Shown here: positions 1 to 12,646 of the stretch, in pieces | Numbering within the stretch: the stretch's first letter is position 1 | Layout of the letters: each line of letters starts with the position of its first letter | Origin: a virus | Taxonomy: Duplodnaviria; Heunggongvirae; Uroviricota; Caudoviricetes | Reading direction: 5' to 3' (one strand) | IMG/VR virus record: IMGVR_UViG_2531839662_000020 | Length of the DNA: 12,646 nt | The notes under the pieces: model-generated | Told to the model about the DNA's origin: nothing | Seen by the model: the letters and a program-made list of their open reading frames with translations, nothing else | The model's database searches: none | Made by a program: the position numbers and the translations under genes

Positions 1-474
1 AGTTTGCTCCTGCCATAACGTGAAGAAGCAATGACCTGGTGGTCCGTGACTTCCCTACGCTGGCATTATCCAGATCAGGTGATACGGGTATTTCTTACTG
101 ATTTTTGTTATCAGTTGATAATTAATAAGTTTTTCAGCAAACAAGAATTAAAAACTTCAAAACTGACCACACAACTGACCACACATTTTGTTGAAGCTCT
201 ACGAACAAAGACGAACAATAACAAACAAAAGGGAAATTTGCTGGCAGTTTTGCTTAACCGTTATCATTTTTCGGCTATCCGTTATCAAGCTGGTGGATGA
301 TCACGGATAACCCGTTATGGGAATCCCCATATCGGCATCATGCCCACCAGCATGAAGTATTTTTCGCGGATGTAAAAATTTGACGGGGCGGGCGGTCCCA
401 TAAGCAATGGGGGGGTAGGGATTCCGCTCCCCCCCCCTCCCGAATGCAATTTTTCTTATATATATACAAAACAG

Positions 475-629
475 TGCGGGTTATGCGGGTTAGCGGGTTA
501 TCTTCGCGTGCTAAGTATTTTTTATTCTTTAATATCAATGCGTTAAAAAATGATATGTTTGAATATTAGCCAAAACGTAACCCGCAAGACATTCAAAATA
601 ACCCGCAAATACCCCCCAAATAACCCACA
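475..629. repeat. Iteron cluster B: 3 tandem TGCGGGTTA repeats, AT-rich spacer, 3 inverted TAACCCGCA copies at about 21-bp phasing
   Basis: Direct copies at 475-483, 484-492 and 493-501. AT-rich stretch 502-577. Inverted copies at 578-586, 599-607 and 621-629 (last one degenerate, TAACCCACA). Same 9-mer as cluster A at 9086-9219. Confidence 0.7.
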
Positions 630-915
630 ACCCCATCAGGAAAATGGGGCCAGTGATGCCACCGAACGGCTGAATCTGGTAACGTTCTGTTGCCTGGTTG
701 CAGTTTGCGGGTCAGCAATACTGACGCACAAAGTTAGCCGTATGTGGCTGTGCGTCCACCAGCTACGCCGGAATGGGGTATTCCGTTTCAACGGAACAGG
801 TATGACGAATATGATCGCACCTTCTCCCGAAAACGGGTTTGCCTGTTTCGGGAAAACGGGCACATGAAGCTGCATAGACATTTTCACTATTCAGGATCTG
901 GCGGGGGAGTTTCTC

Positions 916-1050
916 AATTTCCACCGTTGGTGGAAATTAAACGAATACAGCGAGTTAGGACAAGGTGACTAATGGTCACTCTGTTGCTGCGTCACCATAT
1001 TGATGATCCAGCCCTGTAGTCGCGCCACTTTTCCACCAATGGTGGAAAAG
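916..1050. repeat. Pair of near-identical 23-bp palindromes (10-bp arms, 3-bp spacer)
   Basis: AATTTCCACC-GTT-GGTGGAAATT at 916-938 and CTTTTCCACC-AAT-GGTGGAAAAG at 1028-1050. Related dyads nearby: GTGAC-TAATG-GTCAC at 965-979 and CCCCC-AAT-GGGGG at 1073-1085. Confidence 0.6.
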
Positions 1051-1191
1051 CCCACAGCAGGCCGCCCAGCCTCCCCCAATGGGGGATTGTGGAAGAATCA
1101 ACGGGTTAGGCCTTAATCATCTGCGTAATCATAAGTAATCATAATGTTCATTCATCCAGCGCAATTTTGCGTTATCGGGAATATCAGCAAG

Positions 1192-1476
1192 TTACCGCCG
1201 CAACCGCTCCGGCTTCTTCCAGTGGTAAGTTATTTTTTCCTTCTCCCGGTACATCTCCACGCGGCGACGATATGACAACAACTCCAGAACTCTGATCCGT
1301 ATGTCGCGCATATCCACGCCGTTAAGCTCAATACCGTCACGGCGCATCACCTCAGCCACCACACGCGCGTAATTTTCGGCTATCACGCTGTCCGGCTGCG
1401 TGGCCTCCTGTTTGCCTGCTTCCTGGCTGATTCCGGTAATGCGGCGGATTATTTTTAGTAGTTCGGTTTCGCTCAC
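1192..1476 (-). CDS. Hypothetical protein, 94 aa, last gene of the packaging operon
   Basis: ORF from track with GTG start 5 nt after the large terminase stop, same strand. Arg/Glu-rich and probably helical. No family recognised. Next in-frame Met is 43 codons in. Confidence 0.45.
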   Translation of the reverse strand: MSETELLKIIRRITGISQEAGKQEATQPDSVIAENYARVVAEVMRRDGIELNGVDMRDIRIRVLELLSYRRRVEMYREKEKITYHWKKPERLRR

Positions 1477-1481
1477 TCTCG

Positions 1482-3143
1482 TTATACCCCATCAAACGCC
1501 GCAAGCCGCTCTTTGTGGCTGTCGCTCATATCGAATGCAAATTCCTCATGTTCTGCCTGGAATGTGCCAAACGCCATCAGCGCCGCAACGCTCGGGTCTA
1601 TCTTGTTGGATGATTTTTTCTTGTTCGGCTTGATATTGGCGTTCGCGTCACTCTGCATCACAACATTACTCATTGACCAGGCCAGCACCGGATCGCCACG
1701 ATGCACAATCACCTTCCGGTTAACAAAAACTTCGAACGATTTCGCCGCCGGACTGAAACGAAGGTATGTTTGCGGGAACGGCTCCACCTCAAATCCTGCC
1801 CCCTGTAGCTGCGTCCTCAGGTGCGTGGCGTTCCATGTATCGAAGCCCACCAGCCTGATATTGAAATTCTCTGCATCCGCCATGATGTCATCACGGATAC
1901 GGTCATAATCAATGCAGTCACCCGGTGTTGTGCGTATCCAGCCCGCCTTTACCCACTGGCGATAGATGGCGCGGTTTTTATTGGCGGGGTTCTGTAGCTG
2001 AAACTCCGGCAGATAGTGACGGGAAACCAGCATAATCTTTTTACCGACCGGAAAGGCATAGCACACGCTGGAAATATCGCTGGTTGATGATAAGTCCAGC
2101 CCCGCGTAGCACTCCTGCCCGTATAAATCCGCCTCCGCGAACGTTCCGGCGCACTCCGCCCATGCACCGTTACCCATCCACGGCGTGGCCCCCTGACACC
2201 AGATATTGAATCGCTTAGTGAGCATTTCCACCCACTGCGACGGAATACCCCGCGCTTTCTGGATGGTTGAGGCCAGTTTTTCACGATCGACGGAAACATC
2301 GATATTGGGATTCGCCTTTATCCACATCGCCGGATCGTCAACCTCGCTTTCATCATCCAGCTCGTAAATCAGCACGAACATGGATTCGTTCACCTCTTCA
2401 CCATCCAGTATCTGGCAGCAATAGTCGTAGTGTTGTTTACAGGCTGAAACAACGTTGCTCCCCGATGTGGTGATGGCAAATAATAACCCCTCCGGACGCG
2501 CCCCCATTCCCAGTTCAAGCGCGGAATAAACCCCGTTGTCAGGGTGCAGGTGATATTCATCCACAATGGCAAGACTCGGGTTTGTACCTTCAATGGTTGC
2601 CGCTTTTGCTGCCAGTGGCTTTAACAGGCTGTTGGTTTTCGGGTGTATCACCTTGTGTGCCTGAATATTTACCCGCTTTCGCAACGGTCGGGATAAAAGG
2701 CACATCTGACGCGCATCATCAAACACGATCCGCGCCTGATCACGACTCACGGCGGCGGTGTAAATATCCTGCTGCCCGTTTTCCATAACCAGAAACCAGT
2801 TAGCCAGGATAGCGGCGACCGTGGATTTGGCATTTTTTCGCGGCACTTCAATGAATGCGCTGGTGTATTTGCGCCGTCCGGTGGCCTTAACCTTAAAGCC
2901 CAGGATGCACGCAAAGGCGAACTGCTGCCACGGCTCCAGCTCAATGGGGCTACCGCGCATTGCGCCTTTTACGTGCGGACACACCCTGGAAAAGGCAATA
3001 AACCGCTCCACGACCTCCGGATCGAACGTGTAAAGGGGGTTTTCAAGGTCAGAAAAATACCGTTTAACGGCCTGTTTCAGTCGTTTACAGGCCGTAATTT
3101 TGCCGTTTTTTACGCCTTCTGCGTACTCATGCCAGGCGGTCAA
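1482..3143 (-). CDS. terL: Terminase large subunit (Terminase_1-like)
   Basis: 553-aa ORF with LEPWQ...F motif and P-loop-like VPRKNAKST near the N-terminus, then a nuclease-type C-terminal half. Apparent TTG start preceded by GAGGA. Overlaps the small terminase by 17 nt. Confidence 0.88.
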   Translation of the reverse strand: MTAWHEYAEGVKNGKITACKRLKQAVKRYFSDLENPLYTFDPEVVERFIAFSRVCPHVKGAMRGSPIELEPWQQFAFACILGFKVKATGRRKYTSAFIEVPRKNAKSTVAAILANWFLVMENGQQDIYTAAVSRDQARIVFDDARQMCLLSRPLRKRVNIQAHKVIHPKTNSLLKPLAAKAATIEGTNPSLAIVDEYHLHPDNGVYSALELGMGARPEGLLFAITTSGSNVVSACKQHYDYCCQILDGEEVNESMFVLIYELDDESEVDDPAMWIKANPNIDVSVDREKLASTIQKARGIPSQWVEMLTKRFNIWCQGATPWMGNGAWAECAGTFAEADLYGQECYAGLDLSSTSDISSVCYAFPVGKKIMLVSRHYLPEFQLQNPANKNRAIYRQWVKAGWIRTTPGDCIDYDRIRDDIMADAENFNIRLVGFDTWNATHLRTQLQGAGFEVEPFPQTYLRFSPAAKSFEVFVNRKVIVHRGDPVLAWSMSNVVMQSDANANIKPNKKKSSNKIDPSVAALMAFGTFQAEHEEFAFDMSDSHKERLAAFDGV

Positions 3144-3483
3144 GCTCGTCCTCTTCCTCTGTTTCCGGTGGATTTCTGCGGCGACTTACCGGGTCAAAAC
3201 CCAGCAAAGAAGCCATTTTGATCATTATTCTTTCCGCGTCAGCCTTTGCGCTCAGGGCGGGGTTTCTGCTCTCGCTGCCCTGACTGTTAACAATGCTGAA
3301 CCCGCGCGTGGCAAGGTCTTCGACGGCTTTGCGGTATATGGAGTAGTTAACGCAATATAGCTCCAGATTGCTCCAGTCGGCGGGGGTAAGGTCTTCCCGT
3401 CCGGAAAGCTGGCGCGATTTTTCCTTCCACTGCCTGACCGCGATTTCATCCAGGTAAGCGGGGGCTTTTGGTGGTCTTGCCAT
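3127..3483 (-). CDS. terS: Terminase small subunit, P27 family-like
   Basis: N-terminus MARPPKAPAYLDEIAVRQW is typical of P27-type small terminases and the length is about 118 aa. The longer track ORF (to 3624) is rejected as an N-terminal extension. Sits immediately upstream of terL. Confidence 0.75.
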   Translation of the reverse strand: MARPPKAPAYLDEIAVRQWKEKSRQLSGREDLTPADWSNLELYCVNYSIYRKAVEDLATRGFSIVNSQGSESRNPALSAKADAERIMIKMASLLGFDPVSRRRNPPETEEEDELDRLA

Positions 3484-3771
3484 GTTCTCTTTTCGCCCAA
3501 TTATTTTCAAAAAAAATCCCGTGCACAAAAATTTGAGGAGGCGGTCGGTGTCCGGCAGGGACGGTTTTGTCCTGAAAACCTCCCCCACCCCCTCTGACGG
3601 CCTCACCAGCGATTGCGAAAACATTCCATGACCTCGCGGTCACGGTCGGTTAATTGCTTCGCTGTGGTGCGTTCTGTGCGCCCTGTCCTGTTGGCTTTGT
3701 GCCCTGTCTCCTGTGTCTTCCATAAGTCACGCTGCCTTATCAGTCCACGTATCAGCCTGTTTTGCTCCTGT
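3484..3771. other. Candidate cos / terminase recognition region (HNH-TerS intergenic)
   Basis: 288-bp non-coding gap between the HNH gene and terS, the position cos occupies in HK97-like phages. Contains two 15-bp direct repeats (3676-3690 and 3698-3714), a C-rich tract at 3578-3600 and an A-tract at 3509-3530. Cut site not determinable from sequence. Confidence 0.3.
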
Positions 3772-4212
3772 TCAGTCATCATCGCCATACATCCAGTCGT
3801 TACGGTGTGCCGCCCGTTCTTCCTGCTCGCGATACATGCCCGCCTTACGGTTCGCTTTCGTGGCTGGATCTTCCCGTGTCGTCTTACGGTTGTGGCACGT
3901 CTGGCACAATGCCTGGTGATTCCACTCAGGCCAGAAGAGAACATCACCGCCGCCATTGATGGGAATGATGTGATCCACCACAAGAGCTGGCGTATAAATC
4001 CCCTTAGCCAGACAACGCACGCATAACGGGTTTTTGCTCAGGTACAGGGCGCGGTATTTGTCCCACTGTCGGGAATACCCGCGCGCGCGGCGGTGTCCCC
4101 GTCTGGCATCCTCTGCACGCCATGCAGCCCGCCTGTGCTCTTCACACTTTCCGGACTTCACGCGCTTATTACAGCCCGGCTCAGTGCAGCGCCTTAATGG
4201 TTGCCACGGCAT
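3772..4212 (-). CDS. HNH endonuclease (packaging-associated)
   Basis: 146 aa with CxxC...VDHIIP...N.Q.LC..CHNRKT HNH/zinc-finger motif. Start overlaps the connector stop (TGATG). Located just upstream of terS as in HK97-like packaging modules. Confidence 0.85.
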   Translation of the reverse strand: MPWQPLRRCTEPGCNKRVKSGKCEEHRRAAWRAEDARRGHRRARGYSRQWDKYRALYLSKNPLCVRCLAKGIYTPALVVDHIIPINGGGDVLFWPEWNHQALCQTCHNRKTTREDPATKANRKAGMYREQEERAAHRNDWMYGDDD

Positions 4213-4510
4213 CAGTACACCCCCACATCACGATAAACCGACCAGAGCGCAGAAATAGCCATAGGCAGTTCAGACTGCTCCACAGGTGAAACCGCTTCCC
4301 TGTTCTCGTACAGGAAAGCGATGTACATCAGGCAACCAACACGTATTGCCGGGGTAAATTCCAGCCCGTCTTCAAAACGTTTCCCGATATGCTTCTGGCA
4401 GGCTTCCAGCGCCGCATCGGTATACATTTTCAGAAGTTCGCCTTCTCCGGAAAAGTCATCAAGGCGAAGATGTGCCCTGACTTCATCAGGTGTAATTTTG
4501 TCTTCACTCA
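4212..4510 (-). CDS. Head-tail connector protein, gp6-like
   Basis: About 99 aa from MSEDKITPDEVRAHLRLDD, which resembles gp6-type connector N-termini. Overlaps the portal 3' end by 7 nt. The 128-aa track ORF is trimmed to this ATG. Confidence 0.65.
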
Positions 4511-5718
4511 TCTTTTTCACCTTTAATTTCCACAGTCTGCTTCCATGCCTGGCTGAACTCGTCGCCACCTTCACGCGGCGGCATTCCCTCACGCTCACGG
4601 GCTTCGTTCGGATTCATGATCCCGTTCTTAATCCCTTTCTCATACGTGGCGTAACGTTCAGTAGGTGTGGCGCGCAGTAAATCGGCTGAATCAAACTCAA
4701 CCAGATAACGGGTACCAGGTACGGGAGAAGCCACCAGCAAAGCGGCCTTGATTTGCTGTTCGAAGTTCGCCAGCCACGGACGCATTGTCATAGTCAGAAA
4801 CGCGCGGCTTGCCTCACTGAAATTGCTGTAGGTGCTGTTGCTGTATTCCTGCAGAAAAATCGGCGACACGTTGAACATCCGGGCGATGTCTTCAATGGAG
4901 AAGCGACGGGAGGCCAGCCATTCCGCATCCTGGTTACTCATCCCCAGTTGCTTGTAATCCATGCCCCCTTCAAGGATTGGCGTTTTTCCGGCATTTTTCG
5001 CCCCCTTGTAGCGTTCCAGTGCGTCTAATGCCTGTTTACCTTTCACGCCGTCCAGCCATTCGCCTGACGTGATAATCCCTGCCGCCATCATGCCATCTTT
5101 CATAATGCTGGCTCCGTGACGCTGTTGAGCAAGGCCAAGCCCCAGCGCCTCACGGCAAATCGTGATGGGGGAGCGTCCCAGAAAGCCATCATCCGAGGCA
5201 TAGCGGAGATGCAGAACTTCTTCCTGTAAATACGTGCGCACCGTTCCTGTACAGGGTTCGGTGATGGTATAGCGGTATTTGTGTGCGCCTGTGCGTTCCG
5301 GTACAACACACCCCGGCGCATAAGGATGAAGTGATTTTGGCTGACCGTCCCGCCCCCATTCAATAACCGCATAGGCGTTACCGTTCAGCAGGCAGTGACG
5401 CATCATTGTGCGTTTAAACTGGTAAGGTGTCTGGCACGAATTAGGCTGCTCATTCAGCAGAATATCTACCGGATGACTGTCCAGCCATTCCCGCGCCTCC
5501 CTGCCCTTGTCATTACGTACCAGATACAGATAACACGGCATCGTGGCCACCGCCTCAGCGATGACGGAAACCGCGTTCATCACTGCGGGCAATGATTCAG
5601 CCGTCCCGGCAGAAACATATTCTCCGGATCCGGTATTCGGTACGCCGGACAGCACCAGAAAATCATCAATGGACAGGTTACGTTGCTCGCTTTTTTTACG
5701 ACTAAAAGGCCACCACAT
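4504..5718 (-). CDS. Portal protein, HK97 family-like
   Basis: About 404 aa when started at the ATG at 5718 (MWWPFSRKK...), 1 nt after the protease stop. Size and position between protease and connector fit a portal. The upstream 73 codons of the track ORF overlap the protease gene and are rejected. Confidence 0.8.
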   Translation of the reverse strand: MWWPFSRKKSEQRNLSIDDFLVLSGVPNTGSGEYVSAGTAESLPAVMNAVSVIAEAVATMPCYLYLVRNDKGREAREWLDSHPVDILLNEQPNSCQTPYQFKRTMMRHCLLNGNAYAVIEWGRDGQPKSLHPYAPGCVVPERTGAHKYRYTITEPCTGTVRTYLQEEVLHLRYASDDGFLGRSPITICREALGLGLAQQRHGASIMKDGMMAAGIITSGEWLDGVKGKQALDALERYKGAKNAGKTPILEGGMDYKQLGMSNQDAEWLASRRFSIEDIARMFNVSPIFLQEYSNSTYSNFSEASRAFLTMTMRPWLANFEQQIKAALLVASPVPGTRYLVEFDSADLLRATPTERYATYEKGIKNGIMNPNEAREREGMPPREGGDEFSQAWKQTVEIKGEKDE

Positions 5719-5719
5719 A

Positions 5720-6280
5720 TCACAACCCCGCCAGCTCTGCCCAGCGATGACGATTATTTCCTGCCGGGCGTAATTCAGGGTGCTGTGCAAACAACGAACG
5801 GTGGGCAATCTCCACGCCAGATTCGGGATAAGCAGGCATCGACGTGATCGTGATTTCCCTGAGTTCTGCAGCGGTAACAGTACGCAGATACGGTTTTTGC
5901 GCGATATTCCACTCTTCGCATAATGCGCGAAAGCCAAAGCTCATCCCTGTAATGTCGCCACGCTCCACCAGCGTAAGCACATCTTTTCCAAGCTGGGTAT
6001 CAGGCGGTGTCAGTTCAAAACGTAGCCCGGTGTTGTCCTCAGTCAGTACCAGAGTGCCGGATTTGGTGCGCCCCAGCAGTTGGGTATAGTCATGCTCATA
6101 CAGGCAGCGCACATCATTACCCGCCGCCAGATAGTCAGCAAAAGCCCCCGGCGTGAACTGTTCGCGGAATTCGTCCCAGATAATTTCTGAAAGGCTGTTC
6201 CAGCGAACGGCATACCCCACCAGCTTTTTATTGCTGGCGGTCAGTTCAGATGTGCGGATTTCAAAATCGGTGTTTTTCAT
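5720..6280 (-). CDS. Prohead protease, HK97 family (S78-like)
   Basis: 186 aa with GGAG RBS 8 nt upstream of ATG. Sits between capsid and portal. Family recognised by eye from overall sequence and size. Confidence 0.8.
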   Translation of the reverse strand: MKNTDFEIRTSELTASNKKLVGYAVRWNSLSEIIWDEFREQFTPGAFADYLAAGNDVRCLYEHDYTQLLGRTKSGTLVLTEDNTGLRFELTPPDTQLGKDVLTLVERGDITGMSFGFRALCEEWNIAQKPYLRTVTAAELREITITSMPAYPESGVEIAHRSLFAQHPELRPAGNNRHRWAELAGL

Positions 6281-6296
6281 CGGTGTACTCCATAAA

Positions 6297-6322
6297 GCTG
6301 AAAAAGGAGGCCGCAGCCTCCT
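6297..6322 (-). terminator. Intrinsic terminator-like hairpin between capsid and protease genes (possible attenuator)
   Basis: On the minus-strand transcript: 7-bp GC-rich stem AGGAGGC / GCCUCCU (6305-6311 with 6316-6322), 4-nt loop, followed by UUUUU (6300-6304). Lies directly after the capsid stop at 6335. Confidence 0.4.
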
Positions 6323-6334
6323 CCTTACTCATGA

Positions 6335-7504
6335 CTAGCCAGCTTTCATTTCCAGAATTTTGATGGCGTTTGAATCCACCACACCACCGCCCAGATATTT
6401 ATCCGTGTGGACCTTGTAGAATCCGGGTTCAGTAATGTTGTCCGGTCGGGTGCGAATCCCTGTTACATGATCAACGATGAAATAACCACGACTGAAATCG
6501 CCAACCGCTAGCGGTGCTTTTCCTGCGCCGATGTCCGGCATGGACTCCAGGCAGAAAACAGGACGACCAAGCAACATATCCGGCGCACCTTCTTTAAGGC
6601 TGTCGCGCCAGATATAATCGCCATTCTCATTTTTCAGCTTCTGTAGTGTCCCTGCCGTGCCCGAGTTCATCACCCAGACGGCATTTTTGCGGTATTTCGC
6701 TTTCAGCTTGTAGAGAATGTCGATCAGTTCGTCCGCTGTAATGGCGGTTCCACTTGCCGCTACCACTTTTTCAATGGTGCCAAAAGCGCGGGTTTTGTCA
6801 CTGGTCGCCGCACGGGTGTAAGCCATGAAGCCTTTCGGCTTGCCGTTACCGTCGCCATTAACAAAATCATCCTCTTCGGTGCTGGCGAACGTGTCGGCAA
6901 TTTCGGAGGATAACCAGCCCAAAATATCCACCTCTGAAAAATCCAGGATTTCCTGCGTGGTTTTCGGGTAGGCGTAGATCTGATTCAGCTTGATGGTTAC
7001 ACGTTCAATTTTCGGGGTGTTGGTTTCACTACGTGCGCTGCCTTCTGTGCCTCGTCCTACAGTTGCGCCGCCAGTGGAAACCAGTTTCTGAAACTCATTT
7101 GATTTTGCGGTCTTCACGGTCGCGATCACGCGCATAACACTGTCATCCTGTAGCTGGCGCATGACTTCGCGATCAAGCTCAGGAATTACGGTATATCCGC
7201 CATCCCTGCCGCTGTCAGTGCTGGTGGACAGTGATCGCACATCTCCGGTTACGATGTAGTTACGCAATTCATCAGATGATAATTTCTGGATGCCCGTTCC
7301 TGGCTTGCTGCGTTCTTCATCAGCCACAGACTCGAGGCGGTAAATTTCTGTGTCGAGGGAATCGGCTTTTGCACGCAGTTCATCAAACTGTTTGCCCTCG
7401 TCATCGTTCAGGCTGCGGTTTTCACTGTCGGCTTTTTCCAGCAGGGATCGCATCTGGTTTTTCAGGGCGGTTTTTTGCTGGCGGAGTTCGATTAATTTCT
7501 TCAT
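6335..7504 (-). CDS. Major capsid protein, HK97 fold, with N-terminal delta/scaffold domain
   Basis: 389 aa. N-terminal about 100 aa is charged and coiled-coil-like (delta domain), followed by an HK97-like MCP body. First gene after the candidate late promoter. Confidence 0.85.
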   Translation of the reverse strand: MKKLIELRQQKTALKNQMRSLLEKADSENRSLNDDEGKQFDELRAKADSLDTEIYRLESVADEERSKPGTGIQKLSSDELRNYIVTGDVRSLSTSTDSGRDGGYTVIPELDREVMRQLQDDSVMRVIATVKTAKSNEFQKLVSTGGATVGRGTEGSARSETNTPKIERVTIKLNQIYAYPKTTQEILDFSEVDILGWLSSEIADTFASTEEDDFVNGDGNGKPKGFMAYTRAATSDKTRAFGTIEKVVAASGTAITADELIDILYKLKAKYRKNAVWVMNSGTAGTLQKLKNENGDYIWRDSLKEGAPDMLLGRPVFCLESMPDIGAGKAPLAVGDFSRGYFIVDHVTGIRTRPDNITEPGFYKVHTDKYLGGGVVDSNAIKILEMKAG

Positions 7505-7653
7505 GAAGGTTTTCTCGTATTGGTTAAGATTCAGGACGTGAAACCAACACGGAGGGAGCGCCGCCCGACACTCTCGGCATCTCGCAGATCAACCCGGCAT
7601 CGCGCAGGGGGTCAGGCGGCATTGTGGCGGCTCACGTCTGAGTGCCACACGCC

Positions 7654-7726
7654 AACATATACATAAAAATCAGTATGTAAACATCAGCCAGAATCACCGA
7701 ACAACCTGGAACAACCACGAACAAAT
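7654..7726 (-). promoter_or_regulatory. Candidate activator-dependent late promoter for the capsid operon
   Basis: On the minus strand: -35 TTTACA (7676-7681), 16-bp spacer, -10 TATGTT (7654-7659). Upstream are three direct repeats GGTTGTTC / GGTTGTTC / ATTTGTTC with 10-bp phasing (plus-strand GAACAACC at 7699-7706 and 7709-7716, GAACAAAT at 7719-7726). Confidence 0.35.
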
Positions 7727-7741
7727 AATTTACAAAACCTG

Positions 7742-7770
7742 AAAAAAAGACCTGGAGAAAATCCAGGCCT
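7742..7770 (-). terminator. Rho-independent terminator ending the early/replication operon
   Basis: On the minus-strand transcript: stem 7762-7770 pairs with 7748-7756 (9 bp, one mismatch), loop 7757-7761, then a U7 run (plus-strand A7 at 7742-7748). Lies 9 nt after the stop of the 82-aa gene. Confidence 0.65.
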
Positions 7771-7778
7771 TTATCGCT

Positions 7779-8027
7779 TTATTGTTTCACTGGATCCCGC
7801 ATTCTGCGTCTTATTTTCCACAGATATTCGATCATCGCTTCCACCTGCTCACGATTGGTTGCGAAAATTTCCCCGGTCAGTGAGCTGCGCAGAAAATCAT
7901 GATGATCCACAACAAACAACGCATCGGAAGAAAGCAGACGGCGATATTTTTTTGCTGTCGTGGTTTCCAGATCATCAAAACCATGAAACTTTTTATGTTG
8001 CTGGACTTCTTCAAATGTCACTGGCAT
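7779..8027 (-). CDS. Hypothetical protein, 82 aa, translationally coupled to the ProQ/FinO gene
   Basis: ATG start at 8027 overlaps the upstream gene's 3' end by 10 nt. No family recognised. Followed by the terminator. Confidence 0.5.
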   Translation of the reverse strand: MPVTFEEVQQHKKFHGFDDLETTTAKKYRRLLSSDALFVVDHHDFLRSSLTGEIFATNREQVEAMIEYLWKIRRRMRDPVKQ

Positions 8028-8560
8028 GTATCCCCCTTTGCTGCCCGGCGCTGGCGCTTGTGCTTCTCATTCAGCGCCATCAGCCGCGTTTCTGCCTCCT
8101 GCTGTTCCTGTGGTGTCACTTCCCCACATGGCTGGCCTTTCAGGTCGTATCGTACCCCACCAGCAACCAGGGCGCGGTAATAGCGCGGAGACTGCGCATA
8201 AGATGCCAGCGTCGCACGTAATGCCCCCGGCCCGAATGCCAGCCCCCTGACGGCGAGATCCTGCATCAGGTCGTCGAATATCCCCACCTTAAGCGGCTTC
8301 GGTGCTTCCCTGTTGAATAAGTCAGGCCACATCTCAGTGAGGCGGTTAACGCGCCTGCGGTTTTTGCGCTGGCGTTTGGTCATATGCCGCCACGGTGTCA
8401 CCCCTGTGGGCTGCCCTTTGCGGCTCTGCTGTGCGTTCTGATTGCCGGGTATCACTTTATGCGCCGATGTGGTTTTATCCCGCTCTTGCGCCGCCTGCGT
8501 CGTTTTCTGCGGCGTGCCGTAAATGCCTTTCGGTTTTCGGTTAATGGTCAGCTTTGTCAT
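8018..8560 (-). CDS. ProQ/FinO-domain RNA-binding protein with basic N-terminal extension
   Basis: C-terminal two-thirds (WPDLFNREAPKPLKVGIFDDL...LRATLASYAQSPRYYRALVAGGVRYDLKGQPCGEVTPQEQQEA) matches the ProQ/FinO N-terminal domain pattern recalled from E. coli ProQ. N-terminal about 70 aa is Lys/Arg/Gln-rich. AGGGGAAGG RBS. Confidence 0.75.
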   Translation of the reverse strand: MTKLTINRKPKGIYGTPQKTTQAAQERDKTTSAHKVIPGNQNAQQSRKGQPTGVTPWRHMTKRQRKNRRRVNRLTEMWPDLFNREAPKPLKVGIFDDLMQDLAVRGLAFGPGALRATLASYAQSPRYYRALVAGGVRYDLKGQPCGEVTPQEQQEAETRLMALNEKHKRQRRAAKGDTCQ

Positions 8561-8596
8561 GCCTTCCCCTGTAATTACTCTGTTCGCTGTTGTGAA

Positions 8597-9022
8597 TTAA
8601 AACGGTATGTTATCCCCGTACAGGTCATCGTGCTGGCCTGTCTGTTGTTTTGCCCTGTTCAGTGCGTCAGTGGCCTGCCCCTGTTGGCCTTTTTTGCCGC
8701 CCGGTCGCGCCGTTCTCGCACTGATTACGCTGTCTGCGATGACCTGCCAGCCCTGCCGCGTTTCGCCGTTCTGCCCTGTCCACTGGCTTACCTGCATGTT
8801 ACCCGCCACGTTCACCAGTTCGCCTTTGCGGTGTTTTGCCAGTGCGTCGGCCTGTCTGCCAAACGCCAGGACGGATAACCACATCGTCGCCGTTCCGTCA
8901 TCTGCCTGGCTGCATGGCAGGGGAACCGCCATACTCGCCATCGCCATTTGTGTTCCCTTGCTGGTGGTCTTTAACTGCGGGTCAGCCACCAGCCGCCCGT
9001 AAGCCGCTATCTGTGCTGTCAT
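8597..9022 (-). CDS. ssb: Single-stranded DNA-binding protein (SSB)
   Basis: 141 aa. OB-fold-like N-terminal region (GRLVADPQLK...), Gly/Gln-rich linker, and acidic C-terminal tail DDLYGDNIPF resembling the SSB DDDIPF tip. Confidence 0.8.
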   Translation of the reverse strand: MTAQIAAYGRLVADPQLKTTSKGTQMAMASMAVPLPCSQADDGTATMWLSVLAFGRQADALAKHRKGELVNVAGNMQVSQWTGQNGETRQGWQVIADSVISARTARPGGKKGQQGQATDALNRAKQQTGQHDDLYGDNIPF

Positions 9023-9085
9023 GCTGTCTGCTCTCCGGTTTTAACGTTGATGGTTACGCTTGTTTACACCCTTACGGTGAAATTC

Positions 9086-9219
9086 TGCGGGTTATAATCG
9101 CACTTTTGCGGGTTATAACTGCCGTTTTGCGGGTTACGTGCGGGTTATTGATTTCCTTTTTATTCATACAGTTAATGCACTTATATACATGATAACCCGC
9201 ATAACCCGCATAACCCGCA
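9086..9219. repeat. Iteron cluster A: 4 direct TGCGGGTTA(T/C) repeats (spacing 21/21/11 bp), AT-rich spacer, 3 tandem inverted ATAACCCGC
   Basis: Direct copies at 9086-9095, 9107-9116, 9128-9137 and 9139-9148. AT-rich stretch 9149-9191. Inverted tandem copies across 9192-9219. Lies in the 220-bp gap between the primase-helicase stop and ssb start. Confidence 0.75.
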
Positions 9220-9241
9220 ACTTTTCACCTCACACAGGGGG

Positions 9242-11365
9242 TTAATCTTCTGCCTCAGGCTGGAACATCAGCACGTAAAAAACATGCTGCTTCCCCCCAA
9301 TTTTGCCGAGCGCCTTTTTCTTGTAACGGCGATCGTTACCCGCTTCCAGCATTCCGGCAGCACTCAACGCGCGGGCAAAGTGAGACGGATTAAATCCCTG
9401 TGCTATCTCACCCTCAAATACATGCGGGAACGTGTAAAAACGGAACTCGTCATCTTCGTTTCTGATACTCCCCTTTCTGTATCCGGCAAGTTCTTTAATC
9501 GGTAAATCACGCTCGTCGGTATTGGGCCACGGAAGGTATCTGCTGAATCCGAACGACGCTAAAAAAGCTTCTGCCTGTTCAACCATCTGTTTAAATTCCC
9601 TGTTACCCGTGCCGAACTCCTTCACCCAGGCATTAAAATTATGCTGTATGGCATCGCGGCATTCCTGCTCATCCCAGCCAGTAACATGACCTGAAAGCAC
9701 AAGCGCGGCCTCCAGTATGGCAAATCGCTCCCCCACACGGTGAACCTGTTCGCCGTAGCTCTCCGGTATCAGGTTGCGCCACCGCTCACGGCATGTCCTT
9801 ACCGTGTCCTTTGCCTCCTGCTGGTGTTCTGCCAGCCATTTAACCCACTCACGACCCGCCGCCCCGTGATTTTCTGTCCAGGCATCCTTTAACGCGTCTG
9901 CGTGCGCCTTTCCGGTGCTGTATTCGTGAAATTGCGTGGCTTTTTCCATCGGAACGTTAAGCAGGCGGACAAGCTGCCCCGCTTTGACTTTTATCCCCTC
10001 CGTTTTGAGGAATGTCTCAACGTCCATTTCTCCGGTGCTGATTGCCACCGTGCGCCAGTGTTTGATCTCCCTGTTGCCGCCGTCCTTCGCCCCCTGTAAT
10101 TTCCCCGAACCGTTAAACAGCGTATAGGCTGACGTGGACACCTCCCGCGCGTTTCCGGCCTGGCCTATTTCATCCAGGGGTAAAAGCCCGTCATTGTGTG
10201 CCTCTGCTTCGTTGGCGATACCTAACGCTGTGCCGTACCAGGTCAGCCGCTGCGCGTCCGGCTCTCCCCATAAACTTGATGCGATGTTCTGTGTGGTGGT
10301 TTTCCCTGCCGATGACTGTTCGAAAAGATGTACCCCGAAGCCGTCAGCGCCCACCAGCCCGATTAATGGTGCGGATAACGATACCGCCACACCCAGCATC
10401 ATGGACGGATTACCACCAGCCAGCCGCGCAACGATATCGCGCCAGCCCTCCGCCGTTCCTGCCACGGAATAGCCATTAACAGCAGCCGTTTTTCCGGTAA
10501 ACAGGACTGGCTTTTCGCAATCACCAATGACCGAACCGTCCGGCATGATGTACGCGCCAAAATGCCAGCCCGTTGTTGTGCTTAACTGCCATTCCTCATG
10601 GCTTCCGCTTAACTGCATCCAGTCAGCCAGGATAGCCCTGTATTTACCGTTGGTTGTTACGTTCAGTCCGTGGTCTTTCAGCAACCGCCAGCCGTCACGG
10701 TCGCCAATGCCACCGCACGGAACCGCCATTGTGATGACTTCATGGTTTGCTAATTTTTTCCAGCGCATCACGCGGTAATGCTCTTTACCGATTGTCCCCG
10801 TTCCCAGTAGTTCAAGCGGGGAACATAACCACGTCTCAGGCCGGATAATTTCGCCTGACTGCTTATCCACTTTTGGCGTTACCCAGAAAACACCATCGGC
10901 GCGACTTTCAACGCGGGGCTTTAATTCATCATCGCCCTGGATTTCTGTGATTTTTTTCTTTAAGGGCAACACCAGACTTTCCCCGCGCTCGTATTCGTCT
11001 TTGAGGCGAGGCAACTGGTCGGATAAATCCGCCGGGCTGATGTCAGTTATCCCCGCGTATTCGTATACGGTCTTCACGCCAGCCACAGCCAGCAACGTGA
11101 CGATCTGTGTAAGGCTACGTTCAGTGATGTGCCCTGCGCGGTAAACACGCACACACTGACGGCTATCATCAATAATTTGATAACCGGTAATATCTTTCAG
11201 GTGTTCATCTGACAGAACGACAGGCGGCACATTGTCGGCGGCAATATGCTTACCTGCCCATTCCTGCCACTCTTTCGCATGGCTCCACGCATCACTACCC
11301 GCAAAGATGATAACCTCCGTCATTTTGTCGGCTGGCTGGTGCTTTAAGTTTGGTGCGCGCTTCAT
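9242..11365 (-). CDS. Replicative primase-helicase (toprim-like N-terminus, P-loop NTPase core; DUF927-like)
   Basis: 707 aa. Walker A-like SSAGKTTT in the central region. Overall resemblance to satellite and prophage primase/helicase replication proteins. ATGA overlap with the upstream small gene. Followed by iterons. Confidence 0.8.
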   Translation of the reverse strand: MKRAPNLKHQPADKMTEVIIFAGSDAWSHAKEWQEWAGKHIAADNVPPVVLSDEHLKDITGYQIIDDSRQCVRVYRAGHITERSLTQIVTLLAVAGVKTVYEYAGITDISPADLSDQLPRLKDEYERGESLVLPLKKKITEIQGDDELKPRVESRADGVFWVTPKVDKQSGEIIRPETWLCSPLELLGTGTIGKEHYRVMRWKKLANHEVITMAVPCGGIGDRDGWRLLKDHGLNVTTNGKYRAILADWMQLSGSHEEWQLSTTTGWHFGAYIMPDGSVIGDCEKPVLFTGKTAAVNGYSVAGTAEGWRDIVARLAGGNPSMMLGVAVSLSAPLIGLVGADGFGVHLFEQSSAGKTTTQNIASSLWGEPDAQRLTWYGTALGIANEAEAHNDGLLPLDEIGQAGNAREVSTSAYTLFNGSGKLQGAKDGGNREIKHWRTVAISTGEMDVETFLKTEGIKVKAGQLVRLLNVPMEKATQFHEYSTGKAHADALKDAWTENHGAAGREWVKWLAEHQQEAKDTVRTCRERWRNLIPESYGEQVHRVGERFAILEAALVLSGHVTGWDEQECRDAIQHNFNAWVKEFGTGNREFKQMVEQAEAFLASFGFSRYLPWPNTDERDLPIKELAGYRKGSIRNEDDEFRFYTFPHVFEGEIAQGFNPSHFARALSAAGMLEAGNDRRYKKKALGKIGGKQHVFYVLMFQPEAED

Positions 11366-11676
11366 TTTGCCTTTCCCCGTTCACGAATAATTTCACGTAC
11401 TGCCTTAATGCGTTCCATTCCTGTAACGCGCATGATTCTGTCGATGTCGCTTAATTCTGCTGGTGGTGCTTTACTTACCAAGGTGAACTCCCTGTCAAAG
11501 CGCATATGTGACGACACGCAGGGATGCGCATAACCTTCGCGGATATAGGTCACACGAAAATCATCGACGGTTTTGATCGTTATCGTGCTGCCGTATTTAT
11601 CCTGGAAAATATCGCCGGGGCGGATTTCAGGCCGAGCGGGGCCGCTGGCAGTAAAGCCAGAATTTTTCTTTTTCAT
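11362..11676 (-). CDS. Hypothetical protein, 104 aa
   Basis: ATG with GGAG upstream. Stop overlaps the primase-helicase start (ATGA). Basic C-terminus. No family confidently recognised. Confidence 0.55.
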   Translation of the reverse strand: MKKKNSGFTASGPARPEIRPGDIFQDKYGSTITIKTVDDFRVTYIREGYAHPCVSSHMRFDREFTLVSKAPPAELSDIDRIMRVTGMERIKAVREIIRERGKAK

Positions 11677-11681
11677 GTTTT

Positions 11682-11900
11682 TTACTCCAGAGGCAGCTTT
11701 TTAGCGGCGAGCTCAATATCAGATGTCAGAGAAACCTGTGTATTTGCCAGGTCTAACAACAAAGAAATAAGAATTTCTTCTCTGCTATCGGATTTATCGG
11801 TGCTAAGGCTGTTCATCCACATATTGACGACTTCCCTGATTTTTTTCGCAGAGTGCAGGGCTTCAAATGCCAGGTCTTCAATATCATGTTTATTTCGCAT
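11682..11900 (-). CDS. Hypothetical protein, about 72 aa (start uncertain: 11900, 11915 or 11930)
   Basis: Track ORF 11682-11930 has a TTG start. The in-frame ATG at 11900 is preceded by a G-rich SD-like run. Overlaps the 3' end of the upstream gene. Predicted helical. Confidence 0.45.
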   Translation of the reverse strand: MRNKHDIEDLAFEALHSAKKIREVVNMWMNSLSTDKSDSREEILISLLLDLANTQVSLTSDIELAAKKLPLE

Positions 11901-12252
11901 AATCGCCCCCGCCATTTTCACAATCAGCAATCAGGATGGCTTTTGCCTCATTCAGCGCCATATCAGCACTAAATTGCATAACAGCCAGTGAGTGAGGAAC
12001 GAAAGCCCCGGCATATTCTGTTTCGCTGGTGGCCTCAATGGTAATCACACGCGGTTGTGCCGTGCTCAGGGCGATAAAACGCCAGATGTATTTATTCAGG
12101 TTGTGCAAGTCCCGCCCTTGCGGGTGTGTGGTATGATTTAACATAGCTACCTCGATAATCTTGCTATCGTTGGTGGTTAGAAGCCCGGTTAGTGTTAGCG
12201 CACTGCCGGGTTTCGTCGTTTGTATTTCAATAAAACCATTGGTGTGTTTCAT
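11890..12252 (-). CDS. Hypothetical protein, 120 aa, first gene of the early operon (alternative start at 12144 gives 84 aa)
   Basis: 3' portion of the 247-aa track ORF. The part upstream of 12252 is antisense to the plus-strand gene and low-complexity, so is rejected. ATG at 12252 lacks an SD; the ATG at 12144 has GAGGT 5 nt upstream. Confidence 0.45.
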   Translation of the reverse strand: MKHTNGFIEIQTTKPGSALTLTGLLTTNDSKIIEVAMLNHTTHPQGRDLHNLNKYIWRFIALSTAQPRVITIEATSETEYAGAFVPHSLAVMQFSADMALNEAKAILIADCENGGGDYAK

Positions 12253-12340
12253 GTTATTTTGGAGTGAAACACACGTCAAGCCTTTTTTGTATTTCTTTTT
12301 TGTGTATACTGAAACACACCAAATTTGAGGAGTTTCAGTT
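12241..12340. promoter_or_regulatory. Divergent control region with three copies of TGAAACACAC(C/G)
   Basis: Copies at 12241-12251 (inverted, overlapping the ATG at 12252), 12264-12274 and 12310-12320. The first two form an 11-bp-arm inverted repeat with a 13-bp spacer. Plus-strand -10-like TATACT at 12305-12310 and GAGGAG RBS at 12326-12331. Confidence 0.5.
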
Positions 12341-12646
12341 ATGGCGACTACCAACAAAAACGCTAAATCACAATTGACCACCGTCAGAGTCCCCCACGAT
12401 GTTATGGAGGGCATGGAATCCGTAAAACTGGACGGCGAAAGCAACGCCGGATTCATAGTAACCGCCATGCGCGGTGAGATCGCCCGCCGCCAGGCAGAAG
12501 GAAGCGGAGAAAATCCCCTGGTTTCTTCGCTCGATGCACTGGCGCAGGTGGAAAAAATTGGAGTCAAGGCTGCCGAGGAGATCGGGCAACTCGTCGCCGT
12601 CGCGCGTGAAGAACTCCAGCGCCGCAAGGCCAAAGAATCAGAATAA
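12341..12646 (+). CDS. Putative small DNA-binding regulator (possible ribbon-helix-helix fold)
   Basis: 101 aa. Strong GAGGAG RBS 9 nt upstream of ATG. Only plus-strand gene, divergent from the early operon. N-terminal LTTVRVPHDVMEGMESV fits a beta-strand-then-helix RHH pattern; fold assignment is tentative. Confidence 0.6.
   Translation: MATTNKNAKSQLTTVRVPHDVMEGMESVKLDGESNAGFIVTAMRGEIARRQAEGSGENPLVSSLDALAQVEKIGVKAAEEIGQLVAVAREELQRRKAKESE

Follow-up and report, generated by a model that had tools for sequence, protein, structure and literature searches.

A stretch of viral DNA of 12,646 nucleotides assigned to the Caudoviricetes (IMG/VR record IMGVR_UViG_2531839662_000020, hereafter referred to as the window) contains two clusters of the same 9-bp iteron, cluster A (9086-9219), which lies next to the gene for a replication initiator, and cluster B (475-629), some 8.5 kb away. 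This raises the question of what a second set of initiator sites does at such a distance from the first. The initial annotation suggested a bipartite origin of the type found in satellite P4, where ori and crr are both needed in cis. The features discussed below are listed in Table 1.

Table 1. Positions of features at the two iteron clusters and at the adjoining island end, numbered from the first nucleotide of the window.
Feature	Position	Strand	Remarks
attL core	159..228	.	direct repeat of sequence adjoining int at the opposite island end
Three GATAACGG repeats between att core and module B	270..335	-	read from sequence
B-box	448..474	-	AATTTTTCT-(TA)5-CAAAACAG; near-palindromic T-run/(TA)n/A-run, external to the tandem iterons
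Module B tandem iterons, three	475..500	+	TGCGGGTTA, TGCGGGTTA, (A)GCGGGTTA; 9- and 8-nt spacing
Module B AT-rich spacer	501..577	.	77 bp, 27% GC; candidate unwinding element
Module B inverted iterons, three	578..629	-	starts 578, 599, 621; 21- and 22-bp phasing
Terminator-like hairpin	628..652	-	tail overlaps third inverted iteron of B; consensus scan only
Module A iterons, four	9086..9147	+	starts 9086, 9107, 9128, 9139; 21, 21 and 11 bp spacing
Module A AT-rich spacer	9148..9192	.	45 bp, 24% GC
Module A tandem iterons, three	9193..9219	-	starts 9193, 9202, 9211; 23 nt from rep stop codon
Pri-Rep initiator/helicase, 707 aa, DUF927	9242..11365	-	Pfam PF06048, E=6e-46
Putative iteron-specificity domain of Rep	about 9242-9565	-	last ~110 residues

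A locus of E. coli UMNF18, located between thiM and rcnR, matches the window at 99.6% identity, and the window is a capsid-forming PICI (cf-PICI) of E. coli, a satellite class defined in bioRxiv 10.1101/2022.09.08.507074. The island encodes an integrase, regulators, a DUF4222 protein, the DUF927 Pri-Rep, ssb and proQ, together with an HK97-type capsid, protease, portal, connector, HNH protein, TerS and TerL, with no tail genes. The integrase and att sites, the set of genes from capsid to TerL and the lack of a tail, which characterise cf-PICIs, were recognised from the UMNF18 annotation, the att repeats and protein matches to the cf-PICI of EDL933. The attL core repeat extends over 70 bp (91% identity, 30 bp exact) when aligned with positions 19874-19943 of the UMNF18 locus (L001). 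As the island is bounded by the att repeats, cluster B lies within the element, about 250 bp from the attL core and about 100 bp from the attL arm, where the GATAACGG repeats are possibly integrase arm-type sites. The block from ssb to terL separates A and B in this lineage, placing B in the terminal segment of the island, and the order once the element is excised is terL - B - attP - int.

Several other features of these islands were observed. The UMNF18 locus differs from the window by a 544-bp insertion at window position ~7748 (L001 11746-12290), which encodes a 168-residue hypothetical protein, and its terS and HNH genes are annotated as frameshifted; the matching ORFs are open in the window. 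The cf-PICI core of E. coli GPT24-02 (L003) and of strain 10 (L097) is inserted in, and splits, the large-terminase gene of an HK97-like prophage. An array of repeated units is found between terL/hyp94 and cluster B (window 900-1195, and 8330-8790 of the EDL933 locus, L002), each unit consisting of a variable perfect palindrome (e.g. TTTCCACCGTTGGTGGAAA at 918-936 and TTTCCACCAATGGTGGAAA at 1030-1048) and then a conserved tail, GAAnAATATCARCNRGTTA. There are two such tails in the window and six in the EDL933 island (10 matches versus 1.7 expected), and the stems vary in sequence yet remain palindromic. The array may represent packaging (cos/TerS) sites or hairpins.

Module A is a canonical PICI origin. 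The origins of PICIs directly follow rep on its 3' side and comprise two iteron sets around an AT-rich stretch, and their iterons are bound by a winged helix in the C-terminus of Rep (PMC6092414; PMC9371898); the assignment of A is made on the grounds that it fits this published design and starts 23 nt past the rep stop codon. Residues 209-605 of the window Rep give a profile match to the staphylococcal “Pathogenicity island protein” of PDB entry 8tch (E=2.8e-16), and in tblastn searches the protein matches the Rep region of SaPIpT1028. An AlphaFold2 model built from a 41-sequence alignment had a mean pLDDT of 54, with values below 50 in the C-terminus, and was too poor for a fold search. The system resembles the Pri-Rep-ori modules of PICIs and SaPIs (SaPIbov1, SaPI1, EcCICFT073) in its homologous Rep (DUF927; PDB 8tch; SaPIpT1028), in an origin 3' of rep with opposed iteron sets around an AT region, in a specificity that appears to reside in the Rep C-terminus, and in being carried by an integrase-bearing island of unidirectional organisation. 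In contrast to the published systems, which have one unit by rep (PMC6092414; PMC9371898), the window has two in inverted order, the second of which is 8.5 kb off and accompanied by a (TA)n box. Two opposed sets of iterons, one on either side of an AT-rich region, are seen in both A and B, whereas the location immediately 3' of rep applies to A and not to B, although homologs of B do occupy that location in 35 of 76 relatives.

The layout described for cluster B in the initial annotation, namely three tandem 9-mers, an AT-rich stretch and three inverted copies at about 21 bp, is present as stated except that the stretch measures 77 bp rather than 75 bp, and B does have the reverse-complement architecture of A, as was also noted there. 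The anticipated enrichment of the 9-mer was likewise borne out. Eleven exact copies of TGCGGGTTA occur in the 12.6-kb window, all of them within cluster B or cluster A, and none was found in the E. coli chromosomal flanks (54 kb); allowing up to one mismatch, there are 16 matches in the window compared with 2.9 expected, a number reached by none of 200 shuffles. The exact forward copies in B are at 475-483 and 484-492, and the third tandem copy, AGCGGGTTA at 492/493-500, matches at 8 of 9 positions with a spacing of 8 nt. Two of the inverted copies (578-586 and 599-607) are also exact, and the third, at 621-629, reads TGTGGGTTA (8/9). This G>A change is private to the window, TGCGGGTTA being present there in the other 10 aligned distal E. 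coli B modules; the adjacent module of EDL933 (L002) does not align at this position. The spacer of B is far richer in AT than the window (27% versus 52% GC) and includes, at 516-566, the least stable 50-bp duplex of the window according to nearest-neighbour energies (-52.9 kcal/mol; mean -72.4, sd 4.7). The second least stable (9145-9195) is the spacer of A.

Module B also possesses an element with no counterpart in module A. Of 44 B modules, 37 have a TATA-like box 8-20 nt past their final tandem iteron, in every iteron class and in both adjacent and distal arrangements, with the consensus TTTT(T)G-N-TATATATA-(C)AAAA following B. The (TA)n tract of this B-box ranges from 5 to 8 repeats across E. 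coli islands. We considered the box as a possible DnaA box, but matches of 7-8 out of 9 were too weak and the assignment was discarded. A G-run/C-run hairpin (GGGGGGGTAGGGATTCCGCTCCCCCCCC) is present at 409-440, just beyond the B-box, and a tail beginning CGAAAAATTGCATTCAGG is common to the window, the E. albertii island L005 and other distal-B islands. An 11-mer, TGCGGGTCAGC, corresponding to the iteron with one change, is found at 706-716 and at 8976-8986, about 80-110 bp beyond the phased-iteron side of B and A, respectively; the copy near A sits within ssb and the pair may be due to chance. Scans of positions 1-1500 detected two terminator-like hairpins, which is no excess over shuffles, and no sigma-70-like promoter or good -35, and an Rfam scan of the whole window gave no match at the gathering threshold. 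The ORFs that cover the B region (550-867 and 31-300, both on the + strand) have no Pfam match and are probably spurious, although they are annotated in some genomes. It might also be supposed that B is the remnant of a decayed neighbouring replicon; we rejected this, since positions 1-1500 yield no fragment of Rep in tblastn and the iterons are all that A and B have in common.

Scanning one genome per species (GTDB set) with a Rep alignment yielded 80 loci, of which 76, from other species, were classified; at least 12 iteron classes are represented among these relatives. The two modules are adjacent in 35 loci and split in 10, while 13 have A only, as do a further 4 with short flanks; the remainder have an upstream cluster (2), a partial arrangement (4) or no clear iteron (8). 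In the 10 split loci, B is located 0.6-8.8 kb downstream and its iteron is that of the local A. These loci span four iteron classes, the E. coli family constituting a fifth, and when islands of this lineage are included along with the 10 other species, the overall separation of A and B is 0.6-12 kb. Clusters of the element's own iteron class are found in addition to A on 13 occasions, compared with 0.44 expected from shuffles. The downstream flank covered in the 13 A-only relatives is 4.6-10 kb, and the existence of such relatives implies that one module probably suffices.

The polarity of the modules is well conserved. Read in the direction of rep, module A has 2-3 tandem copies, an AT spacer and 3-4 phased copies, and module B has 2-3 phased copies, an AT spacer and 3 tandem copies. 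The tandem copies and the box are rep-distal in all split loci, and in 9 of the 10, as well as in the split islands of E. coli, the spaced copies are on the rep side and opposite in orientation to the tandem ones. In locus L063 the box is distal as elsewhere, but two spaced copies are in tandem orientation. Of the 44 B modules, 18 have an ORF of at least 45 codons in the sense of rep whose start is no more than 75 nt from the final tandem copy; a Shine-Dalgarno sequence often accompanies it. In Spirabiliibacterium pneumoniae (Pasteurellaceae, L079) the second own-class cluster is located upstream, directly after int (-3679 to -3544 from the rep end). In many relatives (e.g. L018, L020, L025 and L042), A-only representatives included, a conserved CTGGCTGGCAG-like motif comes after the phased copies of module A; it is absent from the window.

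The cf-PICI of EDL933 (L002), presumably the prototype EcCIEDL933, invites comparison with the window. The two islands are of the same element type, share gene order, iteron and packaging module, and are colinear apart from the location of B. In EDL933 the B homolog directly adjoins A, with a small gene and ssb downstream of it, whereas B of the window is beyond terL and the corresponding site next to A is empty of B. Overall identity between the two B modules is 80%; the five iterons that align are intact or nearly so, whereas the spacer has diverged. The Rep proteins differ at the N-terminus and are the same at the C-terminus, residues 550-700 being 88-96% identical, with lower identity in the last few residues.

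Distal B modules with TGCGGGTTA are found in E. coli islands at six integration sites with differing cargo, and they are not limited to cf-PICIs, occurring also in non-cf islands, with A as much as 11.8 kb away. Among E. coli genomes, 300 contain B-like and 252 contain A-like sequence, and distal-type B outnumbers split-type A (183 versus about 109 genomes); no decayed copies of B were found among 303 E. coli genomes with a match. Ten E. coli matches to B were sampled irrespective of rep. Six of these islands encode the cognate Rep and four do not, a share of about 40% in line with the counts of distal-type B and split-type A genomes, yet six intact copies of TGCGGGTTA are retained in all four. 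Island L089 contains an unrelated replicon with GGTAGACA iterons, L090 encodes a RepA-family helicase with CTCCCCAC iterons, and L095 has a truncated rep pseudogene. The fourth, the cf-PICI L093 (E. coli E500002, 23480-25582), encodes a chimeric Rep in which a window-type N-terminus is joined to a P4-alpha helicase/DNA-binding part (49% identity), and its iterons, grouped in a cluster that resembles crr, are genuine P4 type I sites (TGTTCACC); the locus has no second cluster of them elsewhere. Island L092, which has the DUF927 Rep, is 98.8% identical to L093 over 23 kb and differs essentially in the replicon alone, and the occurrence of such near-isogenic islands with different replicons indicates that module swapping is frequent.

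Outside E. coli, Serratia oryzae (L011) has its own adjacent A and B together with a distal B of a foreign iteron class. This orphan was revealed by a control scan for foreign iterons, which otherwise matched mainly one-mismatch relatives and low-complexity k-mers. Together with the orphan modules of E. coli, it indicates that B can persist without its Rep. The presence of intact B modules in islands with non-cognate replicons leads us to conclude that B is part of the island backbone, in its terminal segment, that replicon cassettes are exchanged independently of it, and that it is dispensable where another replicon is present. The invariably terminal position of B applies to the E. coli/E. 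albertii group, as att sites could be located in only some of the other species.

Comparison of the Rep proteins provides a clue to the recognition of the iterons. The Rep of E. albertii L005 is 92-100% identical to that of the window up to about residue 590, beyond which identity falls to 42, 34 and 14%, and both A and the distal B of this island contain CTTGTCCCA in place of TGCGGGTTA, with a B-box and a tail toward att that are still homologous. Hence the C-terminus has been exchanged together with the iteron in L005, whereas in EDL933 the N-terminus differs and the iteron is retained, suggesting that iteron specificity maps to the last ~110 residues of Rep and that B follows suit. The mosaic relationship between L005 and the window is compatible with a single exchange of a linked block extending from the Rep C-terminus to B, so that covariation alone is no proof of selection on B, and the agreement between A and B iterons in split islands can likewise be explained in part by linked co-inheritance rather than selection. 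The iterons of B are far better conserved than their surroundings. Across the 12 E. coli B modules compared, variation affects 10 of 53 iteron columns and 101 of 167 other columns (Fisher p=1e-7), and B modules that differ at 27% of the other positions have kept every iteron.

According to its GenBank record, the crr of P4, annotated as “cis required region”, is immediately 3' of the alpha gene and abuts attP, with ori 4.5 kb away. It is made up of two 120-bp units in direct repeat, and within each unit a pair of tandem iterons at 9 bp is combined with an AT spacer, inverted iterons and an A/T-run on the outside. The similarities to the window are evident, as in both cases two separated cis regions, kilobases apart, contain the same initiator iterons, one region being 3' of the initiator gene; an iteron unit abuts the attachment site (crr at attP, B at attL); and the design of the crr unit resembles that of modules A and B. 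In addition, some members of the family encode an alpha-like primase domain (35% identity) or an alpha-like helicase/DNA-binding part (49%). The former is exemplified by Cedecea davisae (L022, 8822-13574), where a 959-residue Rep combines a P4-alpha-like Zn-ribbon/Toprim primase domain with a DUF927 helicase, a gene for the P4 “Beta protein” (PF14350) follows rep, and the origin is split; this element looks like a P4/PICI hybrid satellite. On the other hand, the window Rep is not alpha-like (no similarity to alpha in BLASTP, best E 0.07), crr is a pair of direct 120-bp repeats located by alpha, P4 ori is built differently, and the iterons are not the same (TGCGGGTTA versus TGTTCACC), in agreement with the initial annotation, which considered the 9-mer unrelated to that of P4. 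The dissimilar Rep and different iteron rule out direct membership of the P4 ori/crr type, and the resemblance is functional and architectural, with mosaic evolutionary links.

The proposal of a P4-like bipartite origin is consequently upheld with respect to the separated clusters of identical sites and their similar layout, and is modified in other respects, given that the Rep is of the DUF927/SaPI type, that B is a complete origin unit and that the split is lineage-specific. A requirement for both clusters in cis is not indicated, considering the 13 A-only relatives and the absence of a cognate Rep from 4 of 10 E. coli islands with B. Nor is this fully the independent instance of P4 logic that was envisaged, as a P4-alpha-like primase domain occurs in the family and L093 combines an alpha-like helicase part with TGTTCACC.

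Iteron plasmids also possess clusters of Rep sites outside the primary origin, for example incA of P1, incC of F and the gamma origin of R6K with its associated alpha and beta origins, and these auxiliary clusters can interact with the primary origin via Rep-mediated pairing or looping. Such sets are plain iteron arrays or partial origins, whereas B comprises the full iteron/AT/iteron succession, melting region included, and is carried by a satellite whose replication comes as a burst following induction. Arrays of the incA/incC type lack an unwinding element of their own, and B contains both the least stable duplex of the window and the (TA)n tract.

Taken together, we consider it probable that cluster B is a second or auxiliary origin unit, recognised by Rep and displaced from A. 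It is the A-only relatives, and the unrelated replicons in about 40% of E. coli islands with B, that favour an auxiliary or second unit over an obligate partner similar to crr. Extending the anatomy, conservation, covariation and distribution of B to a mechanism, we infer that the DUF927 Pri-Rep would bind TGCGGGTTA via its C-terminal ~110 residues, by analogy with the winged-helix C-terminal domain of SaPI Rep, and that Rep bound at B would melt the spacer, so that B may serve as a second or auxiliary site of initiation and unwinding. Contacts between Rep molecules could provide communication by bridging B to A, and B would in principle be dispensable.

It is unlikely that the two clusters form an obligate origin of the P4 ori/crr type, in which initiation at only one cluster requires the other in cis and Rep multimers unite the two by looping out the 8.5 kb between them (or a 6.4-kb arc in the excised circle). 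The same iterons in clusters kilobases apart, the matching logic of P4, where crr follows alpha on its 3' side and adjoins attP just as B adjoins attL, the similar construction of the crr units and the conserved polarity of distal B are all consistent with this model, as is the presence of a second own-class cluster (adjacent, split or upstream) with every full-length window-type Rep of the GTDB set that has clear iterons, except L008. However, A-only relatives occur, each module has its own complete origin anatomy, and the helicase and DNA-binding part of Rep is unrelated to that of P4 alpha; moreover A and B lie side by side in 35 of the 76 related loci and in EDL933, implying that distance is not a design feature. 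We also regard as improbable the possibility that B is a functionless passenger, the leftover half of an ancestral A+B origin that was kept with the terminal segment when blocks were reshuffled and is not used by Rep. The iteron columns are conserved relative to spacer and flanks even at 27% divergence elsewhere (p=1e-7), decayed copies are absent among the 303 E. coli genomes with a match, and the iteron class of B equals that of A in 10 of 10 split loci of other species, all of which speaks against this reading; the orphan modules beside unrelated replicons (L089, L090, L093) or a truncated rep (L095), the foreign-class B of L011 and the replicon exchange between L092 and L093 speak in its favour.

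An origin function is not the only role that can be envisaged for this site. B could be a Rep-dependent regulatory site, either a promoter/operator in which (TA)n serves as a -10-like element and the operator is formed by the tandem iterons, or a locus that limits A by titration or handcuffing, as with incA of P1 and incC of F. Its fixed polarity with respect to transcription would suit such a role, as would the rep-sense ORF of at least 45 codons close behind the tandem iterons in 18 of 44 B modules and the fact that an outward signal at B would point to attP and int after excision. This seems quite unlikely, though, as no sigma-70-like promoter was found at 1-1500 and no good -35 is present, (TA)n varies in length from 5 to 8 repeats, no gene follows B in the window, and the least stable duplex is located in B, unlike incA-type loci, which have no melting region. 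Similarly, there is only a slim chance that B is a portable, self-sufficient origin cassette served by Rep in trans. If so, islands with an orphan B would be amplified by, or would titrate, the Rep of a co-resident satellite of the TGCGGGTTA class, amounting to hitch-hiking or incompatibility between phage satellites at the level of the origin.

In the literature searched, where the PICI origin is described as a single iteron/AT-rich/iteron unit by rep, we came across none that has two modules or is split, whereas this large family of enterobacterial satellites typically has two such units. The relatives form a natural series of separations, in which the modules are adjacent, split by 0.6-12 kb, reduced to A only or represented by an orphan B, some members being nearly isogenic (L092 and L093). 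Such a panel of variants allows the role of a second origin unit and its action at a distance to be addressed, a question that P4 crr left open. The finding also bears on the design of minimal replicons for delivery vectors based on cf-PICIs and on the annotation of island ends, as well as on the exchange of replicon modules of the DUF927, P4-alpha and RepA types among satellites.

Follow-up and report, generated by a model that had tools for sequence, protein, structure and literature searches.

What are the short palindromes that lie in the non-coding end of this island, just beyond its packaging genes, and what might read them? The stretch analysed here (12,646 nt; the window) is 99.9-100% identical to the chromosome of E. 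coli UMNF18 from position 2530495 onward. It covers the left 12.6 kb of an integrative island of the capsid-forming PICI type, which in this strain sits in the thiM leader, and its gene content agrees with that of the capsid-forming PICIs described earlier (bioRxiv 10.1101/2022.09.08.507074). All island genes are carried on the - strand. They include capsid and packaging genes (major capsid protein, prohead protease, portal, head-tail connector, HNH, P27-family small terminase and the large terminase, terL, at 1482-3143) and, as the last gene after terL, a 94-aa ORF (1192-1476, - strand; phrog_1561, no known function). Upstream of these are a DUF927 primase-helicase, an SSB, a ProQ/FinO-domain protein and an Icd-like gene, while AlpA and a tyrosine integrase are encoded just outside the window. 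No convincing gene was found in the first 1.19 kb of the window, a segment dense in repeats; it is here, downstream of the packaging operon as the sequence-only reading of this DNA had stated, that the palindromes are located.

Further features of the setting were recorded alongside. The ProQ/FinO-domain protein, an RNA-binding protein, is encoded at 8018-8560 (- strand; Pfam E = 9e-25), with the SSB gene adjacent. In RefSeq, the small terminase and HNH genes of UMNF18 (3126-3481 and 3769-4210) appear as frameshifted pseudogenes; the ORF list nevertheless gives a 165-aa terS ORF at 3127-3624, so that either a defective island or an assembly error is indicated. The thiM TPP riboswitch is interrupted by the island, the promoter and the aptamer's 5' half being left at the integrase end and its 3' half with thiM, and the island end provides a replacement hairpin (ACTGATttttgttATCAGT, 97-115) and GUAAGA where CUGAGA stood (window 1-126, - strand; L254 1500-1570). 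The interrupted aptamer gives a sub-threshold match only (31.7 bits vs a gathering score of 54.3).

Four dyads were found in the segment downstream of the 94-aa ORF, each at most 1 nt from where they had been placed before (all coordinates on the + strand). Box 1 (916-938, AATTTCCACCgttGGTGGAAATT) has 10-bp arms around an asymmetric centre (AATTTCCACC-gtt-GGTGGAAATT) and is followed by a degenerate tail (acgaatacagcgagttagg, 939-962). Box 2 (1028-1050, CTTTTCCACCAaTGGTGGAAAAG), whose start lies 112 bp from that of box 1, the distance given previously, is a perfect 23-bp palindrome with 11-bp arms (CTTTTCCACCA-a-TGGTGGAAAAG). The two shorter dyads have 7-bp arms: one, at 965-979 (GTGACTAaTGGTCAC, GTGACTA-a-TGGTCAC), contains a single T.G mismatch, and the other, box 3 (TCCCCCAaTGGGGGA, TCCCCCA-a-TGGGGGA), exists as claimed, although it spans 1072-1086 and not 1073-1085. 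Box 3 carries a tail (GATTGTGGAAGAATCAACGGGTTAGGCC, 1084-1111) that is homologous to the roi codons for DCGRINGLG and, 10 nt past the dyad, a match to the IHF consensus (AATCAACGGGTTA at 1096-1108; consensus WATCAANNNNTTR). A second IHF-like match (TATCAGCAAGTTA, 1182-1194) overlaps the stop codon of the 94-aa ORF; in the whole window we counted four matches to this consensus, with 0.74 expected, and none after the dyad at 1028-1050, as in the EKPTAGRP subtype of the phage genes described below. Boxes 2 and 3 and the IHF site form a double box (1030-1112) that is kept as a unit across islands. The isolated CAATGG reported at 405-410 was likewise found.

The palindromes did not arise by chance. 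Two perfect dyads with arms of at least 10 nt occur in the window, as compared with 0.057 expected per 12.6 kb (300 dinucleotide shuffles), and the four distinct dyads with arms of at least 7 nt in the 12.6-kb window are all within 781-1086. None of the array dyads is followed by a T-run and a terminator scan of 900-1190 was empty, in agreement with the earlier view that they are not intrinsic terminators; no promoter-like or terminator-like site was called on either strand of this segment. Nothing in the whole window reached the gathering threshold of an Rfam 15 family, and at E<=1 the only hits in 1-1300 were the sub-threshold TPP match and a 'drum' match, both outside the array, so that a known structured RNA family was rejected. 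A REP/BIME (RIB/RIP) element was rejected as well, the REP consensus being absent from the window even when three mismatches were allowed.

A BLAST search of 880-1200 against phage genomes returned only short stretches, all of them inside genes annotated as antirepressor, Roi or DNA-binding protein, in phages of Escherichia, Salmonella, Cronobacter, Erwinia, Pseudomonas and Hamiltonella. The segment 1027-1058 is 100% identical over its 32 nt to nt 67-98 of the ant gene of Salmonella phage SSU5, box 1 is a near copy of the same ant box (89% over 19 nt, local blastn), and 1084-1111 is 96% identical over 28 nt to nt 141-168 of a roi gene. Roi is composed of Phage_pRha and KilAC/ANT, and the box-matching segment lies within the pRha domain. 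The dyads at 1028-1050 and 1072-1086 recur unchanged within coding sequence, in pRha genes from IMG/VR and SSU5, that of box 3 occurring in genes that encode ..FPPMGEK.. (L100, L105, L110), and the flanks of the boxes are homologous to the codons for ..GVI-box-EKPTAGRP.. and ..box-DCGRINGLG... The dyad at 965-979 was absent from the 160 pRha gene loci sampled and is island-specific in that sample.

Box 2 with its tail to 1070 translates in frame to TFPPMVEKPTAGRPA, a peptide shared with SSU5 Ant, and the box 3 tail translates, in a different frame, to PPPMGDCGRINGLGLN (DCGRINGLGLN); both frames are broken by stops, which puts the boxes outside any intact pRha ORF. The arrays of five island loci match a ~45-nt part of pRha genes only, and do so several times per island. 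As gene parts outside this ~45-nt segment never match, the island boxes are not decayed whole genes, and a decayed pRha gene was rejected as their source. These matches provide a solid basis for regarding the palindromes as non-coding copies of a discrete 'Rha/Roi box' from genes of the Phage_pRha-domain family (Roi, Rha and many Ant).

The box has distinctive properties in the phage genes themselves, for which we sampled 160 pRha gene loci from IMG/VR plus SSU5, JLK-2012 and HK022 (111 distinct gene segments). Variation in the protein alignment is concentrated in about 20 residues between 'GVI' and 'FEGEQGK', the remainder being highly conserved, and this stretch, the only hypervariable one of the pRha N-terminal domain, is encoded by an odd-centred palindrome. 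In 76 of the 111 distinct segments a dyad with arms of at least 6 nt occurred in the same 41-nt stretch, against 0.03 expected per 41 nt elsewhere. At least seven arm types were seen (CCTCAA, CCACCA, CCCCCA, CCTCCA, CCTGCA, CCACAG and more), the symmetry being kept while the peptide changes: examples are ATCCTCAAaTTGAGGAT (HPQIED), CCTGCAtTGCAGG (LPALQV), CCTCCAaTGGAGG (PPME), the two dyads identical to those of box 3 (FPPMGEK) and box 2 (TFPPMVEK), and TCAATTTCCACAGaCTGTGGAAATTGA and TTCAATTTCCTCAAaTTGAGGAAATTGAA, the last a perfect 29-bp palindrome in coding DNA with arms of 14 bp. Judged from these alignments, the box is demonstrably under selection at the nucleotide level in the phage genes.

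The symmetry reaches a single central base in 37/47 distinct boxes (outer-anchored search); counted by core type, symmetry to the centre holds for six and fails for two. The base at -1 is always A, a synonymous third position (CCA, CAA), and pairs with the T of ATG/ATT, whereas the loop of an RNA hairpin does not need such pairing. Since a dimer bound to duplex DNA needs a complementary centre, a protein-binding dyad is favoured. The C-AAT-G centre common to the island dyads, which had been described as their shared core, is explained by the Pro/Gln and Met/Ile codons of the gene-borne box. CC at -6/-5 and GG at +5/+6 are invariant and about 11 bp apart, which places the half-sites one helical turn from each other. 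The sequence AATCAAT(GGG/AAC)TTAGG, which matches the IHF consensus, comes after the dyad in the ..INxLG subtypes, and at the homologous codons of HK022 roi CTGCAtTGCAG is followed by the IHF consensus AATCAATGATTTA. In 1996, Clerget and Boccard reportedly described a site in the HK022 roi gene that is bound by Roi itself and lies close to an IHF site, the binding being stabilised by IHF. Comparing SSU5 Ant with JLK Roi, the region of the recognition helix is nearly the same while the dyad cores differ, so that no clean covariation between protein and site is seen. Near the gene start, some 120 nt upstream of this palindrome, a second conserved dyad (ATGGCAaTGCCAT) is present in 38/111 distinct pRha segments (L009-L174; alignment A2).

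Arrays of two to five boxes of mixed type were detected in islands at thiM, phoQ, clpS and mdtJ; some of these islands have an HK97-like packaging module, others a lambda-like one with a ClpP/MCP fusion or one that includes a head decoration protein. In every case the array directly follows the 3' end of a homologue of the 94-aa gene, and the polarity of the boxes is constant and opposite to that gene. In the EDL933-type island the boxes are CGACCTCCTCAAaTTGAGGAGGTCG, CCTCAAaTTGAGG, TGCGAAAaTTTCGCA and TTCCACAGtCTGTGGAA; several array dyads, TGCGAAAaTTTCGCA among them together with 965-979 and others, were not found in the pRha gene sample. The double box, taken as 106 nt, occurs whole or in part in 686/5426 complete E. 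coli genomes, either intergenic or in Rha/antirepressor genes. As an 85-nt unit it is near-invariant in five distinct flank contexts, with left flanks about 73% identical and carrying a 9-nt indel, and right flanks that differ. The motif ATATCArCnAGTTACCGCGCC recurs between the boxes of related islands. These alignments show cassette-like conservation of the island boxes.

Conservation across related islands, proposed at the outset as a check, was thus seen in several island types, although it has exceptions. One-sided changes that break the dyad were found in box 1 of the close relative F11, whose left arm carries two changes, and in L201, L252, L217, L092, L093 and L089; each single box is therefore under no strict selection. 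The array is dispensable, being absent from a Salmonella island that carries the same 94-aa gene. Sampling across genera was thin, a scan of genome contigs with the 94-aa protein yielding a single locus, and a separate search for contigs that encode it yielding one Salmonella context. Where an island and a roi gene came from the same genome, the dyad type was not always shared, an anecdotal comparison in which the pairs were made by contig names. Some relatives at thiM and mdtJ (L092, 1753-2055; L093, 2809-3111) have additional ORFs and a gene for a PerC-family regulator between the array and the 94-aa gene.

The options of a cos/pac array and of an attachment region, both raised by the sequence-only reading, were not borne out, as each of these features is found elsewhere. 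The cohesive end (GGGGCGGGCG, 385-394, 10 nt) is identical to the annotated cos of the Stx phage phiP27, and 362-399 is 97% identical to the annotated phiP27 cos region (BLAST) and also matches the genome ends of SfV, SfII, SfIV and ST64B. A lambda-like cosN had at first been suspected at about 383-400; BLAST identified it as the phiP27 cos, separate from the dyads, which are about 520-700 bp away, and nothing cos-like was present in 900-1190. The att core (ATACGGGTATTTCT) is at 81-94, with a second copy beyond the integrase at the other island end, and a direct repeat of ~80 bp (AACTGACCACA twice and ACGAACAA three times) occurs near both island ends (150-235; L254 1368-1440); these repeats are probably the arm-type sites of the integrase. 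Cos, att and the array are distinct features of the island end, cos and att being 500-800 bp from the dyads. For the partition option there was nothing in support; the 'regulatory site set' that was also listed comes nearest.

The position of cos in related elements bears on the same point. The classical PICIs with such an array (L004, L090, L091) have two lambda-type cos sites, both across the 94-aa gene from the array, and in the Salmonella island, which lacks the array, the 94-aa gene is directly adjoined by a P27-type cos; for these reasons the array is not a packaging signal. The paired sites of the classical PICIs agree with what has been reported for EcCICFT073, which has a cos1 and a cos2 (PMC6739421). 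They are inverted (GTTACGGGGCGGCGACCTCGCGG) and bracket a short stretch immediately upstream of the 94-aa gene (L004, 2602 and 3350; L090, 1971 and 2847; L091, 2375 and 2908).

Other elements of the non-coding end were also observed. The phiP27-identical cos of this island lies about 2.7 kb downstream of terS/terL, and that of the phage between HNH and terS; the EDL933-type island is without a phiP27-type cos sequence. An inverted repeat of a G-run and a C-run (GGGGGGGtagggattccgctCCCCCCC, within 405-445) comes right after cos, this repeat being preceded by a weak dyad (CCCATaagcaATGGG); a G/C-rich segment comparable to it is present in the cos region of phiP27. An AT-rich stretch (505-575) that includes an IHF consensus (TATCAATGCGTTA, 533-545) is flanked by repeats (475-504 and 575-630), three of GCGGGTTA and four, inverted, of TAACCCGCAA; this arrangement at 475-630, which is origin-like or cosB-like, is also seen in the classical PICI of strain F11. 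Between att and cos, the CCGTTATC motif is present three times (248-312), twice direct and once inverted, and the segment 286-350 is conserved in a Salmonella island at a tRNA gene.

Our preferred reading, to which we give an even chance, is that the array would constitute a set of operators for dimeric pRha-family proteins from helper or resident phages, assisted by IHF, and would act as a decoy or as a landing pad. The general proposal made earlier, of repeated sites for a dimeric protein, is thereby the best supported one, if indirectly, through the dyad symmetry, the invariant CC/GG and the identity with the Rha/Roi/Ant box; most of the specific options attached to it fell away. From box identity, selection in the genes and cassette conservation, each demonstrated by comparison, we infer which protein would bind and what its binding might do. 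The pRha protein would have to come from a helper or resident prophage, because a Pfam scan of part of the island ORFs detected no pRha domain and the island annotation lists none.

The predicted course is as follows. The island stacks three or four boxes of different arm types between the last gene of the packaging operon and the cos/att end. Dimers of the pRha family, made in trans by helper or co-resident prophages, would bind this array as duplex DNA, and IHF would bend the DNA beside at least one of the boxes (box 3). After induction, the amplified array may titrate the regulators off their own genes, a decoy that would interfere with the helper; alternatively, it may recruit them to the island end, which would then serve as a landing pad or a roadblock. 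A wider version of this reading is tentative and, in our judgement, rather doubtful: E. coli phage satellites, capsid-forming and classical PICIs alike, would carry arrays of several specificities, made up of operators copied out of the rha/roi/ant genes of their helpers. Following induction, the amplified array with IHF would capture these regulators and would derail the autoregulation of Roi/Rha in the helper, as a DNA sponge acting in cis, or would signal to the island that a helper is present.

Four other explanations were weighed against binding by helper regulators. The boxes may be relics, i.e. short patches of pRha genes captured by illegitimate or homologous recombination between islands and phages, in which the palindromes would serve as hot spots of recombination or template switching, and may have no role. 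Such an origin would fit the mosaic character of the region, in which different relatives share different sub-segments, as well as the broken reading frames, the single-sided changes that break dyads and the Salmonella relative without an array. Capture without function would hardly account, however, for the finding that the box alone is ever present and never the adjoining gene parts, for its repeated stacking in one orientation, for island dyads that equal or exceed the gene-borne ones in length (23-25 bp perfect), or for a double box that stays near-invariant while its flanks are only about 73% identical; we consider relics unlikely. An accessory packaging signal (cosB- or cosQ-like) or a set of attachment or recombination arm sites is the least probable reading, despite the 1.1-kb non-coding end that the array shares with cos and att and an IHF consensus of the kind typical of cosB and attP arms. 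Besides the separate positions of cos, of the att core and of the end-shared repeats, and the cos sites of the classical PICIs and of Salmonella described above, the recurrence of the array at four chromosomal sites (thiM, phoQ, clpS, mdtJ) stands against it.

Hairpins in RNA or single-stranded DNA at the 3' end of the packaging transcript, forming an exonuclease barrier, a processing site or a non-canonical terminator and possibly read by the ProQ/FinO protein that the island encodes, would suit the location of the array directly 3' of the last operon gene, with no intrinsic terminator before it and the first terminator-like hairpin of the - strand at 652-628. The - strand RNA of 890-1200 folds better than its shuffles (z = -3.05), but any palindrome folds well, so that a good folding energy is an automatic result. 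We hold this explanation to be improbable, given that the symmetry continues through the would-be loop, including the synonymous third position, that there is neither a U-tract nor an Rfam family, and that in phage genes the element has the opposite transcriptional orientation, where a 14-bp stem would hinder translation. Somewhat less probable again is that the boxes belong to a replication origin or are sites for a protein of the island itself, such as the 94-aa protein encoded next to them. The array always adjoins the 94-aa gene; yet the protein is conserved (70-100% identity) while the dyad arms vary between and within islands, and its AF2 model consists of three helices of low confidence (pLDDT 64) with no DNA-binding signature. 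With no Pfam family and no PDB relative found for it, the 94-aa protein was rejected as the binder. In origins of the lambda type, gene O contains an array of similar dyads, accompanied by IHF and AT-rich DNA; there is a resemblance between lambda ori iteron 3 (ATCCCTCAAATTGGGGGATTG) and a roi box (ATCCTCAAATTGAGGATTGTG), and an ori-like region of iterons and AT-rich DNA (475-630) lies 270 bp from the array. Against an origin, the pRha domain is without detectable homology to lambda O, and the spacing of the boxes is irregular (40-112 bp), unlike that of origin iterons.

Operators for pRha-family proteins, the reading we favour, have their closest parallel in the Roi site of HK022, which belongs to the same dyad family and has an IHF consensus downstream; other roi genes hold the very dyads of the islands. 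The island boxes differ from it in being non-coding, multiplied (three to four here and up to five in relatives) and of mixed arms, in an element with no annotated pRha gene. Lambda ori, with four dyad-symmetric O iterons inside gene O, is alike in that sites are embedded in phage coding sequence, as in pRha genes, and in forming an array of several dyads, as in the island; its iteron 3 (ATCCCTCAAATTGGGGGA) looks similar. However, pRha genes carry one box and not four, and the island boxes are irregularly spaced, without an AT-rich unwinding region directly after them, and no O-like gene is annotated. The likeness of iteron 3 (ATCCCTCAAATTGGGGGAttg) to a roi box (cATCCTCAAATTGAGGATtgtg) is close (L253 435-519, gene O), and where lambda iteron 1 encodes IPQNEGK, pRha genes encode FPQIEEK. 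Homology between the N-terminal domains of pRha and lambda O was rejected as the cause of this likeness (hhalign probability 1.4%).

RIB/RIP elements are said, in work by Boccard and Prentki from 1993, to consist of BIME-type palindromic units flanking an IHF site at the 3' ends of E. coli operons. They resemble the island array in combining palindromes and an IHF site just past the last gene of an operon; the island sequences are unrelated to them, and REP units, in contrast to the boxes, are not derived from coding sequence. The cosB region of lambda-like phages and of EcCICFT073 consists of R sites and an IHF site (PMC6739421), a combination of repeated protein-binding sites and IHF in the non-coding end of a PICI that the island array, whose binding is predicted, would share, whereas the array is away from cosN and unrelated to the P27-type cos of this island.

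Our literature search found no report of Rha/Roi boxes in satellites, nor of a palindrome that is general to pRha genes; the precedent known is the one Roi site of HK022. To our knowledge, the interactions of satellites with their helpers described so far proceed via satellite proteins or via shared cos/pac sites. EcCIEDL933 and HK106 are an established satellite/helper system. Operators for helper regulators, carried in satellite DNA, would amount to a different, cis-acting route, by titration or by recruitment. For the phages, the finding revives the almost forgotten binding of Roi within its own gene and would generalise it across many enterobacterial Rha/Roi/Ant genes, a very common phage family; if this holds true, the whole pRha family would be autoregulated via an operator that lies within the hypervariable part of its own coding sequence.

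Follow-up and report, generated by a model that had tools for sequence, protein, structure and literature searches.

A probable cf-PICI of the EcCIEDL933 family in the thiM leader of Escherichia coli, without a head-closure gene

A set of genes for building and filling a phage head, with no tail genes beside them, raises the question of what kind of element carries the set and how its particles would become infectious. The locus considered here lies in IMG/VR virus record IMGVR_UViG_2531839662_000020, whose whole stretch of 12,646 nucleotides is called the window. An initial annotation, made from the letters alone, read positions 1,192 to 7,504 as a head-only HK97-type module belonging to a satellite that makes heads of its own and takes its tails from a helper phage. 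Our analysis argues for this reading and refines it: with a probability of about 0.88, judged from sequence, the window covers the greater part of a capsid-forming phage-inducible chromosomal island (cf-PICI) that belongs to the EcCIEDL933 family and is integrated in the thiM leader. The kind of element is already known, and this one is an ordinary, uncharacterised member except that its lineage lacks the head-closure gene, one of the two genes for joining head to tail.

Edges and backbone of the island

In E. coli UMNF18, an island between thiM and rcnR matches the window at 99.6% identity. The edges of the island were set by the empty site of K-12 and by a 14-bp att duplication, whose core, ATACGGGTATTTCT (positions 82 to 95, the thiM-proximal junction), occurs twice in L001 (12082-12095 and 28029-28042) and once in the K-12 empty site. 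In UMNF18 the distance between the two cores is 15,947 bp, or ~15.4 kb after subtraction of a 543-bp extra segment; the right end lies beyond the window, and the size is that read from this 99.6% identical copy. Positions 1 to 81 (minus strand) are chromosomal and outside the island. They represent the thiM 5' leader, which includes the 3' half of the TPP riboswitch of thiM, and over bases 1-95 the sequence is the same as that of K-12 (100% identity). The TPP aptamer scores 71.2 bits in K-12 and only 31.7 bits at window positions 35-126. The island copy splits this riboswitch, and its carriage may change the regulation of thiamine salvage.

The integrase, a 406-aa tyrosine recombinase adjoining rcnR in UMNF18 and L011, and the AlpA regulator, a 74-aa HTH protein in UMNF18 (PF05930, E=1.9e-16), are encoded just past the right end of the window and were read only from copies that are 99.6-99.9% identical. 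Within the window, a regulatory zone (11362 to 12646) contains a DUF4222 protein, a 72-aa ORF and an Icd-like ORF on the minus strand and a YlcI/YnfO-family ORF on the plus strand (12341-12646). The DUF927 replicase, of the PICI pri-rep type (707 aa; 9242 to 11365, minus strand; PF06048, E=6e-46), has a first iteron/AT-rich origin unit immediately 3' of its gene (9086 to 9219). Also on the minus strand are the genes for SSB (8597-9022), a ProQ/FinO-domain protein (8018-8560) and an 82-aa ORF (phrog_1957; within 7779 to 9022).

The stretch below 1192 had been described as non-coding. It is indeed without a credible gene: PHROG scans of five ORFs in 1-1191 returned no family, and a PGAP 'hypothetical protein' at 31-300, which spans the att junction, is probably spurious. 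However, it is not empty, holding the thiM leader, the att core, arm repeats, an origin-like unit and palindromes. Two copies of AACTGACCACAC and three of ACGAACAAAA at 159 to 228 (plus strand) are probably integrase arm-type sites, and these 70 bp recur at 91% identity beside int at the other end of the island (L001 27874-27943). The second origin-like unit (446 to 629) has TGCGGGTTA iterons arranged as inverted arrays on either side of a spacer of 73% AT; it contains 16 iteron matches, as compared with 2.9 expected, and is 80% identical to the sequence directly downstream of the EcCIEDL933-type replicase gene. Two 19-bp palindromes, TTTCCACCnnnGGTGGAAA, lie 112 bp apart at 918 to 1048. An Rfam scan gave two sub-threshold matches only.

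With the whole island delimited, the head-only reading was put to the refuting test proposed in the initial annotation. Across the whole annotated island there are no tail, tape-measure or lysis (holin/endolysin) genes, and the reading stands. Judged by features drawn from Alqurainy 2022, SatelliteFinder (de Sousa 2023) and He 2025, the island has the size of a cf-PICI (~10-18 kb between att repeats), an integrase, AlpA, a replicase with its ori, capsid, protease and portal, a connector, HNH/TerS/TerL, and the gene order of the group, as well as its lack of tail and lysis genes; the head-tail adaptor, PF05521, is missing. The match in size, int-alpA-replicase-ori backbone, packaging set and gene order supports a satellite with its own heads and helper tails.

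Head and packaging genes

All seven family calls of the initial annotation (capsid, S78 protease, portal, gp6-like connector, HNH, TerS and TerL) were upheld by Pfam and PHROG searches, with coordinates unchanged except for the start of terS, and every feature of this section is on the minus strand. The major capsid protein (389 aa; 6335 to 7504; PF05065, E=7.5e-72) has an HK97 fold with an N-terminal delta domain. It matches PDB 9gyi with E=1e-153, and chain 9gyi_B, over the residues shown in the alignment (1-380), has the same sequence as the capsid protein of the O157:H7 Xuzhou21 island, which is taken as EcCIEDL933-type. The 227-248 loop region is kept in the window protein. Then come the HK97-type prohead serine protease S78 (186 aa; 5720 to 6280; PF04586, E=5e-46), the portal (404 aa; 4504 to 5718; PF04860, E~3e-93) and the gp6-like head-tail connector (99 aa; 4212 to 4511; phrog_40, E=9.5e-29). 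The last of these, PHROG Ad1 and the 'connector' of He et al., scores 21.0 bits with PF05135, slightly below the Pfam cut-off of 21.2.

The packaging proteins are an accessory HNH endonuclease (146 aa; 3772 to 4212; PF01844; phrog_144, E=3.6e-45), a small terminase, TerS, of the P27 family (118 aa; 3127 to 3483; PF05119, E=4e-23), and a large terminase, TerL (553 aa; 1482 to 3143; PF03354 and PF20441; phrog_9, E=4.5e-181). The start of TerS had been placed at 3624, but position 3483 is the most likely one. The module also contains two small ORFs rather than the one originally counted. A 61-aa ORF (3603 to 3788; phrog_3173), which overlaps the 3' end of the HNH gene, is a homolog of EcCIEDL933 'gene 1792' (80% aa identity), whose mutation severely lowers transfer of that island. 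The island ends with a 94-aa ORF (1192 to 1476; phrog_1561), which is 77% identical to its EcCIEDL933-type homolog and for which a PDB sequence search gave no meaningful relative. It was considered as a stand-in for the head-closure protein and rejected, since the adaptor-containing EcCIEDL933-type island carries it too; a homolog also closes a classical PICI in Nissle 1917.

The 119-bp intergenic region upstream of terS (3484 to 3602) is conserved across islands and is a candidate cos site. In the linear record of a packaged cf-PICI, vB_KppS-Ant, the end corresponds to a motif at window positions 3569-3591 (minus strand) and the start lies 22 nt before terS, a lead to the location of cos rather than a demonstration of it. 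A second cos-like copy at 374-396 (23 nt at 87% to 3527-3549, E=0.036) is missing from other islands and was dropped. The region upstream of the capsid gene (7505 to 7778) contains a weak sigma-70-like site (7681-7654) and a 543-bp deletion relative to UMNF18; a promoter/terminator scan gave no enrichment over shuffles.

The missing head-closure gene and its consequences

A tblastn search for a PF05521 head-closure ('head-tail adaptor') gene gave no match, either within the window or across the complete UMNF18 island. Nor is there space for such a gene, since the stop codon of the portal gene overlaps the start of the connector gene. The same uninterrupted, adaptor-less junction occurs in 143 complete E. 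coli genomes, at 92.8-100% identity, and the gene is also missing from all 46 close IMG/VR relatives and from 6 clades that are more divergent. The absence counts against the cf-PICI reading, because adaptor and connector together decide productive tail joining, and the 2025 work treats the adaptor as a determinant of tail specificity (He et al., 10.1101/2025.02.11.637232); the island falls outside the strict eight-gene packaging list of those authors. Also against the reading are the frameshifts in TerS and HNH of the UMNF18 copy and the location of the integrase and AlpA genes beyond the window, and no packaged-DNA record of the adaptor-less lineage was found in the phage collection. The SatelliteFinder quorum, however, still admits elements with 10/11 core components ('Type B', 459/969 elements), and Alqurainy et al. 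(10.1101/2022.09.08.507074) describe members as having the full set of components or most of it.

It could be argued that the lineage is a cf-PICI that has become transfer-defective, loss of the head-closure gene having left heads that can be neither closed nor tailed, with only vertical or domesticated persistence. The role of adaptor plus connector in determining productive tail joining would agree with this, as would the UMNF18 copy, in which TerS and HNH are frameshifted, so that some copies are decaying. Yet all packaging ORFs of the window copy are intact, and the packaging genes (dN/dS of 0.02-0.27 against two diverged copies) are kept under purifying selection. Against it stand also the spread of the same junction through 143 genomes, the close relatives and the divergent clades and the presence of the module at three or more attB sites, with integrase and replicase modules swapped, and we consider this explanation improbable. 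Still less likely is a decayed HK97-like prophage from which the tail, lysis and lysogeny modules have been deleted. The island's genes for head and packaging do derive from phages, and the host genome is rich in HK97-like prophages, but the edges are precise and att-bounded, with an empty site in K-12; the backbone is that of a PICI (int-AlpA-Icd-like-DUF4222-DUF927-ori); the gene order is unlike that of phages; the head genes share only 27-41% identity with their counterparts in the resident type of prophage, which hosts sister copies of the island; and the module is shared by no phage record. A head module that packages random host DNA in the manner of a gene transfer agent is the most far-fetched of the three. 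The second-best PDB matches of the capsid protein, 6tb9 and 6tba (E ~3e-56), are Rhodobacter capsulatus capsid proteins, as the search output names them, which we take to be those of that organism's gene transfer agent. Against this, the island has its own integrase, replicase and origin, is mobile between attB sites, has an HNH/TerS/TerL set resembling that of cos-packaging cf-PICIs and, unlike gene transfer agents, has no tail genes.

For the preferred reading, a cf-PICI, the likely class of helper is suggested by sister copies that match window positions 434-12221 at 98-99% identity and whose capsid, portal and connector proteins are the same. In these copies, which keep the second origin-like unit, the insertion lies near codon 339 of terL (585 aa) in HK97-like lambdoid prophages, a junction placed by comparison with intact terL and of the kind named A:Terminase_1:245/246 (Tommasini, Mageeney & Williams 2023, PMC10111431). 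The hosting prophages encode a PF05521 head-closure protein. This embedding points to HK97-like lambdoid prophages as the candidate helper class, for which a terL-fragment probe matched 931 of 5,426 complete E. coli genomes. No phage connector in the phage collection is more than 38% identical to that of the island, and thus the helper is not identifiable by connector similarity.

By homology with EcCIEDL933, each dynamic step of the life cycle may be sketched as follows. A helper phage would switch on the island's AlpA; the island would be excised at the 14-bp att core and would replicate from the iteron origins by means of the DUF927 replicase and SSB. The capsid-to-TerL genes would be transcribed as one minus-strand operon, and the HK97-fold capsid protein, S78 protease and portal would build a small prohead; the prototype has a T=4 capsid, which fits a 15.4-kb genome. 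HNH, TerS and TerL would cut cos, probably in the gap upstream of terS, and unit-length island DNA would be packaged. The portal would then receive the gp6-like connector, and the particle would become infectious only once a helper phage tail joins it. Helper, induction and packaging specificity had been put forward as open and novel questions, but published work has largely settled them for the cf-PICI family, describing how helper phages induce the islands through AlpA, how HNH, TerS and TerL package at cos, the T=4 capsids and the hijacking of tails. Helper induction, self-made small capsids, exclusive self-packaging and tail hijacking have been shown for EcCIEDL933 and a few others only.

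In the adaptor-less lineage, the neck would be finished either by a head-closure protein from the helper or through contact of the connector directly with the tail. A tentative proposal, which we regard as possible though on balance doubtful, is that adaptor-less cf-PICIs borrow more than tails, a helper PF05521 protein docking on the satellite's gp6-like connector and closing the heads. If this is true, tail compatibility and the uptake of foreign tails by released tail-less capsids would hinge on a mixed satellite-helper neck, and the frequent embedding in terL of PF05521-encoding HK97-like prophages would be its ecological correlate. A large conserved sub-lineage without the 'adaptor', which current work regards as one of the two determinants of tail choice, makes the make-up of the satellite neck directly testable.

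Comparison with known systems

EcCIEDL933 is the prototype cf-PICI (10.1101/2022.09.08.507074; 10.1101/2025.02.11.637232). The window island is syntenic gene for gene with the O157:H7 island of this type, at 57-93% aa identity: TerL 93%, TerS 89%, HNH 84%, replicase 83%, portal 81%, capsid and protease 63% each, and connector 57%. Both measure ~15.4 kb, lack tail and lysis genes, and have an int-alpA-...-DUF4222-DUF927 replicase-iteron ori-SSB backbone and an operon running capsid-protease-portal-connector-HNH-small ORF-TerS-TerL-94-aa ORF. They differ in that EcCIEDL933 has a PF05521 adaptor between portal and connector, uses an attB on the phoQ side rather than in the thiM leader (the integrases are 67% identical), has a PerC-family gene in place of the ProQ/FinO-domain gene, and has its two iteron units adjacent, whereas in the window island they are 8.5 kb apart. 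Published descriptions give cf-PICIs the same gene set and 50-90% similarity between members, with a proteobacterial order of capsid-protease-portal-connector(s), then hnh-terS-terL. The capsid-first order noticed in the initial annotation agrees with this and is a hallmark of the group.

Islands of the KpCIDSM30104 / EcCIGN02175 type share the packaging order of the window, and the module is ~76% identical in nucleotide sequence over 57% of its length; unlike the window lineage, they contain both adaptor and connector genes. The packaged vB_KppS-Ant (LR881103.1) resembles this type by its adaptor and connector identities and has a 765-aa tape-measure-like gene after TerL, which the window island lacks. 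The sister copies in terL are helper-embedded PICIs (PMC10111431). The window copy, chromosomal and sited in the thiM leader, falls outside that class; the integrase of its lineage is only 42% identical to that of the embedded sisters, and the att cores are unrelated. The same packaging module occurs at three attB sites, where it is accompanied by different integrases, and replicase modules are swapped too.

Classical E. coli PICIs (EcCICFT073 type; Nissle 1917) share the int/alpA/Icd-like/DUF4222/replicase/SSB gene types and a 94-aa ORF homolog, but they lack portal, protease, connector, HNH and TerL and are packaged in helper-made capsids. HK97-like lambdoids (HK97, HK106, HK022 and the E. 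coli EC416 prophage) share the HK97-fold capsid, S78 protease, portal, gp6-like connector and HNH/P27-TerS/TerL. Unlike the window island, they have the order HNH-TerS-TerL-portal-protease-capsid-connector-head closure-tail genes and carry tail, lysis and immunity modules. The cf-PICI family, to which the window island probably belongs, occurs commonly in Enterobacteriaceae and carries DNA from one species to another by combining self-made capsids with foreign phage tails.

Island limits and integration within the thiM riboswitch

The window aligns over its full length, at 99.6% identity, with the chromosome of E. coli UMNF18, where the element is flanked by thiM and rcnR. In K-12, thiM directly adjoins rcnR, and alignment of this intergenic region to UMNF18 reveals two junctions with 14 bp in common. 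This att core, ATACGGGTATTTCT, is present at window positions 82-95 and at 28029-28042 of the UMNF18 island locus (L001). The repeat positions thus define the UMNF18 island as 15,947 bp long; the window copy is ~15.4 kb, the UMNF18 length minus a 543-bp segment (L001 19747-20289), which is missing at 7739-7748 and whose flanks are a 10-bp microhomology. In UMNF18, SMS-3-5, and SK0189, this segment separates the replication module from the capsid gene and contains a 168-aa plus-strand ORF (phrog_5789). To the right of the window, UMNF18 continues with the gene for an AlpA-family regulator (PF05930, E=1.9e-16), then a 239-aa ORF, and finally the tyrosine integrase gene. Within the att limits, no gene for a tail, tape-measure, holin, or endolysin protein was found, and the proposal of the initial annotation that the head module lacks such neighbors holds over the entire att-delimited island.

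The att core (82-95) lies inside the aptamer of the thiM TPP riboswitch. The aptamer scores 71.2 bits in K-12 (thiM locus L005, 2337-2433), above the gathering score of 54.3, and 31.7 bits at the window junction (35-126); in UMNF18 no TPP riboswitch is matched at the gathering level. Integration of the island severs thiMD from its promoter and from the 5' riboswitch half, leaving it downstream of, and co-oriented with, the island packaging operon.

A capsid-forming island of the EcCIEDL933 type

All credible window genes but one are on the minus strand. Profile searches confirmed every family that had been named from the sequence: an HK97-fold capsid (6335-7504; PF05065, E=7.5e-72), an S78 prohead protease (5720-6280; PF04586, E=5e-46), a portal (4504-5718; PF04860, E=3e-93), a gp6-like connector (4212-4511; phrog_40 Ad1, E=9.5e-29, with a PF05135 score of 21.0 bits, just below the cut-off of 21.2), an HNH protein (3772-4212; PF01844), a P27-family TerS (3127-3483; PF05119), and TerL (1482-3143; PF03354 and PF20441). 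The replication module consists of a DUF927 replicase (9242-11365) and SSB (8597-9022), and all of these genes lie on the minus strand. Instead of the single small ORF reported, there are two on this strand, one of 61 aa (3603-3788) that overlaps the end of the HNH gene and one of 94 aa (1192-1476) after TerL. TerS and HNH are intact in the window, whereas in the otherwise 99.9% identical UMNF18 copy they are annotated as frameshifted (L001 15126-15481 and 15769-16210, respectively). In the Icd-like regulatory zone, the SymR antisense RNA gives an Rfam match at 12145-12217 (+) that, at 33.6 bits, stays below the gathering score of 61. Immunity RNAs have been reported in the corresponding zone of P4-like satellites and PICIs.

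The same gene order is found in an O157:H7 island (L002): int, AlpA-type HTH, Icd-like, DUF4222, DUF927, ori, and SSB, and then capsid, protease, portal, head closure, connector, HNH, small ORF, TerS, TerL, and a 93-aa ORF. We take this island to be EcCIEDL933-type, the comparison having been made on O157:H7 strains other than EDL933. Amino-acid identities between window proteins and their O157:H7 counterparts are 93% for TerL, 89% for TerS, 84% for HNH, 83% for the replicase, 81% for the portal, 80% for the small ORF, 77% for the 94-aa ORF, 63% for both capsid and protease, and 57% for the connector. The window capsid also matches PDB chain 9gyi_B (E=1e-153), which is identical to the O157:H7 capsid across the residues shown (1-380). 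EcCIEDL933, the prototype cf-PICI, is a 15.4-kb, AlpA-dependent island for which HK106 and HK446 are inducing phages; it builds T=4 capsids of its own, packages only itself, and requires only tails from its helper (10.1101/2022.09.08.507074; 10.1101/2025.02.11.637232). Given the match to this published family, the initial annotation was right in seeing a satellite that makes its own heads and borrows helper tails; the capsid-first order is already a published hallmark of cf-PICIs, not a novelty.

The slot directly upstream of the head operon differs between the two islands. It holds a PerC-family regulator in the EcCIEDL933-type island and, in the window, a minus-strand ProQ/FinO-domain protein (8018-8560; PF04352, E=9e-25) between SSB and the head operon. 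At the other end of the operon, the 94-aa ORF has a homolog that is the last gene of a classical, non-capsid-forming PICI in Nissle 1917 (L006 9001-9282), and a search with the full module returned many short matches limited to this ORF. It appears to belong to the PICI backbone, not to the phage-derived head module.

Noncoding and cis-acting sequences

The 1.2-kb region at the left end (1-1191), described simply as non-coding in the initial annotation, is not featureless. It begins with the chromosomal thiM leader (1-81). Beyond the att core lies a 70-bp block (159-228), composed of tandem AACTGACCACAC and ACGAACAAAA repeats, whose 91% identical copy adjoins int at the other island end in the same orientation (L001 27874-27943). 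These end blocks are probably the integrase arm-type sites of attP. Two nearly identical, perfect 19-bp palindromes, TTTCCACCGTTGGTGGAAA (918-936) and TTTCCACCAATGGTGGAAA (1030-1048), lie 112 bp apart; none of the other islands examined has them. Directly downstream of the 94-aa ORF, the non-coding stretch 1086-1191, which contains two tandem copies of GTAATCATAA, shares 96% identity with its counterpart in the EcCIEDL933-type island (L002 10795-10898), much above the adjacent coding DNA (about 83%).

The window contains 16 matches to the iteron TGCGGGTTA, where 2.9 are expected. In a distal unit (446-629), inverted arrays of these iterons flank a spacer of 73% AT, and a second unit (9086-9219), also with an AT-rich spacer, adjoins the replicase gene; both are candidate origin-like elements. 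The two units lie side by side downstream of the replicase in the EcCIEDL933-type island (L002 19253-19568), whereas 8.5 kb separates them in the window. Even helper-embedded copies that have lost the 94-aa ORF retain the distal unit.

The linear record of vB_KppS-Ant (L007; LR881103.1), a packaged Klebsiella cf-PICI, starts 22 nt before terS and ends exactly with a 23-nt motif that is conserved at window 3569-3591(-). This suggests that cos may lie within the intergenic gap 3484-3602. Directly after TerL, vB_KppS-Ant has a 765-aa gene with a tape measure annotation (L007 2036-4333); the corresponding slot of the window is only non-coding.

The missing head-closure gene and a candidate helper

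The single real difference from the EcCIEDL933-type island is the lack of the 112-aa gene (PF05521, phrog_25 "head closure Hc1") located there between portal and connector. In the window, the end of the portal gene overlaps the beginning of the connector gene, and no Hc1 homolog was detected by tblastn in the window or the entire UMNF18 island. The EDL element and a Klebsiella element are 35% identical in PF05521 and 62% in PF05135; the values published by He et al. are 35% and 63% (10.1101/2025.02.11.637232), and thus their "adaptor" is PF05521 and their "connector" PF05135. He et al. show that adaptor and connector together govern the range of phage tails available to a cf-PICI capsid (10.1101/2025.02.11.637232).

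Among 5,426 complete E. coli genomes, the contiguous, adaptor-less portal-connector junction is present in 143 (92.8-100% identity) and the EcCIEDL933-type Hc1 gene in 355. In IMG/VR, 77 loci have a readable portal-connector junction. Hc1 is absent from all 46 whose connector is at least 88% identical to that of the window and from 6 of the 31 more divergent loci (L062, L070, L071, L076, L080, and L082). Connectors of these six are only 56-67% identical to that of the window, and therefore the adaptor-less architecture occurs in several clades. Adaptor-less modules reside at thiM/rcnR, at clpS/cspD, and inside prophage terL, with differing integrases and replicases, and their genes have dN/dS values of 0.02-0.27. 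As judged from these comparisons, the absence of Hc1 is a lineage trait rather than an accident. Under the SatelliteFinder model, the island would count 10 of 11 core components and be "Type B", the largest class (459 of 969 elements; de Sousa 2023).

Many contigs encode a capsid protein identical to that of the window, and in six of eight places among the matches listed, the island is inside terL of an HK97-like lambdoid prophage. These sister islands, such as that of E. coli EC416 (L016 18754-34732; also L008, L009, L012-L015, L020-L033, L037, and L081), share window 434-12221 at 98-99% identity and have the same structural proteins with a different integrase module. Comparison with intact terL places a 14-bp overlap near codon 339 of the 585, and thus a precise excision would regenerate the gene. 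Tommasini et al. 2023 describe this helper-embedded PICI configuration; their list of sites includes "A:Terminase_1:245/246", and a 16-kb element of E. coli is among the examples that they name (PMC10111431).

The window is an uncharacterised member, from an adaptor-less lineage, of a kind of element on record since 2022, with catalogued examples in hundreds of genomes. The sole point with some novelty is whether the absence of the adaptor alters what the island takes from its helper. The host prophages have the order HNH-TerS-TerL-portal-protease-capsid-connector-head closure, plus lambda-like tail genes, and matches to a probe for this type, a terL fragment, occur in 931 of the 5,426 genomes. 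It is reasonable to infer that this prophage class would help the island and provide the missing head-closure protein. Head proteins of the island and the prophage are 27-41% identical, as with EcCIEDL933 and HK106, whose relation has likewise been described as one of "low identity".

Follow-up and report, generated by a model that had tools for sequence, protein, structure and literature searches.

The window analysed here is a 12,646-nucleotide stretch of DNA from an IMG/VR virus record, and all of its relevant genes are encoded on the minus strand (Table 1). In the Pfam and PGAP annotations, the morphogenetic genes for the major capsid protein, the prohead protease, the portal and the head-tail connector come first and are followed by hnh, terS and terL. 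In brief, the HNH protein is 36% identical to HK97 gp74 over 88 aa, and TerL carries the same two Pfam families as HK97 gp2. For TerS, we detected no sequence or profile homology to HK97 TerS or to any solved structure; its structural model has the HK97 TerS fold, as judged by fold comparison, and some 35 N-terminal residues that are usual in the family are missing from it. A TerS of 165 aa, with its start at ATG 3624, is called by many annotation pipelines. The 47-residue extension runs through the conserved blocks described below, and its frame is closed by stop codons in other lineages; the start of the 118-aa protein at 3483 is the conserved one.

The HNH and TerS open reading frames flank exactly 288 bases (3484-3771), as had been noted in an earlier, sequence-only reading of this DNA. 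That reading treated the whole gap as intergenic, which holds only for the 119 bp at 3484-3602. The remaining 60% of the gap is protein coding and belongs to a conserved small ORF, which starts at ATG 3782 (alternative starts 3788 and 3779) and whose start overlaps the stop codon of hnh. PGAP annotates this ORF in Escherichia coli UMNF18, and its homologues fall into 22 clusters. Among 15 diverged lineages, 13 keep the frame open, and the C-terminus is conserved (ERDRE.xECFRNR); the islands of Pasteurellaceae do not have the ORF. It has no Pfam match, and its only PHROG match is to phrog_3173, a family of unknown function. The ORF is located between hnh and the proposed cos site and is translationally coupled to hnh; small ORFs occupy the equivalent position in phi105 (ORF20), in D3 and probably in HK97. 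Both the C-rich tract (CCTCCCCCACCCCC, 3579-3592) and the A-tract (A8, 3509-3516) that had been pointed out earlier are present, on the plus strand, and correspond to conserved elements.

Table 1. Coordinates of the features discussed in the text (window numbering)
Feature	Position	Strand	Description or basis
attR, direct repeat at the island end	159..228		70-nt repeat, 91% identity
Second cos-like site (site 2)	370..441	-	GGGAGGGGGGGGGAG, 33 nt, CCGCCCGCCCCGTCAAATTTTTAC
Large terminase gene (terL), 553 aa	1482..3143	-	PF03354 and PF20441
Small terminase gene (terS), 118 aa, P27 family	3127..3483	-	PF05119, E 1.6e-23
Proposed cos site (cos1), true intergenic region	3484..3602	-	Conserved blocks
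Block 2b, predicted TerS binding site (cosB equivalent)	3523-3501	-	CACGGGA-T8-GAAAATAA
Block 2a, C-rich core, predicted nicking region (cosN equivalent)	3553-3527	-	GGACACCGACCGCCTCCTCAAATTTTT
Block 1, G-tract and tail	3592-3566	-	GGGGGTGGGGGAGG (3592-3579), then TTTTCAGGACAAA; near-invariant
Conserved small ORF, 59 aa	3603..3782	-	phrog_3173 end to end, E 2e-28
HNH endonuclease gene (hnh), 146 aa, packaging accessory nuclease	3772..4212	-	PF01844, E 8.8e-10; phrog_144, E 3.6e-45
Major capsid gene	7504-6335	-	Pfam

A capsid-forming island between thiM and rcnR

We identify the element as a phage satellite of approximately 15.7 kb, namely a capsid-forming phage-inducible chromosomal island (cf-PICI). 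E. coli UMNF18 carries a copy (L001) that is 99.6-99.9% identical to the window and is inserted between thiM and rcnR. Its att repeats, at 9061-9130 and 24776-24845 of L001, are 15,715 bp apart; the partner of the attR repeat is located beside the integrase gene, outside the window. The tyrosine integrase is encoded at the far end of the island, which also contains DUF927 primase-like, SSB and ProQ-like genes. We did not find a tail module or lysis genes among the 20 genes annotated between the att repeats of this copy. Core chromosome is confined to positions 1-95 of the window, the thiM riboswitch.

Published cf-PICIs of Proteobacteria have the morphogenetic genes first and then hnh-terS-terL, are about 15 kb in size and require only the tails of a helper phage (Alqurainy et al. 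2022/23). An island with att repeats at its ends, an integrase at one of them and a size within the range of about 10-18 kb was found here too. Gene order, size and the lack of tail and lysis genes thus fit the published definition of a cf-PICI, and the element is not the HK97-like prophage for which it had been taken. The DNA of cf-PICI particles has been reported to have cohesive ends or to form cohesive-end concatemers (He et al. 2025). It should be noted that induction by a helper phage, supply of helper tails and formation of small capsids have been shown for the relatives EcCIEDL933 and KpCIDSM30104 only.

In the UMNF18 copy, terS and hnh (L001 12028-13112) are annotated as frameshifted pseudogenes, which could be an assembly error or genuine decay; both genes are intact in the window. 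A single assembly, Pasteurellaceae bacterium Macca, holds at least nine terS loci of the window's TerS family on several contigs (L407-L414, L429), which suggests that cf-PICIs are present in many copies or that an island has been amplified or induced.

Conserved blocks in the non-coding region

We consider it likely that the packaging site of the island is the 119-bp non-coding region between the small ORF and terS, read on the minus strand and here called cos1. Its conservation was assessed in alignments of 15 representative islands and then of approximately 37 loci from approximately 30 genera of Enterobacterales, Aeromonas and Pasteurellaceae. Three blocks stand out, with a mean pairwise identity of 0.85-0.89, compared with 0.65 for the third codon positions of terS and 0.52-0.58 for the spacers between the blocks. 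In brief, block 1 is a G-tract with its tail, block 2a contains the C-rich core CCGCCTCCTCAAATTTTT (3544-3527, minus strand), and block 2b is a short G:C element followed by a run of T. All three are kept across the roughly 30 genera, and the T-run is found in every genus. In Pasteurellaceae they are retained although the flanking DNA cannot be aligned and the small ORF is missing, and in some members of this family an insert of 80-100 nt separates undisturbed blocks from terS.

The blocks immediately precede terS, and promoters can contain T-runs and A/T-rich boxes. The blocks might be signals for the expression of terS and terL, acting as a promoter, an RNA element or a translational control, with cos located elsewhere. 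On the coding strand upstream of terS we found neither a sigma-70-like promoter nor a convincing terminator; one weak promoter-like match was obtained, at 3477-3504 on the plus strand. A search against Rfam gave no match, and the fold is not better than that of shuffled sequences (z -0.67). An expression signal would also not account for the similarity of the blocks to the DNA of the mapped cos sites of HK97, phiKO2 and a mycobacteriophage, whose terS upstream regions are otherwise unrelated, and the Pasteurellaceae inserts part the blocks from terS while leaving them intact. We therefore regard an expression role in place of cos as unlikely.

Two loci (L035 and L120) encode a TerS that is 100% identical to that of the window, yet there are two types of hnh and small ORF, with approximately 83% DNA identity. 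Based on this observation, the cos region acts as a mosaic junction between the head and terminase modules.

Mapped cos sites and the position of the cut

In HK97, cos is cut between positions -1 and +1 to leave a 3' overhang of 10 nt, and gp74 stimulates the cleavage. The minimal TerS site of HK97 is CTAACCCGATTTTTT, from +15 to +29; the G:C pair at 21 is essential to it, as is the A-tract at 24-29 (PMC11331095). The HK97 junction reads ...CAGGGCAGGGGGGGGGATCAAATCTTCAAAACCTTTGCCCCAAATGACCGCCGCCAAA|GTTTGAATTTAACGCTAACCCGATTTTTTTAG...ATG(terS), and its elements recur in cos1 in the same order and with similar spacing: a G-run, CAAAACC, GACCGCC.CC..AAA and C..GA-T7. Block 2a aligns with the cuts of HK97 (GACCGCCGCCAAA|G) and phiKO2 (GGACTGCCGCTTCA|G), and block 2b resembles the mapped TerS site of HK97. 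The score of the HK97 alignment (z 5.5) is only moderately significant, being reached by 18 of 2000 dinucleotide shuffles; the phiKO2 junction gave z 6.2. For cos1 of the Klebsiella type, local alignment alone gave no significant match to mapped cos sites. Location between hnh and terS and a TerL of the HK97 family are the marks of an HK97-type cos, and both are found here. By homology, cos1 is probably a cos of this HNH-dependent type.

A low-stringency BLAST search with the intergenic region as query showed that 153 Cluster-E-like mycobacteriophages carry GTCAGAGGGGGTGGGGG.GGTT, which is identical to block 1 at 21 of 22 positions. Each match is weak alone (E about 4); the motif is located 28-49 nt from the mapped right end, just downstream of the HNH gene, and its position and orientation make chance unlikely, an argument that is post hoc. 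We then surveyed the right ends of nine phages, selected on no other grounds than a TerL homologue and a right-end HNH gene: HK97 (L151), phiKO2 (L432) and those at loci L434, L435, L436, L381, L433, L382 and L301. The tract was defined as a 10-mer with at least 8 G (or a C-run) at 20-60 nt from the right physical end. Such a tract is present in eight of the nine phages, and 6 of 220 background windows have one (binomial P 2.7e-12). The G-tract ends 29-47 nt from the right end in HK97, phiKO2, phiL7, Eudoria, Shambre1 and 16-3, the Firmicute phages phi105 and Eltigre have a C-run at the equivalent distance, and the tract of Xop411 is weaker and falls below the threshold. The G-tract is roughly GGG(G)T(A)GGGGG in shape. 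As a G/C-tract recurs at HNH-type cos ends, block 1 of the island is a local instance of a widespread feature. A narrow literature search gave no description of a G-rich element in HNH-type cos sites.

Three estimates of the minus-strand nick were obtained. The HK97 alignment places it after CAAA (3532|3531), the phiKO2 alignment at 3537|3536, and the G-tract used as a ruler (37-43 nt from 3579) at 3536-3542, a spread of about 10 nt (3531 to 3542). If a 3' overhang of 9-12 nt is assumed, the partner nick is estimated to lie 9-12 nt upstream, at approximately 3541-3553. The nicking region would thus be approximately 3531-3553, which is as fine as these estimates resolve.

The record LR881103, of vB_KppS-Ant, is a SPAdes assembly of Nextera XT reads from lysate DNA of particles induced from Klebsiella pneumoniae DSM 30104. 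It is linear and runs from terS to hnh and the small ORF. In comparison with integrated copies that are more than 99% identical, 69 bp are lacking at its ends, GAACACGAGGGCGCCAGGCACCACCCGCCCCCTCAAATTTTTTCGCTCGGTGATTTTTTTGAAAATAAA, corresponding to 3568-3500 of the window; the midpoint of this gap is CCCCCTC|AAAT, at about window position 3534. It should be noted that tagmentation under-represents the ends of molecules. The gap fits termini in the C-rich core and is compatible with them rather than a proof. The 16.5-kb record itself (LR881103.1, L002, named 'Escherichia phage vB_KppS-Ant') is a cf-PICI, evidently KpCIDSM30104; the accompanying paper describes it as a filamentous ssDNA prophage, with one gene labelled 'tail length tape measure protein'.

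Other apparent ends were rejected as evidence for termini. Two IMG/VR contigs end at about 3534 (L118) and 3547 (L145), and their far ends are provirus or att boundaries; the genomes in question hold several islands, so repeat-induced breaks or provirus trimming explain these contig ends better. The 15.5-kb E. fergusonii and 15.8-kb Pantoea contigs have the integrated order and end at att, not at cos. A scan of 75 metagenome loci gave no contig ends within 60 nt of the G-tract and no pile-up; pattern scans return chunked loci. The 106-kb record PQ569648 is chimeric, with junctions at gene edges. This record (PQ569648.1, L150, Klebsiella phage P12620-1) ends in a full cf-PICI, from terS through hnh and the small ORF (88.5-106.5 kb), joined to unrelated phage DNA exactly at the start of terS, and it looks like a chimeric assembly.

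The placing of cos between hnh and terS by the sequence-only reading is well supported by conserved non-coding blocks, by collinearity with the HK97 and phiKO2 cos sites, by a TerS model of HK97 fold and by an assembly break in particle-derived DNA. By analogy with HK97, we propose that packaging may proceed as follows. Replication of the island would give concatemers. A TerS ring with the HK97 TerS fold would grip CACGGGA-T8 (3523-3509), approximately 10-30 bp downstream of the cut, and TerL and HNH would nick the two strands at staggered positions within or next to the C-rich core CCGCCTCCTCAAA (approximately 3531-3553), probably leaving cohesive 3' overhangs of about 10 nt. The G-tract at 3592-3579, located approximately 40 bp upstream of the nicks and a conserved hallmark of HNH-dependent cos sites, probably serves at termination to position the TerL/HNH complex or to make it pause. 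Packaging would start on the terS side, take in terL, att, int, the replication genes and the capsid genes in turn, and end after hnh. With cos between hnh and terS and packaging in this direction, the packaged genome would be a circular permutation of the integrated order.

Because the TerS model shares the HK97 TerS fold, it is plausible that the island protein reads the G:C and T-run element in the manner of HK97; as there is no homology to HK97 TerS at the sequence level, a shared mode of DNA recognition is not guaranteed. For the G-tract, which is found from Actinobacteria to Proteobacteria and inverted in Firmicutes, we tentatively speculate that it is a near-universal recognition or pausing element of HNH-dependent terminases, read by TerL/HNH and not by TerS.

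A second cos-like site, other readings and related systems

The sequence-only reading had named packaged termini elsewhere, for example within positions 1-1190, as a finding that would speak against a cos between hnh and terS. A block scan of the window did reveal a partial, phage-like cos copy there, site 2 (441-370), in the same orientation as cos1 and approximately 150 bp inside attR. This copy is specific to a lineage, whereas the site between hnh and terS is universal. Site 2 shares with cos1 the G-tract, the spacing and 19 of 23 core positions, a score that none of 3000 shuffles reached. Its alignment with the phiKO2 cos runs collinearly through the cut, with z 7.9 for the copy in the window and 12 for the commoner variant; it is also collinear with HK97 (z 6.1), and it is closer to phage cos sites than cos1 is. 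It has no T8-GAAAATAA block. The region in which it is found, positions 96-1190 between the last gene of the packaging module (1192-1476, phrog_1561) and attR, is mosaic and also contains an (AT)n run; it is present as a whole in a single complete E. coli genome, and its ORFs matched no Pfam or PHROG family. We did not detect an Rpp-like or other recognisable gene beside site 2. The reverse complement of site 2 resembles lambda cosN (ACGGGGCGG), which is probably a low-complexity coincidence.

Site 2 might be the functional cos, or a second functional one, cut by the island terminase or by a helper of the HK97/phiKO2/N15 type that packages the island into helper capsids. In addition to the similarities given above, this has a precedent in the classical PICI EcCICFT073, which has two functional cosN copies (PMC6092414), and classical PICIs use a cos of the helper type; a satellite with two cos sites is thus not without precedent. 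Only part of the window-like lineage carries site 2, in about 16 sequence variants. None of the 45 islands examined of the other main lineage (80-90% TerS identity) has it, nor do vB_KppS-Ant, Pmp8 and an E. fergusonii island, and its absence from vB_KppS-Ant leaves the break in the LR881103 assembly unexplained. Most copies also have a weak G-tract, and the T8-GAAAATAA block that they lack is present in every cos1. As a competitor to cos1, site 2 is in our view improbable, and we give even less credence to site 2 as the sole cos. An additional working site, which is compatible with cos1 as the packaging site, is possible but doubtful, and we suggest equally tentatively that such a site might open another way into helper capsids or divert the helper terminase as a decoy. 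We regard cos1 as the universal and primary site and site 2 as a lineage-specific extra, which may serve as a second route or a decoy, or may persist as a relic.

The sequence-only reading combined the HK97-like prophage with TerS binding to two direct repeats of 15-17 bp (3675-3714). The repeats exist, at 3675-3691 and 3698-3714, and cosB sites of the lambda type are repeats. The two copies agree at 13 of 17 positions, and when the gap was shuffled by mononucleotides, 30 of 300 trials yielded an equal or better repeat. They fall in the most variable part of the small ORF (mean pairwise identity 0.55) and are deleted or replaced in other lineages with 83-86% identical TerS. Being at chance level, in variable coding DNA and unconserved, they are not plausible TerS sites. 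Furthermore, the TerS site of HK97 is located downstream of the cut, not upstream, and the element is a cf-PICI. The conserved TerS-binding repeats beside the cut that distinguish a lambda-type cos were not found, the repeats at 3675-3714 being the only ones present, and we consider this model very unlikely. Headful (pac) packaging with no defined cos is the least probable, since nothing specific favours it beyond the frequency of TerS-adjacent pac sites in other phages, and cf-PICI particle DNA shows cohesive-end concatemers (He et al. 2025), HNH with a TerL of the HK97 type is the signature of 3'-overhang cos systems, and the nine relatives with mapped ends in the survey are, without exception, phages of the cos type.

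Specialists would look for a cos where cos1 is located; what can be used and tested further are the blocks as defined here, the G-tract rule that holds across phyla and the second copy of cos. Since cf-PICIs pass from one species to another, package nothing but themselves and disregard the helper terminase, a cos known to about 20 bp can show which sequence confers this exclusivity. It would also permit the construction of cosmids or delivery vectors for cf-PICI capsids, with the three blocks as mutagenesis targets. With the G-tract as a landmark approximately 40 bp from the cut, a simple rule could predict HNH-type cos termini from sequence alone, and the recurrence of the tract provides a handle on recognition by the HNH/TerL pair. 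The phage-like second copy leads to the testable idea that a site serving helper terminases as a back-up or decoy is retained by some cf-PICIs.

The closest known elements, EcCIEDL933 (L004) and KpCIDSM30104 (L002), resemble the window island in gene order and content, have TerS and TerL that are approximately 83-85% identical and share the intergenic blocks; their packaging is of the cos type, by the island's own HNH-TerS-TerL, as proposed for the window island. We did not find a mapped cos for cf-PICIs of this type in the literature examined. The window island belongs to another lineage, with approximately 76% DNA identity in the HNH region and an insertion between thiM and rcnR, and has the extra cos-like copy near attR that these two lack.

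HK97 is a phage of 39.7 kb and the island a satellite of 15.7 kb; the cut is mapped in HK97 and predicted for the island, only about 55-60% of the cos DNA can be aligned, and the TerS proteins have no detectable sequence similarity. In the phiKO2 or N15-type cos, the order and spacing of the G-tract, GATCAAATCCC, GGACTGCC and the cut are those of cos1. This cos differs in belonging to a 51.6-kb linear-plasmid prophage and in its terS-proximal half, and cos1 has diverged further from it than site 2. EcCICFT073 is, like the window island, a satellite with two cos-like sites and a related integrase and replication module. In contrast, it encodes neither a terminase nor a capsid, and its cos is of the lambda type (12-nt 5' overhang) and is cut by the helper terminase, the helper TerS being redirected by Rpp. 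The lambda cos itself (cosQ-cosN-cosB, R sites, IHF) shares with cos1 the cutting of unit lengths upstream of the small terminase gene and the position of TerS on the terS side, whereas its terminase belongs to another family, acts with no HNH protein, leaves 5' overhangs and has a TerS that binds repeats.

Follow-up and report, generated by a model that had tools for sequence, protein, structure and literature searches.

Directly behind its major capsid protein gene, the stretch of DNA analysed here (12,646 nt, hereafter the window) carries a GC-rich hairpin followed by a run of T, which has the anatomy of an intrinsic (Rho-independent) terminator and is strongly conserved in position and structure among related loci. 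We consider it probable that this hairpin acts as a leaky terminator, with the 3' end of the capsid cistron also protected by it, and that capsid-only mRNA would be enriched as a result.

The satellite and its post-capsid hairpin

Every gene in the window lies on the minus strand (Table 1). The segment between positions 5600 and 7600 is 100% identical to the chromosome of E. coli UMNF18, where PGAP calls a 'phage major capsid protein' in the identical segment and where an island of ~16 kb lies between thiM and rcnR. This island encodes an integrase, AlpA (PF05930), a DUF927 replication protein, ProQ/FinO, capsid, protease, portal, connector, HNH, TerS and TerL; neither the Pfam search nor the PGAP annotation yielded tail or lysis genes in it. 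Gene content and setting identify the window as an E. coli satellite of the capsid-forming PICI (cf-PICI) type: int, alpA, a replication gene, a packaging set of its own, the lack of tail and lysis genes, a size of ~10-16 kb and a non-prophage site, by which such elements are recognised, were all found in the window or in the UMNF18 island. Compared with the window, UMNF18 (locus L001) has ~555 bp extra between the capsid gene and an 82-aa ORF, with a 168-aa ORF on the opposite strand, and PGAP has its TerS and HNH genes as frameshifted pseudogenes (9529-9884, 10172-10613 and 14192-14698 of that locus), unlike the window ORFs at 3127-3624 (TerS) and 3772-4212 (HNH), both of which give full-length Pfam matches. 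The window therefore stems from a different, mosaic variant of the island.

Table 1 Coordinates of the features discussed in the text
Feature	Coordinates	Strand	Description	Basis
Upstream terminator-like hairpin	7742-7772	-	AAAGGCCUGGA-UUUUC-UCCAGGUCUUU followed by UUUU	G-U-tolerant scan
Candidate promoter-like match	7654-7681	-	TTTACA-16-TATGTT, between the upstream terminator and the capsid ATG	Consensus scan, 9/12
Major capsid protein gene (HK97 fold)	6335-7504	-	389 aa, stop TAG 6337-6335	PF05065 Phage_capsid, E = 7.5e-72
Post-capsid hairpin	6305-6322	-	5' arm AGGAGGC 6322-6316, loop UGCG 6315-6312, 3' arm GCCUCCU 6311-6305	Sequence
T-rich tail	6294-6304	-	UUUU 6304-6301, CAGC, UUU 6296-6294	Sequence
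Prohead serine protease gene (Peptidase_S78)	5720-6280	-	186 aa, ATG 6280, RBS GGAG 6291-6288	PF04586, E = 5.3e-46
Portal gene	5718-4504	-		Pfam; boundaries from the PGAP annotation of the identical UMNF18 segment
Connector gene	4511-4212	-		Pfam; PGAP boundaries
HNH gene	4212-3772	-		Pfam; PGAP boundaries
TerS gene	3624-3127	-		Pfam; PGAP boundaries
TerL gene	3143-1482	-		Pfam; PGAP boundaries

The genes 3' of the hairpin are separated by 1-nt gaps or overlap, with the exception of 147 nt between HNH and TerS, and a consensus scan of the minus strand from 6300 to 1482 gave no match to a sigma-70-like promoter. The HNH-TerS gap (3625-3771, minus strand) contains a hairpin of its own, CCGTGACC-GCGA-GGTCATGG at 3645-3626, just 5' of the TerS start, which may be a cos region or a regulatory element.

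The 5' arm of the post-capsid hairpin begins after 12 nt from the capsid stop codon on the coding (minus) strand. Its 7-bp stem, which includes five G-C pairs and is capped by the UGCG loop (ΔG = −13.3 kcal/mol), falls within the range typical of intrinsic terminators (GC-rich, ~5-14 bp, loop of 3-8 nt), and so does the U-tract, whereby UUUU abuts the stem and UUU lies 4 nt further on; five consecutive T are obtained if the paired T6305 is counted with the free TTTT at 6304-6301. The location, on the coding strand and 3' of the capsid gene, and the lower frequency of such elements in shuffled sequences likewise conform to a terminator. The preliminary description of this DNA had placed a GC-rich 7-bp stem and a U-run in the interval from the capsid stop to the protease RBS, and reading the sequence finds both in place; the range that it assigned to the element, 6297-6322, does contain the stem and the T-run but includes four extra bases, the stem proper being confined to 6305-6322.

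Under a strict definition of a terminator (perfect stem of at least 5 bp, loop of 3-8 nt, at least four T among the next six nucleotides, ΔG ≤ −8), the post-capsid hairpin is the sole match on both strands of the window, against 0.27 strict matches per strand in dinucleotide shuffles (0.025 at ΔG ≤ −12). When one G-U pair was allowed, only two sites were detected on both strands of the window, the post-capsid hairpin and the upstream hairpin at 7772-7742, both on the coding strand and one on either side of the capsid gene. These scans with our own definitions were used in place of a scan with greedy G-T stem extension, which lists neither site and misses the post-capsid hairpin because the extension eats the T-run. 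Extended by G-U and A-U pairs into its A/U flanks, the post-capsid hairpin folds at −16.7 kcal/mol (z = −2.95, 1 of 200 shuffles equal). The palindrome is present in one copy in the window, and no part of the window matches Rfam at gathering thresholds, which is not the pattern of a REP-like dispersed repeat or of a known Rfam family.

Two other features of the hairpin region were judged incidental from reading the sequence. A small ORF runs from an ATG at 6332 across the hairpin, out of frame with anything; and the 5' arm (AAGGAGGAGG) resembles a Shine-Dalgarno sequence with no start codon at a usable distance from it.

The upstream hairpin is stronger than the post-capsid one, with 11 bp that include one G-U pair and a UUUUC loop (fold −15.9 kcal/mol, z = −3.64, 0 of 200 shuffles equal). 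It is located directly 3' of the stop codon of the 82-aa ORF and ~240 nt 5' of the capsid ATG, and a comparable site within 400 nt 5' of the capsid start was found in 35 of the 90 relatives. As a dedicated capsid promoter, the scan offers one weak match to the consensus (9/12), and such matches are rarer in the window than in shuffles. At ~7695-7740 (minus strand), the sequence TTTTGTAAATTATTTGTTCGTGGTTGTTCCA(G/C)GTTGTTC with direct (G)GTTGTTC repeats is near-identical to that in the diverged island of an O157:H7 strain (L327, 230-290), the capsid 3' end of which is only ~79% identical to that of the window; divergence resumes past this stretch, which in the window is followed by a GC-rich leader of ~150 nt. 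The GTTGTTC stretch may serve to control the packaging operon, as a binding site for a regulator or as a late-promoter region.

Two genes 5' of the capsid gene, at 8018-8560 (minus strand), the window encodes a ProQ/FinO-domain protein (PF04352, E = 9e-25), a member of a class known to bind terminator hairpins. Of the 161 sequences, searched up to 3 kb upstream of the capsid gene where the contig permits, only 8 have a homologue, whereas the hairpin is near-universal. The ProQ/FinO gene is thus an accessory gene that does not co-occur with the hairpin in the manner of a ProQ/FinO-dependent terminator and cannot explain it.

Conservation of the stem and of the T-tract

The relatives comprise 160 loci with a capsid identity of 59-100%, from Escherichia, Enterobacter, Klebsiella-like bacteria, Kosakonia, Serratia, Erwinia, Pectobacterium, Xenorhabdus, Photorhabdus, Gilliamella and Pasteurellaceae, and yield 90 distinct capsid-protease spacers. 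In 160 of the 161 sequences the capsid gene precedes the protease gene, and the one deviation is a truncated contig. A hairpin with ΔG ≤ −8 that starts no more than about 15 nt past the capsid stop was identified in 83 of the 90 distinct spacers, and three more have a weaker hairpin in the same position. The remaining four, all from Xenorhabdus/Photorhabdus (L022, L029, L055 and L062), are 5-18 nt long and lack the hairpin, which is therefore dispensable in some lineages; in one locus (L160), the stem is broken by a point mutation. Strict matches within 45 nt past the capsid stop occur in 58 of the 90 representative loci (616 kb in total) where ~0.4 would be expected, given a same-strand background of 0.109 strict matches per kb elsewhere, so that the post-capsid site is enriched more than 100-fold across the family.

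Each hairpin was anchored on its own stem, because 4-nt and 5-nt loops fall in different registers and make a single MAFFT consensus structure unusable. Pairing is complete in each of the 71 distinct hairpin segments, although they include 21 GC-closed stems and 32 loops of 3-7 nt. Changes on both sides of the stem were observed, with GGAGGC/GCCTCC in the clade of the window vs. GGGGC/GCCCC, and GGGAT/ATCCC vs. GGGGT/GCCCC, and the loop-closing pair can be C-G, T-A, A-T or G-C. This comparison indicates that selection acts on the RNA structure of the stem: variable loop length together with compensatory changes in the arms points to an RNA stem rather than to an operator in double-stranded DNA.

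The T-tract behaves differently from the stem. At least three T past the stem are conserved at a level of 90% or more in the alignment of the 71 distinct segments. Counted after the GC-closed core, the T-run ranges from 0 to 8, with at least four T in 33 of the 71 segments and three or fewer in 38, many relatives having 2-3. The run is 5 in the clade of the window and in many Enterobacterales, and 5-8 in most Pasteurellaceae segments. A score of the d'Aubenton-Carafa type is positive in only 44 of the 71 segments. The hairpin is kept even where a good terminator is not. In the island of the O157:H7 strain, which belongs to the EcCIEDL933 lineage, the hairpin AAGGGGCU-UAAA-AGCCCCUU is followed by UAGUGUUUU and then by AUG, and a terminator is present upstream of the capsid gene as well.

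Several individual loci stand out in other respects. In Testudinibacter aquarius (L024), the capsid-protease spacer is 850 nt long; the hairpin with T6 follows the capsid gene as usual, and ~800 nt extra, apparently an extra gene, lie between it and the protease gene. A different hairpin, CCCTCG-ACCGC-CGAGGG with TTTAC behind it, was found in several Xenorhabdus loci ~680 nt past the capsid stop, probably inside the portal gene, irrespective of whether the post-capsid hairpin is present. At least five separate loci with such a capsid were found in each of the genomes of Xenorhabdus innexi (L020, L023, L025, L027 and L046) and of Pasteurellaceae bacterium Macca (L068-L070, L073 and L074), so that some Xenorhabdus and Pasteurellaceae genomes hold many cf-PICI-like copies. 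Finally, a 106-kb record named 'Klebsiella phage P12620-1' has a cf-PICI-like end (PQ569648.1, 96271-106503; L165), in which a capsid gene with a 76% identical product is followed by the same hairpin and then by the protease and portal genes; either chimeric assembly or co-packaging of satellite DNA may account for this.

A probable leaky terminator and its alternatives

In the model that we favour, transcription would run into the capsid gene from the interval bounded by the upstream terminator and the capsid ATG, and a fraction of the polymerases would release at the hairpin and U-tract, giving a capsid-only mRNA whose stable 3'-terminal hairpin would shield it against 3' exonucleases, while the other polymerases would read on into the protease, portal, connector, HNH, TerS and TerL genes. 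The capsid message would then exceed the message for low-copy proteins. The portal is a dodecamer, and a T = 4 particle would require ~235-240 capsid subunits vs. 12 portal subunits; the capsid of the prototype satellite EcCIEDL933 is of the T = 4 type, with 240 capsid protein positions. The layout is that expected of a leaky post-capsid terminator, with the hairpin after the capsid gene and essential same-strand genes 3' of it for which the scan gave no promoter-like match. Termination would have to be partial, because the downstream genes are tightly packed, lack a promoter match and, in EcCIEDL933, are all among the packaging genes required for transfer (cf-PICI literature). The anatomy of the element, its statistical rarity, its position-specific conservation with compensatory changes, the layout of the operon and the incompleteness of any termination are shown by the analysis, whereas termination itself, its efficiency and its weight relative to stabilisation are inferred. 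If the model is correct, the hairpin would be the main transcriptional device by which a capsid-building satellite obtains far more capsid than protease, portal and terminase from one operon, and edits of the stem or of the T-tract would provide a simple handle on these ratios in cf-PICI-based delivery particles.

A more elaborate version, to which we give little credence, would make the capsid gene an insulated cassette composed of the upstream terminator, the GTTGTTC control region, the capsid gene and the leaky terminator. Read-through would be tuned by clade via the 0-8 T and possibly by a ribosome at the capsid stop, less than ~15 nt from the stem, that hinders the hairpin, yielding a translation-coupled attenuator that fixes a capsid:portal ratio of ~20:1; the capsid-first order would let one terminator down-tune the other packaging genes.

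The closest competitor of the leaky terminator, which we regard as the less likely of the two by a good measure, is a pure mRNA-stability or processing element: read-through would be near-total, endonucleolytic cleavage would follow, and the hairpin would block 3'-to-5' exonucleases such that the capsid segment is longer-lived, with the same effect on stoichiometry. A hairpin that mainly protects the 3' end of a processed capsid mRNA would fit the data equally well. The constancy of the stem next to a variable T-tract, with three or fewer T after the GC-closed core in more than half of the segments, speaks for this scheme. So does the vB_EcoM-720R4 group of phages, in which the 45 nt past the capsid gene fold strongly (about −19 to −26 kcal/mol) into a hairpin that is not followed by a T-run. 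Furthermore, phages with the conventional gene order have the hairpin 3' of the portal and protease genes, where termination cannot lower the portal and protease transcripts. Conversely, a canonical tail of T4-T8 is found in the clade of the window, in much of Enterobacterales and in all Pasteurellaceae relatives, and the conserved minimum of three T is not needed by an exonuclease block, although this last point is indecisive because conserved A residues further upstream pair with some of these T. A literature search for experimental work on post-capsid hairpins acting via mRNA stability returned nothing usable.

We consider it improbable that the hairpin is a conditional stop which, together with the upstream terminator, silences the packaging genes in the uninduced state and is bypassed after induction by a polymerase modified by an antiterminator of the satellite or of its helper, in which case timing rather than stoichiometry would be controlled. 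The two terminator-like sites that flank the capsid gene would suit such a switch, as would the lambdoid nature of the helper phages (HK97, HK106 and HK022). Lambdoid phages rely on Q antitermination for their late genes. The island also encodes a protein named AlpA, and the AlpA of P. aeruginosa is a processive antiterminator (PMC7969949); however, the shared name is not evidence of a shared function, and the only PDB chain matched by the island protein is 8c3t, an 'AlpA family phage regulatory protein', with no other chain at E ≤ 1 in the PDB copy searched, and hence none labelled as an antiterminator AlpA complex of P. aeruginosa, so that we reject antitermination by homology. Moreover, a block 3' of the capsid gene would leave the capsid expressed without induction, which is odd for silencing, and neither a Q-binding nor an AlpA-binding element was identified. 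Should an antiterminator modify the polymerase that transcribes the operon, no termination would occur at the hairpin.

Least of all do we expect the palindrome to act in DNA, whether it is bound by a dimeric protein or serves as a signal for recombination or packaging, or to be a functionless chance or REP-like sequence. It does form a perfect 7+7 inverted repeat in double-stranded DNA, but arm spacing of 3-7 nt and compensatory arm changes fit an RNA stem better than they would an operator, for which they are unsuited, and the flanks differ between the strands, since a T-run is present only 3' of the stem as read on the coding strand. The palindrome is single-copy in the window, ~0.03 such sites are expected per strand by chance, and the site shows the above enrichment across the family. 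ProQ/FinO, an RNA-hairpin binder encoded nearby, is present in only 8 of the sequences searched, whereas the hairpin is near-universal.

Comparison with post-capsid hairpins of phages and with other satellites

The preliminary description had proposed that a partial terminator sets the stoichiometry of the packaging proteins and had added that this fits an unusual capsid-first gene order. The first part is consistent with the anatomy, the conservation, the requirement for partial termination and the demand for 240 capsid subunits vs. a 12-mer portal, whereas the argument from gene order does not hold. Capsid-first is the standard order of proteobacterial cf-PICIs, and hairpins or terminators of this kind behind the capsid gene are annotated in HK97 and SfV, seen in K272 and vB_EcoM-720R4, predicted in SPP1 and described for T7 and LUZ100, all of the conventional order portal-protease-capsid; a link between the hairpin and the gene order is therefore not supported. 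With the capsid gene first, one leaky terminator would down-tune all the other packaging genes.

In HK97 (NC_002167.1), a 'putative terminator' is annotated at 5192-5213, right behind the major head gene gp5, with the layout TGA-TGGA-GGGGGCGGG-GAAA-CCCGCCC-TTTT-AACGT-ATG, and the hairpin is kept across 21 distinct spacers of the HK97 group, with variable loops. In SfV (NC_003444.1), a 'putative rho-independent terminator' is annotated at 5547-5584, after the major head gene orf5. Both terminators are annotation predictions. They resemble the element in the window in that an HK97-fold capsid is accompanied by a companion S78 protease and that a GC-rich stem capped by a tetraloop begins a few nucleotides past the stop codon, with a T-run and a short spacer before the next start. 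They differ in gene order, which is portal-protease-capsid-hairpin-connector, so that the hairpin divides head genes from connector and tail genes, whereas in the window the capsid gene comes first and the hairpin divides it from the protease, portal and terminase genes. The stem sequences, too, are unrelated to that of the window, and the capsids are only distantly related, with an identity to that of the window of 36% for the closest true phage (vB_EcoM-720R4 group) and of 21.5% for the SfV match. The HK97 genome paper (Juhala et al. 2000) is said to discuss such hairpins after genes for abundant proteins. Among other phages, the strong hairpin of vB_EcoM-720R4 has no T-run, and in Vibrio phage K272 the capsid gene is followed by CGGGGCC-ACAA-UGGCCCCG-UUUUU. 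When IMG/VR was scanned with the capsids of HK97 and vB_EcoM-720R4, every relative obtained was 94-100% identical to its query, and true phages are therefore represented by little independent sampling.

More distant parallels exist in SPP1, T7 and LUZ100. A predicted Rho-independent terminator follows the major capsid gene 13 of SPP1 (nt 8775-8815; PMC6316719, Table 2), where a GC-rich hairpin with a T7 run starts from the capsid stop codon within the late structural cluster; SPP1 differs in its Gram-positive host and unrelated capsid lineage, and its terminator is only predicted. In LUZ100, described as 'Similar to T7', the capsid gene is under a local promoter and has a terminator immediately downstream (PMC10134795), and for T7 inefficient terminators that balance expression are described as demonstrated in work cited in PMC9163698. 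The likeness to T7 (terminator T-phi) and LUZ100 lies in the capsid gene forming its own unit, with a local promoter 5', a terminator 3' and read-through into later essential genes; the corresponding unit of the window would consist of the upstream terminator, the candidate promoter-like site, the capsid gene and the hairpin. T7-like phages differ in that they encode a single-subunit RNA polymerase with dedicated class I terminators, and the promoter of the window is no more than a weak consensus match. No RNA polymerase gene was found in the window or in the UMNF18 island, and the satellite is therefore presumed to use the host RNA polymerase.

With 90 distinct spacers from two bacterial orders, the present family provides a well-sampled case for the old and mostly unproven annotations of 'putative terminators' after major capsid genes. 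Clear selection on the stem but not on the T-tract raises the question of termination vs. 3'-end protection for post-capsid elements in general. The value of the case lies in clean comparative evidence of selection on the stem, in two sites that flank the capsid gene and in a ready experimental system; the general picture of phage or satellite gene regulation does not change.

The closest counterparts of the window are the cf-PICIs themselves. Their published packaging module consists of capsid, protease, portal, connectors, HNH, TerS and TerL and is organised unlike that of the helper phage (bioRxiv 10.1101/2022.09.08.507074; 10.1101/2025.02.11.637232), and the window shares with EcCIEDL933 this gene content and order, preceded by int, alpA and a replication gene. 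The word 'terminator' does not occur in these two papers, and the transcript structure of the packaging operon is likewise absent from them; the hairpin is therefore undescribed for cf-PICIs. Thus, a hairpin or terminator behind the capsid gene is a device already known from ordinary phages, and it is new for cf-PICIs.

Follow-up and report, generated by a model that had tools for sequence, protein, structure and literature searches.

Attenuators of the trp and pyrBI type, like the expression platforms of riboswitches, combine a 5' hairpin, a downstream blocking hairpin and a segment that can pair with either. In phage Mu, the small protein Com, encoded just upstream of its site, frees the Shine-Dalgarno (SD) sequence of a late gene by binding to a hairpin on the 5' side of a stem that inhibits translation, and lambda-type nut sites consist of boxA and a boxB hairpin with a GNRA-like pentaloop. 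The CI RNA of the satellite P4 is a transcript in which short complementary segments (seqA-seqC) decide termination (PMC10111431), and putL of phage HK022 starts at the first transcribed bases, forms two stem-loops and precedes a long operon (PMC9378689). Capsid-forming PICIs (cf-PICIs), whose family layout has been described, produce capsids themselves and rely on helper phages for tails only (bioRxiv 10.1101/2022.09.08.507074). The cf-PICI papers examined make no mention of a promoter or leader and give no account of capsid timing or dosing.

Here we describe a cis-acting RNA, conserved and hitherto unannotated, that forms the leader of the capsid operon in cf-PICIs. It runs from a hairpin next to the promoter (P1) through a variable stem (P2) and a pyrimidine-rich linker to a hairpin next to the capsid start codon (P3). 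Its parts are those of an attenuator, and one sensor-like 5' part would be joined to two outputs, a terminator in one class of leaders (class 2) and masking of the SD in the other (class 1); the leader differs in lacking the conserved leader peptide, known ligand-binding core or Rfam match of classical examples. The likeness to Mu com/mom lies in a short open reading frame (orf82) just upstream of P1 and in the putative masking of the SD by P3; the orf82 product lacks zinc-finger cysteines and shows no similarity to Com that we could detect, and orf82 is not universal among leader-bearing islands. With the P4 CI RNA the leader shares its origin in a phage satellite and the presence of complementary segments in the same transcript, but it heads a capsid operon and not an immunity/Bro zone, and the Rfam families C4 and isrK have no match in the region. 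HK022 put is likewise a promoter-proximal, two-stem nascent RNA before a long operon. Both stems of put are conserved, with specific bulges, and it renders RNA polymerase resistant to terminators by way of the beta' zinc-binding domain; the leader, for which we detected no similarity to put, has a second stem that is not conserved, and the hairpin that follows is complementary to the element itself. Nor is it a nut site of the lambda type, since no boxA-like block is conserved in our alignment of the leaders (alignment A1) and the P1 loop is a tetraloop, GACG.

The leader was studied in a window of 12,646 nucleotides, the whole stretch of DNA analysed (IMG/VR record IMGVR_UViG_2531839662_000020), in which the minus strand is the coding strand for all genes around 7505-7653 (Table 1). 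The capsid gene is the first of a packaging operon of about 6 kb and is followed on the same strand by genes for a prohead protease, a portal protein, a head-tail connector, an HNH endonuclease, TerS and TerL. Upstream of the leader are genes for a DUF927 replication protein, an SSB and a ProQ/FinO-domain protein, and the 82-aa ORF. An identical region is present in Escherichia coli 2014C-3075, within an island of about 14.5 kb that encodes an integrase, HTH regulators, BRO-N and a replication module, then the same packaging module. Satellite size, int/alpA-type regulators, a replication module, its own packaging genes and the lack of tail genes were used to define cf-PICIs; the packaging genes are present in the window and the integrase, HTH regulators and replication module in the matching E. 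coli island, and by gene layout the island is a capsid-forming PICI, with mobilisation by a helper predicted. The E. coli 2014C-3075 island is flanked by the two halves of a prophage large-terminase gene (locus 1-733 and 15800-16543), from which it follows that the island is embedded in a late gene of a helper prophage, as in the HE-PICI arrangement (PMC10111431).

Table 1 Coordinates of the leader, its promoter region and the neighbouring genes in the window
Feature	Position	Strand	Basis or remark
HK97-family major capsid ORF	6335-7504	-	Pfam Phage_capsid, E 7.5e-72
Capsid start codon ATG	7502-7504	-	ORF 6335-7504; N-terminus MKKLIELR kept in homologues
P3 hairpin GGUUUC-A-CGU...ACG-A-GAAAACC, ATG-proximal	7508-7545	-	Per-sequence folds
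UCACGUC, partner of P1 GACGUGA (7638-7632)	7535-7541	-	97/97 sequences
Pyrimidine-rich single-stranded linker GCUCCCUCCGUGUU	7546-7559	-	
P2 long stem GCCGCCUGAC / GUCGGGCGGC, 10 bp, one U-G	7560-7620	-	Closes variable interior
P1 hairpin GUGGC-A-CUCA-GACG-UGAG-CC-GCCAC	7624-7648	-	Identical in 15 GTDB species representatives
Sigma-70-like promoter: TTTACA 7681-7676, 16-nt spacer, TATGTT 7659-7654	7654-7681	-	Scan
Upstream box TTTTGTAAATTATTTGTTC, then TTGTTC direct repeats about 10-11 bp apart	7693-7737	-	
82-aa ORF (orf82), phrog_1957, Arg-rich C-terminus	7779-8027	-	No Pfam match
ProQ/FinO-domain protein	8018-8560	-	Pfam E 9e-25

From 7653 to 7505 on the minus strand, between the promoter-like site and the capsid ATG, about 147 nt are non-coding. 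The initial annotation, made from the sequence of the window, had described a long GC-rich untranslated leader with a weak SD at the capsid ATG, and both statements hold: GC content is 0.65-0.72 in 60-nt windows across 7540-7659 (65-72% GC) compared with 0.33-0.45 in both flanks, and the SD is a weak GAGA at 7516-7513, about 9 nt 5' of the ATG (7504-7502). It had also singled out GATGCCG as a short internal repeat. Both copies are present (7575-7581 and 7595-7601), but they are not a repeat motif in their own right: in the RNA, the GAUGCCG copies (7601-7595 and 7581-7575) lie inside the P2 interior as the 3' halves of two degenerate small hairpins, CUGCGCGAUGCCG and CUGCGAGAUGCCG in the window compared with CUGCGCGAAGUAG and CUGCGAGAUGCAG in better-preserved relatives. 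Across the whole window the motif occurs five times against 2.4 expected, a number reached in 17 of 200 shuffles, so the count alone is not significant. The leader also contains a 33-codon ORF (7525-7622, minus strand, ATG at 7622-7620) that is limited to the subtype of the window; a leader-peptide mechanism was set aside because this ORF is not conserved in other leader members. Taken singly, the leader of the window folds with a minimum free energy (MFE) of -54.7 kcal/mol and exceeds its shuffled versions only modestly in stability (z = -1.76), and with a single-sequence z this weak, the evidence for more than chance structure rests on comparison with relatives.

Relatives were gathered from 80 loci with capsid relatives, taking one genome per species (GTDB). 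A leader directly upstream of the capsid gene was recognisable in 22 of these, and the P1 25-mer, GTGGCACTCAGACGTGAGCCGCCAC, was identical in 15, which span 13 genera of Enterobacterales (Enterobacter, Kluyvera, Pluralibacter, Citrobacter, Rahnella and Kosakonia, and further Pantoea, Erwinia, Winslowiella, Pectobacterium, Rosenbergiella and Serratia, among others); where the 25-mer is identical, capsid identity to the query is only 68-76%. A degenerate pattern of the 25-mer found at least 120 IMG/VR contigs, mostly of satellite size (14-18 kb), and a capsid is encoded at 118 of 120 leader loci in IMG/VR. The leader is placed exclusively before capsid genes, and every complete copy ends at the capsid ATG, 119-149 nt past P1. 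In Xenorhabdus kozodoii, one contig has a leader (contig positions 3221-3364) about 590 nt 3' of one capsid gene and before another ATGAAAAAA start, an arrangement that suggests tandem islands or duplicated capsid genes. Altogether we distinguished 97 leader versions of one shared architecture (alignment A1), preceding capsid genes in at least 14 genera, and the conservation across homologous islands by which the initial annotation proposed to judge the leader is therefore present. The window itself holds one copy (class-1 covariance model match at 7502-7656, minus strand, 101.5 bits), and among 5426 complete genomes of E. coli, a leader of either class is present in at least 137 and probably in about 500.

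The class-1 P1 motif had no match in the other 58 of the 80 related capsid loci. Those inspected by eye, mostly from Xenorhabdus, have AT-rich leaders with a similar TTTTTCAT context at the -10 element. Such a distribution is what one would expect of a regulator added to some islands, and less of a site that all of them need. Database comparison gave no family for either class: against Rfam 15, the best matches in window 7300-8000 scored 12-22 bits, compared with thresholds of 42-100, and none was on the leader, and the class-2 leader yielded only a 17-bit chance match to a microRNA. P1 sequences were not found in the literature searched. We also considered whether the leader is a published EHEC sRNA and discarded the idea; EsrF lies at glnA, and the portion of text searched does not report the location of Esr055.

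The promoter is the sole sigma-70-like site in 7300-8100. Its -10 block is conserved and ends 5-7 nt before P1 (119 distinct upstream regions; consensus TTTTcATgTATATcTTgAagaGTGGCA), and this fixed distance puts the predicted start on the first nucleotide of P1, or 1-2 nt 5' of it, and not near the ATG. A start next to the first P1 base is predicted to give a leader of about 147 nt with a base-paired 5' end. Further upstream, TTGTAAAT begins 87-89 nt 5' of P1 in 82 of 119 class-1 and all 21 class-2 upstream regions; about 390 O157-type E. coli genomes share nothing else of the region with the window, and the box also precedes leaderless capsid genes of Xenorhabdus. The upstream box is probably part of the control region of the promoter, and together with the TTGTTC repeats it looks like an activator binding array for the capsid promoter. 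When viral contigs were scanned with the box for new leader classes, 81 new stretches were found, with nothing new beyond five class-2 leaders; the other 76 of the 81 have no leader or capsid-like start and are probably chance matches. AlpA of Pseudomonas aeruginosa, a Q21-like protein, has a GGGACG site between the -35 and -10 elements; a loading site of this type was dropped as a candidate, since that AlpA is not known to be related to the small protein of the same name in E. coli PICIs.

Comparison of the leaders identified a common structure that begins with P1, a hairpin of 25 nt in which an internal loop separates an outer stem of 5 bp from an inner stem of 4 bp capped by a GACG loop (MFE -11.4 kcal/mol). 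Its sequence is nearly invariant, and two-sided changes occur at pairs 12-36 (GC89/AU6), 15-33 (GC90/AU7) and 21-26 (AU90/CG7). P2 varies by subtype in both sequence and interior, with its pairing kept in a stem of 10-13 bp that was present in 20 of 20 distinct middle segments whose folds were inspected. All nine basal pairs of P2 show double changes across the 97 sequences (for example, UA51/AU24/UG13/CG6). As modelled, the interior of P2 may contain one internal hairpin, or else two small hairpins that make it a three-way junction. In 65 of 88 variants, P2 is predicted to fold more stably as the sense than as the antisense strand (summed MFE -2197 compared with -2043 kcal/mol), and the predicted stems include 118 G-U pairs, at positions that would be A-C on the opposite strand; this energy bias and the G-U pairs indicate a structure selected in capsid-sense RNA and not in DNA.

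After P2, most members have an unpaired C/U-rich tract (CCCUCC, CCCCUCC or CCUUUCC), which is followed by P3. In folds of 54 distinct 3' segments, P3 ends 5-9 nt before the AUG, and in all 54 the only SD-like bases, a GGA or GAG about 9 nt before the AUG, are within its 3' strand. P3 has an energy of -8 to -13 kcal/mol in most members and only -5.7 kcal/mol in the window type, and it is 94% paired in A1 without covariation. In the subtype of the window, a competing stem formed by CGUGUUGGUU (7551-7542) and AACCAAUACG (7525-7516) is more stable than P3. A scan of window 7300-8100 for intrinsic terminators returned nothing terminator-like, and P3 is followed by ACCUUCAUG. One hairpin with a T run that the scan left unreported, CCTGGA-TTTTC-TCCAGG at 7742-7769 (minus strand), has the appearance of a terminator; it lies directly after the 82-aa ORF and divides the replication genes from the capsid promoter.

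For P1, P2 and P3 together, 95.4% of alignment cells are paired, compared with 39-43% when the partners are slid by 1-3 columns. Double changes occur at 12 pairs and in 172 cells, values that 0-1 of 500 shuffles reach, depending on the measure, and the covarying pairs are the nine basal pairs of P2 and three pairs of P1. RNAalifold also recovered P1 together with the basal part of P2, and of the 23 pairs that it predicted, 14 were compensatory. The covariation by which the initial annotation would have the structure judged is thus found as compensatory changes in P1 and P2, with G-U pairs that favour the sense strand. Its broader suggestion, that the leader carries RNA structure used for regulation, is upheld as far as a conserved and covarying structure goes; an output in translation or termination is our inference. 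The region is very probably a functional structured RNA.

P1 and P3 are complementary to each other over seven bases. GACGUGA, which comprises the P1 loop and the 3' side of the inner stem, can pair either inside P1 or with UCACGUC in the 5' strand of P3, so that a segment with two alternative partners is present. All seven long-range pairs form in 97 of 97 sequences, with a duplex energy of -11.1 kcal/mol. At pair 26-141, UA is replaced by GC in seven sequences, the same seven in which the P1 partner has changed; these probably reflect one evolutionary event, and because the same A-to-C change adds a pair within P3, the covariation is ambiguous and, taken by itself, weak evidence. In an alternative fold, the long-range helix forms in place of P1 and P3 and surrounds P2, at an average cost of 6 kcal/mol relative to the MFE. 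The complementarity is compatible with either a pseudoknot or an alternative helix. When the 7551-7542/7525-7516 stem of the window subtype forms, UCACGUC is in its loop, which makes a static loop-loop contact as plausible as strand exchange in that subtype.

Class-2 leaders belong to the EcCIEDL933 type of island (O157:H7), which at the DNA level has only the upstream box in common with the window. The class-2 box lies 89 nt 5' of a P1 that matches that of class 1 in size, shape and GACG loop but is fully compensated in the inner stem, where CCAG/CUGG takes the place of CUCA/UGAG; a P2 is present, and its sequence is unrelated to that of class 1. In the same place as the class-1 partner, the 9-nt GCGUCCUGG is a perfect complement of CCAGGACGC in P1. 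GCGUCCUGG is at the same time the 5' strand of a hairpin, GUCCUGG...CCAGGAC (-14.1 kcal/mol), which is followed by U7-8 and then by the capsid ATG; a simple terminator scan did not call this hairpin, the loop of which is interrupted. The class-2 leader is strongly structured (z = -4.6). With default filters, the class-1 covariance model did not detect class 2; with the filters off, the class-2 leader was its best match, at the right position and on the right strand (14.1 bits, rough E 0.001). In both of these sequence-divergent classes, therefore, the loop region of P1 remains complementary to the 5' strand of the hairpin next to the ATG, and the class-2 complementarity is independent support for pairing between P1 and P3.

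We propose that the promoter transcribes the leader and that the RNA would then fold into P1, P2 and P3, with P2 serving as a variable spacer stem between the other two. By default P1 and P3 would be folded, the ribosome-binding region masked and capsid synthesis low; opening of P1, or stabilisation of the long-range helix, would disrupt P3 and let translation start. In the EcCIEDL933 class the same logic would act on the terminator-like hairpin, and the output would be transcriptional read-through. The off state is 6-9 kcal/mol more stable, and a switch would therefore need a trigger, for which an RNA-binding protein of the satellite or helper, or an sRNA, are candidates. That capsid production is gated after transcription has started is the most likely reading of the locus. 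A two-state leader in particular, off with P1 and P3 folded and on with P1 paired to P3, has in our judgement an even chance of being correct, its start, switch and output all being deduced; it is supported by one covarying position and by the independent complementarity of class 2, and the near invariance of P3 and of the long-range helix speaks against it. A near-invariant P1 beside a freely varying P2 suggests, from the pattern of conservation, a sequence-specific binding partner.

The same structure could work without a switch, if P1 shields the capsid-operon mRNA from decay that depends on the 5' end, and if the P1-P3 contact and the pyrimidine tract form a fixed fold that helps ribosomes to load despite the poor SD. 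The location of P1 at the predicted +1, which would give a base-paired 5' end, agrees with this, as do the conservation of the weak SD with its C/U-rich linker and, in the window subtype, the exposure of UCACGUC in a hairpin loop that could kiss the P1 loop without any unfolding. We nevertheless regard such a static leader as unlikely: a stabilising hairpin needs no 25 invariant bases, the partner of P1 in class 2 is a terminator-like stem with which the pairing must compete, and related islands manage with short, unstructured leaders. Protein operators typically show such extreme conservation as P1 does, internal loop and GACG loop included, beside a P2 that varies freely, and P1 might instead be chiefly the site of an RNA-binding protein of the satellite, helper or host, with the rest of the leader as expression platform; such a protein could be an activator of translation like Com, an antiterminator like N, or unassembled capsid protein that represses its own synthesis. 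Two neighbouring genes are of interest in this respect. In many islands of either class, a homologue of the 82-aa ORF precedes the leader on the same strand (43% identity in class 2), and in the genome set such homologues accompany 13 of 22 leader-bearing loci compared with 2 of 58 loci without a leader. This association is suggestive of a leader partner but confounded by relatedness, orf82 is absent from 9 of the 22 leader-bearing loci at E<1e-5, its AlphaFold model is of low confidence (pLDDT 52), and a word-based homologue search returned close relatives only. The window also encodes the ProQ/FinO-domain protein, which stays below the cut-offs of the NCBIfam models for FinO and ProQ, with scores of about 65 bits; it was rejected as the partner, as its gene is absent from all 22 leader-bearing genome loci and occurs at only 7 of the 120 viral ones. 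With no boxA-like element conserved either, we consider it quite improbable that P1 is chiefly a protein site, a reading that is in any case compatible with a two-state leader in which the protein is the trigger.

Two further explanations were weighed, an action on RNA polymerase and a signal in the DNA. Since the leader begins at the first transcribed bases with two stem-loops of about 70-90 nt and a long operon follows, nascent P1 and P2 might act in the manner of put and make polymerase resistant to terminators across the 6-kb operon. We give this very little credence, because P2 varies in sequence, length and internal shape, unlike an RNA in which both stems contact polymerase, and because a constitutive antiterminator followed by a complementary terminator, as in class 2, makes little sense; moreover, the class-1 model with filters off reached at best 5 bits (E>1) in HK022 24000-33000, a span that, going by the position of gene O, should be the early region with PL, PR and the put sites, which the record does not annotate. 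Scarcely credible, finally, is a signal in the DNA itself, whether the site of packaging (cos), an origin of replication or an operator palindrome across +1. In its favour, P1 forms an imperfect palindrome, direct repeats and an AT-rich stretch lie just upstream, and GGGCGGCG at 7564-7557 resembles the start of the lambda cohesive end; GGGCGGCG, however, lies within the variable P2 and is missing from most members. The G-U pairs and the sense-strand energy bias point instead to RNA, the upstream box stands at a constant distance from P1, and islands that differ in their replication protein (DUF927 here, RepA-family in the E. coli 2014C-3075 island) have the identical box. In HK97-like elements the cos site adjoins terS and marks where packaged DNA ends; the ends of a packaged relative of 16.5 kb, LR881103, map to the HNH-terS gap at about 3568 of the window, at GGGGGTGGGGGAGGTTTTCAGGAC, and the leader was rejected as a cos site on this ground, with the proviso that the ends of the record may be author-set.

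The terS ORF called mechanically at 3127-3624 (minus strand) has 165 aa, and its homologues and RefSeq begin at an internal MARPPKAP (about 3483); with this true start, the real gap between HNH and terS is close to 290 nt. The G-rich GGGGGTGGGGGAGGTTTTCAGGAC, at about 3560-3600 of the window (minus strand), aligns with the end of the linear LR881103 record and is likely to be the cos region of the island.

For RNA biology, the leader of cf-PICIs adds a motif that had not been annotated, that covaries well and that is coupled to either of two expression platforms, a combination that has often marked regulated RNA switches. A two-state leader might go further and represent a new class of sensor RNA, in which a core of P1 and the pseudoknot would sense a signal of the helper or satellite, whether protein, sRNA or small molecule, and pass it to interchangeable outputs; we offer this tentatively and think it rather unlikely. 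If it were true, capsids would be made only when helper tails are being made. Lying before the whole packaging operon, the leader offers a concrete, mutable handle on the timing and dose of capsid production in these satellites.

Follow-up and report, generated by a model that had tools for sequence, protein, structure and literature searches.

A FinO-family gene in an Escherichia coli phage satellite and a candidate antisense RNA partner at the head of its early operon

To our knowledge, plasmids are the only mobile elements from which FinO-family proteins are known, namely FinO, FopA, and PcnR. Plasmid proteins of this family limit the cost and the spread of their element. The regulation of PICIs is currently told in proteins: AlpA, repressors, and helper-encoded inducers. 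All three characterised mobile-element FinO-family proteins repress via an RNA of their own element, and two of them, FopA (with Inc-repZ, in IncI1 plasmids) and PcnR (in IncI2 plasmids), repress the replication of that element via RNA at the replication-gene leader (PMC9977716). In the FinO/FinP-traJ system of F-like plasmids, FinO depends on its N-terminal region to duplex RNA and exchange strands (PMC3105414). Here, we set beside these systems a finO-like gene carried on a 12,646-nt stretch of DNA from a Caudoviricetes record of IMG/VR (IMGVR_UViG_2531839662_000020), referred to below as the window. The gene already has a name in RefSeq, and two papers of 2026 mention it briefly; we found no functional study of it in the literature.

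Judged by its gene content, the host element is an E. coli capsid-forming phage satellite (cf-PICI) beside thiM. A preliminary description of the window had proposed a satellite-like context, which is borne out by a capsid module (1482-7504) that Pfam and RefSeq annotation identify as such, by a replicase and ori of the element's own, and by the location of the island at thiM. The UMNF18 island sits between thiM and rcnR, with its integrase ~3 kb past the end of the window, and the set of an integrase, a DUF927 helicase-primase, an ori with iterons (9086-9219), and an attachment site between thiM and rcnR is that of a cf-PICI. Neither the window nor the UMNF18 island contains tail or lysis genes. 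The early (replication) operon starts from a sigma-70-like promoter (TTGACG-17-TAACAT; 12251..12279, minus strand) bracketed by operator-like inverted repeats (12242-12251, 12265-12274, and 12310-12322); islands conserve its -35 and co-vary in the sequence of the operator. The operon comprises, in order, an Icd-like gene, DUF4222, the DUF927 helicase-primase, ori, ssb (8597-9022), the finO-like gene, and orf82b, with the finO-like gene as the second-last gene and ssb as its upstream neighbour. The gene thus lies after ssb and before the capsid operon (7504 downwards), as first described, but it does not adjoin a capsid gene: orf82b, an intrinsic terminator, and a 230-nt promoter/leader region intervene.

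The finO-like gene (8018..8560, minus strand) is an ATG-to-TGA open reading frame of 180 codons with exactly the boundaries first given for it, preceded by a Shine-Dalgarno sequence, GGGGAAGG (8562..8569, minus strand), recognised by reading the sequence. Its product is identical to RefSeq WP_000164226.1, a 'ProQ/FINO family protein'. The ProQ/FinO domain ascribed to it from sequence alone is confirmed by a profile match to PF04352 (87.2 bits against a cut-off of 27, E 9.2e-25) that covers residues 68-172 and profile positions 5-108 of 109, and by the predicted fold. The AlphaFold2 model has pLDDT above 87 over residues 61-170, and the best PDB match found by Foldseek is FinO itself (1dvo; E 1.3e-6, rmsd 2.0 Å over 102 columns), with FinO, RocC, NMB1681, or Legionella (Lpp) ProQ accounting for all of the top 26 matches and no other fold appearing below E 2. 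Across 51 distinct alleles, dN/dS is 0.27. Because the reading frame, the PF04352 match, the FinO fold, and this ratio coincide, we regard it as a real gene under purifying selection and not a chance ORF. Its product is, by profile and model, a genuine FinO-family protein, for which an RNA chaperone role is predicted.

The layout of the protein is FinO-like rather than ProQ-like: a disordered basic N-terminus, a basic helix, and the FinO core, without the ProQ C-terminal domain. A conserved N-terminal motif, MTKLTINRKPKGIYG (codons 1-15; 8516..8560, minus strand), was delimited from an alignment of 19 homologues and from dN/dS. It is the most constrained stretch of the protein (dN/dS 0.10 with a normal dS of 0.37), with M1, I6, and R8 invariant and T5 and K9 nearly so among the 19 homologues. 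It is followed by a Q/T/K-rich linker (codons 16-55; 8396..8515, minus strand), which differs in length and sequence among homologues and is predicted to be disordered; pLDDT falls below 50 at residues 11-15 and 17-55, and residues 1-55 carry a net charge of about +8. A strongly basic helix, WRHMTKRQRKNRRRVNRLTEMW (codons 56-77; 8330..8395, minus strand), then leads into the domain; it is modelled as helices 56-59 and 62-77, with nine Lys or Arg in 22 residues and a pI of 12, and can be compared with the extended helix at the N-terminus of FinO (PMC3105414). The preliminary description had called the N-terminal extension non-canonical. It does lie outside the Pfam domain, but it is no oddity, since the N-terminus of plasmid FinO is alike: the two align through the motifs xLT[IL]xRK and TTxAxKV and then the basic helix. 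A disordered basic N-terminus with an extended helix is a mark of FinO sensu stricto that this protein shares.

The resemblance to FinO extends to the overall size of ~180 aa, the best structural match, and the position of the gene at the distal end of the operon that it would control. Unlike FinO, however, the protein scores only 64.7 bits against the FinO sensu stricto model (NCBIfam NF010317, cut-off 136), and it shares ~30-35% identity with plasmid FinO over the core. The setting also differs, a chromosomal phage satellite here and a conjugative plasmid there: all 1649 of the 1649 E. coli matches to the gene are chromosomal, and it is not found at the end of a tra operon with FinP/traJ. 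The protein is likewise below threshold for ProQ (NCBIfam NF003434; 58.6 bits, cut-off 127), even though its best sequence match is to the FinO-domain NTD of E. coli ProQ (E 1e-18, family profile), and a sequence search of the PDB returned ProQ-NTD (5nb9, E 6e-12) and FinO (1dvo, E 3e-11). Unlike ProQ, it ends eight residues after the domain (172 to 180), with no linker or Tudor-like C-terminal domain, and it has a long basic N-terminal extension, the domain starting only at residue 68. RocC of Legionella has the same fold (TM 0.8, normalised to the target) and conserved contact residues, but its gene is chromosomal, its C-terminal extension is long, and its partner, RocR, is a trans-encoded sRNA.

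Within the ProQ/FinO domain (codons 68-172; 8045..8359, minus strand, from the Pfam envelope and a RocC/ProQ/FinO alignment), the residues that would receive an RNA 3' end are kept, as in ProQ. RocC G52, R75, Y87, and R97 correspond in the alignment to G93, R115, Y127, and R137, of which G93, Y127, and R137 are invariant and R115 nearly so among the 19 homologues; pocket roles have been described for RocC G52, Y87, and R97 and for R75 of helix 5 (PMC9674577). The protein thus has an intact predicted pocket for the 3'-OH end of a terminator hairpin. The helix-5 N-cap is another matter. The motif there is a Ser with flanking Lys/Thr that binds three consecutive stem phosphates, and RocC S70, K71, S72, and K73 (the N-cap Ser and its flanking residues) align instead with G110, P111, G112, and A113; the same change from Ser to Gly sets the protein apart from FinO. 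G110 is invariant in the finO-like subfamily. Glycine is able to cap a helix, and the N-cap contacts with the stem phosphates are partly made by the main chain.

One RNA end that such a pocket could hold lies close by. The gene orf82b (7779..8027, minus strand; 82 aa, from the ORF list and a match to PHROG 1957) has an ATG that overlaps the finO-like stop by 10 nt, and translational coupling of the two is therefore likely; the same layout recurs in all cf-PICI-type FinO loci. orf82b is also found without FinO. Seven nucleotides after its stop, an intrinsic terminator, AAAGGCCUGGA-UUUUC-UCCAGGUCUUU plus a U-run (7742..7772, minus strand; -15.9 kcal/mol, z -3.3), closes the early operon. Its A-rich 5' flank pairs with the first U residues of a 7-U tail, which is the geometry of a ProQ ligand (PMC12001967), and we consider it a second candidate ligand of the protein. 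By binding there, the protein might shield the early mRNA from 3' exonucleases or polyadenylation and so exert positive autoregulation on the replication genes after induction, in the manner of ProQ on mRNA 3' UTRs; ProQ is known to shield the 3' ends of mRNAs (PMC12086684). We consider such protection in cis unlikely: terminators of this kind are generic, FinO-bearing islands differ in the downstream gene and therefore in the end of the operon, and islands lacking the finO-like gene get by without it.

The leading candidate lies at the other end of the operon. On the plus strand, opposite the first early gene, we identified a candidate antisense RNA of ~80 nt with two hairpins, here called as-icd (12145..12228), from its fold, its covariation, and a symR-like Rfam match. 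The gene that it opposes (11890..12144, minus strand) encodes 84 aa, of which the N-terminal 41 aa are homologous to Icd-like proteins, labelled 'host cell division inhibitor Icd-like protein' in RefSeq. The 5' end of as-icd abuts the start codon of this gene (ATG, 12144-12142), and the RNA is fully complementary to its 5' UTR and Shine-Dalgarno sequence (GAGG, 12153-12150). An extended -10 promoter, TGgTATGAT (12129..12137, plus strand), would place +1 at about 12144-12145, and the variants TATGAT, TATAAT, and TATTAT each retain a -10 even as the codon that overlaps them on the opposite strand changes. The RNA has a minimum free energy of -35.4 (z -5.6), compared with -20.4 for the other strand. 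SL1 has 12 bp and a hypervariable 7-nt loop, and SL2, rich in GC, is a 13-bp terminator hairpin followed by a U-rich tail. Over 45 distinct sequences, the helices are paired in 98.8-99.1% of cells, with 4-6 pairs showing compensatory changes, against at most 53% paired in slid controls. The model matches 72 loci besides the window, 73 in all; as-icd lies opposite the strand of the FinO gene in every FinO-oriented locus and stands at the early-operon head in ~1/4 of E. coli genomes. No annotated counterpart was found in phage records or Rfam, and another name elsewhere in the literature is possible; as a candidate RNA, as-icd is previously uncatalogued.

In its architecture, as-icd is analogous to FinP: a two-hairpin cis-antisense RNA of ~80 nt that spans the 5' UTR and RBS of the first regulatory gene and whose loops vary between alleles. 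The two are unrelated, and a partnership of as-icd with the finO-like protein is only a candidate one. SL2 has G-C pairs at its base, and its 3'-tail nucleotides pair with an A-rich 5' flank, where FinP instead has a purine-purine mismatch; this combination is the pattern described for ProQ-class ligands (PMC12001967), which are enriched in cis-antisense RNAs (PMC5391140), and it gives as-icd a terminator of ProQ type. The only Rfam match is to symR (RF01809). As with SymR/SymE, the alignment is full-length, there are two hairpins, the 5' end abuts the opposed gene's start codon, and that gene is potentially toxic, being a cell-division-inhibitor homologue, as in a type I toxin-antitoxin pair; as-icd is nonetheless not a member, with 33.6 bits against a gathering threshold of 61, and its target is unrelated to SymE. 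RNA control over an icd-like gene at an operon head also recalls the immunity RNAs of P1 c4-icd-ant and P4 CI (Rfam C4 and isrK), and in a related FinO-bearing island, L049, matches to isrK and C4 follow directly after the start of the Icd-like gene. The C4 and CI RNAs are processed from the operon's own strand, whereas as-icd is read from the opposite one, and Rfam gave no C4 or isrK match in the window.

The idea that the finO-like gene points to RNA-based control can now be tied to a specific candidate, a cis-antisense RNA that shows covariation and covers the leader of the gene's own operon, and as-icd is in our analysis the most plausible partner of the protein. As the best mechanism, we propose a FinOP-like feedback loop, a tentative reading to which we give somewhat less than even weight. 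We infer that the main ligand would be the island's own as-icd. If it works as FinO does on FinP-traJ and FopA on Inc-repZ, the protein would bind both SL2 and the 3' tail and shield the RNA from decay, and its N-terminal region would speed the pairing of as-icd with the leader mRNA. Once paired, the leader would no longer allow the Icd-like gene to be translated, and the replication genes further down would probably be expressed less. With the chaperone encoded at the distal end of the operon that it would repress, the loop would be one of negative feedback, holding the island in a quiet state or returning it to one, as finO does from the end of the F tra operon. In the ~80% of related islands without the finO-like gene, host ProQ could serve as-icd.

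Against this loop stand the replacement of the N-cap Ser and its two flanking Lys by G110, P111, and A113 and the wider occurrence of the RNA, which is not confined to islands with FinO. Although as-icd is present in every FinO-bearing island with enough upstream flank, sampling islands through the antisense RNA turns up the gene in only 15 of 81 and 17 of 76. Both EcCICFT073 and the O157 PICI have as-icd and lack the finO-like gene, and the CFT073 as-icd is identical to that of one FinO-bearing cf-PICI. Since as-icd is also found in islands without FinO, its co-occurrence with the gene mostly reflects a shared island family. Co-adaptation of RNA and protein was considered and rejected: the SL2/tail types are common to islands with and without FinO, and FinO frequency is alike in the two SL1 families (19% and 22%). 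FinO does not read stem sequence (PMC3105414), which makes the failure of SL2 variants to partition with the presence of the gene weak evidence either way.

The finO-like gene itself behaves as an optional one-gene cassette at the 3' end of the operon in ~20% of related islands. It does lie inside the replication operon, after ssb, as the preliminary description held, but not as a fixed part of it. A match is present in ~22% of complete E. coli genomes, and the subfamily, essentially limited to Escherichia, Shigella, Salmonella, and Citrobacter, yielded only three loci from species-representative genomes. One and the same FinO allele stands beside DUF927 in some loci and a RepA-family helicase in others, two unrelated replicases, and an identical allele is shared by loci whose DUF927 alleles are as little as 42% identical and by loci with or without ssb; the gene downstream falls into three unrelated classes across islands. 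Because the same allele accompanies such differing replicases and downstream genes, a target tied to either is unlikely. These exchanges bear directly on a PcnR-like alternative, in which the protein would bind a stem-loop in the replicase leader or at the origin and set copy number without an antisense RNA. PcnR acts in this way on IncI2 plasmids (PMC9977716), and the finO-like gene adjoins ori and ssb; as in the FopA and PcnR systems, a mobile-element FinO-family gene is here part of a replication operon. Identity to FopA and PcnR is low, however, the candidate target is the Icd-like first gene and not the replicase, replicase type varies freely, and dS is nowhere depressed in or near the gene. 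We regard direct repression of this kind as quite improbable, a replicase-specific RNA target being hard to reconcile with one allele among unrelated replicases.

Several other candidate partners were set aside. No conserved RNA overlapping or adjoining the finO-like gene was found, and a cis element travelling with it was rejected: class homology ends inside the gene's 3' end, the late leader accompanies orf82b and not FinO, and the downstream gene varies. Terminator-like signals on the plus strand, opposite ssb and finO (8340-8688), fall on codons rich in Lys and Gln, and the 21 such signals of the window as a whole are close to a shuffled expectation of 15.9 +/- 4.6. An int-alpA RNA fails as a universal partner, as it occurs in some FinO islands only and not in the UMNF18 type.

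The cassette-like behaviour also suits a trans-acting accessory regulator, which would bind sRNA terminator hairpins or mRNA 3' ends of the host or helper phage and could, alongside PerC, reprogram the host, compete with chromosomal ProQ, or disturb phage antisense control. This optional cassette occupies the slot that separates the replication genes from the cargo/packaging module, a pre-packaging region that the cf-PICI literature holds to be variable. The next gene is usually a translationally coupled PerC-family gene, present in 28 of 32 FinO-bearing islands and in 19 of 125 without FinO (odds ratio 39 by a Fisher test that ignores island relatedness), a companion that fits a host-directed role equally well. 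PICI PerC-like genes are seen as accessory virulence regulators, one of which represses LEE (PMC11773190). The core domain scores slightly higher against the ProQ NTD than against FinO, the gene has diversified into 243 clusters at 56-93% identity within one species, and chromosomal RNAs are among the occasional ligands of FopA and FinO (PMC9977716). The same study, however, finds the characterised mobile-element proteins to be highly specific for their own element's RNAs (PMC9977716). Moreover, the island in this window has the finO-like gene without a PerC gene; a reading of orf82b as a divergent PerC was dropped, no similarity having been found. No candidate trans target was identified, and PADLOC defence models match neither the protein nor its neighbours, so that membership of a defence system was also rejected. 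A trans-acting role is possible, but on balance we doubt it.

We return, then, to the FinOP-like loop and to what it would mean for these elements. In its general form, E. coli phage satellites would carry a 'fertility inhibition' circuit of the FinOP kind, built of an allele-specific kissing-loop RNA and distal chaperone feedback, with ProQ borrowed elsewhere; this we offer as a conjecture that is rather unlikely to hold in full. The hypervariable loop of SL1 would be the kissing loop that guards the Icd-like leader, and the circuit would set the readiness of the satellite for replication and its duration. The finO-like gene is found in about one-fifth of complete E. coli genomes, within satellites that move virulence and defence genes, and as-icd adds a candidate RNA layer at the early-operon head, including that of the model islands EcCICFT073 and the O157 PICI. 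If true, the loop would give PICIs their first described RNA-chaperone-dependent control and carry the logic of FinO, FopA, and PcnR from plasmids over to satellites. Should the chaperone instead target host RNAs, satellites would spread post-transcriptional reprogramming together with their PerC-like transcription factors.

The gene at 8018-8560 (-), part of one long minus-strand array found by ORF calling, starts with an ATG behind the Shine-Dalgarno sequence GGGGAAGG (8562-8569, -) and encodes a 180-aa protein. The Pfam ProQ/FinO profile (PF04352) matches residues 68-172 nearly in full, with 87.2 bits (E 9.2e-25) against a cut-off of 27, while the NCBIfam models of FinO proper (64.7 bits, cut-off 136) and ProQ proper (58.6 bits, cut-off 127) match only the core and stay far below their cut-offs. 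PDB sequence searches returned ProQ-NTD, FinO, RocC, Legionella ProQ and NMB1681. This is a real gene, with a dN/dS of 0.27 across 51 distinct alleles, and the preliminary description had its coordinates, strand and domain right. The domain call by itself is ordinary and already annotated, as the RefSeq entry WP_000164226.1 bears the name 'ProQ/FINO family protein'.

AlphaFold2, given an alignment of 19 homologues, modelled residues 61-170 with confidence (pLDDT >87) and left residues 1-55 mostly disordered (pLDDT <50 at 1-3, 11-15 and 17-55). Foldseek matched the model to 26 significant PDB entries, all FinO-domain structures, with FinO 1dvo at the top (rmsd 2.0 A over 102 columns). In the RocC-RocR structure, the 3'-terminal nucleotide of a terminator is held by residues (PMC9674577) that the core has kept: the alignment equates G52 of RocC with G93, Y87 with Y127 and R97 with R137, all three invariant in the subfamily, and the helix-5 arginine R75 with R115. 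The RocC N-cap serine S70 and lysines K71 and K73 are replaced, subfamily-wide, by G110, P111 and A113.

The basic N-terminal extension had been placed outside the canonical domain; 67 residues do stand N-terminal to the domain, but they share motifs with the N-terminus of plasmid FinO. The most constrained part of the protein is a 15-residue N-terminal motif, MTKLTINRKPKGIYG (dN/dS 0.10, dS normal), followed by a variable disordered linker and a very basic helix (residues 56-77), and an alignment with three plasmid FinO proteins shows xLT[IL]xRK and TTxAxKV to be common to both. In FinO, the disordered N-terminus and the helix start drive RNA duplexing and strand exchange, whereas the core alone only binds (PMC3105414). 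As N-terminal motifs, linker and basic helix are as in FinO, the protein is FinO-type in architecture, although at 30-35% identity it lies outside FinO proper; it differs from ProQ in having no ProQ-type C-terminal domain.

The satellite context holds as well, since the gene set of the window is that of a capsid-forming PICI (cf-PICI), a phage satellite of E. coli. E. coli UMNF18 carries a near-identical island: a comparison of two stretches, 1-1480 and 7500-9300 of the window, gave 99.9% identity, leaving aside 553 nt inserted in UMNF18 alone. In that strain the island occupies the thiM / rcnR interval, with its integrase ~3 kb past the right end of the window. A TPP riboswitch match at 35-126 (-), below threshold at 31.7 bits (gathering score 54.3), corresponds to the thiMD operon leader, which is chromosomal; the window therefore begins in the chromosome, and the left end of the island falls between ~130 and ~1190. 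Near-identical islands in EC416 (L001) and 2014C-3075 (L211) lie within a resident prophage, whose gene for the large terminase subunit they split, like the published 'helper-embedded PICI' configuration (PMC10111431) and unlike the thiM-rcnR location in UMNF18.

The early (replication) operon is read from a promoter at 12251-12279 (-), opposite a divergent YlcI/YnfO-family gene (12341-12646, +). The inverted repeats on either side of its -10, GTGTGTTTCA / TGAAACACAC (12239-12322), resemble operators, and a third copy precedes the divergent gene; the half-site sequence varies among islands while the layout is constant, which suggests repressor-operator specificity types. The first gene, Icd-like (11890-12144, -), is an in-frame fusion: ~41 aa at its N-terminus correspond to the Icd-like protein and ~48 aa at its C-terminus to the small gene that follows in the near-identical island of EC416, which is ~175 nt longer at this place. 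An 82-aa ORF (11682-11930, -), a DUF4222 gene (11362-11676, -) and a DUF927 helicase-primase gene (9242-11365, -) follow. Between the last of these and ssb (8597-9022, -) lies an iteron origin (9086-9219), made of four direct TGCGGGTTAT repeats at 9086-9148 (spacing 21, 21, 11) and, beyond an AT-rich spacer, three tandem copies in inverted orientation, ATAACCCGCA, at 9192-9219. The FinO-like gene had been described as standing between ssb and the late operon; ssb does adjoin it, but the capsid genes are preceded by a second 82-aa ORF (orf82b, 7779-8027, -), whose ATG overlaps the FinO-like stop by 10 nt, an intrinsic terminator identified by folding (7742-7772, -) and a 230-nt promoter and leader (7505-7740, -). 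This late leader is GC-rich and structured (-54.7 kcal/mol, z -2.5), with a promoter-like site, TTTACA-16-TATGTT, at 7681..7654 (-). In UMNF18 and one IMG/VR contig (L212, 10784-11290), a 507-nt plus-strand gene that the window lacks is inserted in it.

The head of the early operon is covered by a candidate antisense RNA, as-icd (12145-12228, +; ~80 nt). The sole Rfam signal within the island is a full-length match to SymR at 12145-12217 (+), which as-icd resembles at a sub-threshold 33.6 bits (gathering score 61). Its start, as placed by the extended -10 promoter TGgTATGAT (12129-12137, +), is at ~12145, adjoining the ATG (12144) of the Icd-like gene, and the RNA spans the GAGG Shine-Dalgarno and ~80 nt of the ~100-nt 5' UTR predicted for that gene from the promoter at 12251-12279. 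The RefSeq CDS of the Icd-like gene in UMNF18, extended upstream across this region, is probably a mis-start. Two hairpins make up as-icd, SL1 (12 bp, 7-nt loop) and the GC-rich SL2 (13 bp), the latter followed by a U-rich tail. Its fold reaches -35.4 kcal/mol (z -5.6) against -20.4 for the complementary strand, which is less stable because several G-U pairs are possible only on the plus strand.

Among 27 distinct copies of as-icd, 98.8% of cells pair, with compensatory changes at four SL2 pairs; double changes number 25, where shuffles give 7.9 +/- 2.1, and slid controls pair in at most 53% of cells. A covariance model gave 73 matches (72 loci plus the window); where loci are FinO-oriented, as-icd and the FinO gene always lie on opposite strands. 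The 45 distinct sequences, in an alignment fitted to this model and hence favouring pairing, show 99.1% pairing and compensatory changes in both helices (6 pairs). SL1 combines a hypervariable loop with perfectly conserved stems, as would be expected if loop-loop contact set allele specificity, as in FinP. The region is matched in 1284 of 5426 complete E. coli genomes (~24%), including EcCICFT073 and the O157 PICI. One FinO-bearing island, L049, carries isrK (80 bits) and C4 antisense RNA (76 bits) matches in Rfam at 6185-6370 (+), just past the start of the Icd-like gene and on the same strand as the operon, and has as-icd on the other strand, giving two RNA control layers at one leader.

We consider it possible, as an argued case, that the FinO-like protein works with as-icd, which is present in every FinO-bearing island with enough flank. 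By its features as-icd fits the ligands of FinO domains: it is cis-antisense and highly structured (PMC5391140), and it ends in a GC-based terminator hairpin with an A-rich 5' flank to which the start of the tail pairs (PMC12001967). The terminator at 7742-7772 likewise has ProQ-type geometry, and the protein might protect this 3' end of its own operon, which we regard as improbable. Three FinO-family proteins from mobile elements have been characterised, and each acts on an RNA of its own element (PMC9977716). The layout also mirrors that of the F plasmid, where an antisense RNA overlies the first regulatory gene's RBS and the chaperone is encoded at the distal end of the operon. Against a partnership, as-icd is family-wide, and the islands that have it without the FinO-like gene, EcCICFT073 and the O157 PICI among them, are four times as many; we found no co-variation of as-icd type with presence of the gene. 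The latter is only weak evidence either way because FinO itself ignores stem sequence (PMC3105414), and host ProQ would be the obvious substitute in islands lacking the gene.

By blastn, 1168 of 5426 complete E. coli genomes match the FinO-like gene, in each case on the chromosome. Its subfamily (243 clusters, 56-93% identity) is nearly confined to Escherichia, with a few members in Shigella, Salmonella and Citrobacter, and species-representative genomes added almost no further loci. Across 80 IMG/VR loci it always lies downstream of DUF4222 and a replicase where the upstream flank suffices, beside DUF927 alleles ranging from 42% to 100% identity; among those with enough upstream flank, ssb is present in about half and the capsid module in about a quarter. 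An identical allele also follows a RepA-family helicase. The 3' gene belongs to one of three unrelated classes (orf82b, a PerC-family gene with Pfam E 4e-36, or a 138-aa protein), its start overlapping the FinO-like stop codon in all. Targets tied to the replicase, downstream gene or late leader are unlikely because these parts recombine freely relative to the FinO-like gene, which speaks for as-icd; PcnR-like direct control of replication seems to us very improbable.

Sampling islands through as-icd, independently of the FinO-like gene, recovered the gene in 15/81 and 17/76 distinct islands, so that it forms an optional cassette of one gene at the early operon's 3' end. With this refinement and that of a FinO-type N-terminus, the preliminary interpretation as a whole is supported. 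Among islands L094-L329, PerC occurs in 28/32 with the gene and 19/125 without it (Fisher OR 39, uncorrected for relatedness), and the two often form a translationally coupled pair with an ATGA overlap. In Gram-negative PICIs, PerC-like genes are considered to be accessory regulators (PMC11773190), and this strong association speaks for a trans-acting accessory role in partnership with PerC, directed at host or helper RNAs, which we judge rather unlikely. Partnership with as-icd and these other roles are not mutually exclusive.

In a very common sister island (L002-L005, ~9560-16360), with a FinO allele, P0050, for which the collection indexes 4005 blocks, three large genes (837-843, 600-686 and 824-918 aa) replace the capsid genes; Pfam and PADLOC searches gave no match, and they may be an undescribed cargo or defence system. 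A distant relative (L087, ~6545-7700) has two tandem FinO-domain genes, the second (152 aa) 15 nt after the first. Several FinO-bearing islands (L002 at 963-1030, L029, L031, L049) carry the Rfam int-alpA RNA (RF02996) between int and alpA; it is absent from the UMNF18-type island.

ProQ/FinO-like genes have been drawn on PICI or satellite maps twice in 2026, without study (PMC13612085; PMC13230959), the cf-PICI literature that we searched contains no mention of one, and a review of the family refers to homologues in phages and islands in general terms only. No counterpart of as-icd lies above threshold in Rfam or is annotated in phage records, and as far as the literature and databases searched show, it is undescribed. 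The FinO-like gene adds an uncharacterised member to the FinO-family regulators that mobile elements carry, and its host element is of a class new to them. The worth of the case lies in a FinO-type architecture, an operon head guarded by a covarying antisense RNA, and prevalence in E. coli; with the FinO-like gene at the end of the operon and as-icd at its head, it yields a concrete hypothesis that is cheap to test.

Follow-up and report, generated by a model that had tools for sequence, protein, structure and literature searches.

Introduction

Capsid-forming PICIs (cf-PICIs) are recently described and widespread phage satellites, whose packaging genes have been dissected while the genes between the replication origin (ori) and the capsid operon have not. 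The architecture of these elements was described by Alqurainy et al. (10.1101/2022.09.08.507074). Helper-phage induction, with transfer in small capsids made by the satellite, was demonstrated experimentally only for EcCIEDL933 and a few others, and EcCIEDL933 was reported not to interfere with helper phages (10.1101/2022.09.08.507074). The region that precedes the packaging module has been called variable, and immune systems are expected there (10.1101/2025.02.11.637232). In other satellites, small proteins encoded downstream of the replication module, namely Ppi of SaPIs and Rpp of an E. coli PICI, bind a helper-phage protein (10.1101/2022.09.08.507074). Neither ProQ nor SSB is mentioned in the cf-PICI papers examined.

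The DNA analysed here, referred to as the window, is a stretch of 12,646 nucleotides from an IMG/VR virus record. An open reading frame of 82 codons with an ATG start, designated orf82, occupies positions 7779..8027 of its minus strand and overlaps a gene for a ProQ/FinO-domain protein. A preliminary description took this overlap to imply co-expression of the two genes and possibly a functional partnership of their products. ProQ-family proteins have a preference for binding terminator hairpins and, to our knowledge, no obligate small protein partner has been described for the ProQ/FinO family. The type of element was already known, and databases listed the protein both under "hypothetical protein" and in a PHROG; the literature searched contained no mention of the protein or its accessions. 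What is new here is that the link to ProQ is largely refuted, that the slot held by orf82 and its alternative occupants are defined, and that the family is described as usually acidic, with a predicted orphan fold.

The Window as a Capsid-Forming Satellite

Judged from its gene content, the window is an E. coli cf-PICI. All of its genes lie on the minus strand and follow one another, in the order of transcription, as a DUF4222 protein, a DUF927 primase, an iteron ori, SSB, ProQ, orf82, a terminator, a control region of 230 nt, and the capsid module. The satellite packaging module comprises capsid, protease, portal, connector, HNH, TerS, and TerL genes, and the window, like closely related annotated elements, lacks tail and lysis genes. 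A capsid-to-TerL set of its own, with tail and lysis genes absent, is the mark of a cf-PICI, and elements of the same type are present in loci L001–L004 and L107. This gene set agrees with the published architecture.

The DUF927 primase/helicase (9242..11365, minus strand), recognised by Pfam and PHROG profile matches, is the putative replication initiator. It is followed by the ori at 9083..9219, which consists of four TGCGGGTTA iterons, an AT-rich spacer, and three inverted iterons. SSB (8597..9022, minus strand; Pfam PF00436) comes next, and the first gene of the packaging module encodes an HK97-type major capsid protein (6335..7504, minus strand; Pfam PF05065, E 7.5e-72). Both the primase and the iteron ori are thus contained in the window, while an integrase and AlpA/HTH regulators were seen only in related loci, beyond the position of the window's right end.

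A second cluster of ori iterons is located at 475–629, beyond TerL, and contains three TGCGGGTTA copies, a spacer, and three inverted copies. It is inverted relative to the main ori, and the two clusters belong to a total of 16 matches, against 2.9 expected. The duplication of the cluster is also found in L001, L004, and L107. As regards integration, in strains 2014C-3075 and PEC240 the whole cf-PICI has inserted into a resident HK97-like prophage, where it splits the gene for the large terminase into two pseudogene halves (4659–5402 and 20469–21497 in L001; 450–1193 and 16273–17301 in L004), and in L020 a cf-PICI directly adjoins a tape-measure gene. Prophage genes appear to serve these satellites as attachment sites.

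orf82 Is a Genuine Gene with a Predicted Orphan Fold

The product of orf82 is annotated in RefSeq as WP_001145404.1, a "hypothetical protein". The dN/dS ratios of E. coli orthologue pairs range from 0.03 to 0.46 and are mostly about 0.1–0.2; the most diverged set of pairs, with dS of 0.6–0.9, gives about 0.12–0.17. When 1.8 billion cluster representatives were searched exhaustively with HMMER, 49 related clusters emerged, mostly of 75–90 aa and 30–50% identical to orf82. The low dN/dS, the RefSeq annotation, homologues detectable down to 30% identity, and a structural model with a mean pLDDT of 91 together argue against a chance reading frame. In other words, orf82 is a genuine small-protein gene under purifying selection. 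In some orthologues (L003, 9242–9244; L065), including that of E. coli SMS-3-5, ATT replaces the ATG at the start and the rest of the gene is intact; RefSeq still gives these proteins at full length.

The preliminary description had recognised no family. This holds for Pfam, NCBIfam, and PADLOC, in which scans of orf82 and 33 family members returned only sub-threshold noise (TCAD9, DUF7002, Imm15), with no PADLOC model matching orf82 at E 0.1. It does not hold for PHROG: the phrog_1957 HMM matches orf82 with E 1.6e-36 over its full length, residues 1–81 aligning with positions 1–81 of the 82 in the profile. Conserved positions of the family form a motif composed of Y28, then (F)vDHHdfLR, and then sGEixAtnxEQldxlIeyL; Y28, D41-H42-H43, E53, and Q61 make up a conserved cluster.

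Structure prediction and a remote homology search, both suggested at the outset, yielded distant homologues and a confident model, without a match to a known fold. The AlphaFold2 model, built from an alignment of 31 sequences, is compact (pTM 0.74) and has a predicted topology of helices at 5–15 and 25–33, strands at 38–40, 46–48, and 54–56, and a helix at 59–73. Structure searches with this model found no match in PDB or BFVD. A wing-like strand-turn-strand segment of N.BspD6I, found by a profile search of PDB sequences, was considered and rejected, as the domain E value was a weak 0.16 and the structure searches gave no backing. Neither an HTH or wHTH fold or profile nor any other DNA-binding fold was detected in orf82. 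The family is acidic, with a median pI of 5.1 and a median net charge of −5; the copy in the window, at pI 8.1 and with a basic C-terminal helix, is an outlier. We infer that orf82 encodes a small, globular protein with an orphan alpha/beta fold, usually acidic in its family.

Expression Signals and the Junction with the ProQ/FinO Gene

The ProQ/FinO-domain protein of 180 aa is encoded at 8018..8560 on the minus strand (Pfam PF04352, E 9e-25), in an optional cassette between SSB and orf82, and it scores below the cut-offs of the specific FinO and ProQ NCBIfam models. Its domain covers only residues 68–172, and the N-terminal stretch of about 65 residues is a basic low-complexity extension. The overlap with orf82 noted earlier is real: the ProQ stop and the orf82 start share 10 nt, ATGCCAGTGA, at 8018..8027 (minus strand), and the junction is identical in all 19 ProQ-containing IMG/VR loci.

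The second early observation, that orf82 is the last gene before the terminator of the early operon, was likewise confirmed. A putative intrinsic terminator, directly 3′ of the orf82 stop at about 7739..7772 (minus strand), has an 11-bp stem, a 5-nt loop, and a U7 tract, and would end the early/replication operon. Its hairpin has a predicted dG of −19.5 kcal/mol (z −4.0), although a consensus terminator scan did not list it. Hairpins of other sequence occupy the same position in L136 and L107.

It is almost certain that orf82 is co-transcribed with the ProQ/FinO gene in the window, and the two could be translationally coupled there. Nevertheless, orf82 has a Shine–Dalgarno sequence of its own, AAGGGGGAT (8031..8039, minus strand), which lies within the 3′ end of the ProQ gene and places GGGGG 5 nt ahead of the ATG. 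GGGGG or an AGGAGG equivalent is likewise present ahead of orf82 in elements where SSB, PerC, or the ori comes before the gene. Since every version of orf82 examined has its own strong Shine–Dalgarno sequence, coupling to ProQ is not required for expression. Moreover, the SSB-type and ProQ-type junctions share their sequence from GGGGGATACATG onward, which indicates that the overlap arises because the coding sequence of this ProQ allele, in its final codons (GDTCQ*), extends across the orf82 ribosome binding site at a module or recombination joint. Comparison of the junction sequences thus shows the 10-nt overlap as a by-product of one cassette junction. The last five residues of satellite ProQ proteins vary with the downstream cassette, be it orf82 or PerC.

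ProQ as an Interchangeable Neighbour

The overlap, the common operon, the conservation of the junction in all ProQ-containing loci, and the presence at the 3′ end of orf82 of a terminator hairpin, the kind bound by ProQ-family proteins, could all be taken to mean that orf82 is a functional partner of the ProQ/FinO RNA chaperone, co-translated with it and acting jointly on satellite or helper RNAs. Co-occurrence across genomes speaks strongly against this partnership. Among 5426 complete E. coli genomes, 135 carry orf82, and in just 44 of them is ProQ adjacent, adjacency being scored when a query spanning both genes was covered to at least 80%. In the other E. coli genomes inspected (L002, L003, L004), SSB is followed by orf82 at a distance of about 17–20 nt. 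Conversely, about 1200 genomes carry related ProQ genes without orf82, and in classical PICIs (L005, L008) ProQ is followed instead by a PerC-family gene, with a 4-nt overlap.

The same picture emerges from viral contigs. From IMG/VR, 80 loci with the orf82 protein family were recovered, 46 at 94% identity or higher and 34 at 43–51%. ProQ is the upstream gene in 19 of the 46 close loci, PerC in 15, and SSB in 12 (as it is in L002 and L003, which have neither ProQ nor PerC); ProQ adjoins the homologue in none of the 34 distant loci, and hence in 19 of the 80 overall. An HMM made from five PICI ProQ proteins found no ProQ-like ORF anywhere in the 34 distant loci, in eight loci from other genera, or in the metagenomic loci. 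The orf82 orthologues are 94–100% identical irrespective of their upstream neighbour. ProQ is therefore one of several interchangeable upstream neighbours of orf82, the others being PerC and SSB.

These data largely refute the proposed partnership, which is now extremely improbable. The preliminary description had itself named a pair not conserved in related elements as the outcome that would count against it, and this is the outcome observed. Of the co-expression claim, shared transcription stands, and coupled translation may apply to the window.

A Fixed Position between the Origin and the Capsid Operon

While its upstream neighbours change, orf82 keeps its place. In 78 of the 80 IMG/VR loci, a cf-PICI capsid gene follows the orf82 homologue at a distance of 241–2252 nt. 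A genome scan with an alignment of nine family sequences yielded the eight loci from other genera, and the order initiator, ori, homologue, capsid is found in Serratia, Gilliamella, Phytobacter, Leclercia, Enterobacter, and Erwinia genomes. It recurs in metagenomic cf-PICIs, with homologues about 30% identical and initiators of the DUF5906 type or D5_N with Toprim, and in circular "plasmid" records of 16–17 kb from Klebsiella and Arsenophonus. In distant cf-PICIs, iterons lie directly upstream of the homologue. The EcCIEDL933-type element encodes a 74-aa homologue (L107, 10933–11157; phrog_1957, E 7e-42) after SSB and PerC and before the capsid gene. The same placement is thus seen in eight or more genera as well as in the prototype-type element. 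This shows orf82 to be a position-locked, semi-core cf-PICI gene, with the ori and replication genes upstream and the capsid operon downstream.

A related satellite lies by phoQ at 6001–9258 of L194 (CP061267.1), where a 74-aa orf82 homologue again follows SSB and PerC. Its head module differs, comprising a 351-aa major capsid protein, a head decoration protein, a connector, and TerS, so that it may represent a second type of capsid-encoding PICI. The 171-kb record is labelled a plasmid; as it carries phoPQ, it may be a misassembled piece of chromosome.

Because orf82 directly follows the ori iterons or SSB in most elements, a role as a replication accessory factor, acting at the adjacent ori or with SSB, was considered. 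Classical PICIs make this very unlikely. L006 has the same iterons, a primase 89% identical, an SSB 94% identical, and ProQ, yet it carries neither orf82 nor a capsid module, and orf82 is also absent from L008, which shares the iterons, primase, SSB, and ProQ. Furthermore, the family is paired with at least four unrelated types of initiator (DUF927, RepA helicase, D5_N/DUF5906, and a helicase of about 450 aa). That classical PICIs keep the replication genes and ProQ without orf82 indicates that orf82 travels with the capsid-forming lifestyle, and not with the replication module or ProQ.

PerC-family regulators deserve separate mention, being similar in size (90–95 aa) and taking the slot right after ProQ in classical PICIs. 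In some cf-PICIs, PerC is located directly upstream of orf82; as both can share one element, they are not alternatives to each other. The possibility that orf82 is a remote PerC homologue was rejected, with an hhalign probability of 0.1% and no Pfam match.

The Capsid-Operon Control Region

Downstream of the terminator, a predicted capsid-operon control region (7505..7737, minus strand) contains a TTTTGTAAATTATTTGT box (7721–7737), two phased GGTTGTTC repeats 11 nt apart, a sigma-70-like −35/−10 pair (7681–7654), all on the minus strand, and a structured leader of about 145 nt before the capsid gene. The approximately 230 nt upstream of the capsid gene, with an invariant TTTGTAAATTATTTGT box, are strongly conserved in all cf-PICIs examined, in several genera, with or without the orf82 family. 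The leader has a nearly invariant hairpin, GTGGCACTCAGACGTGAGCCGCCAC, and a stem beside the ribosome binding site. In addition, its long stem appears to covary, with GCCGCCTGA/TCGGGCGGC, GGCCGTTTAA/TTAAACGGCC, and TCCACCTGG/CCAGGTGGA as alternative pairs. An Rfam search of the conserved leader gave no match, and the packaging operon may here carry a cis-regulatory RNA not previously described.

The place of orf82 immediately upstream of this promoter region, with its box and phased repeats, its linkage to the capsid rather than the replication module, and the basic C-terminal helix of the window's copy would suit a late activator or antiterminator, produced last from the early operon and turning on the capsid/packaging operon. 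Such a role is nonetheless decidedly unlikely, given that the family is acidic overall and lacks a detectable DNA-binding fold. Near-identical control regions occur with and without the gene, as in L142 (with orf82) and L145 (without) or in L141 (with) and L139 (without), which argues against orf82 as the specific activator of that promoter. Moreover, the variable repeats of the region do not track the type of orf82.

Alternative Occupants of the Slot

A second sample was anchored on the capsid protein and comprised 74 cf-PICI loci with sufficient upstream sequence. An ORF of the orf82 family is present in 53 of them. Among the remaining 21, the same mean position is taken in 18 by an unrelated protein of 111 aa (phrog_7232, pI 4.35; for example L139, 4845–5180), and 3 have a 60-aa ORF (as in L138, 5584–5766). 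In about a quarter of cf-PICIs, therefore, the slot is filled by unrelated small ORFs. No locus carries both orf82 and phrog_7232; the Fisher p of 1.8e-14 is inflated by common ancestry, because 14 of the 18 phrog_7232 loci belong to one primase cluster. Gene-content association over the 74 cf-PICIs returned only the mutually exclusive phrog_7232 and lineage-linked replication genes, and no positively associated packaging gene.

These counts bear on the idea that orf82 is a capsid-assembly or DNA-packaging accessory of the morphogenesis module. It co-occurs almost exclusively with capsid-forming satellites, and classical PICIs that share the replication genes lack it. Transfer of EcCIEDL933 was reported to drop when "hypothetical gene 1792" was mutated (10.1101/2022.09.08.507074), and this gene may or may not be the orf82 homologue. 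Against a packaging function, a terminator, and often inserted accessory genes too, separate orf82 from the packaging operon, and unrelated proteins replace it in a quarter of elements. A tblastn search of 50,697 phage records at E 1e-5 found no homologue, although related HK97-type modules were included. Additionally, capsids of 100% identity and of 69% identity both occur with the same orf82 allele, and a 98% capsid occurs with a 46% homologue, which speaks against a close physical association between the orf82 product and the capsid protein. A packaging role is accordingly considered unlikely.

Distant Relatives and the Question of Cargo

Some distant members of the family are found in clusters that resemble defence islands. 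In L024 (6248–8139), a TIR protein is followed by an 84-aa homologue and then by a protein whose nuclease domain is of the CBASS/Shedu type. In L017 (5580–9182), an AIPR/AbiU-like protein precedes an 86-aa homologue, whose gene overlaps that of a 646-aa protein with no family match. Further distant members are situated at prophage ends beside integrases. IncF/F-type plasmids encode a 72-aa phrog_1957 member (E 1e-15; L195, 5995–6213; L196, 6031–6249) without the N-terminal helix, which heads a cluster for choloylglycine hydrolase, malic enzyme, and anion permease, a context unrelated to satellites.

TIR, nuclease, and AIPR genes beside distant relatives, together with the published view that immune systems are to be expected in a variable region before the packaging module (10.1101/2025.02.11.637232), would be in line with orf82 as pure cargo of a variable hotspot, for instance as an immune-system component, playing no part in the satellite cycle. 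This explanation is rather unlikely. No PADLOC model was matched, one position is kept across genera at 30–50% identity, and the true hotspot genes lie downstream of orf82.

Proposed Role and Comparison with Known Systems

The explanation preferred here, with low confidence and at less than an even chance, is that orf82 encodes a small protein that binds another protein and serves the satellite as an accessory or conflict factor, to which unrelated acidic proteins would be equivalent in other lineages. The protein would be made from the last gene of the early operon, after the ori and any SSB, ProQ, or PerC cassette, and transcription of that operon would stop at the terminator just ahead of the capsid-operon promoter. 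It would then bind another protein, of the helper phage, the host, or the satellite itself, and act in the satellite life cycle as an accessory or conflict factor, probably not through binding of RNA or DNA. In other cf-PICIs, phrog_7232 would do the equivalent job from the same slot.

Several observations fit an accessory or conflict factor, namely the mutual exclusivity with phrog_7232, the acidity of the family, the relatives in defence islands and at prophage ends, the reality and cf-PICI synteny of the gene, and its linkage to the capsid module rather than to the replication module. Other observations weigh against it. The copy in the window is not acidic; the exclusivity is confounded by lineage, given the single primase cluster mentioned above; and positional conservation across genera exceeds what is usual for pure cargo. 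The F-plasmid homologue at the head of a metabolic operon fits no conflict role. Lastly, the lack of helper interference by EcCIEDL933 argues against a strong anti-helper role.

A broader and more specific proposal is that orf82, phrog_7232, and the 60-aa ORF mark a previously unrecognised slot for small acidic proteins of orphan fold, each binding a helper or host protein and thereby setting which helpers or hosts can be used, as would happen if they neutralised a host defence or captured a late function of the helper. In this full form the proposal is unlikely; if true, satellite specificity or anti-defence factors would gain a new class.

As an uncharacterised accessory gene in a known element, orf82 is of modest immediate importance. 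Nevertheless, one small family with a predicted orphan fold holds the place between ori and capsid operon across many Enterobacterales and beyond, while ProQ, PerC, and SSB are swappable. This makes orf82 a defined deletion target for experimenters, and the result keeps a wrong "ProQ co-factor" annotation from spreading.

Compared with catalogued families, orf82, the EcCIEDL933-type 74-aa protein, and the F-plasmid 72-aa protein all match phrog_1957. This family has no assigned function in the catalogue, so membership explains nothing by itself; synteny, charge, and a predicted fold are added here. With ProQ/FinO-family RNA chaperones, orf82 shares adjacency and co-transcription in the window, whereas the co-occurrence is not conserved. 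The resemblance to phrog_7232 lies in the slot between the replication module and the capsid promoter, in acidity, and in exclusivity, whereas the sequences are unrelated (hmmsearch E 0.16 with filters off). The comparison with Ppi and Rpp has limits, since a terminase is encoded by the cf-PICIs themselves and helpers are not blocked by EcCIEDL933, which makes a TerS-directed role of orf82 unlikely. Their published descriptions nevertheless provide the working analogy for the mechanism by which orf82 may act.

Follow-up and report, generated by a model that had tools for sequence, protein, structure and literature searches.

A single-stranded DNA-binding protein gene next to the putative replication origin of a capsid-forming PICI in Escherichia coli

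RESULTS

A cf-PICI between thiM and rcnR

The window, i.e., the whole stretch of 12,646 nucleotides analyzed here, was found to be 99.6% identical to E. coli UMNF18, in which the corresponding element spans the genes from a tyrosine integrase to terL. An att direct repeat marks the island end in the window (Table 1), and positions 1-158 are the thiM-side chromosome. In the UMNF18 locus (L002), the copies of this repeat at 6159-6188 and 21874-21903 lie 15,715 bp apart and flank the segment from int to terL. The recurrence of the repeat beside a tyrosine integrase at the thiM-rcnR site bears out the original prediction that the ssb gene studied here is encoded by an island.

Capsid-forming PICIs (cf-PICIs) are elements of 10 to 18 kb with an integrase, a replication module, and their own capsid, protease, portal, connector, HNH, TerS, and TerL genes, but without tail or lysis genes (bioRxiv 10.1101/2025.02.11.637232). 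The approximately 15-kb element harboring the window has the gene content and size of a cf-PICI (bioRxiv 10.1101/2025.02.11.637232; bioRxiv 10.1101/2022.09.08.507074), and neither the Pfam hits nor the UMNF18 annotation placed tail or lysis genes in the int-to-terL element. Elements of this class also have an AlpA-type activator and are induced and mobilized by a helper phage; a small helix-turn-helix regulator is annotated in UMNF18 just beyond the window edge.

Table 1. Features of the island segment in the window (positions are those of the window)
Feature	Position	Strand	Basis and remarks
Island end, 30-bp att direct repeat AAAACTGACCACACAACTGACCACACATTT	159-188		Exact repeat in UMNF18
Packaging module	1482-7504		Pfam hits (capsid, portal, TerL, and HNH) and UMNF18 RefSeq annotation; seven genes below
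TerL	1482-3143	-	
TerS	about 3127-3483	-	
HNH	3772-4212	-	
Head-tail connector	about 4212-4511	-	
Portal	about 4504-5718	-	
Prohead protease	5720-6280	-	
HK97-type major capsid	6335-7504	-	
orf82, 82-aa ORF	7779-8027	-	PHROG 1957 (function unknown); overlaps the ProQ gene end
ProQ/FinO-domain protein	8018-8560	-	36 nt 3′ of ssb; Pfam ProQ, E = 9.2e-25
ssb CDS	8597-9022	-	141 codons plus stop (8597-8599); ORF list, raw sequence, Pfam, TIGR00621, PHROG 44
C-terminal tip DDLYGDNIPF, residues 132-141	8600-8629	-	Conserved motif; dN/dS
Linker, residues 101-131 (ARTARPGGKKGQQGQATDALNRAKQQTGQH)	8630-8722	-	Short, Lys/Gln/Gly-rich, unusually well conserved
Predicted OB-fold ssDNA-binding domain, residues 1-100	8723-9022	-	AlphaFold and Foldseek
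Shine-Dalgarno GGAG	9033-9036	-	8 nt 5′ of the ssb ATG; read from the sequence
Iteron set A, four copies of TGCGGGTTA[T/C]	9086-9148		Spacing 21, 21, and 11 nt; repeat search
AT-rich spacer, 43 bp, presumed unwinding element	9149-9191		About 26% G+C; sequence and composition profile
Iteron set B, three tandem copies of ATAACCCGCA	9192-9219		Inverse orientation to set A; direct and inverted repeat search
Island replicase, 707 aa, DUF927 primase/helicase-like	9242-11365	-	Pfam DUF927, E = 5.8e-46
DUF4222 protein gene, 5′ of the replicase gene	11362-11676	-	Pfam DUF4222, E = 3.4e-18

The window and UMNF18 differ between the capsid gene and orf82, where UMNF18 is about 555 bp longer (L002 positions 13503-14331 versus window positions 7505-7778); the extra DNA holds a 507-bp plus-strand hypothetical ORF that is missing from the window. 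The terS and HNH genes, annotated as frameshifted in UMNF18, are intact in the window. These differences indicate that the window stems from a close relative of UMNF18 and not from that assembly itself. A stretch of about 1 kb (189-1190) separates the att repeat from the first gene of the island; it holds short ORFs only and might contain a cos/pac site or a regulatory region. Within it, positions 189-432 appear specific to the type of integration site or integrase, because other island copies match only from about 432. One such copy, a near-identical cf-PICI (about 99% over window positions 432-12636) in NZ_OZ282453.1, interrupts the terL gene of a resident prophage, leaving N- and C-terminal pseudogene fragments on either side of the island, at 4727-5470 and 20513-21541. 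That island has an integrase different from the one of the thiM-site copy, and its ssb is frameshifted. A search of the window against Rfam found no RNA family.

The protein encoded immediately downstream of ssb, which has a ProQ/FinO domain, carries a basic N-terminal extension of roughly 65 residues, and in other islands a PerC-family regulator gene replaces or accompanies it. A satellite-encoded RNA chaperone of this kind may merit a separate study.

The ssb gene encodes a short protein of the bacterial SSB family

The ORF listing gives ssb as a minus-strand ORF with an ATG start and a product of 141 aa ending in ...TGQHDDLYGDNIPF, also quoted there as ...QQTGQHDDLYGDNIPF. Both the coordinates and the DDLYGDNIPF tail, as originally read, were correct when compared with this list and the raw sequence. 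Two ORFs on the plus strand that overlap ssb (8384-8878 and 8607-9002) were regarded as shadow ORFs, since it is the minus-strand frame that homology and purifying selection support.

Residues 5 to 99 of the product matched the Pfam SSB family PF00436 (E = 7.9e-16; 58.5 bits against a cutoff of 26), and the protein scored 61.6 bits with the NCBIfam model TIGR00621, above its cutoff of 53.95. It was assigned to PHROG 44, "single strand DNA binding protein," with an E value of 2.9e-38. These matches agree with the predicted identity, as does the annotation of WP_000126644.1 in UMNF18, which is 100% identical to the island SSB and is named "single-stranded DNA-binding protein." In a PDB sequence search, nearly all matches were SSBs, with those of Thermus and Deinococcus at the top (1e-10) and that of E. 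coli at 1.9e-5. With NF006533/PRK09010, the model of the E. coli-type chromosomal SSB, the protein scored only 26.7 bits against a cutoff of 260. On these profile scores, the island SSB belongs to a separate clade of short SSBs, apart from the orthologues of the E. coli-type chromosomal SSB.

An AlphaFold model, built from an alignment of 63 sequences, had a mean pLDDT of 85.8. Residues 1 to 100 were modeled as an OB barrel at a pLDDT of 93 to 98, with strands at 3-11, 16-19, 25-36, 44-54, 69-82, and 88-100 and a helix at 55-62, and residues 101 to 141 had a pLDDT of 46 to 66 with a weakly predicted helix at 114-127. In a Foldseek comparison of the model with the PDB, the best 50 matches were all bacterial SSBs, with E values down to 2.6e-9 and target-normalized TM scores of 0.7 to 0.83. 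The OB fold, on which the original prediction depended, is thus present in the model. Taken together, the family matches and the model indicate that ssb encodes a genuine bacterial-type SSB, which would be expected to bind ssDNA.

The chromosomal SSB of E. coli (178 aa; PDB 1EQQ/1EYG) shares with the island SSB the Pfam and TIGR family, the OB fold, and a disordered C-terminal region that ends in I-P-F with Asp at position -5 and an aromatic residue at -7. However, the two are only 27% identical over about 100 residues, a value on which BLASTP and a profile alignment agree. Three of the four aromatic residues that stack on ssDNA are retained, with W48, F54, and W81 of the island SSB corresponding to W54, F60, and W88 of E. 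coli SSB, and W48 and F54 are at least 90% conserved across 63 diverse relatives. The fourth, W40, is Gln39 in the island SSB, where the loop is also five residues shorter, and His55, a residue for tetramer stability in E. coli SSB, is Leu49, which is invariant in the island family. Bacterial-type SSBs bind ssDNA with high affinity, as homotetramers or as dimers of double-OB chains. Since neither W40 nor His55 is conserved and the loop is shorter, the binding mode and oligomeric state of the island SSB could differ from those of E. coli SSB. The linkers differ as well, being about 30 aa, Lys/Gln-rich, and conserved in the island SSB but about 55 aa and Gly/Gln/Pro-rich in E. coli SSB.

A semi-canonical C-terminal tip under purifying selection

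The last eight residues of E. coli SSB, DFDDDIPF, include four Asp residues, whereas those of the island SSB, LYGDNIPF, include one. Relative to the host tip M-D-F-D-D-D-I-P-F, Asp at -6 and -4 is replaced by Gly and Asn, respectively. The original prediction had described a canonical acidic IPF tail resembling the host tip. Its host-like part stands, as IPF, Asp at -5, and the aromatic residue at -7 are all kept, but with two of the three consecutive host Asp residues changed, "canonical acidic" overstates the likeness, and from its sequence we regard the tip as semi-canonical. Being less acidic than the host tip, it may bind host partners weakly or selectively.

This form of the tip is a family trait. 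The tip peptide of the island SSB is QHDDLYGDNIPF; DDPYGDNIPF is commoner, and close relatives mainly end in DDPYGDNIPF or DDPYGDGIPF. Across 98 close protein clusters, conservation reached 100% at D137, 99% at F141, 96% at P140, and 94% at I139, while position -4 varied freely (N, G, D, E, or S) and L134 was a minority allele, with Pro in 90%. The family motif [FYW](-7)-x-D(-5)-x-[ILV]-P-F was found in 96 of 101 close full-length clusters when scored as [FYW]-x-[DE]-x-[ILVMA]-P-F. More distant representatives, at the 50% identity level, typically end in P-F-[DN]-D-x-[IL]-P-F, and only G74 and F141 were invariant among 63 relatives with identities down to 32%. Nei-Gojobori estimates from 61 unique coding sequences gave a dN/dS of 0.19 for the OB domain, 0.16 for the linker, 0.22 for the last 10 codons, and 0.15 for the last 5 codons; the codons of D137, I139, P140, and F141 vary synonymously with the amino acid kept. 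An O157-type variant carries NRRKTTGTQGNQPPAGG in place of the linker, a wholly different sequence, and still ends in DDPYGDDI[PS]F. Because the motif is conserved, is under purifying selection, and is kept despite replacement of the linker, these comparisons argue that the tip is functional, the terminal Phe being its constant element.

Two departures from the motif were also seen. An SSB variant in some Klebsiella islands and one E. coli island ends in ...PYDDDF, an acidic tail that has the terminal Phe but lacks I-P. Two IMG/VR copies end in ...NIQF, a Pro-to-Gln change at what we take to be the position equivalent to that of ssb113.

The linker of the island SSB (RPGGKKGQQGQATDALNRAKQQ) is as constrained as the OB domain and is conserved in Escherichia, Klebsiella, Enterobacter, Leclercia, Citrobacter, and Pectobacterium. 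Such conservation is unusual for a disordered SSB linker, and it is left unaccounted for by the replication-accessory model proposed below as well as by every rival reading. We rejected the idea that the class of linker tracks the type of replicase, as one and the same linker is found in SSBs accompanying each of the three types.

A replicase gene and a putative origin lie directly upstream of ssb

The island replicase matched PHROG 1139, "DNA primase," with an E value of 5e-173. The DUF4222 gene 5′ of it has the same position in two other loci and is a conserved member of the replication module. The replicase and ssb genes are separated by 219 bp, which contain a 10-mer iteron (TGCGGGTTAT) in four direct and three inverted copies around the AT-rich spacer. 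The iterons begin 23 bp past the replicase stop codon, and ssb lies 54 bp downstream of the iteron-spacer segment (9086-9219). This arrangement, in which an AT-rich segment between two sets of iterons immediately follows the replicase gene, is the layout of PICI/SaPI-type origins, and we therefore consider 9086-9219 a putative PICI replication origin. Of 31 loci with a DUF927-type replicase, 22 have the 9-mer TAACCCGCA as the commonest repeat of the gap, and islands with a RepA-like or Toprim replicase have other iterons at the same position.

A promoter and terminator scan from the replicase gene to orf82 found no terminator-like site on the coding (minus) strand and no sigma-70 consensus. 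Because neither was found, cotranscription of ssb with the replicase gene is weakly favored. The placement of ssb directly after the replicase gene and the iteron-bearing putative origin fits a supporting role in the replication of the island itself.

The SSB is widespread and pairs with three replicase types

Relatives of the island SSB, annotated as SSB, were found at 2,346 places in 1,804 of 5,426 complete E. coli genomes, with up to six copies per genome. Among GTDB representatives, they were present in E. albertii, Klebsiella, Enterobacter, Leclercia, Citrobacter, Pectobacterium, Edwardsiella, Scandinavium, and Raoultella, and 440 IMG/VR contigs, many of 9 to 15 kb, carried a relative. 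In 50,697 records of sequenced phages, every match was below 60% identity, the best among the matches listed being about 30% or less. Only 92 of 72,556 plasmid records had a match, and the sole match above 80% identity was in a record of 4.9 Mb. With phage identities of about 30% or less and rarity on plasmids, an origin of this SSB clade in plasmids or known phages was rejected.

In 92 of the 99 loci, ssb is preceded on its own strand by a replicase gene whose end lies 194 to 1,064 bp away, and each type of replicase comes with its own iterons in the intervening gap. DUF927, RepA-like, and Toprim replicases were all found together with SSBs of at least 94% identity, in cf and non-cf islands alike, with a ProQ or a PerC gene downstream of ssb depending on the island. 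Because a nearly constant SSB thus accompanies three unrelated replicase and iteron cassettes, its partners are more likely, on this comparison of loci, to be proteins of the host (or the helper) than the island replicase.

The gene was intact in approximately 92 of the 99 loci. It was frameshifted in two, including the NZ_OZ282453.1 island, truncated in two others, and deleted in a Shigella cf-PICI. Since a few islands that are otherwise complete have a broken ssb or none, the gene may be helpful rather than essential. These occasional frameshifts and truncations and the single deletion are what one might expect of a passenger gene decaying without a current function. However, a dN/dS of 0.15 to 0.22 in every part of the gene, the high share of intact copies, and the spread of the family over a third of the E. 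coli genomes and at least nine other named Enterobacterales genera make that explanation exceedingly improbable.

A demonstrated helper phage also encodes an SSB

HK106 is a demonstrated helper that mobilizes the prototype cf-PICI EcCIEDL933 (bioRxiv 10.1101/2022.09.08.507074). No SSB is annotated in its genome. Its gp36 (NC_019768, 26238-26621, minus strand), a 127-aa protein annotated as "hypothetical" and without a Pfam hit, matched the PHROG 44 SSB family (E = 3.3e-27) and ends in PVYDDSIPF; its gene adjoins that of Erf. The notion that lambdoid helpers lack an SSB was dropped, as a tblastn hint, the translation, and the PHROG match all showed gp36 to be one.

The SSB of this helper bears on two other explanations for the island gene. 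In the first, the island SSB would mainly serve recombination, by recruiting to satellite ssDNA either host RecO or a single-strand-annealing or mediator protein of the helper (Erf, Red-beta, or Sak4 type). This would drive recombination-dependent replication and the formation of concatemers for packaging. Phage SSBs often pair with annealing proteins through their tips, as does the HK620 SSB, whose last six residues (NDYPPF) are required to recruit its cognate Sak4 (PMC5928155). The HK106 SSB sits beside Erf and has a similar tip, and neither the ORF list nor Pfam revealed a recombinase encoded in the window. Nevertheless, the island ssb comes directly after a replicase-origin cassette in 92 of 99 loci, never with a recombinase gene beside it, and helpers with an SSB of their own would have no need of the island's. 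On balance, a primary role in recombination appears unlikely.

In the second, the island SSB would act as a competitor or decoy, its semi-canonical tip titrating or selectively withholding the proteins of the SSB interactome from host or helper SSB and thereby favoring the satellite or hindering the helper. Up to three SSBs with an x-I-P-F tip can coexist in an induced cell, i.e., those of the host (DFDDDIPF), the helper HK106 (VYDDSIPF), and the island (YGDNIPF), and the island tip differs from that of the host reproducibly at -4 and -6. Since HK106 encodes such an SSB, three-way competition for tail partners among host, helper, and satellite is plausible. However, the prototype cf-PICI does not reduce helper titers (bioRxiv 10.1101/2022.09.08.507074), and the free variation at position -4 fits tolerance better than tuned selectivity. 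We therefore consider it quite unlikely that competition is what the protein is for.

DISCUSSION

A probable role in satellite replication

We propose that the island ssb encodes a functional bacterial-type SSB that probably serves as an accessory protein of the satellite replication module, reaching host partners through its tip. Upon helper induction, transcription from upstream would run through the DUF927 replicase gene and across the putative origin into ssb. The replicase would bind both sets of iterons and open the AT-rich spacer between them, and the OB domain of the island SSB would coat the exposed ssDNA. As SOS, helper replication, and satellite replication may all draw on the host SSB pool at this time, the island SSB would supplement it with extra capacity. 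Its tip, Y-G-D-N-I-P-F-COO-, would then dock in the pockets by which host proteins such as Pol III chi, DnaG, and PriA hold the host SSB tip, allowing the host replisome to elongate satellite DNA. The dependence of partner binding on the tip has precedents in the HK620 SSB, whose tip recruits Sak4 (PMC5928155), and in E. coli SSB itself, which is reported to lose Pol IV binding without its C-terminal eight residues (PMC3401449).

An interplay with immunity has also been considered, in which the SSB would either trigger or shield the island from defenses that sense foreign SSB-coated ssDNA, such as Retron-Eco8 and DARNA. Phage SSBs are reported to activate such systems (PMC13402713; bioRxiv 10.64898/2026.02.22.705581). 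However, no PADLOC model matched the SSB or its neighbors, and nothing at the locus links it to defense, making this reading very unlikely.

A further proposal takes up the conserved linker along with the tip. The SSB could be a portable "host-adaptor," whose semi-canonical, reduced-charge tip and conserved linker helix (GQATDALNRAKQQ) would together select a subset of the SSB interactome, so that, in an induced cell with host, helper, and satellite SSBs, the identity of the SSB coating a strand would decide which genome gains access to the replisome or recombinase. We doubt that this is the case; if true, it would be a previously unrecognized layer of the conflict among satellite, helper, and host, and it could explain why one SSB is retained while the upstream replicase and origin cassettes are swapped freely.

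It is already known that mobile elements, both phages and plasmids, encode SSBs with host-like tips, and the present gene is labeled as an SSB by PGAP. In the PICI and cf-PICI literature that we searched, the island SSB is not mentioned. What seems new, within that literature, is the systematic presence of an SSB in the replication modules of enterobacterial PICIs and cf-PICIs and the modular way in which it is combined with the replicases. One or more copies of this satellite SSB are present in about a third of complete E. coli genomes. If the replication-accessory proposal is true, the SSB would rank with int, alpA, and rep as a regular component of the replication module of enterobacterial PICIs, and it would provide a simple handle on how satellites obtain host replisome components during helper replication; in other respects, it is the kind of gene expected in a mobile element. 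The occurrence of one SSB with three replicase and origin types would also allow a clean genetic test of whether its function is directed to the host or to the replicase.

Comparison with known systems

Phage T7 gp2.5 would be alike in its mode of action, being an OB-fold protein with an acidic tail, whose essential C-terminal Phe docks onto replisome proteins. It is not homologous to the island SSB, forms a dimer, and binds the polymerase and helicase encoded by the phage, not host proteins.

The SCCmec island pairs the Cch helicase with LP1413, an ssDNA-binding protein of its own. Like it, the cf-PICI encodes both a DUF927/MCM-like replicative helicase and a predicted ssDNA-binding protein, although the similarity between the replicases was weak and below threshold (E = 1.7e-10 for the SCCmec Cch replicative helicase model against the island replicase). 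LP1413 is not known to be an OB-fold SSB or to carry an I-P-F tip. SCCmec resides in Staphylococcus and is not known to be packaged by phages.

Conjugative plasmids, such as F and those of IncI with an ssb in the leading region, encode an extra SSB with a host-like tail, which is thought to cover the element's own ssDNA. These plasmid SSBs are close relatives of the host SSB. Unlike them, the island family is not close to the host SSB, as its NF006533 score indicates, and it is rare on plasmids.

The PHROG 44 SSBs of temperate phages, e.g., HK106 gp36 (HK97 gp40-like) and the HK620 SSB, are, like the island SSB, small proteins encoded by mobile elements and ending in host-like tips (YDDSIPF and NDYPPF, respectively). 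Island SSB and HK106 gp36 share no significant pairwise similarity, and their genes keep different company: the phage genes adjoin those of recombinases (Erf and Sak4), whereas the island ssb adjoins the replicase-origin cassette.

Follow-up and report, generated by a model that had tools for sequence, protein, structure and literature searches.

A probable PICI-type replication origin module and its mirror-image second copy in a capsid-forming satellite island of Escherichia coli

Introduction

In phage-inducible chromosomal islands (PICIs), the gene for the replication initiator has the replication origin immediately on its 3′ side (Fillol-Salom et al., 2018; PMC6092414). In the SaPIs, the Rep proteins are self-loading helicases whose C-terminal winged helix recognises short iterons situated just downstream of rep (Qiao et al., 2022; PMC9371898), and the origin itself is built around an AT-rich centre that is flanked on either side by two or more iterons, oriented oppositely to those across the centre (PMC9371898). 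Capsid-forming PICIs (cf-PICIs) are, by the published criteria, islands of about 10–18 kb that carry an integrase, a replication module and a packaging module of their own (capsid, protease, portal, connector, HNH, TerS and TerL) and that have no tail or lysis genes; the published descriptions of cf-PICIs do not discuss the origin. The satellite phage P4 has a bipartite origin, ori plus crr, to which the alpha primase-helicase binds. In its GenBank record (NC_001609), from which we read the layout, crr directly follows the alpha gene on the 3′ side and is composed of two repeats of 120 bp; each of these has a tandem pair of type-1 repeats, an A/T-rich gap, an inverted and spaced pair, and a further single copy.

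Here we compare with these systems a repeat element found in a 12,646-nucleotide stretch of viral DNA (Caudoviricetes; IMG/VR record IMGVR_UViG_2531839662_000020), which is referred to below, at its full length, as the window. The original prediction, made from the letters of the window, was that positions 9086–9219 are an iteron-type origin that is probably bound by the replication protein encoded next to it.

Results

The window holds most of a cf-PICI

Judged by its gene content, by the existence of near-identical islands that bear an integrase and by its homology to EcCIEDL933, the window is most of a cf-PICI of E. coli and a relative of that island. Capsid, protease, portal, TerS, TerL, SSB and ProQ were identified by Pfam, PHROGs and NCBIfam, and by these searches the island has the published cf-PICI features, the integrase being seen in the copies of the island in E. 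coli EC416 and UMNF18. Both of these near-identical islands carry a tyrosine integrase at the far end. When compared to EcCIEDL933, the prototype cf-PICI, the window is 70–93% similar over the replication and packaging genes.

All long genes are on the − strand, and transcription runs from high to low window coordinates. In this direction, an Icd-like or repressor-like region and a DUF4222 gene are followed by the gene for a 707-aa DUF927 protein (hereafter Rep; 9242–11365, − strand) and by the repeat element at 9086–9219 (module 1); next come SSB, a ProQ/FinO protein and an 82-aa ORF, then an HK97-type capsid, the prohead protease and the portal, and finally the head-tail connector (a name taken from the annotated island of EC416, which is 99.5% identical), HNH, a P27-family TerS and TerL. 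The ssb gene, which codes for an island-encoded single-strand DNA-binding protein (8597–9022, − strand; Pfam SSB, 7.9e-16; TIGR00621), is directly downstream of module 1 and on the same strand as the Rep gene.

The near-identical island of EC416 sits inside a prophage terL, and that of UMNF18 between the thiM leader and rcnR. In EC416 (locus L001, 5636–6379 and 22324–23358) the island splits the terminase large-subunit gene of the resident prophage in two, meaning that a satellite has inactivated a phage packaging gene. The junction of the island in the window falls inside the TPP riboswitch leader of thiM (1–95), a stretch that is 100% identical to the thiM leader region in more than 5,000 E. 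coli genomes; an Rfam scan, which gave no matches in the window, made no call for the truncated riboswitch at this position. A segment of about 850 bp that runs from the second repeat cluster described below (module 2) to terL (631–1479) is absent from the otherwise 99.5% identical EC416 island. It holds a 94-aa ORF (1192–1476), is shared in part with EDL933 and contains a 19-bp inverted repeat, TTTCCACCGTTGGTGGAAA, at 918–936 and 1030–1048. At the other end of the window, in the regulatory region (12242–12319), GTGTGTTTCA forms a small cluster in both orientations at 12242, 12265 and 12310, and EC416 has a different repeat, GTGTAAGAC, in its place; these clusters are probably operator sites of the island's regulator. 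EcCIEDL933 (locus L002, 2178–2557) has four copies of yet another repeat, GCGGTAACT, spaced 100–140 bp apart beyond terL and unrelated to the origin iterons.

We also located two cos-like sequences. The first, AAAAATTTGACGGGGCGGGCGGT, lies near the island end at 374–396, about 80 bp outside module 2, and the surrounding 362–399 matches the cos region annotated in phage phiP27 at 97% identity, with a 10-nt core at about 385–394. The second, AAAAATTTGAGGAGGCGGTCGGT, is at 3527–3549 between HNH and terS, which is the location of cos in phiP27. With two such sequences, the island may carry its own cos as well as a helper-type cos.

Two opposed iteron arrays flank an AT-rich spacer 3′ of the Rep gene

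Module 1 takes up most of the 219-bp gap between ssb (8597–9022) and the Rep gene (9242–11365); the element had been placed in exactly this gap by the original prediction. On the ssb side is a spaced iteron array (9086–9147, + strand) with four exact copies of TGCGGGTTA at 9086, 9107, 9128 and 9139, that is, at spacings of 21, 21 and 11 bp. On the Rep-gene side is a tandem iteron array (9193–9219, − strand) with three exact head-to-tail copies at 9193, 9202 and 9211 (9-bp period), which faces the other way from the spaced array and comes within 23 bp of the stop codon. The four direct and three tandem inverted copies that had been read from the sequence at the outset were therefore all recovered. 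The spaced copies share an extended consensus of about 13 bp, (T)TTTGCGGGTTAT. Between the two arrays is a spacer (9148–9192) with 75.6% A+T, versus 48% for the whole window, and the third most AT-rich 40-mer of the window falls inside it; the AT-rich stretch foreseen here was confirmed in composition and corrected in length, from 40 to 45 bp. This spacer is presumed to be the site of melting and helicase loading, a role that we take over from the SaPI origins (PMC9371898).

TGCGGGTTA occurs in 11 exact copies in the window as opposed to 0.06 ± 0.23 expected (200 dinucleotide-preserving shuffles), which excludes a chance origin of the repeats. When up to one mismatch is allowed there are 16 copies, versus 2.9 ± 1.7 by chance. 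We also weighed, and dropped, the one-mismatch copies at 706, 8976 and 11424 as possible outlying iterons, their number being that expected by chance. Within module 1, the iteron positions are better conserved than the rest of the module (89% vs 75%).

In layout as well as in position, the element agrees with the published PICI origin (PMC6092414): opposed iterons, an AT-rich centre and a location just 3′ of rep, which are the points of the published PICI/SaPI definition, are each found here. One-mismatch DnaA boxes are not above chance in the window (15 vs 9.5 ± 2.9), and a search of the full-text literature for the iteron strings returned unrelated primer matches only. A 20-nt inverted repeat bounds module 1 (9076–9095 and 9210–9229) and is not kept in EDL933. 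In many of the loci surveyed below, irrespective of iteron class, a conserved palindromic motif, CACATGTG(AGG), lies in the interval that separates the stop codon of Rep from the nearest tandem iteron; at 9222–9238 the window carries a variant of this palindrome, reading CCTGTGTGAGG on the Rep-gene strand and CCTCACACAGG on the + strand.

Rep is homologous to the SaPIbov1 and SCCmec helicases

A Pfam search of Rep found DUF927 as the only family (5.8e-46). By sequence (phmmer), Rep matched 8tch (4e-15), which is the SaPIbov1 initiation-of-replication protein with helicase activity according to the fold-search description, and 5dgk, the SCCmec Cch protein (1.7e-3). A Foldseek search with the full-length AlphaFold model returned the same two structures (5dgk, 5e-8; 8tch, 6e-7; probability 1.0) and no other significant matches. 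By sequence and predicted fold, Rep is thus a DUF927 helicase of the SaPI-Rep/Cch type, homologous to SaPIbov1 Rep and SCCmec Cch. The model, made from 50 sequences, has a mean pLDDT of 60; its N-terminal and DUF927 parts are good and its ATPase core and C-terminal domain have pLDDT values below 50, a quality that is enough for the Cch/SaPIbov1 Rep fold match and too low to call a winged helix.

We divide the protein into an N-terminal alpha/beta domain (residues 1 to ~130), the DUF927 helicase (~150–600) and a C-terminal specificity domain (~602–707, encoded at 9245–9562). AlphaFold prediction of the C-terminal 119 aa alone with 17 aligned alleles reached a pLDDT of 43 and was unusable. Against the Pfam family HTH_56, "Cch helix turn helix", the C-terminal domain scored 20.3 bits, below the cut-off of 26.2, with 6 of 17 alleles matching, and a PDB profile search with the alignment of this domain gave chance matches only.

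The protein had been named a primase-helicase in the original prediction. The second half of this name stands on the DUF927 assignment and the homology to SaPIbov1 Rep and Cch; the first half is not supported, as no primase domain was detected in Rep. The N-terminal ~130 residues form a confidently modelled alpha/beta domain with a weak likeness to the DnaG RNA-polymerase domain (E 0.26). Since the helicase homology is clear and a primase domain was not detected, "Rep initiator-helicase" is the name that is supported. The N-terminal domain is mosaic at the DNA level (10970–11365, residues 1 to ~130): its DNA is 85% identical to the start of "DUF5906" or "DNA primase family" genes in other E. 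coli, and many Rep homologues align only from residue ~146 onward. When placed by eye, the Rep sequence IIFAGSDAW sits at the position of the EGYATA primase motif of P4 alpha, with Ala in place of the catalytic Glu, and is a candidate counterpart of that motif.

Iterons change together with the C-terminal domain of Rep

For a survey of related loci, we fetched 80 loci from GTDB genomes via an alignment of Rep homologues and added three E. coli islands, giving 83 loci; three of these had too little sequence 3′ of the Rep gene and were dropped, which left 80, the window included. The fetched loci belong to the Enterobacterales, except for one Pasteurellaceae locus and one contig labelled Chryseobacterium. 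Iterons were searched for as the most repeated 9-mer in the 450 bp after the Rep stop codon, and the whole locus was then scanned with the result.

An equivalent iteron cluster was present in 76 of the 80 loci, with a median distance of 26 bp from the Rep stop codon to its start. Outward from the gene, the cluster consists of 2–7 tandem copies, an AT-rich gap of 40–50 bp and 3–5 opposed copies about 21 bp apart, a layout that holds for all related loci inspected for it; the tandem copy number is two in EC416 and EDL933 and seven in L071. The sequence of the repeat itself differs by lineage. We distinguished about ten iteron classes by lineage, each paired with a distinct sequence of the last ~75–105 residues of Rep (for example TGCGGGTTA, AGTGGGTTA, ACGGGTTAT, TGAACCAAC, TGGGACAAG and TGGGATAAG, and further GAGACAACA, CGGGATAAC, TGACACACT and AAACCGAC), and discrete C-terminal alleles are visible in the alignment of Rep homologues.

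A Mantel test on 71 loci gave a Spearman rho of 0.70 between iteron distance and C-terminal-domain distance, a value reached by none of 2000 permutations, compared to a correlation of 0.51 between iteron distance and helicase-core distance in the same loci. The partial correlation of the iterons with the C-terminal domain, given the core, was 0.56, and that with the core, given the C-terminal domain, was −0.08. In two loci, L003 and L004, the change can be seen between otherwise 85–94% identical islands: in blastn comparisons with the window, 8055–9044 is homologous (85%), 9045–9562 is not, and 9563–11367 is homologous again (94%). Their Rep is 95% identical to that of the window in the core and 32% identical in the C-terminal domain, and their iteron is CTTGTCCCA in place of TGCGGGTTA. 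The gap between homologous flanks indicates that the C-terminal domain and module 1 have been exchanged as a unit, in one specificity cassette of about 500 bp (9045–9562). Together, these comparisons are strong correlative evidence that the iterons are read by the C-terminal domain of Rep (~105 aa) and not by the helicase core, with the reservation that the co-variation is partly confounded by linkage, since domain and origin are adjacent and inherited together.

Four lines of comparison support reading the element as an iteron origin to which the neighbouring replication protein binds: the homology of Rep, the match to the published architecture and position, the recurrence of the cluster in 76 of 80 loci, and the co-variation and cassette swap of the C-terminal domain. 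On this sequence-based evidence we conclude that 9086–9219 is very probably the Rep-proximal module of a PICI-type replication origin of an E. coli cf-PICI.

A mirror-image module lies beside the cos-like site

A second cluster, at 475–629, had escaped the earlier reading; it comprises four exact and two one-mismatch copies of the same repeat. Its tandem array (475–500, + strand) has TGCGGGTTA at 475 and 484 and the one-mismatch copy AGCGGGTTA at 492, and is kept in EC416 (L001, 6653–6678) and in EDL933 (L002, 10811–10837). It is followed by an AT-rich spacer (501–577; 77 bp, 72.7% A+T), within which are the 40-mer with the highest A+T content in the window (position 517, 85%) and, at 533–545, the only match to the IHF consensus near either module, one that is not conserved in EDL933. 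The spaced array (578–629, − strand) has TGCGGGTTA at 578 and 599 and the one-mismatch copy TGTGGGTTA at 621, at spacings of 21 and 22 bp. Module 2 is therefore a mirror image of module 1 (inverted-repeat pairs I1, I2, I4, I5 and I15), and the two modules are about 8.4–8.5 kb apart with their tandem arrays outward and their spaced arrays inward, toward the intervening DNA. A terminator-like hairpin at the end of the packaging operon (628–652, − strand) overlaps the third spaced iteron of module 2 with its T-tail.

The existence of two modules raises the question of which of them is the start of synthesis, given that in P4 the cluster 3′ of the helicase gene is crr and not the start site. If the P4 division of labour applied, 9086–9219 would be a crr-equivalent, cis-acting enhancer and synthesis would start at 475–629, next to cos. 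P4 crr does lie directly 3′ of alpha, with an origin bearing the same repeats 4.7 kb off, and module 2 is the one that has the longer spacer with the most AT-rich 40-mer, an extra conserved motif (the TA-box, below) and the IHF-consensus site. Rep, however, is homologous to SaPI Rep, for which the gene-proximal cluster is the experimentally defined origin, and shows no similarity to P4 alpha that we could detect; cloned together with its adjacent origin, the rep gene of EcCICFT073 was enough for plasmid maintenance (PMC6092414); and in 26 loci the proximal module is the only one within 10 kb. By this comparison with P4 and the SaPIs, we regard a start of synthesis at module 2 with an enhancer at module 1 as improbable and keep module 1 as the probable origin module, even if the P4 analogy cautions that synthesis might begin elsewhere.

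The position of module 2 varies among the 76 loci with a cluster. In 33 of them, EDL933 included (L002, 10811–10958 and 11002–11126), the two modules are directly side by side, in 17 the second cluster is 0.2–9 kb off, and in the remaining 26 a single module is seen within the 10-kb flank, for which reason module 2 may be dispensable. A tandem array on the opposite strand was found downstream in 39 of 72 loci. Such a variable position, and the mismatch carried by 2 of the 6 copies in the window, would be expected of a non-functional, drifting relic, that is, of a duplicated origin half that was moved by recombination when the packaging genes were acquired. The repeats themselves speak otherwise. 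The iterons of module 2 match those of module 1 in every lineage examined, among them in the window, in EC416, in EDL933 and also in L003, where both modules use CTTGTCCCA (GTCCCA-type) while the flank of module 2, GAATGCAATTTTTCGTATATATATACAAAAC, is still 95% identical to that of the window; in L003 the C-terminal domain, module 1 and module 2 have thus changed together. Moreover, the iteron positions in module 2 are better conserved than the rest, the spacer included (81% vs 62% and 96% vs 85%), and both the TA-box and the mirror-image layout persist from one iteron class or genus to another. The joint change with the C-terminal domain and the better conservation of the iteron positions make a drifting relic unlikely, and the same sequence comparisons lead us to favour, by a little over an even chance, module 2 as a working partner site. 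It could be a second origin, an enhancer like crr, a control site or a promoter under the control of Rep.

The motif that we call the TA-box (446–474; GCAATTTTTCTTATATATATACAAAACAG) is on the outer side of module 2, beyond its tandem array, and keeps a fixed distance to the iterons; it is 95% identical in L003 despite the different iterons there. In the form TTTTGnTTATATATA(C)AAAA (446–472 in the window; also in L001, L002 and L003), it is found 7–20 bp beyond the tandem array in 34 of the 39 loci, and in 29 of the 39 an ORF starts within 170 bp of it on the same strand. As a gene start usually follows, the TA-box resembles the −10 element of a promoter whose −35 position is taken by Rep sites; the motif at 446–474 may be such a −10-like element or an auxiliary unwinding element. 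These promoter-like features bear on whether the repeats are mainly transcriptional operators, through which Rep or another island regulator would control ssb and the downstream operon without any part in initiation. Iteron-binding initiators commonly autoregulate, as in the iteron plasmids. Against this, the TA-box of the window points at the cos-like site and the island end, with no ORF of at least 45 aa within 170 bp on the same strand, and module 1 lies 3′ of Rep inside an apparent single transcription unit. Opposed iterons around an AT-rich core are, furthermore, the experimentally verified layout of a PICI/SaPI origin, and the operator reading is weakened further by the finding of no sigma-70-like promoter or terminator in 8900–9400, around module 1. 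We therefore give operators without initiation very little credence; a regulatory role could exist alongside the origin function of module 1.

Discussion

From the comparisons above we infer how Rep would bind, how the DNA would melt and replication would fire, and what part module 2 would play; the order of events would be as follows. After induction by a helper phage and excision of the island, Rep would read the 9-bp iterons through its C-terminal ~105-aa domain and would assemble on both opposed sets of module 1, namely the three tandem copies by the gene and the four copies beyond, about two helical turns apart. The 45-bp spacer between the sets would then melt, the Rep helicase would load itself, and host primase and polymerase would take over, with SSB supplied by the ssb gene just downstream. 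Module 2, beside cos, may be bound by the same C-terminal domain as a partner site, where it could either offer Rep a further place to load or act in cis in the manner of P4 crr.

In a broader and more tentative proposal, to which we give somewhat less than an even chance, the origin of this enterobacterial satellite-island family would be inherently bipartite, with two mirror-image Rep-binding modules, the distal one being a working partner. The modules would stand side by side or be separated by up to 9 kb of inserted cargo, which in this window would be the whole capsid and packaging operon. If so, the distal module would be a partner as crr is for P4, by way of a helicase family unrelated to P4 alpha; the Rep site and TA-box beside cos would possibly couple replication, late transcription and packaging; and the matched exchange of the C-terminal domain with both modules would be a natural recognition code of about ten alleles.

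Module 1 probably belongs to an already known kind of origin, and its mirror-image second copy is the less expected part. By itself, the result puts a probable origin on the map of a cf-PICI, a class of satellite described only recently, which is useful but expected. What merits following up is the second, mirror-image module, along with the table that matches C-terminal alleles to iterons. The roughly ten matched pairs of Rep C-terminal allele and iteron, near-isogenic swaps included, are a system for studying how self-loading helicases read DNA, and can also be used to predict replication incompatibility between co-resident islands. A conserved second module of variable position makes a P4-like two-site origin in PICIs an answerable question, and there is a hint that the gap between the modules is a place where cargo is inserted, up to a whole capsid operon.

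When compared to the iteron plasmids (pSC101, R6K, RK2, P1 and others), the locus shares the repeated initiator sites beside an AT-rich unwinding element, and extra iteron clusters elsewhere on those replicons can act in control through handcuffing. The plasmids differ in having direct repeats of 17–22 bp that are bound by RepA-type winged-helix proteins, DnaA boxes and loading of host DnaB, whereas the initiator here is itself a helicase, the 9-bp repeats are in both orientations and DnaA boxes are not enriched. We considered the iteron-plasmid class of origin and set it aside for this element, the repeats being 9–13 bp long and in both orientations, with a perfect DnaA box absent from both modules.

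The PICI/SaPI origins (SaPIbov1, SaPI1, SaPI5 and EcCICFT073) are similar in having a homologous initiator, an origin immediately 3′ of rep, opposed short iterons around an AT-rich centre and specificity that lies in the C-terminal region of Rep, and they too belong to phage-satellite islands. Here, unlike there, the iterons are 9 bp long (13 bp in the spaced copies) instead of 5–6 bp, the two sets differ in layout, being tandem at 9 bp and spaced at 21 bp, and there is a second, mirror-image module, of which the openly readable PICI/SaPI texts make no mention.

In this last respect, the locus resembles P4 with its ori and crr. Both have one short repeat that forms two clusters, several kilobases from each other, and in both the helicase gene is directly followed by one of these clusters. 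A cluster has, in both, an A/T-rich stretch surrounded by tandem copies (9–10 bp period) and by spaced copies that are inverted; P4, too, is a satellite packaged by cos, in the range of ~11–16 kb. The two differ in the orientation of their parts: the two 120-bp repeats of crr are direct, and the modules here are mirror images of each other. Membership of Rep in the P4 alpha family was examined and ruled out (best BLASTP E 0.067; Pfam DUF927 and not the P4-type domains). With no detectable similarity between alpha and Rep, the likeness to P4 is one of functional analogy and not of family membership.

What the first reader, a model, noticed from the sequence alone, without database searches (positions are those of the whole stretch)
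11362..12252. Three small uncharacterised genes at the head of the early operon
Proteins of 120, about 72 and 104 aa are tightly packed with overlapping stops and starts, and the last is coupled to the primase-helicase by an ATGA overlap. None matches a family I recognise. This is the position where satellites and prophages place helper-derepression, host-takeover, interference or anti-defence functions. It is the best place in the window to look for undescribed biology, but nothing in the sequence shows what these proteins do.
Basis: inference. Interest (0 to 1): 0.65.

Follow-up and report, generated by a model that had tools for sequence, protein, structure and literature searches.

The report
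Antisense-RNA-guarded head of a satellite operon
The three "unknown" genes lead the replication operon of an E. coli phage satellite: the first is a shortened, fused copy of a known cell-division-inhibitor gene overlapped by a conserved, apparently undescribed antisense RNA gene, the third belongs to a known virulence-regulator family, and only the middle one is a real orphan.

Summary
The ORFs exist and lead the early operon of a capsid-forming PICI satellite, but "three unrecognisable proteins of 120/72/104 aa" is only partly right.

- **ORF A.** The 120-aa start (ATG 12252) sits inside the -10 box of the operon promoter and is absent from relatives. The likely start is ATG 12144, giving 84 aa. 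It belongs to the P1 Icd / P4 Kil family but is a hybrid. A 187-nt deletion between two 12-nt repeats fused Icd residues 1-41 to the tail of the next gene. The family's EAR...FAAR half is lost.
- **Antisense RNA.** An ~84-nt RNA gene lies on the opposite strand at 12145-12228. It has its own -10 box, two hairpins and a terminator, and it covers the leader and ribosome-binding site of ORF A. It recurs in 41 loci (41 of 76 sources searched), with 15 covarying pairs. Pairing is 94.8% on this strand against 80.7% on the mRNA strand. No Rfam family reaches threshold.
- **ORF C.** It is DUF4222, 49% identical to the EHEC regulator RgdR. Its core is a KOW/Tudor-like barrel, and it is ATGA-coupled to the replicase in all 35 loci where the chain reaches one.
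- **ORF B.** It is a narrow orphan, a helical hairpin in a hypervariable slot.

Inferred mechanism: RNA-based silencing of the operon, as in P1 C4-icd, P4 CI-kil and FinOP.

The parts
12251..12279 (-). Early-operon promoter: -35 TTGACG (12279-12274), 17-nt spacer, -10 TAACAT (12256-12251). The ATG annotated as the start of the 120-aa ORF (12252-12250) overlaps the -10.
   Evidence: 9/12 match, the only site found.: -35 TTGACG/TTGAAG and -10 TAACAT/TAAATT/TAGGTT are conserved in position in L002-L005, while the ATG is lost in L003-L006.
12239..12322 (.). Three copies of a 10-13-nt operator-like site: GTGTGTTTCA at 12242-12251, and its complement TGAAACACAC at 12265-12274 and 12310-12322. Two copies bracket the -10 and spacer of the early promoter. 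One lies just upstream of the divergent YlcI/YnfO gene.
   Evidence: inverted repeats I1, I3, 100% complementary. In related islands the repeat changes as a set (GTGCGATTCA in L004, GTGTATTTCA in L003). The binding protein was not identified.
12145..12244 (-). About 100-nt 5' leader of the early mRNA, previously read as codons 1-36 of ORF A. It ends with the Shine-Dalgarno GAGG (12153-12150).
   Evidence: Inferred from promoter position, relatives' gene starts and upstream stops in other loci.
12129..12137 (+). Promoter of the antisense RNA: extended -10 TGgTATGAT, embedded in codons 3-5 (N-H-T) of the Icd-like ORF.
   Evidence: A TAnnnT hexamer lies 7 nt upstream of the modelled 5' end in all 30 distinct variants (TATGAT, TATAAT, TATAGT, TAGACT, TATGCT, TACACT). 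The transcription start was not measured.
12145..12228 (+). Cis-antisense small RNA gene of about 84 nt. Hairpin 1 is 12145-12178 and contains the anti-Shine-Dalgarno CCUC. Hairpin 2 is 12180-12214, a GC-rich terminator stem followed by the tail UUUCGUCGUUUGUAUUU. The RNA is fully complementary to the leader and ribosome-binding site of the first ORF.
   Evidence: - Fold: -35.4 kcal/mol, z -5.3, against z -1.8 for the mRNA strand.
- Model R1 finds it in 41 of 76 sources, always antisense to the operon, including Providencia and Edwardsiella.
- 94.8% of cells paired, 15 pairs with compensatory changes against 6.9 +/- 1.1 in shuffles, 0/500 shuffles as high; slid controls 32-49%.
- 94.8% paired on this strand against 80.7% on the other, with 97 G-U cells.
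- Loop entropy 1.28 bits against stem 0.38 bits.
11890..12144 (-). ORF A revised: 84 aa, a hybrid protein. Residues 1-41 are the N-terminal half of an Icd/Kil-family protein. Residues 42-84 are the C-terminal 43 aa of the neighbouring 'gene 2' family.
   Evidence: NF033153 matches only model positions 1-29 of 48. Intact four-gene versions are in L007, L008 and L023.
12022..12033 (-). Deletion junction GCCACCAGCGAA (encodes A-T-S-E). It is the single surviving copy of a 12-nt direct repeat that lies 187 nt apart in intact relatives.
   Evidence: alignment; repeat spacing 187 nt in L007. The two parental ORFs are in different frames, so a 187-nt loss joins them into one ORF. Profile comparison gives no paralogy between the two parents (probability 0.3%).
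11682..11900 (-). ORF B, 72 aa, acidic (pI 5.1). Predicted antiparallel two-helix hairpin. It occupies a hypervariable slot.
   Evidence: - 13 near-identical E. coli proteins only.
- 9 representatives in an exhaustive search of 1.84 billion proteins.
- AF2 pLDDT 79, helices 2-32 and 40-67.
- Foldseek gives only generic hairpins, E > 0.1.
- At least 3 unrelated families occupy the same position in related loci.
11362..11676 (-). ORF C, 104 aa, basic (pI 9.9), RgdR/DUF4222 family. KOW/Tudor/SH3-like five-strand barrel (residues ~20-70) plus two C-terminal helices. Its stop overlaps the replicase start (ATGA).
   Evidence: - PF13973, 65.4 bits.
- 49% identity to RgdR/ECs1581 over 71 aa, E 8e-23.
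- AF2 pLDDT 77, core about 90.
- Foldseek: Spt5 KOW top hit, E 0.01.
- -4 overlap with the replicase in all 35 loci where the ORF chain reaches one.
9242..11365 (-). DUF927 primase-helicase (707 aa), the gene the three ORFs lead into.
   Evidence: PF06048 157.9 bits; phrog_1139 DNA primase 5e-173.
8018..8560 (-). ProQ/FinO-domain protein (180 aa), further down the same operon. Candidate chaperone for the antisense RNA; this is a hypothesis only.
   Evidence: PF04352 87.2 bits. The NCBIfam FinO and ProQ models score below their cutoffs. Homologues were found in 11 of the asRNA-bearing loci searched.

Best explanation
The interval is the regulatory head of the replication/packaging operon of a capsid-forming PICI satellite.

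Transcription starts at a sigma-70 promoter flanked by three operator-like repeats and produces a leader of about 100 nt. On the opposite strand an ~84-nt RNA is made from its own extended -10 promoter, which lies inside the first ORF. The RNA folds into two hairpins, the second an intrinsic terminator. It is perfectly complementary to the leader and Shine-Dalgarno of the first ORF.

In the uninduced island this RNA pairs with the few leaky early transcripts and blocks translation of the Icd/Kil-type first gene. The following genes (B, the RgdR-family protein C and the primase-helicase) are chained by overlapping or closely spaced stops and starts. An untranslated leader gene should therefore silence them as well, through loss of translational coupling, Rho-dependent polarity or duplex cleavage. 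When the helper phage induces the island, early transcripts outnumber the antisense RNA and the chain is translated.

In this island the first gene is a deletion hybrid. It keeps the antisense-controlled start and the coupling to ORF B but has lost the conserved C-terminal half of the Icd domain. It probably serves as a translated leader rather than an active division inhibitor.

ORF C is a small basic KOW/Tudor-like protein of the RgdR family. Because it stays coupled to replicases of different types, it most likely acts on a host component (transcription machinery or nucleoid) rather than on one replicase. ORF B is an interchangeable accessory cassette of unknown role.

Shown computationally: gene boundaries, family membership, the deletion, and the conserved structured antisense RNA gene with its promoter and terminator. 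Inferred: that the RNA is expressed, that it represses translation, the polar effect on downstream genes, and all protein functions.
For: Antisense RNA gene:
- Strand-specific stability.
- Recurrence in 41 of 76 sources, including two other genera, always antisense and upstream of DUF4222.
- Covariation: 15 compensatory pairs against 6.9 in shuffles, 0/500.
- G-U asymmetry: 94.8% paired against 80.7% on the other strand.
- A conserved TAnnnT box 7 nt upstream in every variant, despite coding constraints.
- A U-rich tail on this strand only.
- Variable loops on conserved stems.
- The block 12022-12221 is the unit shared by most of the 1766 of 5426 E. coli genomes that match the region.

Gene start at 12144.

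Icd/Kil homology.

Precedents:
- The P1 record annotates C4 RNA target sites as 'repression of icd ant translation' and icd as 'required for expression of ant'.
- P4 CI RNA prevents expression of its replication genes by premature termination (PMC4825925).

Coupling chain: overlaps of -11, +5 and -4 here, and similar in related loci.

RgdR: non-specific DNA binding and pleiotropic effects on LEE1 and motility (PMC3378721). Fold.
Against: - No expression data. The RNA's 5' end, abundance and effect are predictions.
- The covariation alignment was fitted to the model, which favours the structure.
- The SymR resemblance (33.6 bits against gathering score 61) was not reproduced on three other variants.
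- About half of the DUF4222 loci examined show no hit to the RNA model, so the control is not universal.
- Gram-negative PICI induction is attributed to AlpA (10.1101/2022.09.08.507074). The papers I read mention no RNA layer.
- The hybrid first gene could simply be damage.
Confidence: 0.6

Rival explanations
1. Type I toxin-antitoxin or abortive-infection module. The Icd-like protein is a growth-arresting toxin and the antisense RNA is its antitoxin. The pair stabilises the island or kills the cell when an incoming phage perturbs it, rather than controlling replication genes. In this window the toxin has been disarmed by the deletion.
For: - The geometry matches SymR/SymE: the antisense RNA starts next to the start codon and covers the ribosome-binding site.
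- P1 Icd is annotated as an inhibitor of cell division.
- In ECOR61 a prophage system with an Icd-like protein, a primase and four other genes causes cell death when phage orf24 is expressed, and removing the Icd-like gene abolishes it.
- Loss of the conserved C-terminal half here fits selection against toxicity.
Against: - Not exclusive with the main explanation, since both share the same RNA-mRNA step.
- No PADLOC match.
- The Icd-like gene is always first in a tightly coupled replication operon, as in P1 and P4, where its translation has a regulatory role.
- Toxicity of the PICI proteins is untested.
Confidence: 0.25
2. One reading: three free-standing, uncharacterised proteins that carry out helper derepression, host takeover, interference or anti-defence, with no special regulatory RNA.
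For: - ORF B sits in a slot that holds at least three unrelated families in related islands, a pattern typical of accessory or counter-defence genes.
- ORF B is an orphan.
- The C family alters host gene expression.
Against: - A and C belong to described families.
- A's first 36 codons are leader, not protein.
- The prototype cf-PICI does not interfere with its helper.
- There are no defence or anti-defence family hits.
- The conserved antisense RNA gene is left unexplained.
Confidence: 0.1
3. The conserved structure acts in the sense strand, as a leader element of the early mRNA. It could be a C4/CI-like processed RNA, an attenuator or a protein-binding leader. On this view no antisense transcript matters.
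For: - P1 C4 and P4 CI are both encoded in the sense orientation upstream of icd/kil.
- The hairpins can also form in the mRNA strand, with 80.7% of cells paired.
Against: - 97 G-U cells become A-C mismatches in the sense strand.
- The sense fold is not better than shuffles (z -1.8).
- The U-tract follows the terminator hairpin only on the antisense strand.
- A -10 box is conserved in the antisense orientation.
- No Rfam C4 or IsrK match, even at E <= 10.
Confidence: 0.05

Closest known systems
P1 immI (C4 RNA - icd - ant) and P4 immunity (CI RNA - kil/eta - epsilon, alpha)
   Same: - The first translated gene of the operon is an Icd/Kil-family protein. P1 Icd aligns at 30-38% identity with the PICI proteins, and P4's 'cI/ash' ORF C-terminus is 42.9% identical to the Providencia member.
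- A small RNA pairs with its translation-initiation region.
- Downstream genes (anti-repressor, or primase-helicase) depend on it.
   Different: - C4 and CI are encoded on the same strand, upstream, and are processed from the operon transcript. Here the RNA is a separate convergent transcript with its own promoter and terminator.
- There is no Rfam C4 match.
- The window's Icd-like protein lacks the C-terminal half.
FinOP fertility inhibition of F-like plasmids (FinP antisense RNA, traJ leader, FinO chaperone); features recalled from general knowledge
   Same: - An antisense RNA of about 80 nt made of two hairpins, the second a terminator.
- It is complementary to the leader and ribosome-binding site of the first regulatory gene of a long operon.
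- Loops vary between alleles on conserved stems.
- A FinO/ProQ-domain protein is encoded further down the same operon (window 8018-8560).
   Different: - No Rfam FinP match at E <= 10.
- The target is an Icd-like gene, not traJ.
- The FinO-like gene is present in only some asRNA-bearing islands.
- No binding has been shown.
SymR/SymE type I toxin-antitoxin of E. coli K-12 (Rfam RF01809)
   Same: - Best Rfam match to the RNA: 33.6 bits, E 3.4e-4.
- Reciprocally, the PICI model aligns to K-12 symR starting exactly at its annotated 5' end: 18.8 bits, E 4e-5 in 351 nt.
- The RNA starts next to or over the target's start codon. Type-2 variants begin AGCCAUAAU; SymR begins AGUCAUAAC.
   Different: - The score is below the gathering threshold of 61.
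- The match is not reproduced on the Sakai, type-2 or Providencia variants.
- The target protein is unrelated to SymE (no SymE Pfam hit).
RgdR (ECs1581) of CP-933C / Sakai Sp7, the prototype cf-PICI region
   Same: - ORF C is the positional orthologue: immediately upstream of the replicase and overlapping it.
- Same Pfam family.
- 49% identity over the barrel domain.
   Different: - The C-terminal third differs (104-aa against 99-aa subtype).
- The RGD tripeptide that named RgdR is PGD here.
- This strain's LEE status and any regulatory effect are unknown.
EcCIEDL933-type capsid-forming PICIs
   Same: The island has a DUF927 replicase, HK97 capsid, protease, portal, connector, HNH, P27-type TerS and TerL, and no tail genes. 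AlpA and integrase lie just outside the window.
   Different: - Packaging genes are only about 76% identical at DNA level to the nearest 'phage' records.
- The attachment site is next to rcnR.
- The head of the operon carries the deletion hybrid.

Membership tests
Icd family (P1 Icd; NCBIfam NF033153 'host cell division inhibitor Icd-like') | Score at or above the curated NCBIfam cutoff | tested here: met
   27.6 bits against cutoff 25, but only model positions 1-29 of 48 are matched.
Icd family (P1 Icd; NCBIfam NF033153 'host cell division inhibitor Icd-like') | N-terminal motif F/Y-x-W-R-F followed by a beta-strand-like segment ending in (T/S)E | tested here: met
   YIWRFIALSTAQPRVITIEATSE aligns with P1 EFIWRF...VIAATEDE and with P4 Kil.
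Icd family (P1 Icd; NCBIfam NF033153 'host cell division inhibitor Icd-like') | C-terminal half with the invariant EAR ... (F)AAR motif | tested here: not met
   This half was removed by the 187-nt deletion and replaced by 43 aa of an unrelated neighbour.
Icd family (P1 Icd; NCBIfam NF033153 'host cell division inhibitor Icd-like') | Inhibits host cell division when expressed | not testable with these tools
   Needs expression and microscopy.
RgdR / DUF4222 (Pfam PF13973) | Pfam gathering score | tested here: met
   65.4 bits against 27, covering profile positions 1-52 of 53.
RgdR / DUF4222 (Pfam PF13973) | Sequence similarity to the characterised member ECs1581 | tested here: met
   49% identity over 71 aa, E 8e-23.
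RgdR / DUF4222 (Pfam PF13973) | RGD tripeptide at residues 20-22, shown to matter for LEE activation | tested here: not met
   The aligned residues are P-G-D (IRPGD). Position 20 is the residue whose change altered activity in PMC3378721.
RgdR / DUF4222 (Pfam PF13973) | Activates LEE1/T3S and represses motility | not testable with these tools
   Needs reporter and motility assays.
SymR antitoxin RNA (Rfam RF01809) | Rfam gathering score (61 bits) | tested here: not met
   33.6 bits for the window. No hit on three other variants.
SymR antitoxin RNA (Rfam RF01809) | Cis-antisense to the start codon and ribosome-binding site of its target, with the 5' end next to the start codon | tested here: met
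   The modelled 5' end at 12145 abuts ATG 12144-12142. Type-2 variants include the anti-AUG at +4 to +6.
SymR antitoxin RNA (Rfam RF01809) | Partner gene encodes SymE | tested here: not met
   No SymE family hit for ORF A in Pfam at E <= 0.1.
C4/CI antisense RNAs of P1, P7 and P4 (Rfam C4 family) | Match to the Rfam model; encoded on the sense strand upstream of icd/kil | tested here: not met
   No C4 hit even at E <= 10 over 11300-12646. The structure is specific to the antisense strand.
FinP/FinO system | Match to the Rfam FinP model | tested here: not met
   No FinP hit at E <= 10.
FinP/FinO system | FinO/ProQ-domain protein encoded in the controlled operon | tested here: met
   PF04352 87.2 bits against 27 for window 8018-8560. 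The NCBIfam FinO (64.7 against 136) and ProQ (58.6 against 127) models are below cutoff.
FinP/FinO system | The chaperone binds and stabilises the antisense RNA | not testable with these tools
   Needs CLIP, EMSA and RNA half-life measurements.
Capsid-forming PICI (cf-PICI) | PICI core (int, alpA, replicase) plus a full capsid and packaging module, without tail or lysis genes | tested here: met
   In the near-identical UMNF18 locus the island is bounded by thiM and rcnR.
Capsid-forming PICI (cf-PICI) | Helper-dependent induction and transfer using helper tails | not testable with these tools
   Needs helper-phage experiments.

The most novel reading that the evidence does not exclude
E. coli-type PICIs carry an undescribed family of cis-antisense RNAs. 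Together with an island-encoded ProQ/FinO chaperone in some islands, these form a FinOP-like, RNA-based immunity switch for the whole replication/packaging operon. The variable hairpin loops would set island-specific immunity among the up to seven copies found in one genome. The universally replicase-coupled RgdR-family KOW/Tudor-like protein would be a host-directed factor, for example acting on RNA polymerase, Rho/NusG or S10. That would explain its pleiotropic virulence effects in EHEC.
Probability: 0.25. Interest if true: 0.8.

Novelty: new variant of a known kind. Interest (0 to 1): 0.6.

Why it matters
- **PICI silencing.** How Gram-negative PICIs stay silent and are switched on is known only in outline: AlpA, activated by the helper. 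A conserved antisense RNA over the first gene of the replication operon would add a post-transcriptional immunity layer. It would resemble those of P1, P4 and F plasmids but be built differently. The block is present in about a third of complete E. coli genomes (1766 of 5426).
- **Annotation.** The work corrects a recurrent error. The 'long N-terminal extension' of Icd-like proteins in these islands is probably leader plus an antisense RNA gene.
- **Virulence link.** The EHEC virulence regulator RgdR is tied to its native context. It is the conserved partner gene of the satellite replicase, which suggests its effect on the LEE is a side effect of a satellite function.
- **Accessory slot.** A hypervariable slot (ORF B) is identified that could be screened for host-takeover or anti-defence activities.

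Tried and rejected
- **Paralogy across the fusion.** I tested whether the tail now fused to Icd is itself Icd-like, which would make the hybrid a complete domain. Profile-profile comparison gave probability 0.3%, so the junction is microhomology only.
- **P4 Cnr.** P4 Cnr (ORF106) is the positional analogue upstream of alpha, but it has no similarity to ORF C.
- **P4 'cI' ORF against ORF A.** No BLASTP alignment. The link to P4 appears only through intact family members.
- **Rfam.** No family reaches its gathering score in the window. There are no C4, IsrK or FinP hits at E <= 10.
- **SymR homology.** It is reciprocal but weak and not reproducible on other variants. I kept it as a resemblance only.
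- **Defence and structure libraries.** PADLOC gave nothing for A, B, C or the primase. PDB sequence searches with the DUF4222 and Icd profiles gave nothing meaningful.
- **ORF B.** No BLASTP similarity to the helical protein in the same slot of L007. The Foldseek hits are generic helical hairpins.
- **Genome-wide pattern scan.** The scan for the RNA returned mostly chance hits in cyanobacteria and others. Only Edwardsiella and Providencia were real.
- **Open-frame test for the 120-aa ORF.** It is uninformative in type-1 loci, because the frame stays open across the antisense of the YlcI gene.
- **'Decaying island'.** I first took the island to be decaying because RefSeq flags HNH and TerS as frameshifted in UMNF18. 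In the window both ORFs are intact, so I withdrew that.
- **Literature.** Searches for SymR with Icd, PICI with antisense RNA, and CP-933C with sRNA found no description of this RNA. The library is incomplete, so this is not proof of absence.

Full report
**Context.**
- The window is 99.6% identical to an island in E. coli UMNF18 between thiM and rcnR.
- In operon order the window encodes a divergent YlcI/YnfO-family gene (12341-12646, +), then on the minus strand the three ORFs of the finding.
- After them come a 707-aa DUF927 primase-helicase, SSB, a ProQ/FinO-domain protein and an 82-aa protein.
- The packaging module follows: HK97 capsid, S78 protease, portal, connector, HNH, P27-type TerS and TerL.
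- AlpA and the integrase lie just beyond the window, and there are no tail genes.
- This is the architecture of capsid-forming PICIs, whose prototype is EcCIEDL933 (CP-933C / Sakai Sp7) (10.1101/2022.09.08.507074).

**Observation.**
- The ORFs are there.
- A/B overlap by 11 nt, B/C are 5 nt apart with a GGAG, and C/primase share ATGA.
- The 120-aa reading of ORF A does not hold.
  - Its ATG (12252) overlaps the -10 hexamer of the only sigma-70-type promoter found (TTGACG-17-TAACAT, 12279-12251).
  - In five related islands the -35 and -10 are kept at this position. The ATG is kept only in L002 and is absent in L003-L006.
  - RefSeq annotates the homologue from the ATG equivalent to 12144 in three relatives (67 aa). 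The same hybrid is called as 84 aa in two other assemblies.
  - In type-2 and Edwardsiella loci the frame closes 3-5 codons upstream of that ATG.
  - ATG 12144 is preceded by GAGG.
- I take ORF A to be 12144-11890, 84 aa, behind a leader of about 100 nt.

**ORF A is an Icd/Kil-family gene, and a hybrid.**
- NCBIfam NF033153 is just met (27.6 against 25 bits), but only for model positions 1-29 of 48.
- Homologue searching explained why. Ordinary relatives have a 62-73-aa protein, for example MRNHTTHPQGRDSHNLNKYIWRFIALSTAQPRVITIEATSEQEARQQSPDGCVMVFAARIRQGVHHD. A separate 79-86-aa gene follows it.
- The window carries Icd residues 1-41 joined at A-T-S-E to the last 43 residues of that second gene.
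- Alignment with intact islands (L007, L008, L023) shows a 187-nt deletion between two copies of GCCACCAG(C/T)GAA. One copy remains at 12033-12022.
- The two parental genes are in different frames, so the deletion makes one ORF that still overlaps the start of ORF B.
- The same hybrid, 94% identical, sits in the same island in two other assemblies, so it is not an assembly artefact.
- Profile comparison gives no relation between the two parents.
- The family is truly related to P1 Icd: 30-38% identity, with motifs F-x-W-R-F, T-E-x-E-A-R and F-A-A-R.
- It is also related to the C-terminal 65 aa of the old P4 'cI/ash' ORF, which I recall as the kil product. That segment is 42.9% identical to the Providencia member, E 1e-6.
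- The old P4 annotation probably explains the PHROG label 'transcriptional repressor'.
- The window's protein lacks the EAR/FAAR half, so a defining part of the domain is missing.

**An antisense RNA gene.**
- A permissive Rfam scan gave one notable sub-threshold hit: SymR on the plus strand at 12145-12217 (33.6 bits, E 3.4e-4). That position is antisense to the leader and abuts the start codon.
- The plus strand 12145-12235 folds into two hairpins at -35.4 kcal/mol (z -5.3). The mRNA strand gives z -1.8.
- The second hairpin is followed by UUUCGUCGUUUGUAUUU on the plus strand only.
- In Sakai Sp7 the equivalent hairpin has different sequence, needs two G-U pairs that exist only on the antisense strand, and is followed by UUUGCUUUUUU.
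- A covariance model built from six islands found the element in 41 of 76 sources. It was always antisense to the operon and upstream of DUF4222. The sources include Providencia heimbachae and Edwardsiella hoshinae.
- On that alignment 94.8% of cells pair, and 15 of 26 pairs show compensatory changes against 6.9 +/- 1.1 in shuffles (0/500). Slid controls pair at 32-49%. The alignment is fitted to the model, which favours the structure.
- The same pairs read on the mRNA strand reach only 80.7%, because 97 cells are G-U.
- Every one of 30 distinct variants has a TAnnnT hexamer 7 nt upstream of the modelled 5' end, although the hexamer itself varies. In the window it is TGgTATGAT at 12129-12137, inside codons N-H-T of the Icd-like gene.
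- Two hairpin-1 types exist.
  - In type 1 (the window) the anti-Shine-Dalgarno lies in the stem and the RNA starts just after the start codon.
  - In type 2 the RNA includes the anti-AUG, and the anti-SD lies in the loop.
- Loops are much more variable than stems: 1.28 against 0.38 bits overall, and 0.94 against 0.05 for hairpin 1 in type 1.
- The 200-bp block 12022-12221 (the RNA plus the first 41 codons) is the segment shared by most of the 1766 of 5426 complete E. coli genomes that match the region. Flanks on both sides diverge.
- No Rfam family reaches threshold, and I found no description in the searchable literature.

**How the head probably works.** The closest precedents use the same logic with a differently encoded RNA.
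- In P1, C4 RNA binds sites over the icd ribosome-binding site ('repression of icd ant translation'), and icd is 'apparently required for expression of ant'.
- In P4, CI RNA prevents expression of the replication genes by premature termination (PMC4825925).
- From general knowledge, C4 acts through Rho-dependent polarity, and P4 kil/eta translation controls termination.
- Here the RNA is a convergent cis-antisense transcript. Its shape and placement resemble FinP of F-like plasmids, a two-hairpin antisense RNA to the traJ leader (recalled, not tested).
- The island also encodes a ProQ/FinO-domain protein further down the same operon (PF04352, 87 bits), as finO lies distal in the tra operon.
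- That gene is present in 11 of the asRNA-bearing loci searched but absent from many others within the DNA fetched. The link is a hypothesis.

I infer three steps:
1. The RNA blocks translation of the first gene.
2. The tightly chained downstream genes are thereby silenced in the uninduced state.
3. Induction titrates the RNA out.

None of this has been measured.

**ORF C.**
- It is DUF4222 (65.4 bits) and the positional orthologue of RgdR (ECs1581). RgdR lies immediately upstream of the Sp7 primase and overlaps it (49% identity over 71 aa).
- RgdR activates LEE1/T3S, represses motility and binds DNA non-specifically (PMC3378721).
- Its RGD tripeptide is PGD here.
- The AF2 model (pLDDT 77, core about 90) is a five-strand barrel plus two helices.
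- In all 35 related loci where the ORF chain reaches a replicase, the preceding 99/104-aa gene ends with a -4 overlap onto it. The replicase varies from 466 to 714 aa and between families.
- That constancy across replicase types argues for a host-directed or general role rather than a partnership with one replicase.
- P4 Cnr, the positional analogue, is unrelated.

**ORF B.**
- It has no Pfam, NCBIfam or PADLOC family, and only weak hits to unannotated PHROG families (best phrog_2196, E 1.6e-4).
- It has 13 near-identical E. coli relatives. An exhaustive search of 1.84 billion proteins found 9 representatives, the most distant 37% identical.
- The model is a two-helix hairpin (pLDDT 79), and structural matches are generic.
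- Across related islands the position just upstream of DUF4222 holds at least three unrelated families. ORF B is one cassette of a hypervariable slot, and its function remains open.

**Verdict.**
- The finding is real but mis-described. It is a known kind of regulatory head (an Icd/Kil leader gene under RNA control, then accessory genes, then the replicase).
- It has a new variant of the RNA component, a lineage-specific deletion hybrid as first gene, a member of the RgdR family and one orphan.
- The antisense RNA gene is the part most worth experimental follow-up.

Noticed in passing
window 362-399: A 38-nt stretch is 97.4% identical to the annotated cos site of Stx phage phiP27. This fits the island's P27-family small terminase and suggests this is the satellite's own packaging site, close to its end.
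   Followed up: no
window 8018-8560 (-): A ProQ/FinO-domain RNA-chaperone gene lies inside the satellite operon. It is conserved (72-100% identity) in 11 other asRNA-bearing islands searched. It could service the antisense RNA, as FinO does for FinP.
   Followed up: partly
window 12239-12322: Three copies of GTGTGTTTCA / TGAAACACAC sit around the divergent promoters. The repeat sequence changes as a set between islands (GTGCGATTCA in L004, GTGTATTTCA in L003), as expected for island-specific operators. The binding protein is unknown. The neighbouring 101-aa YlcI/YnfO-family protein has a weak hit to an RHH-type transcription-factor family (PF07704, E 0.016).
   Followed up: partly
window 7505-7778, compared with L001 9651-10479: The RefSeq UMNF18 record has about 553 nt more than the window between the capsid gene and the 82-aa gene, including a 168-aa plus-strand ORF. 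It also flags HNH and TerS as frameshifted. In the window both are intact ORFs with full Pfam matches, so the window is not the same sequence version as that record.
   Followed up: partly
window 12111-12124: A GC-rich inverted repeat CCCGC-CCTT-GCGGG lies in codons 7-12 of the Icd-like gene, just upstream of the antisense promoter. It is conserved in all type-1 islands and in Edwardsiella. It could be an mRNA hairpin or a protein-binding site.
   Followed up: no
L028 2427-2511 and L035 2430-2515 (first ORF of 179 aa): In some islands the type-1 head (antisense RNA plus the first 18 codons) is joined to an inserted segment and then to a second, Sakai-type Icd-like gene. The head module seems to recombine as a cassette. 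L046 and L047 likewise have 121-aa first ORFs with two Icd-like N-termini.
   Followed up: no
L014 (Providencia heimbachae) 4670-4753 and downstream: The same type-1 antisense RNA (85 bits) heads an operon with a P4-Kil-like first gene. My ORF chain for that locus found no DUF4222 gene or replicase. The RNA-plus-Icd head may also serve other kinds of element.
   Followed up: no
window 7779-8027 (-): An 82-aa protein downstream of ProQ/FinO matches phrog_1957 (1.6e-36), of unknown function. In Sakai Sp7 the corresponding neighbourhood carries the virulence regulator pchE, and in MBT-5 a PerC-family gene. This is a second variable slot of the island.
   Followed up: no
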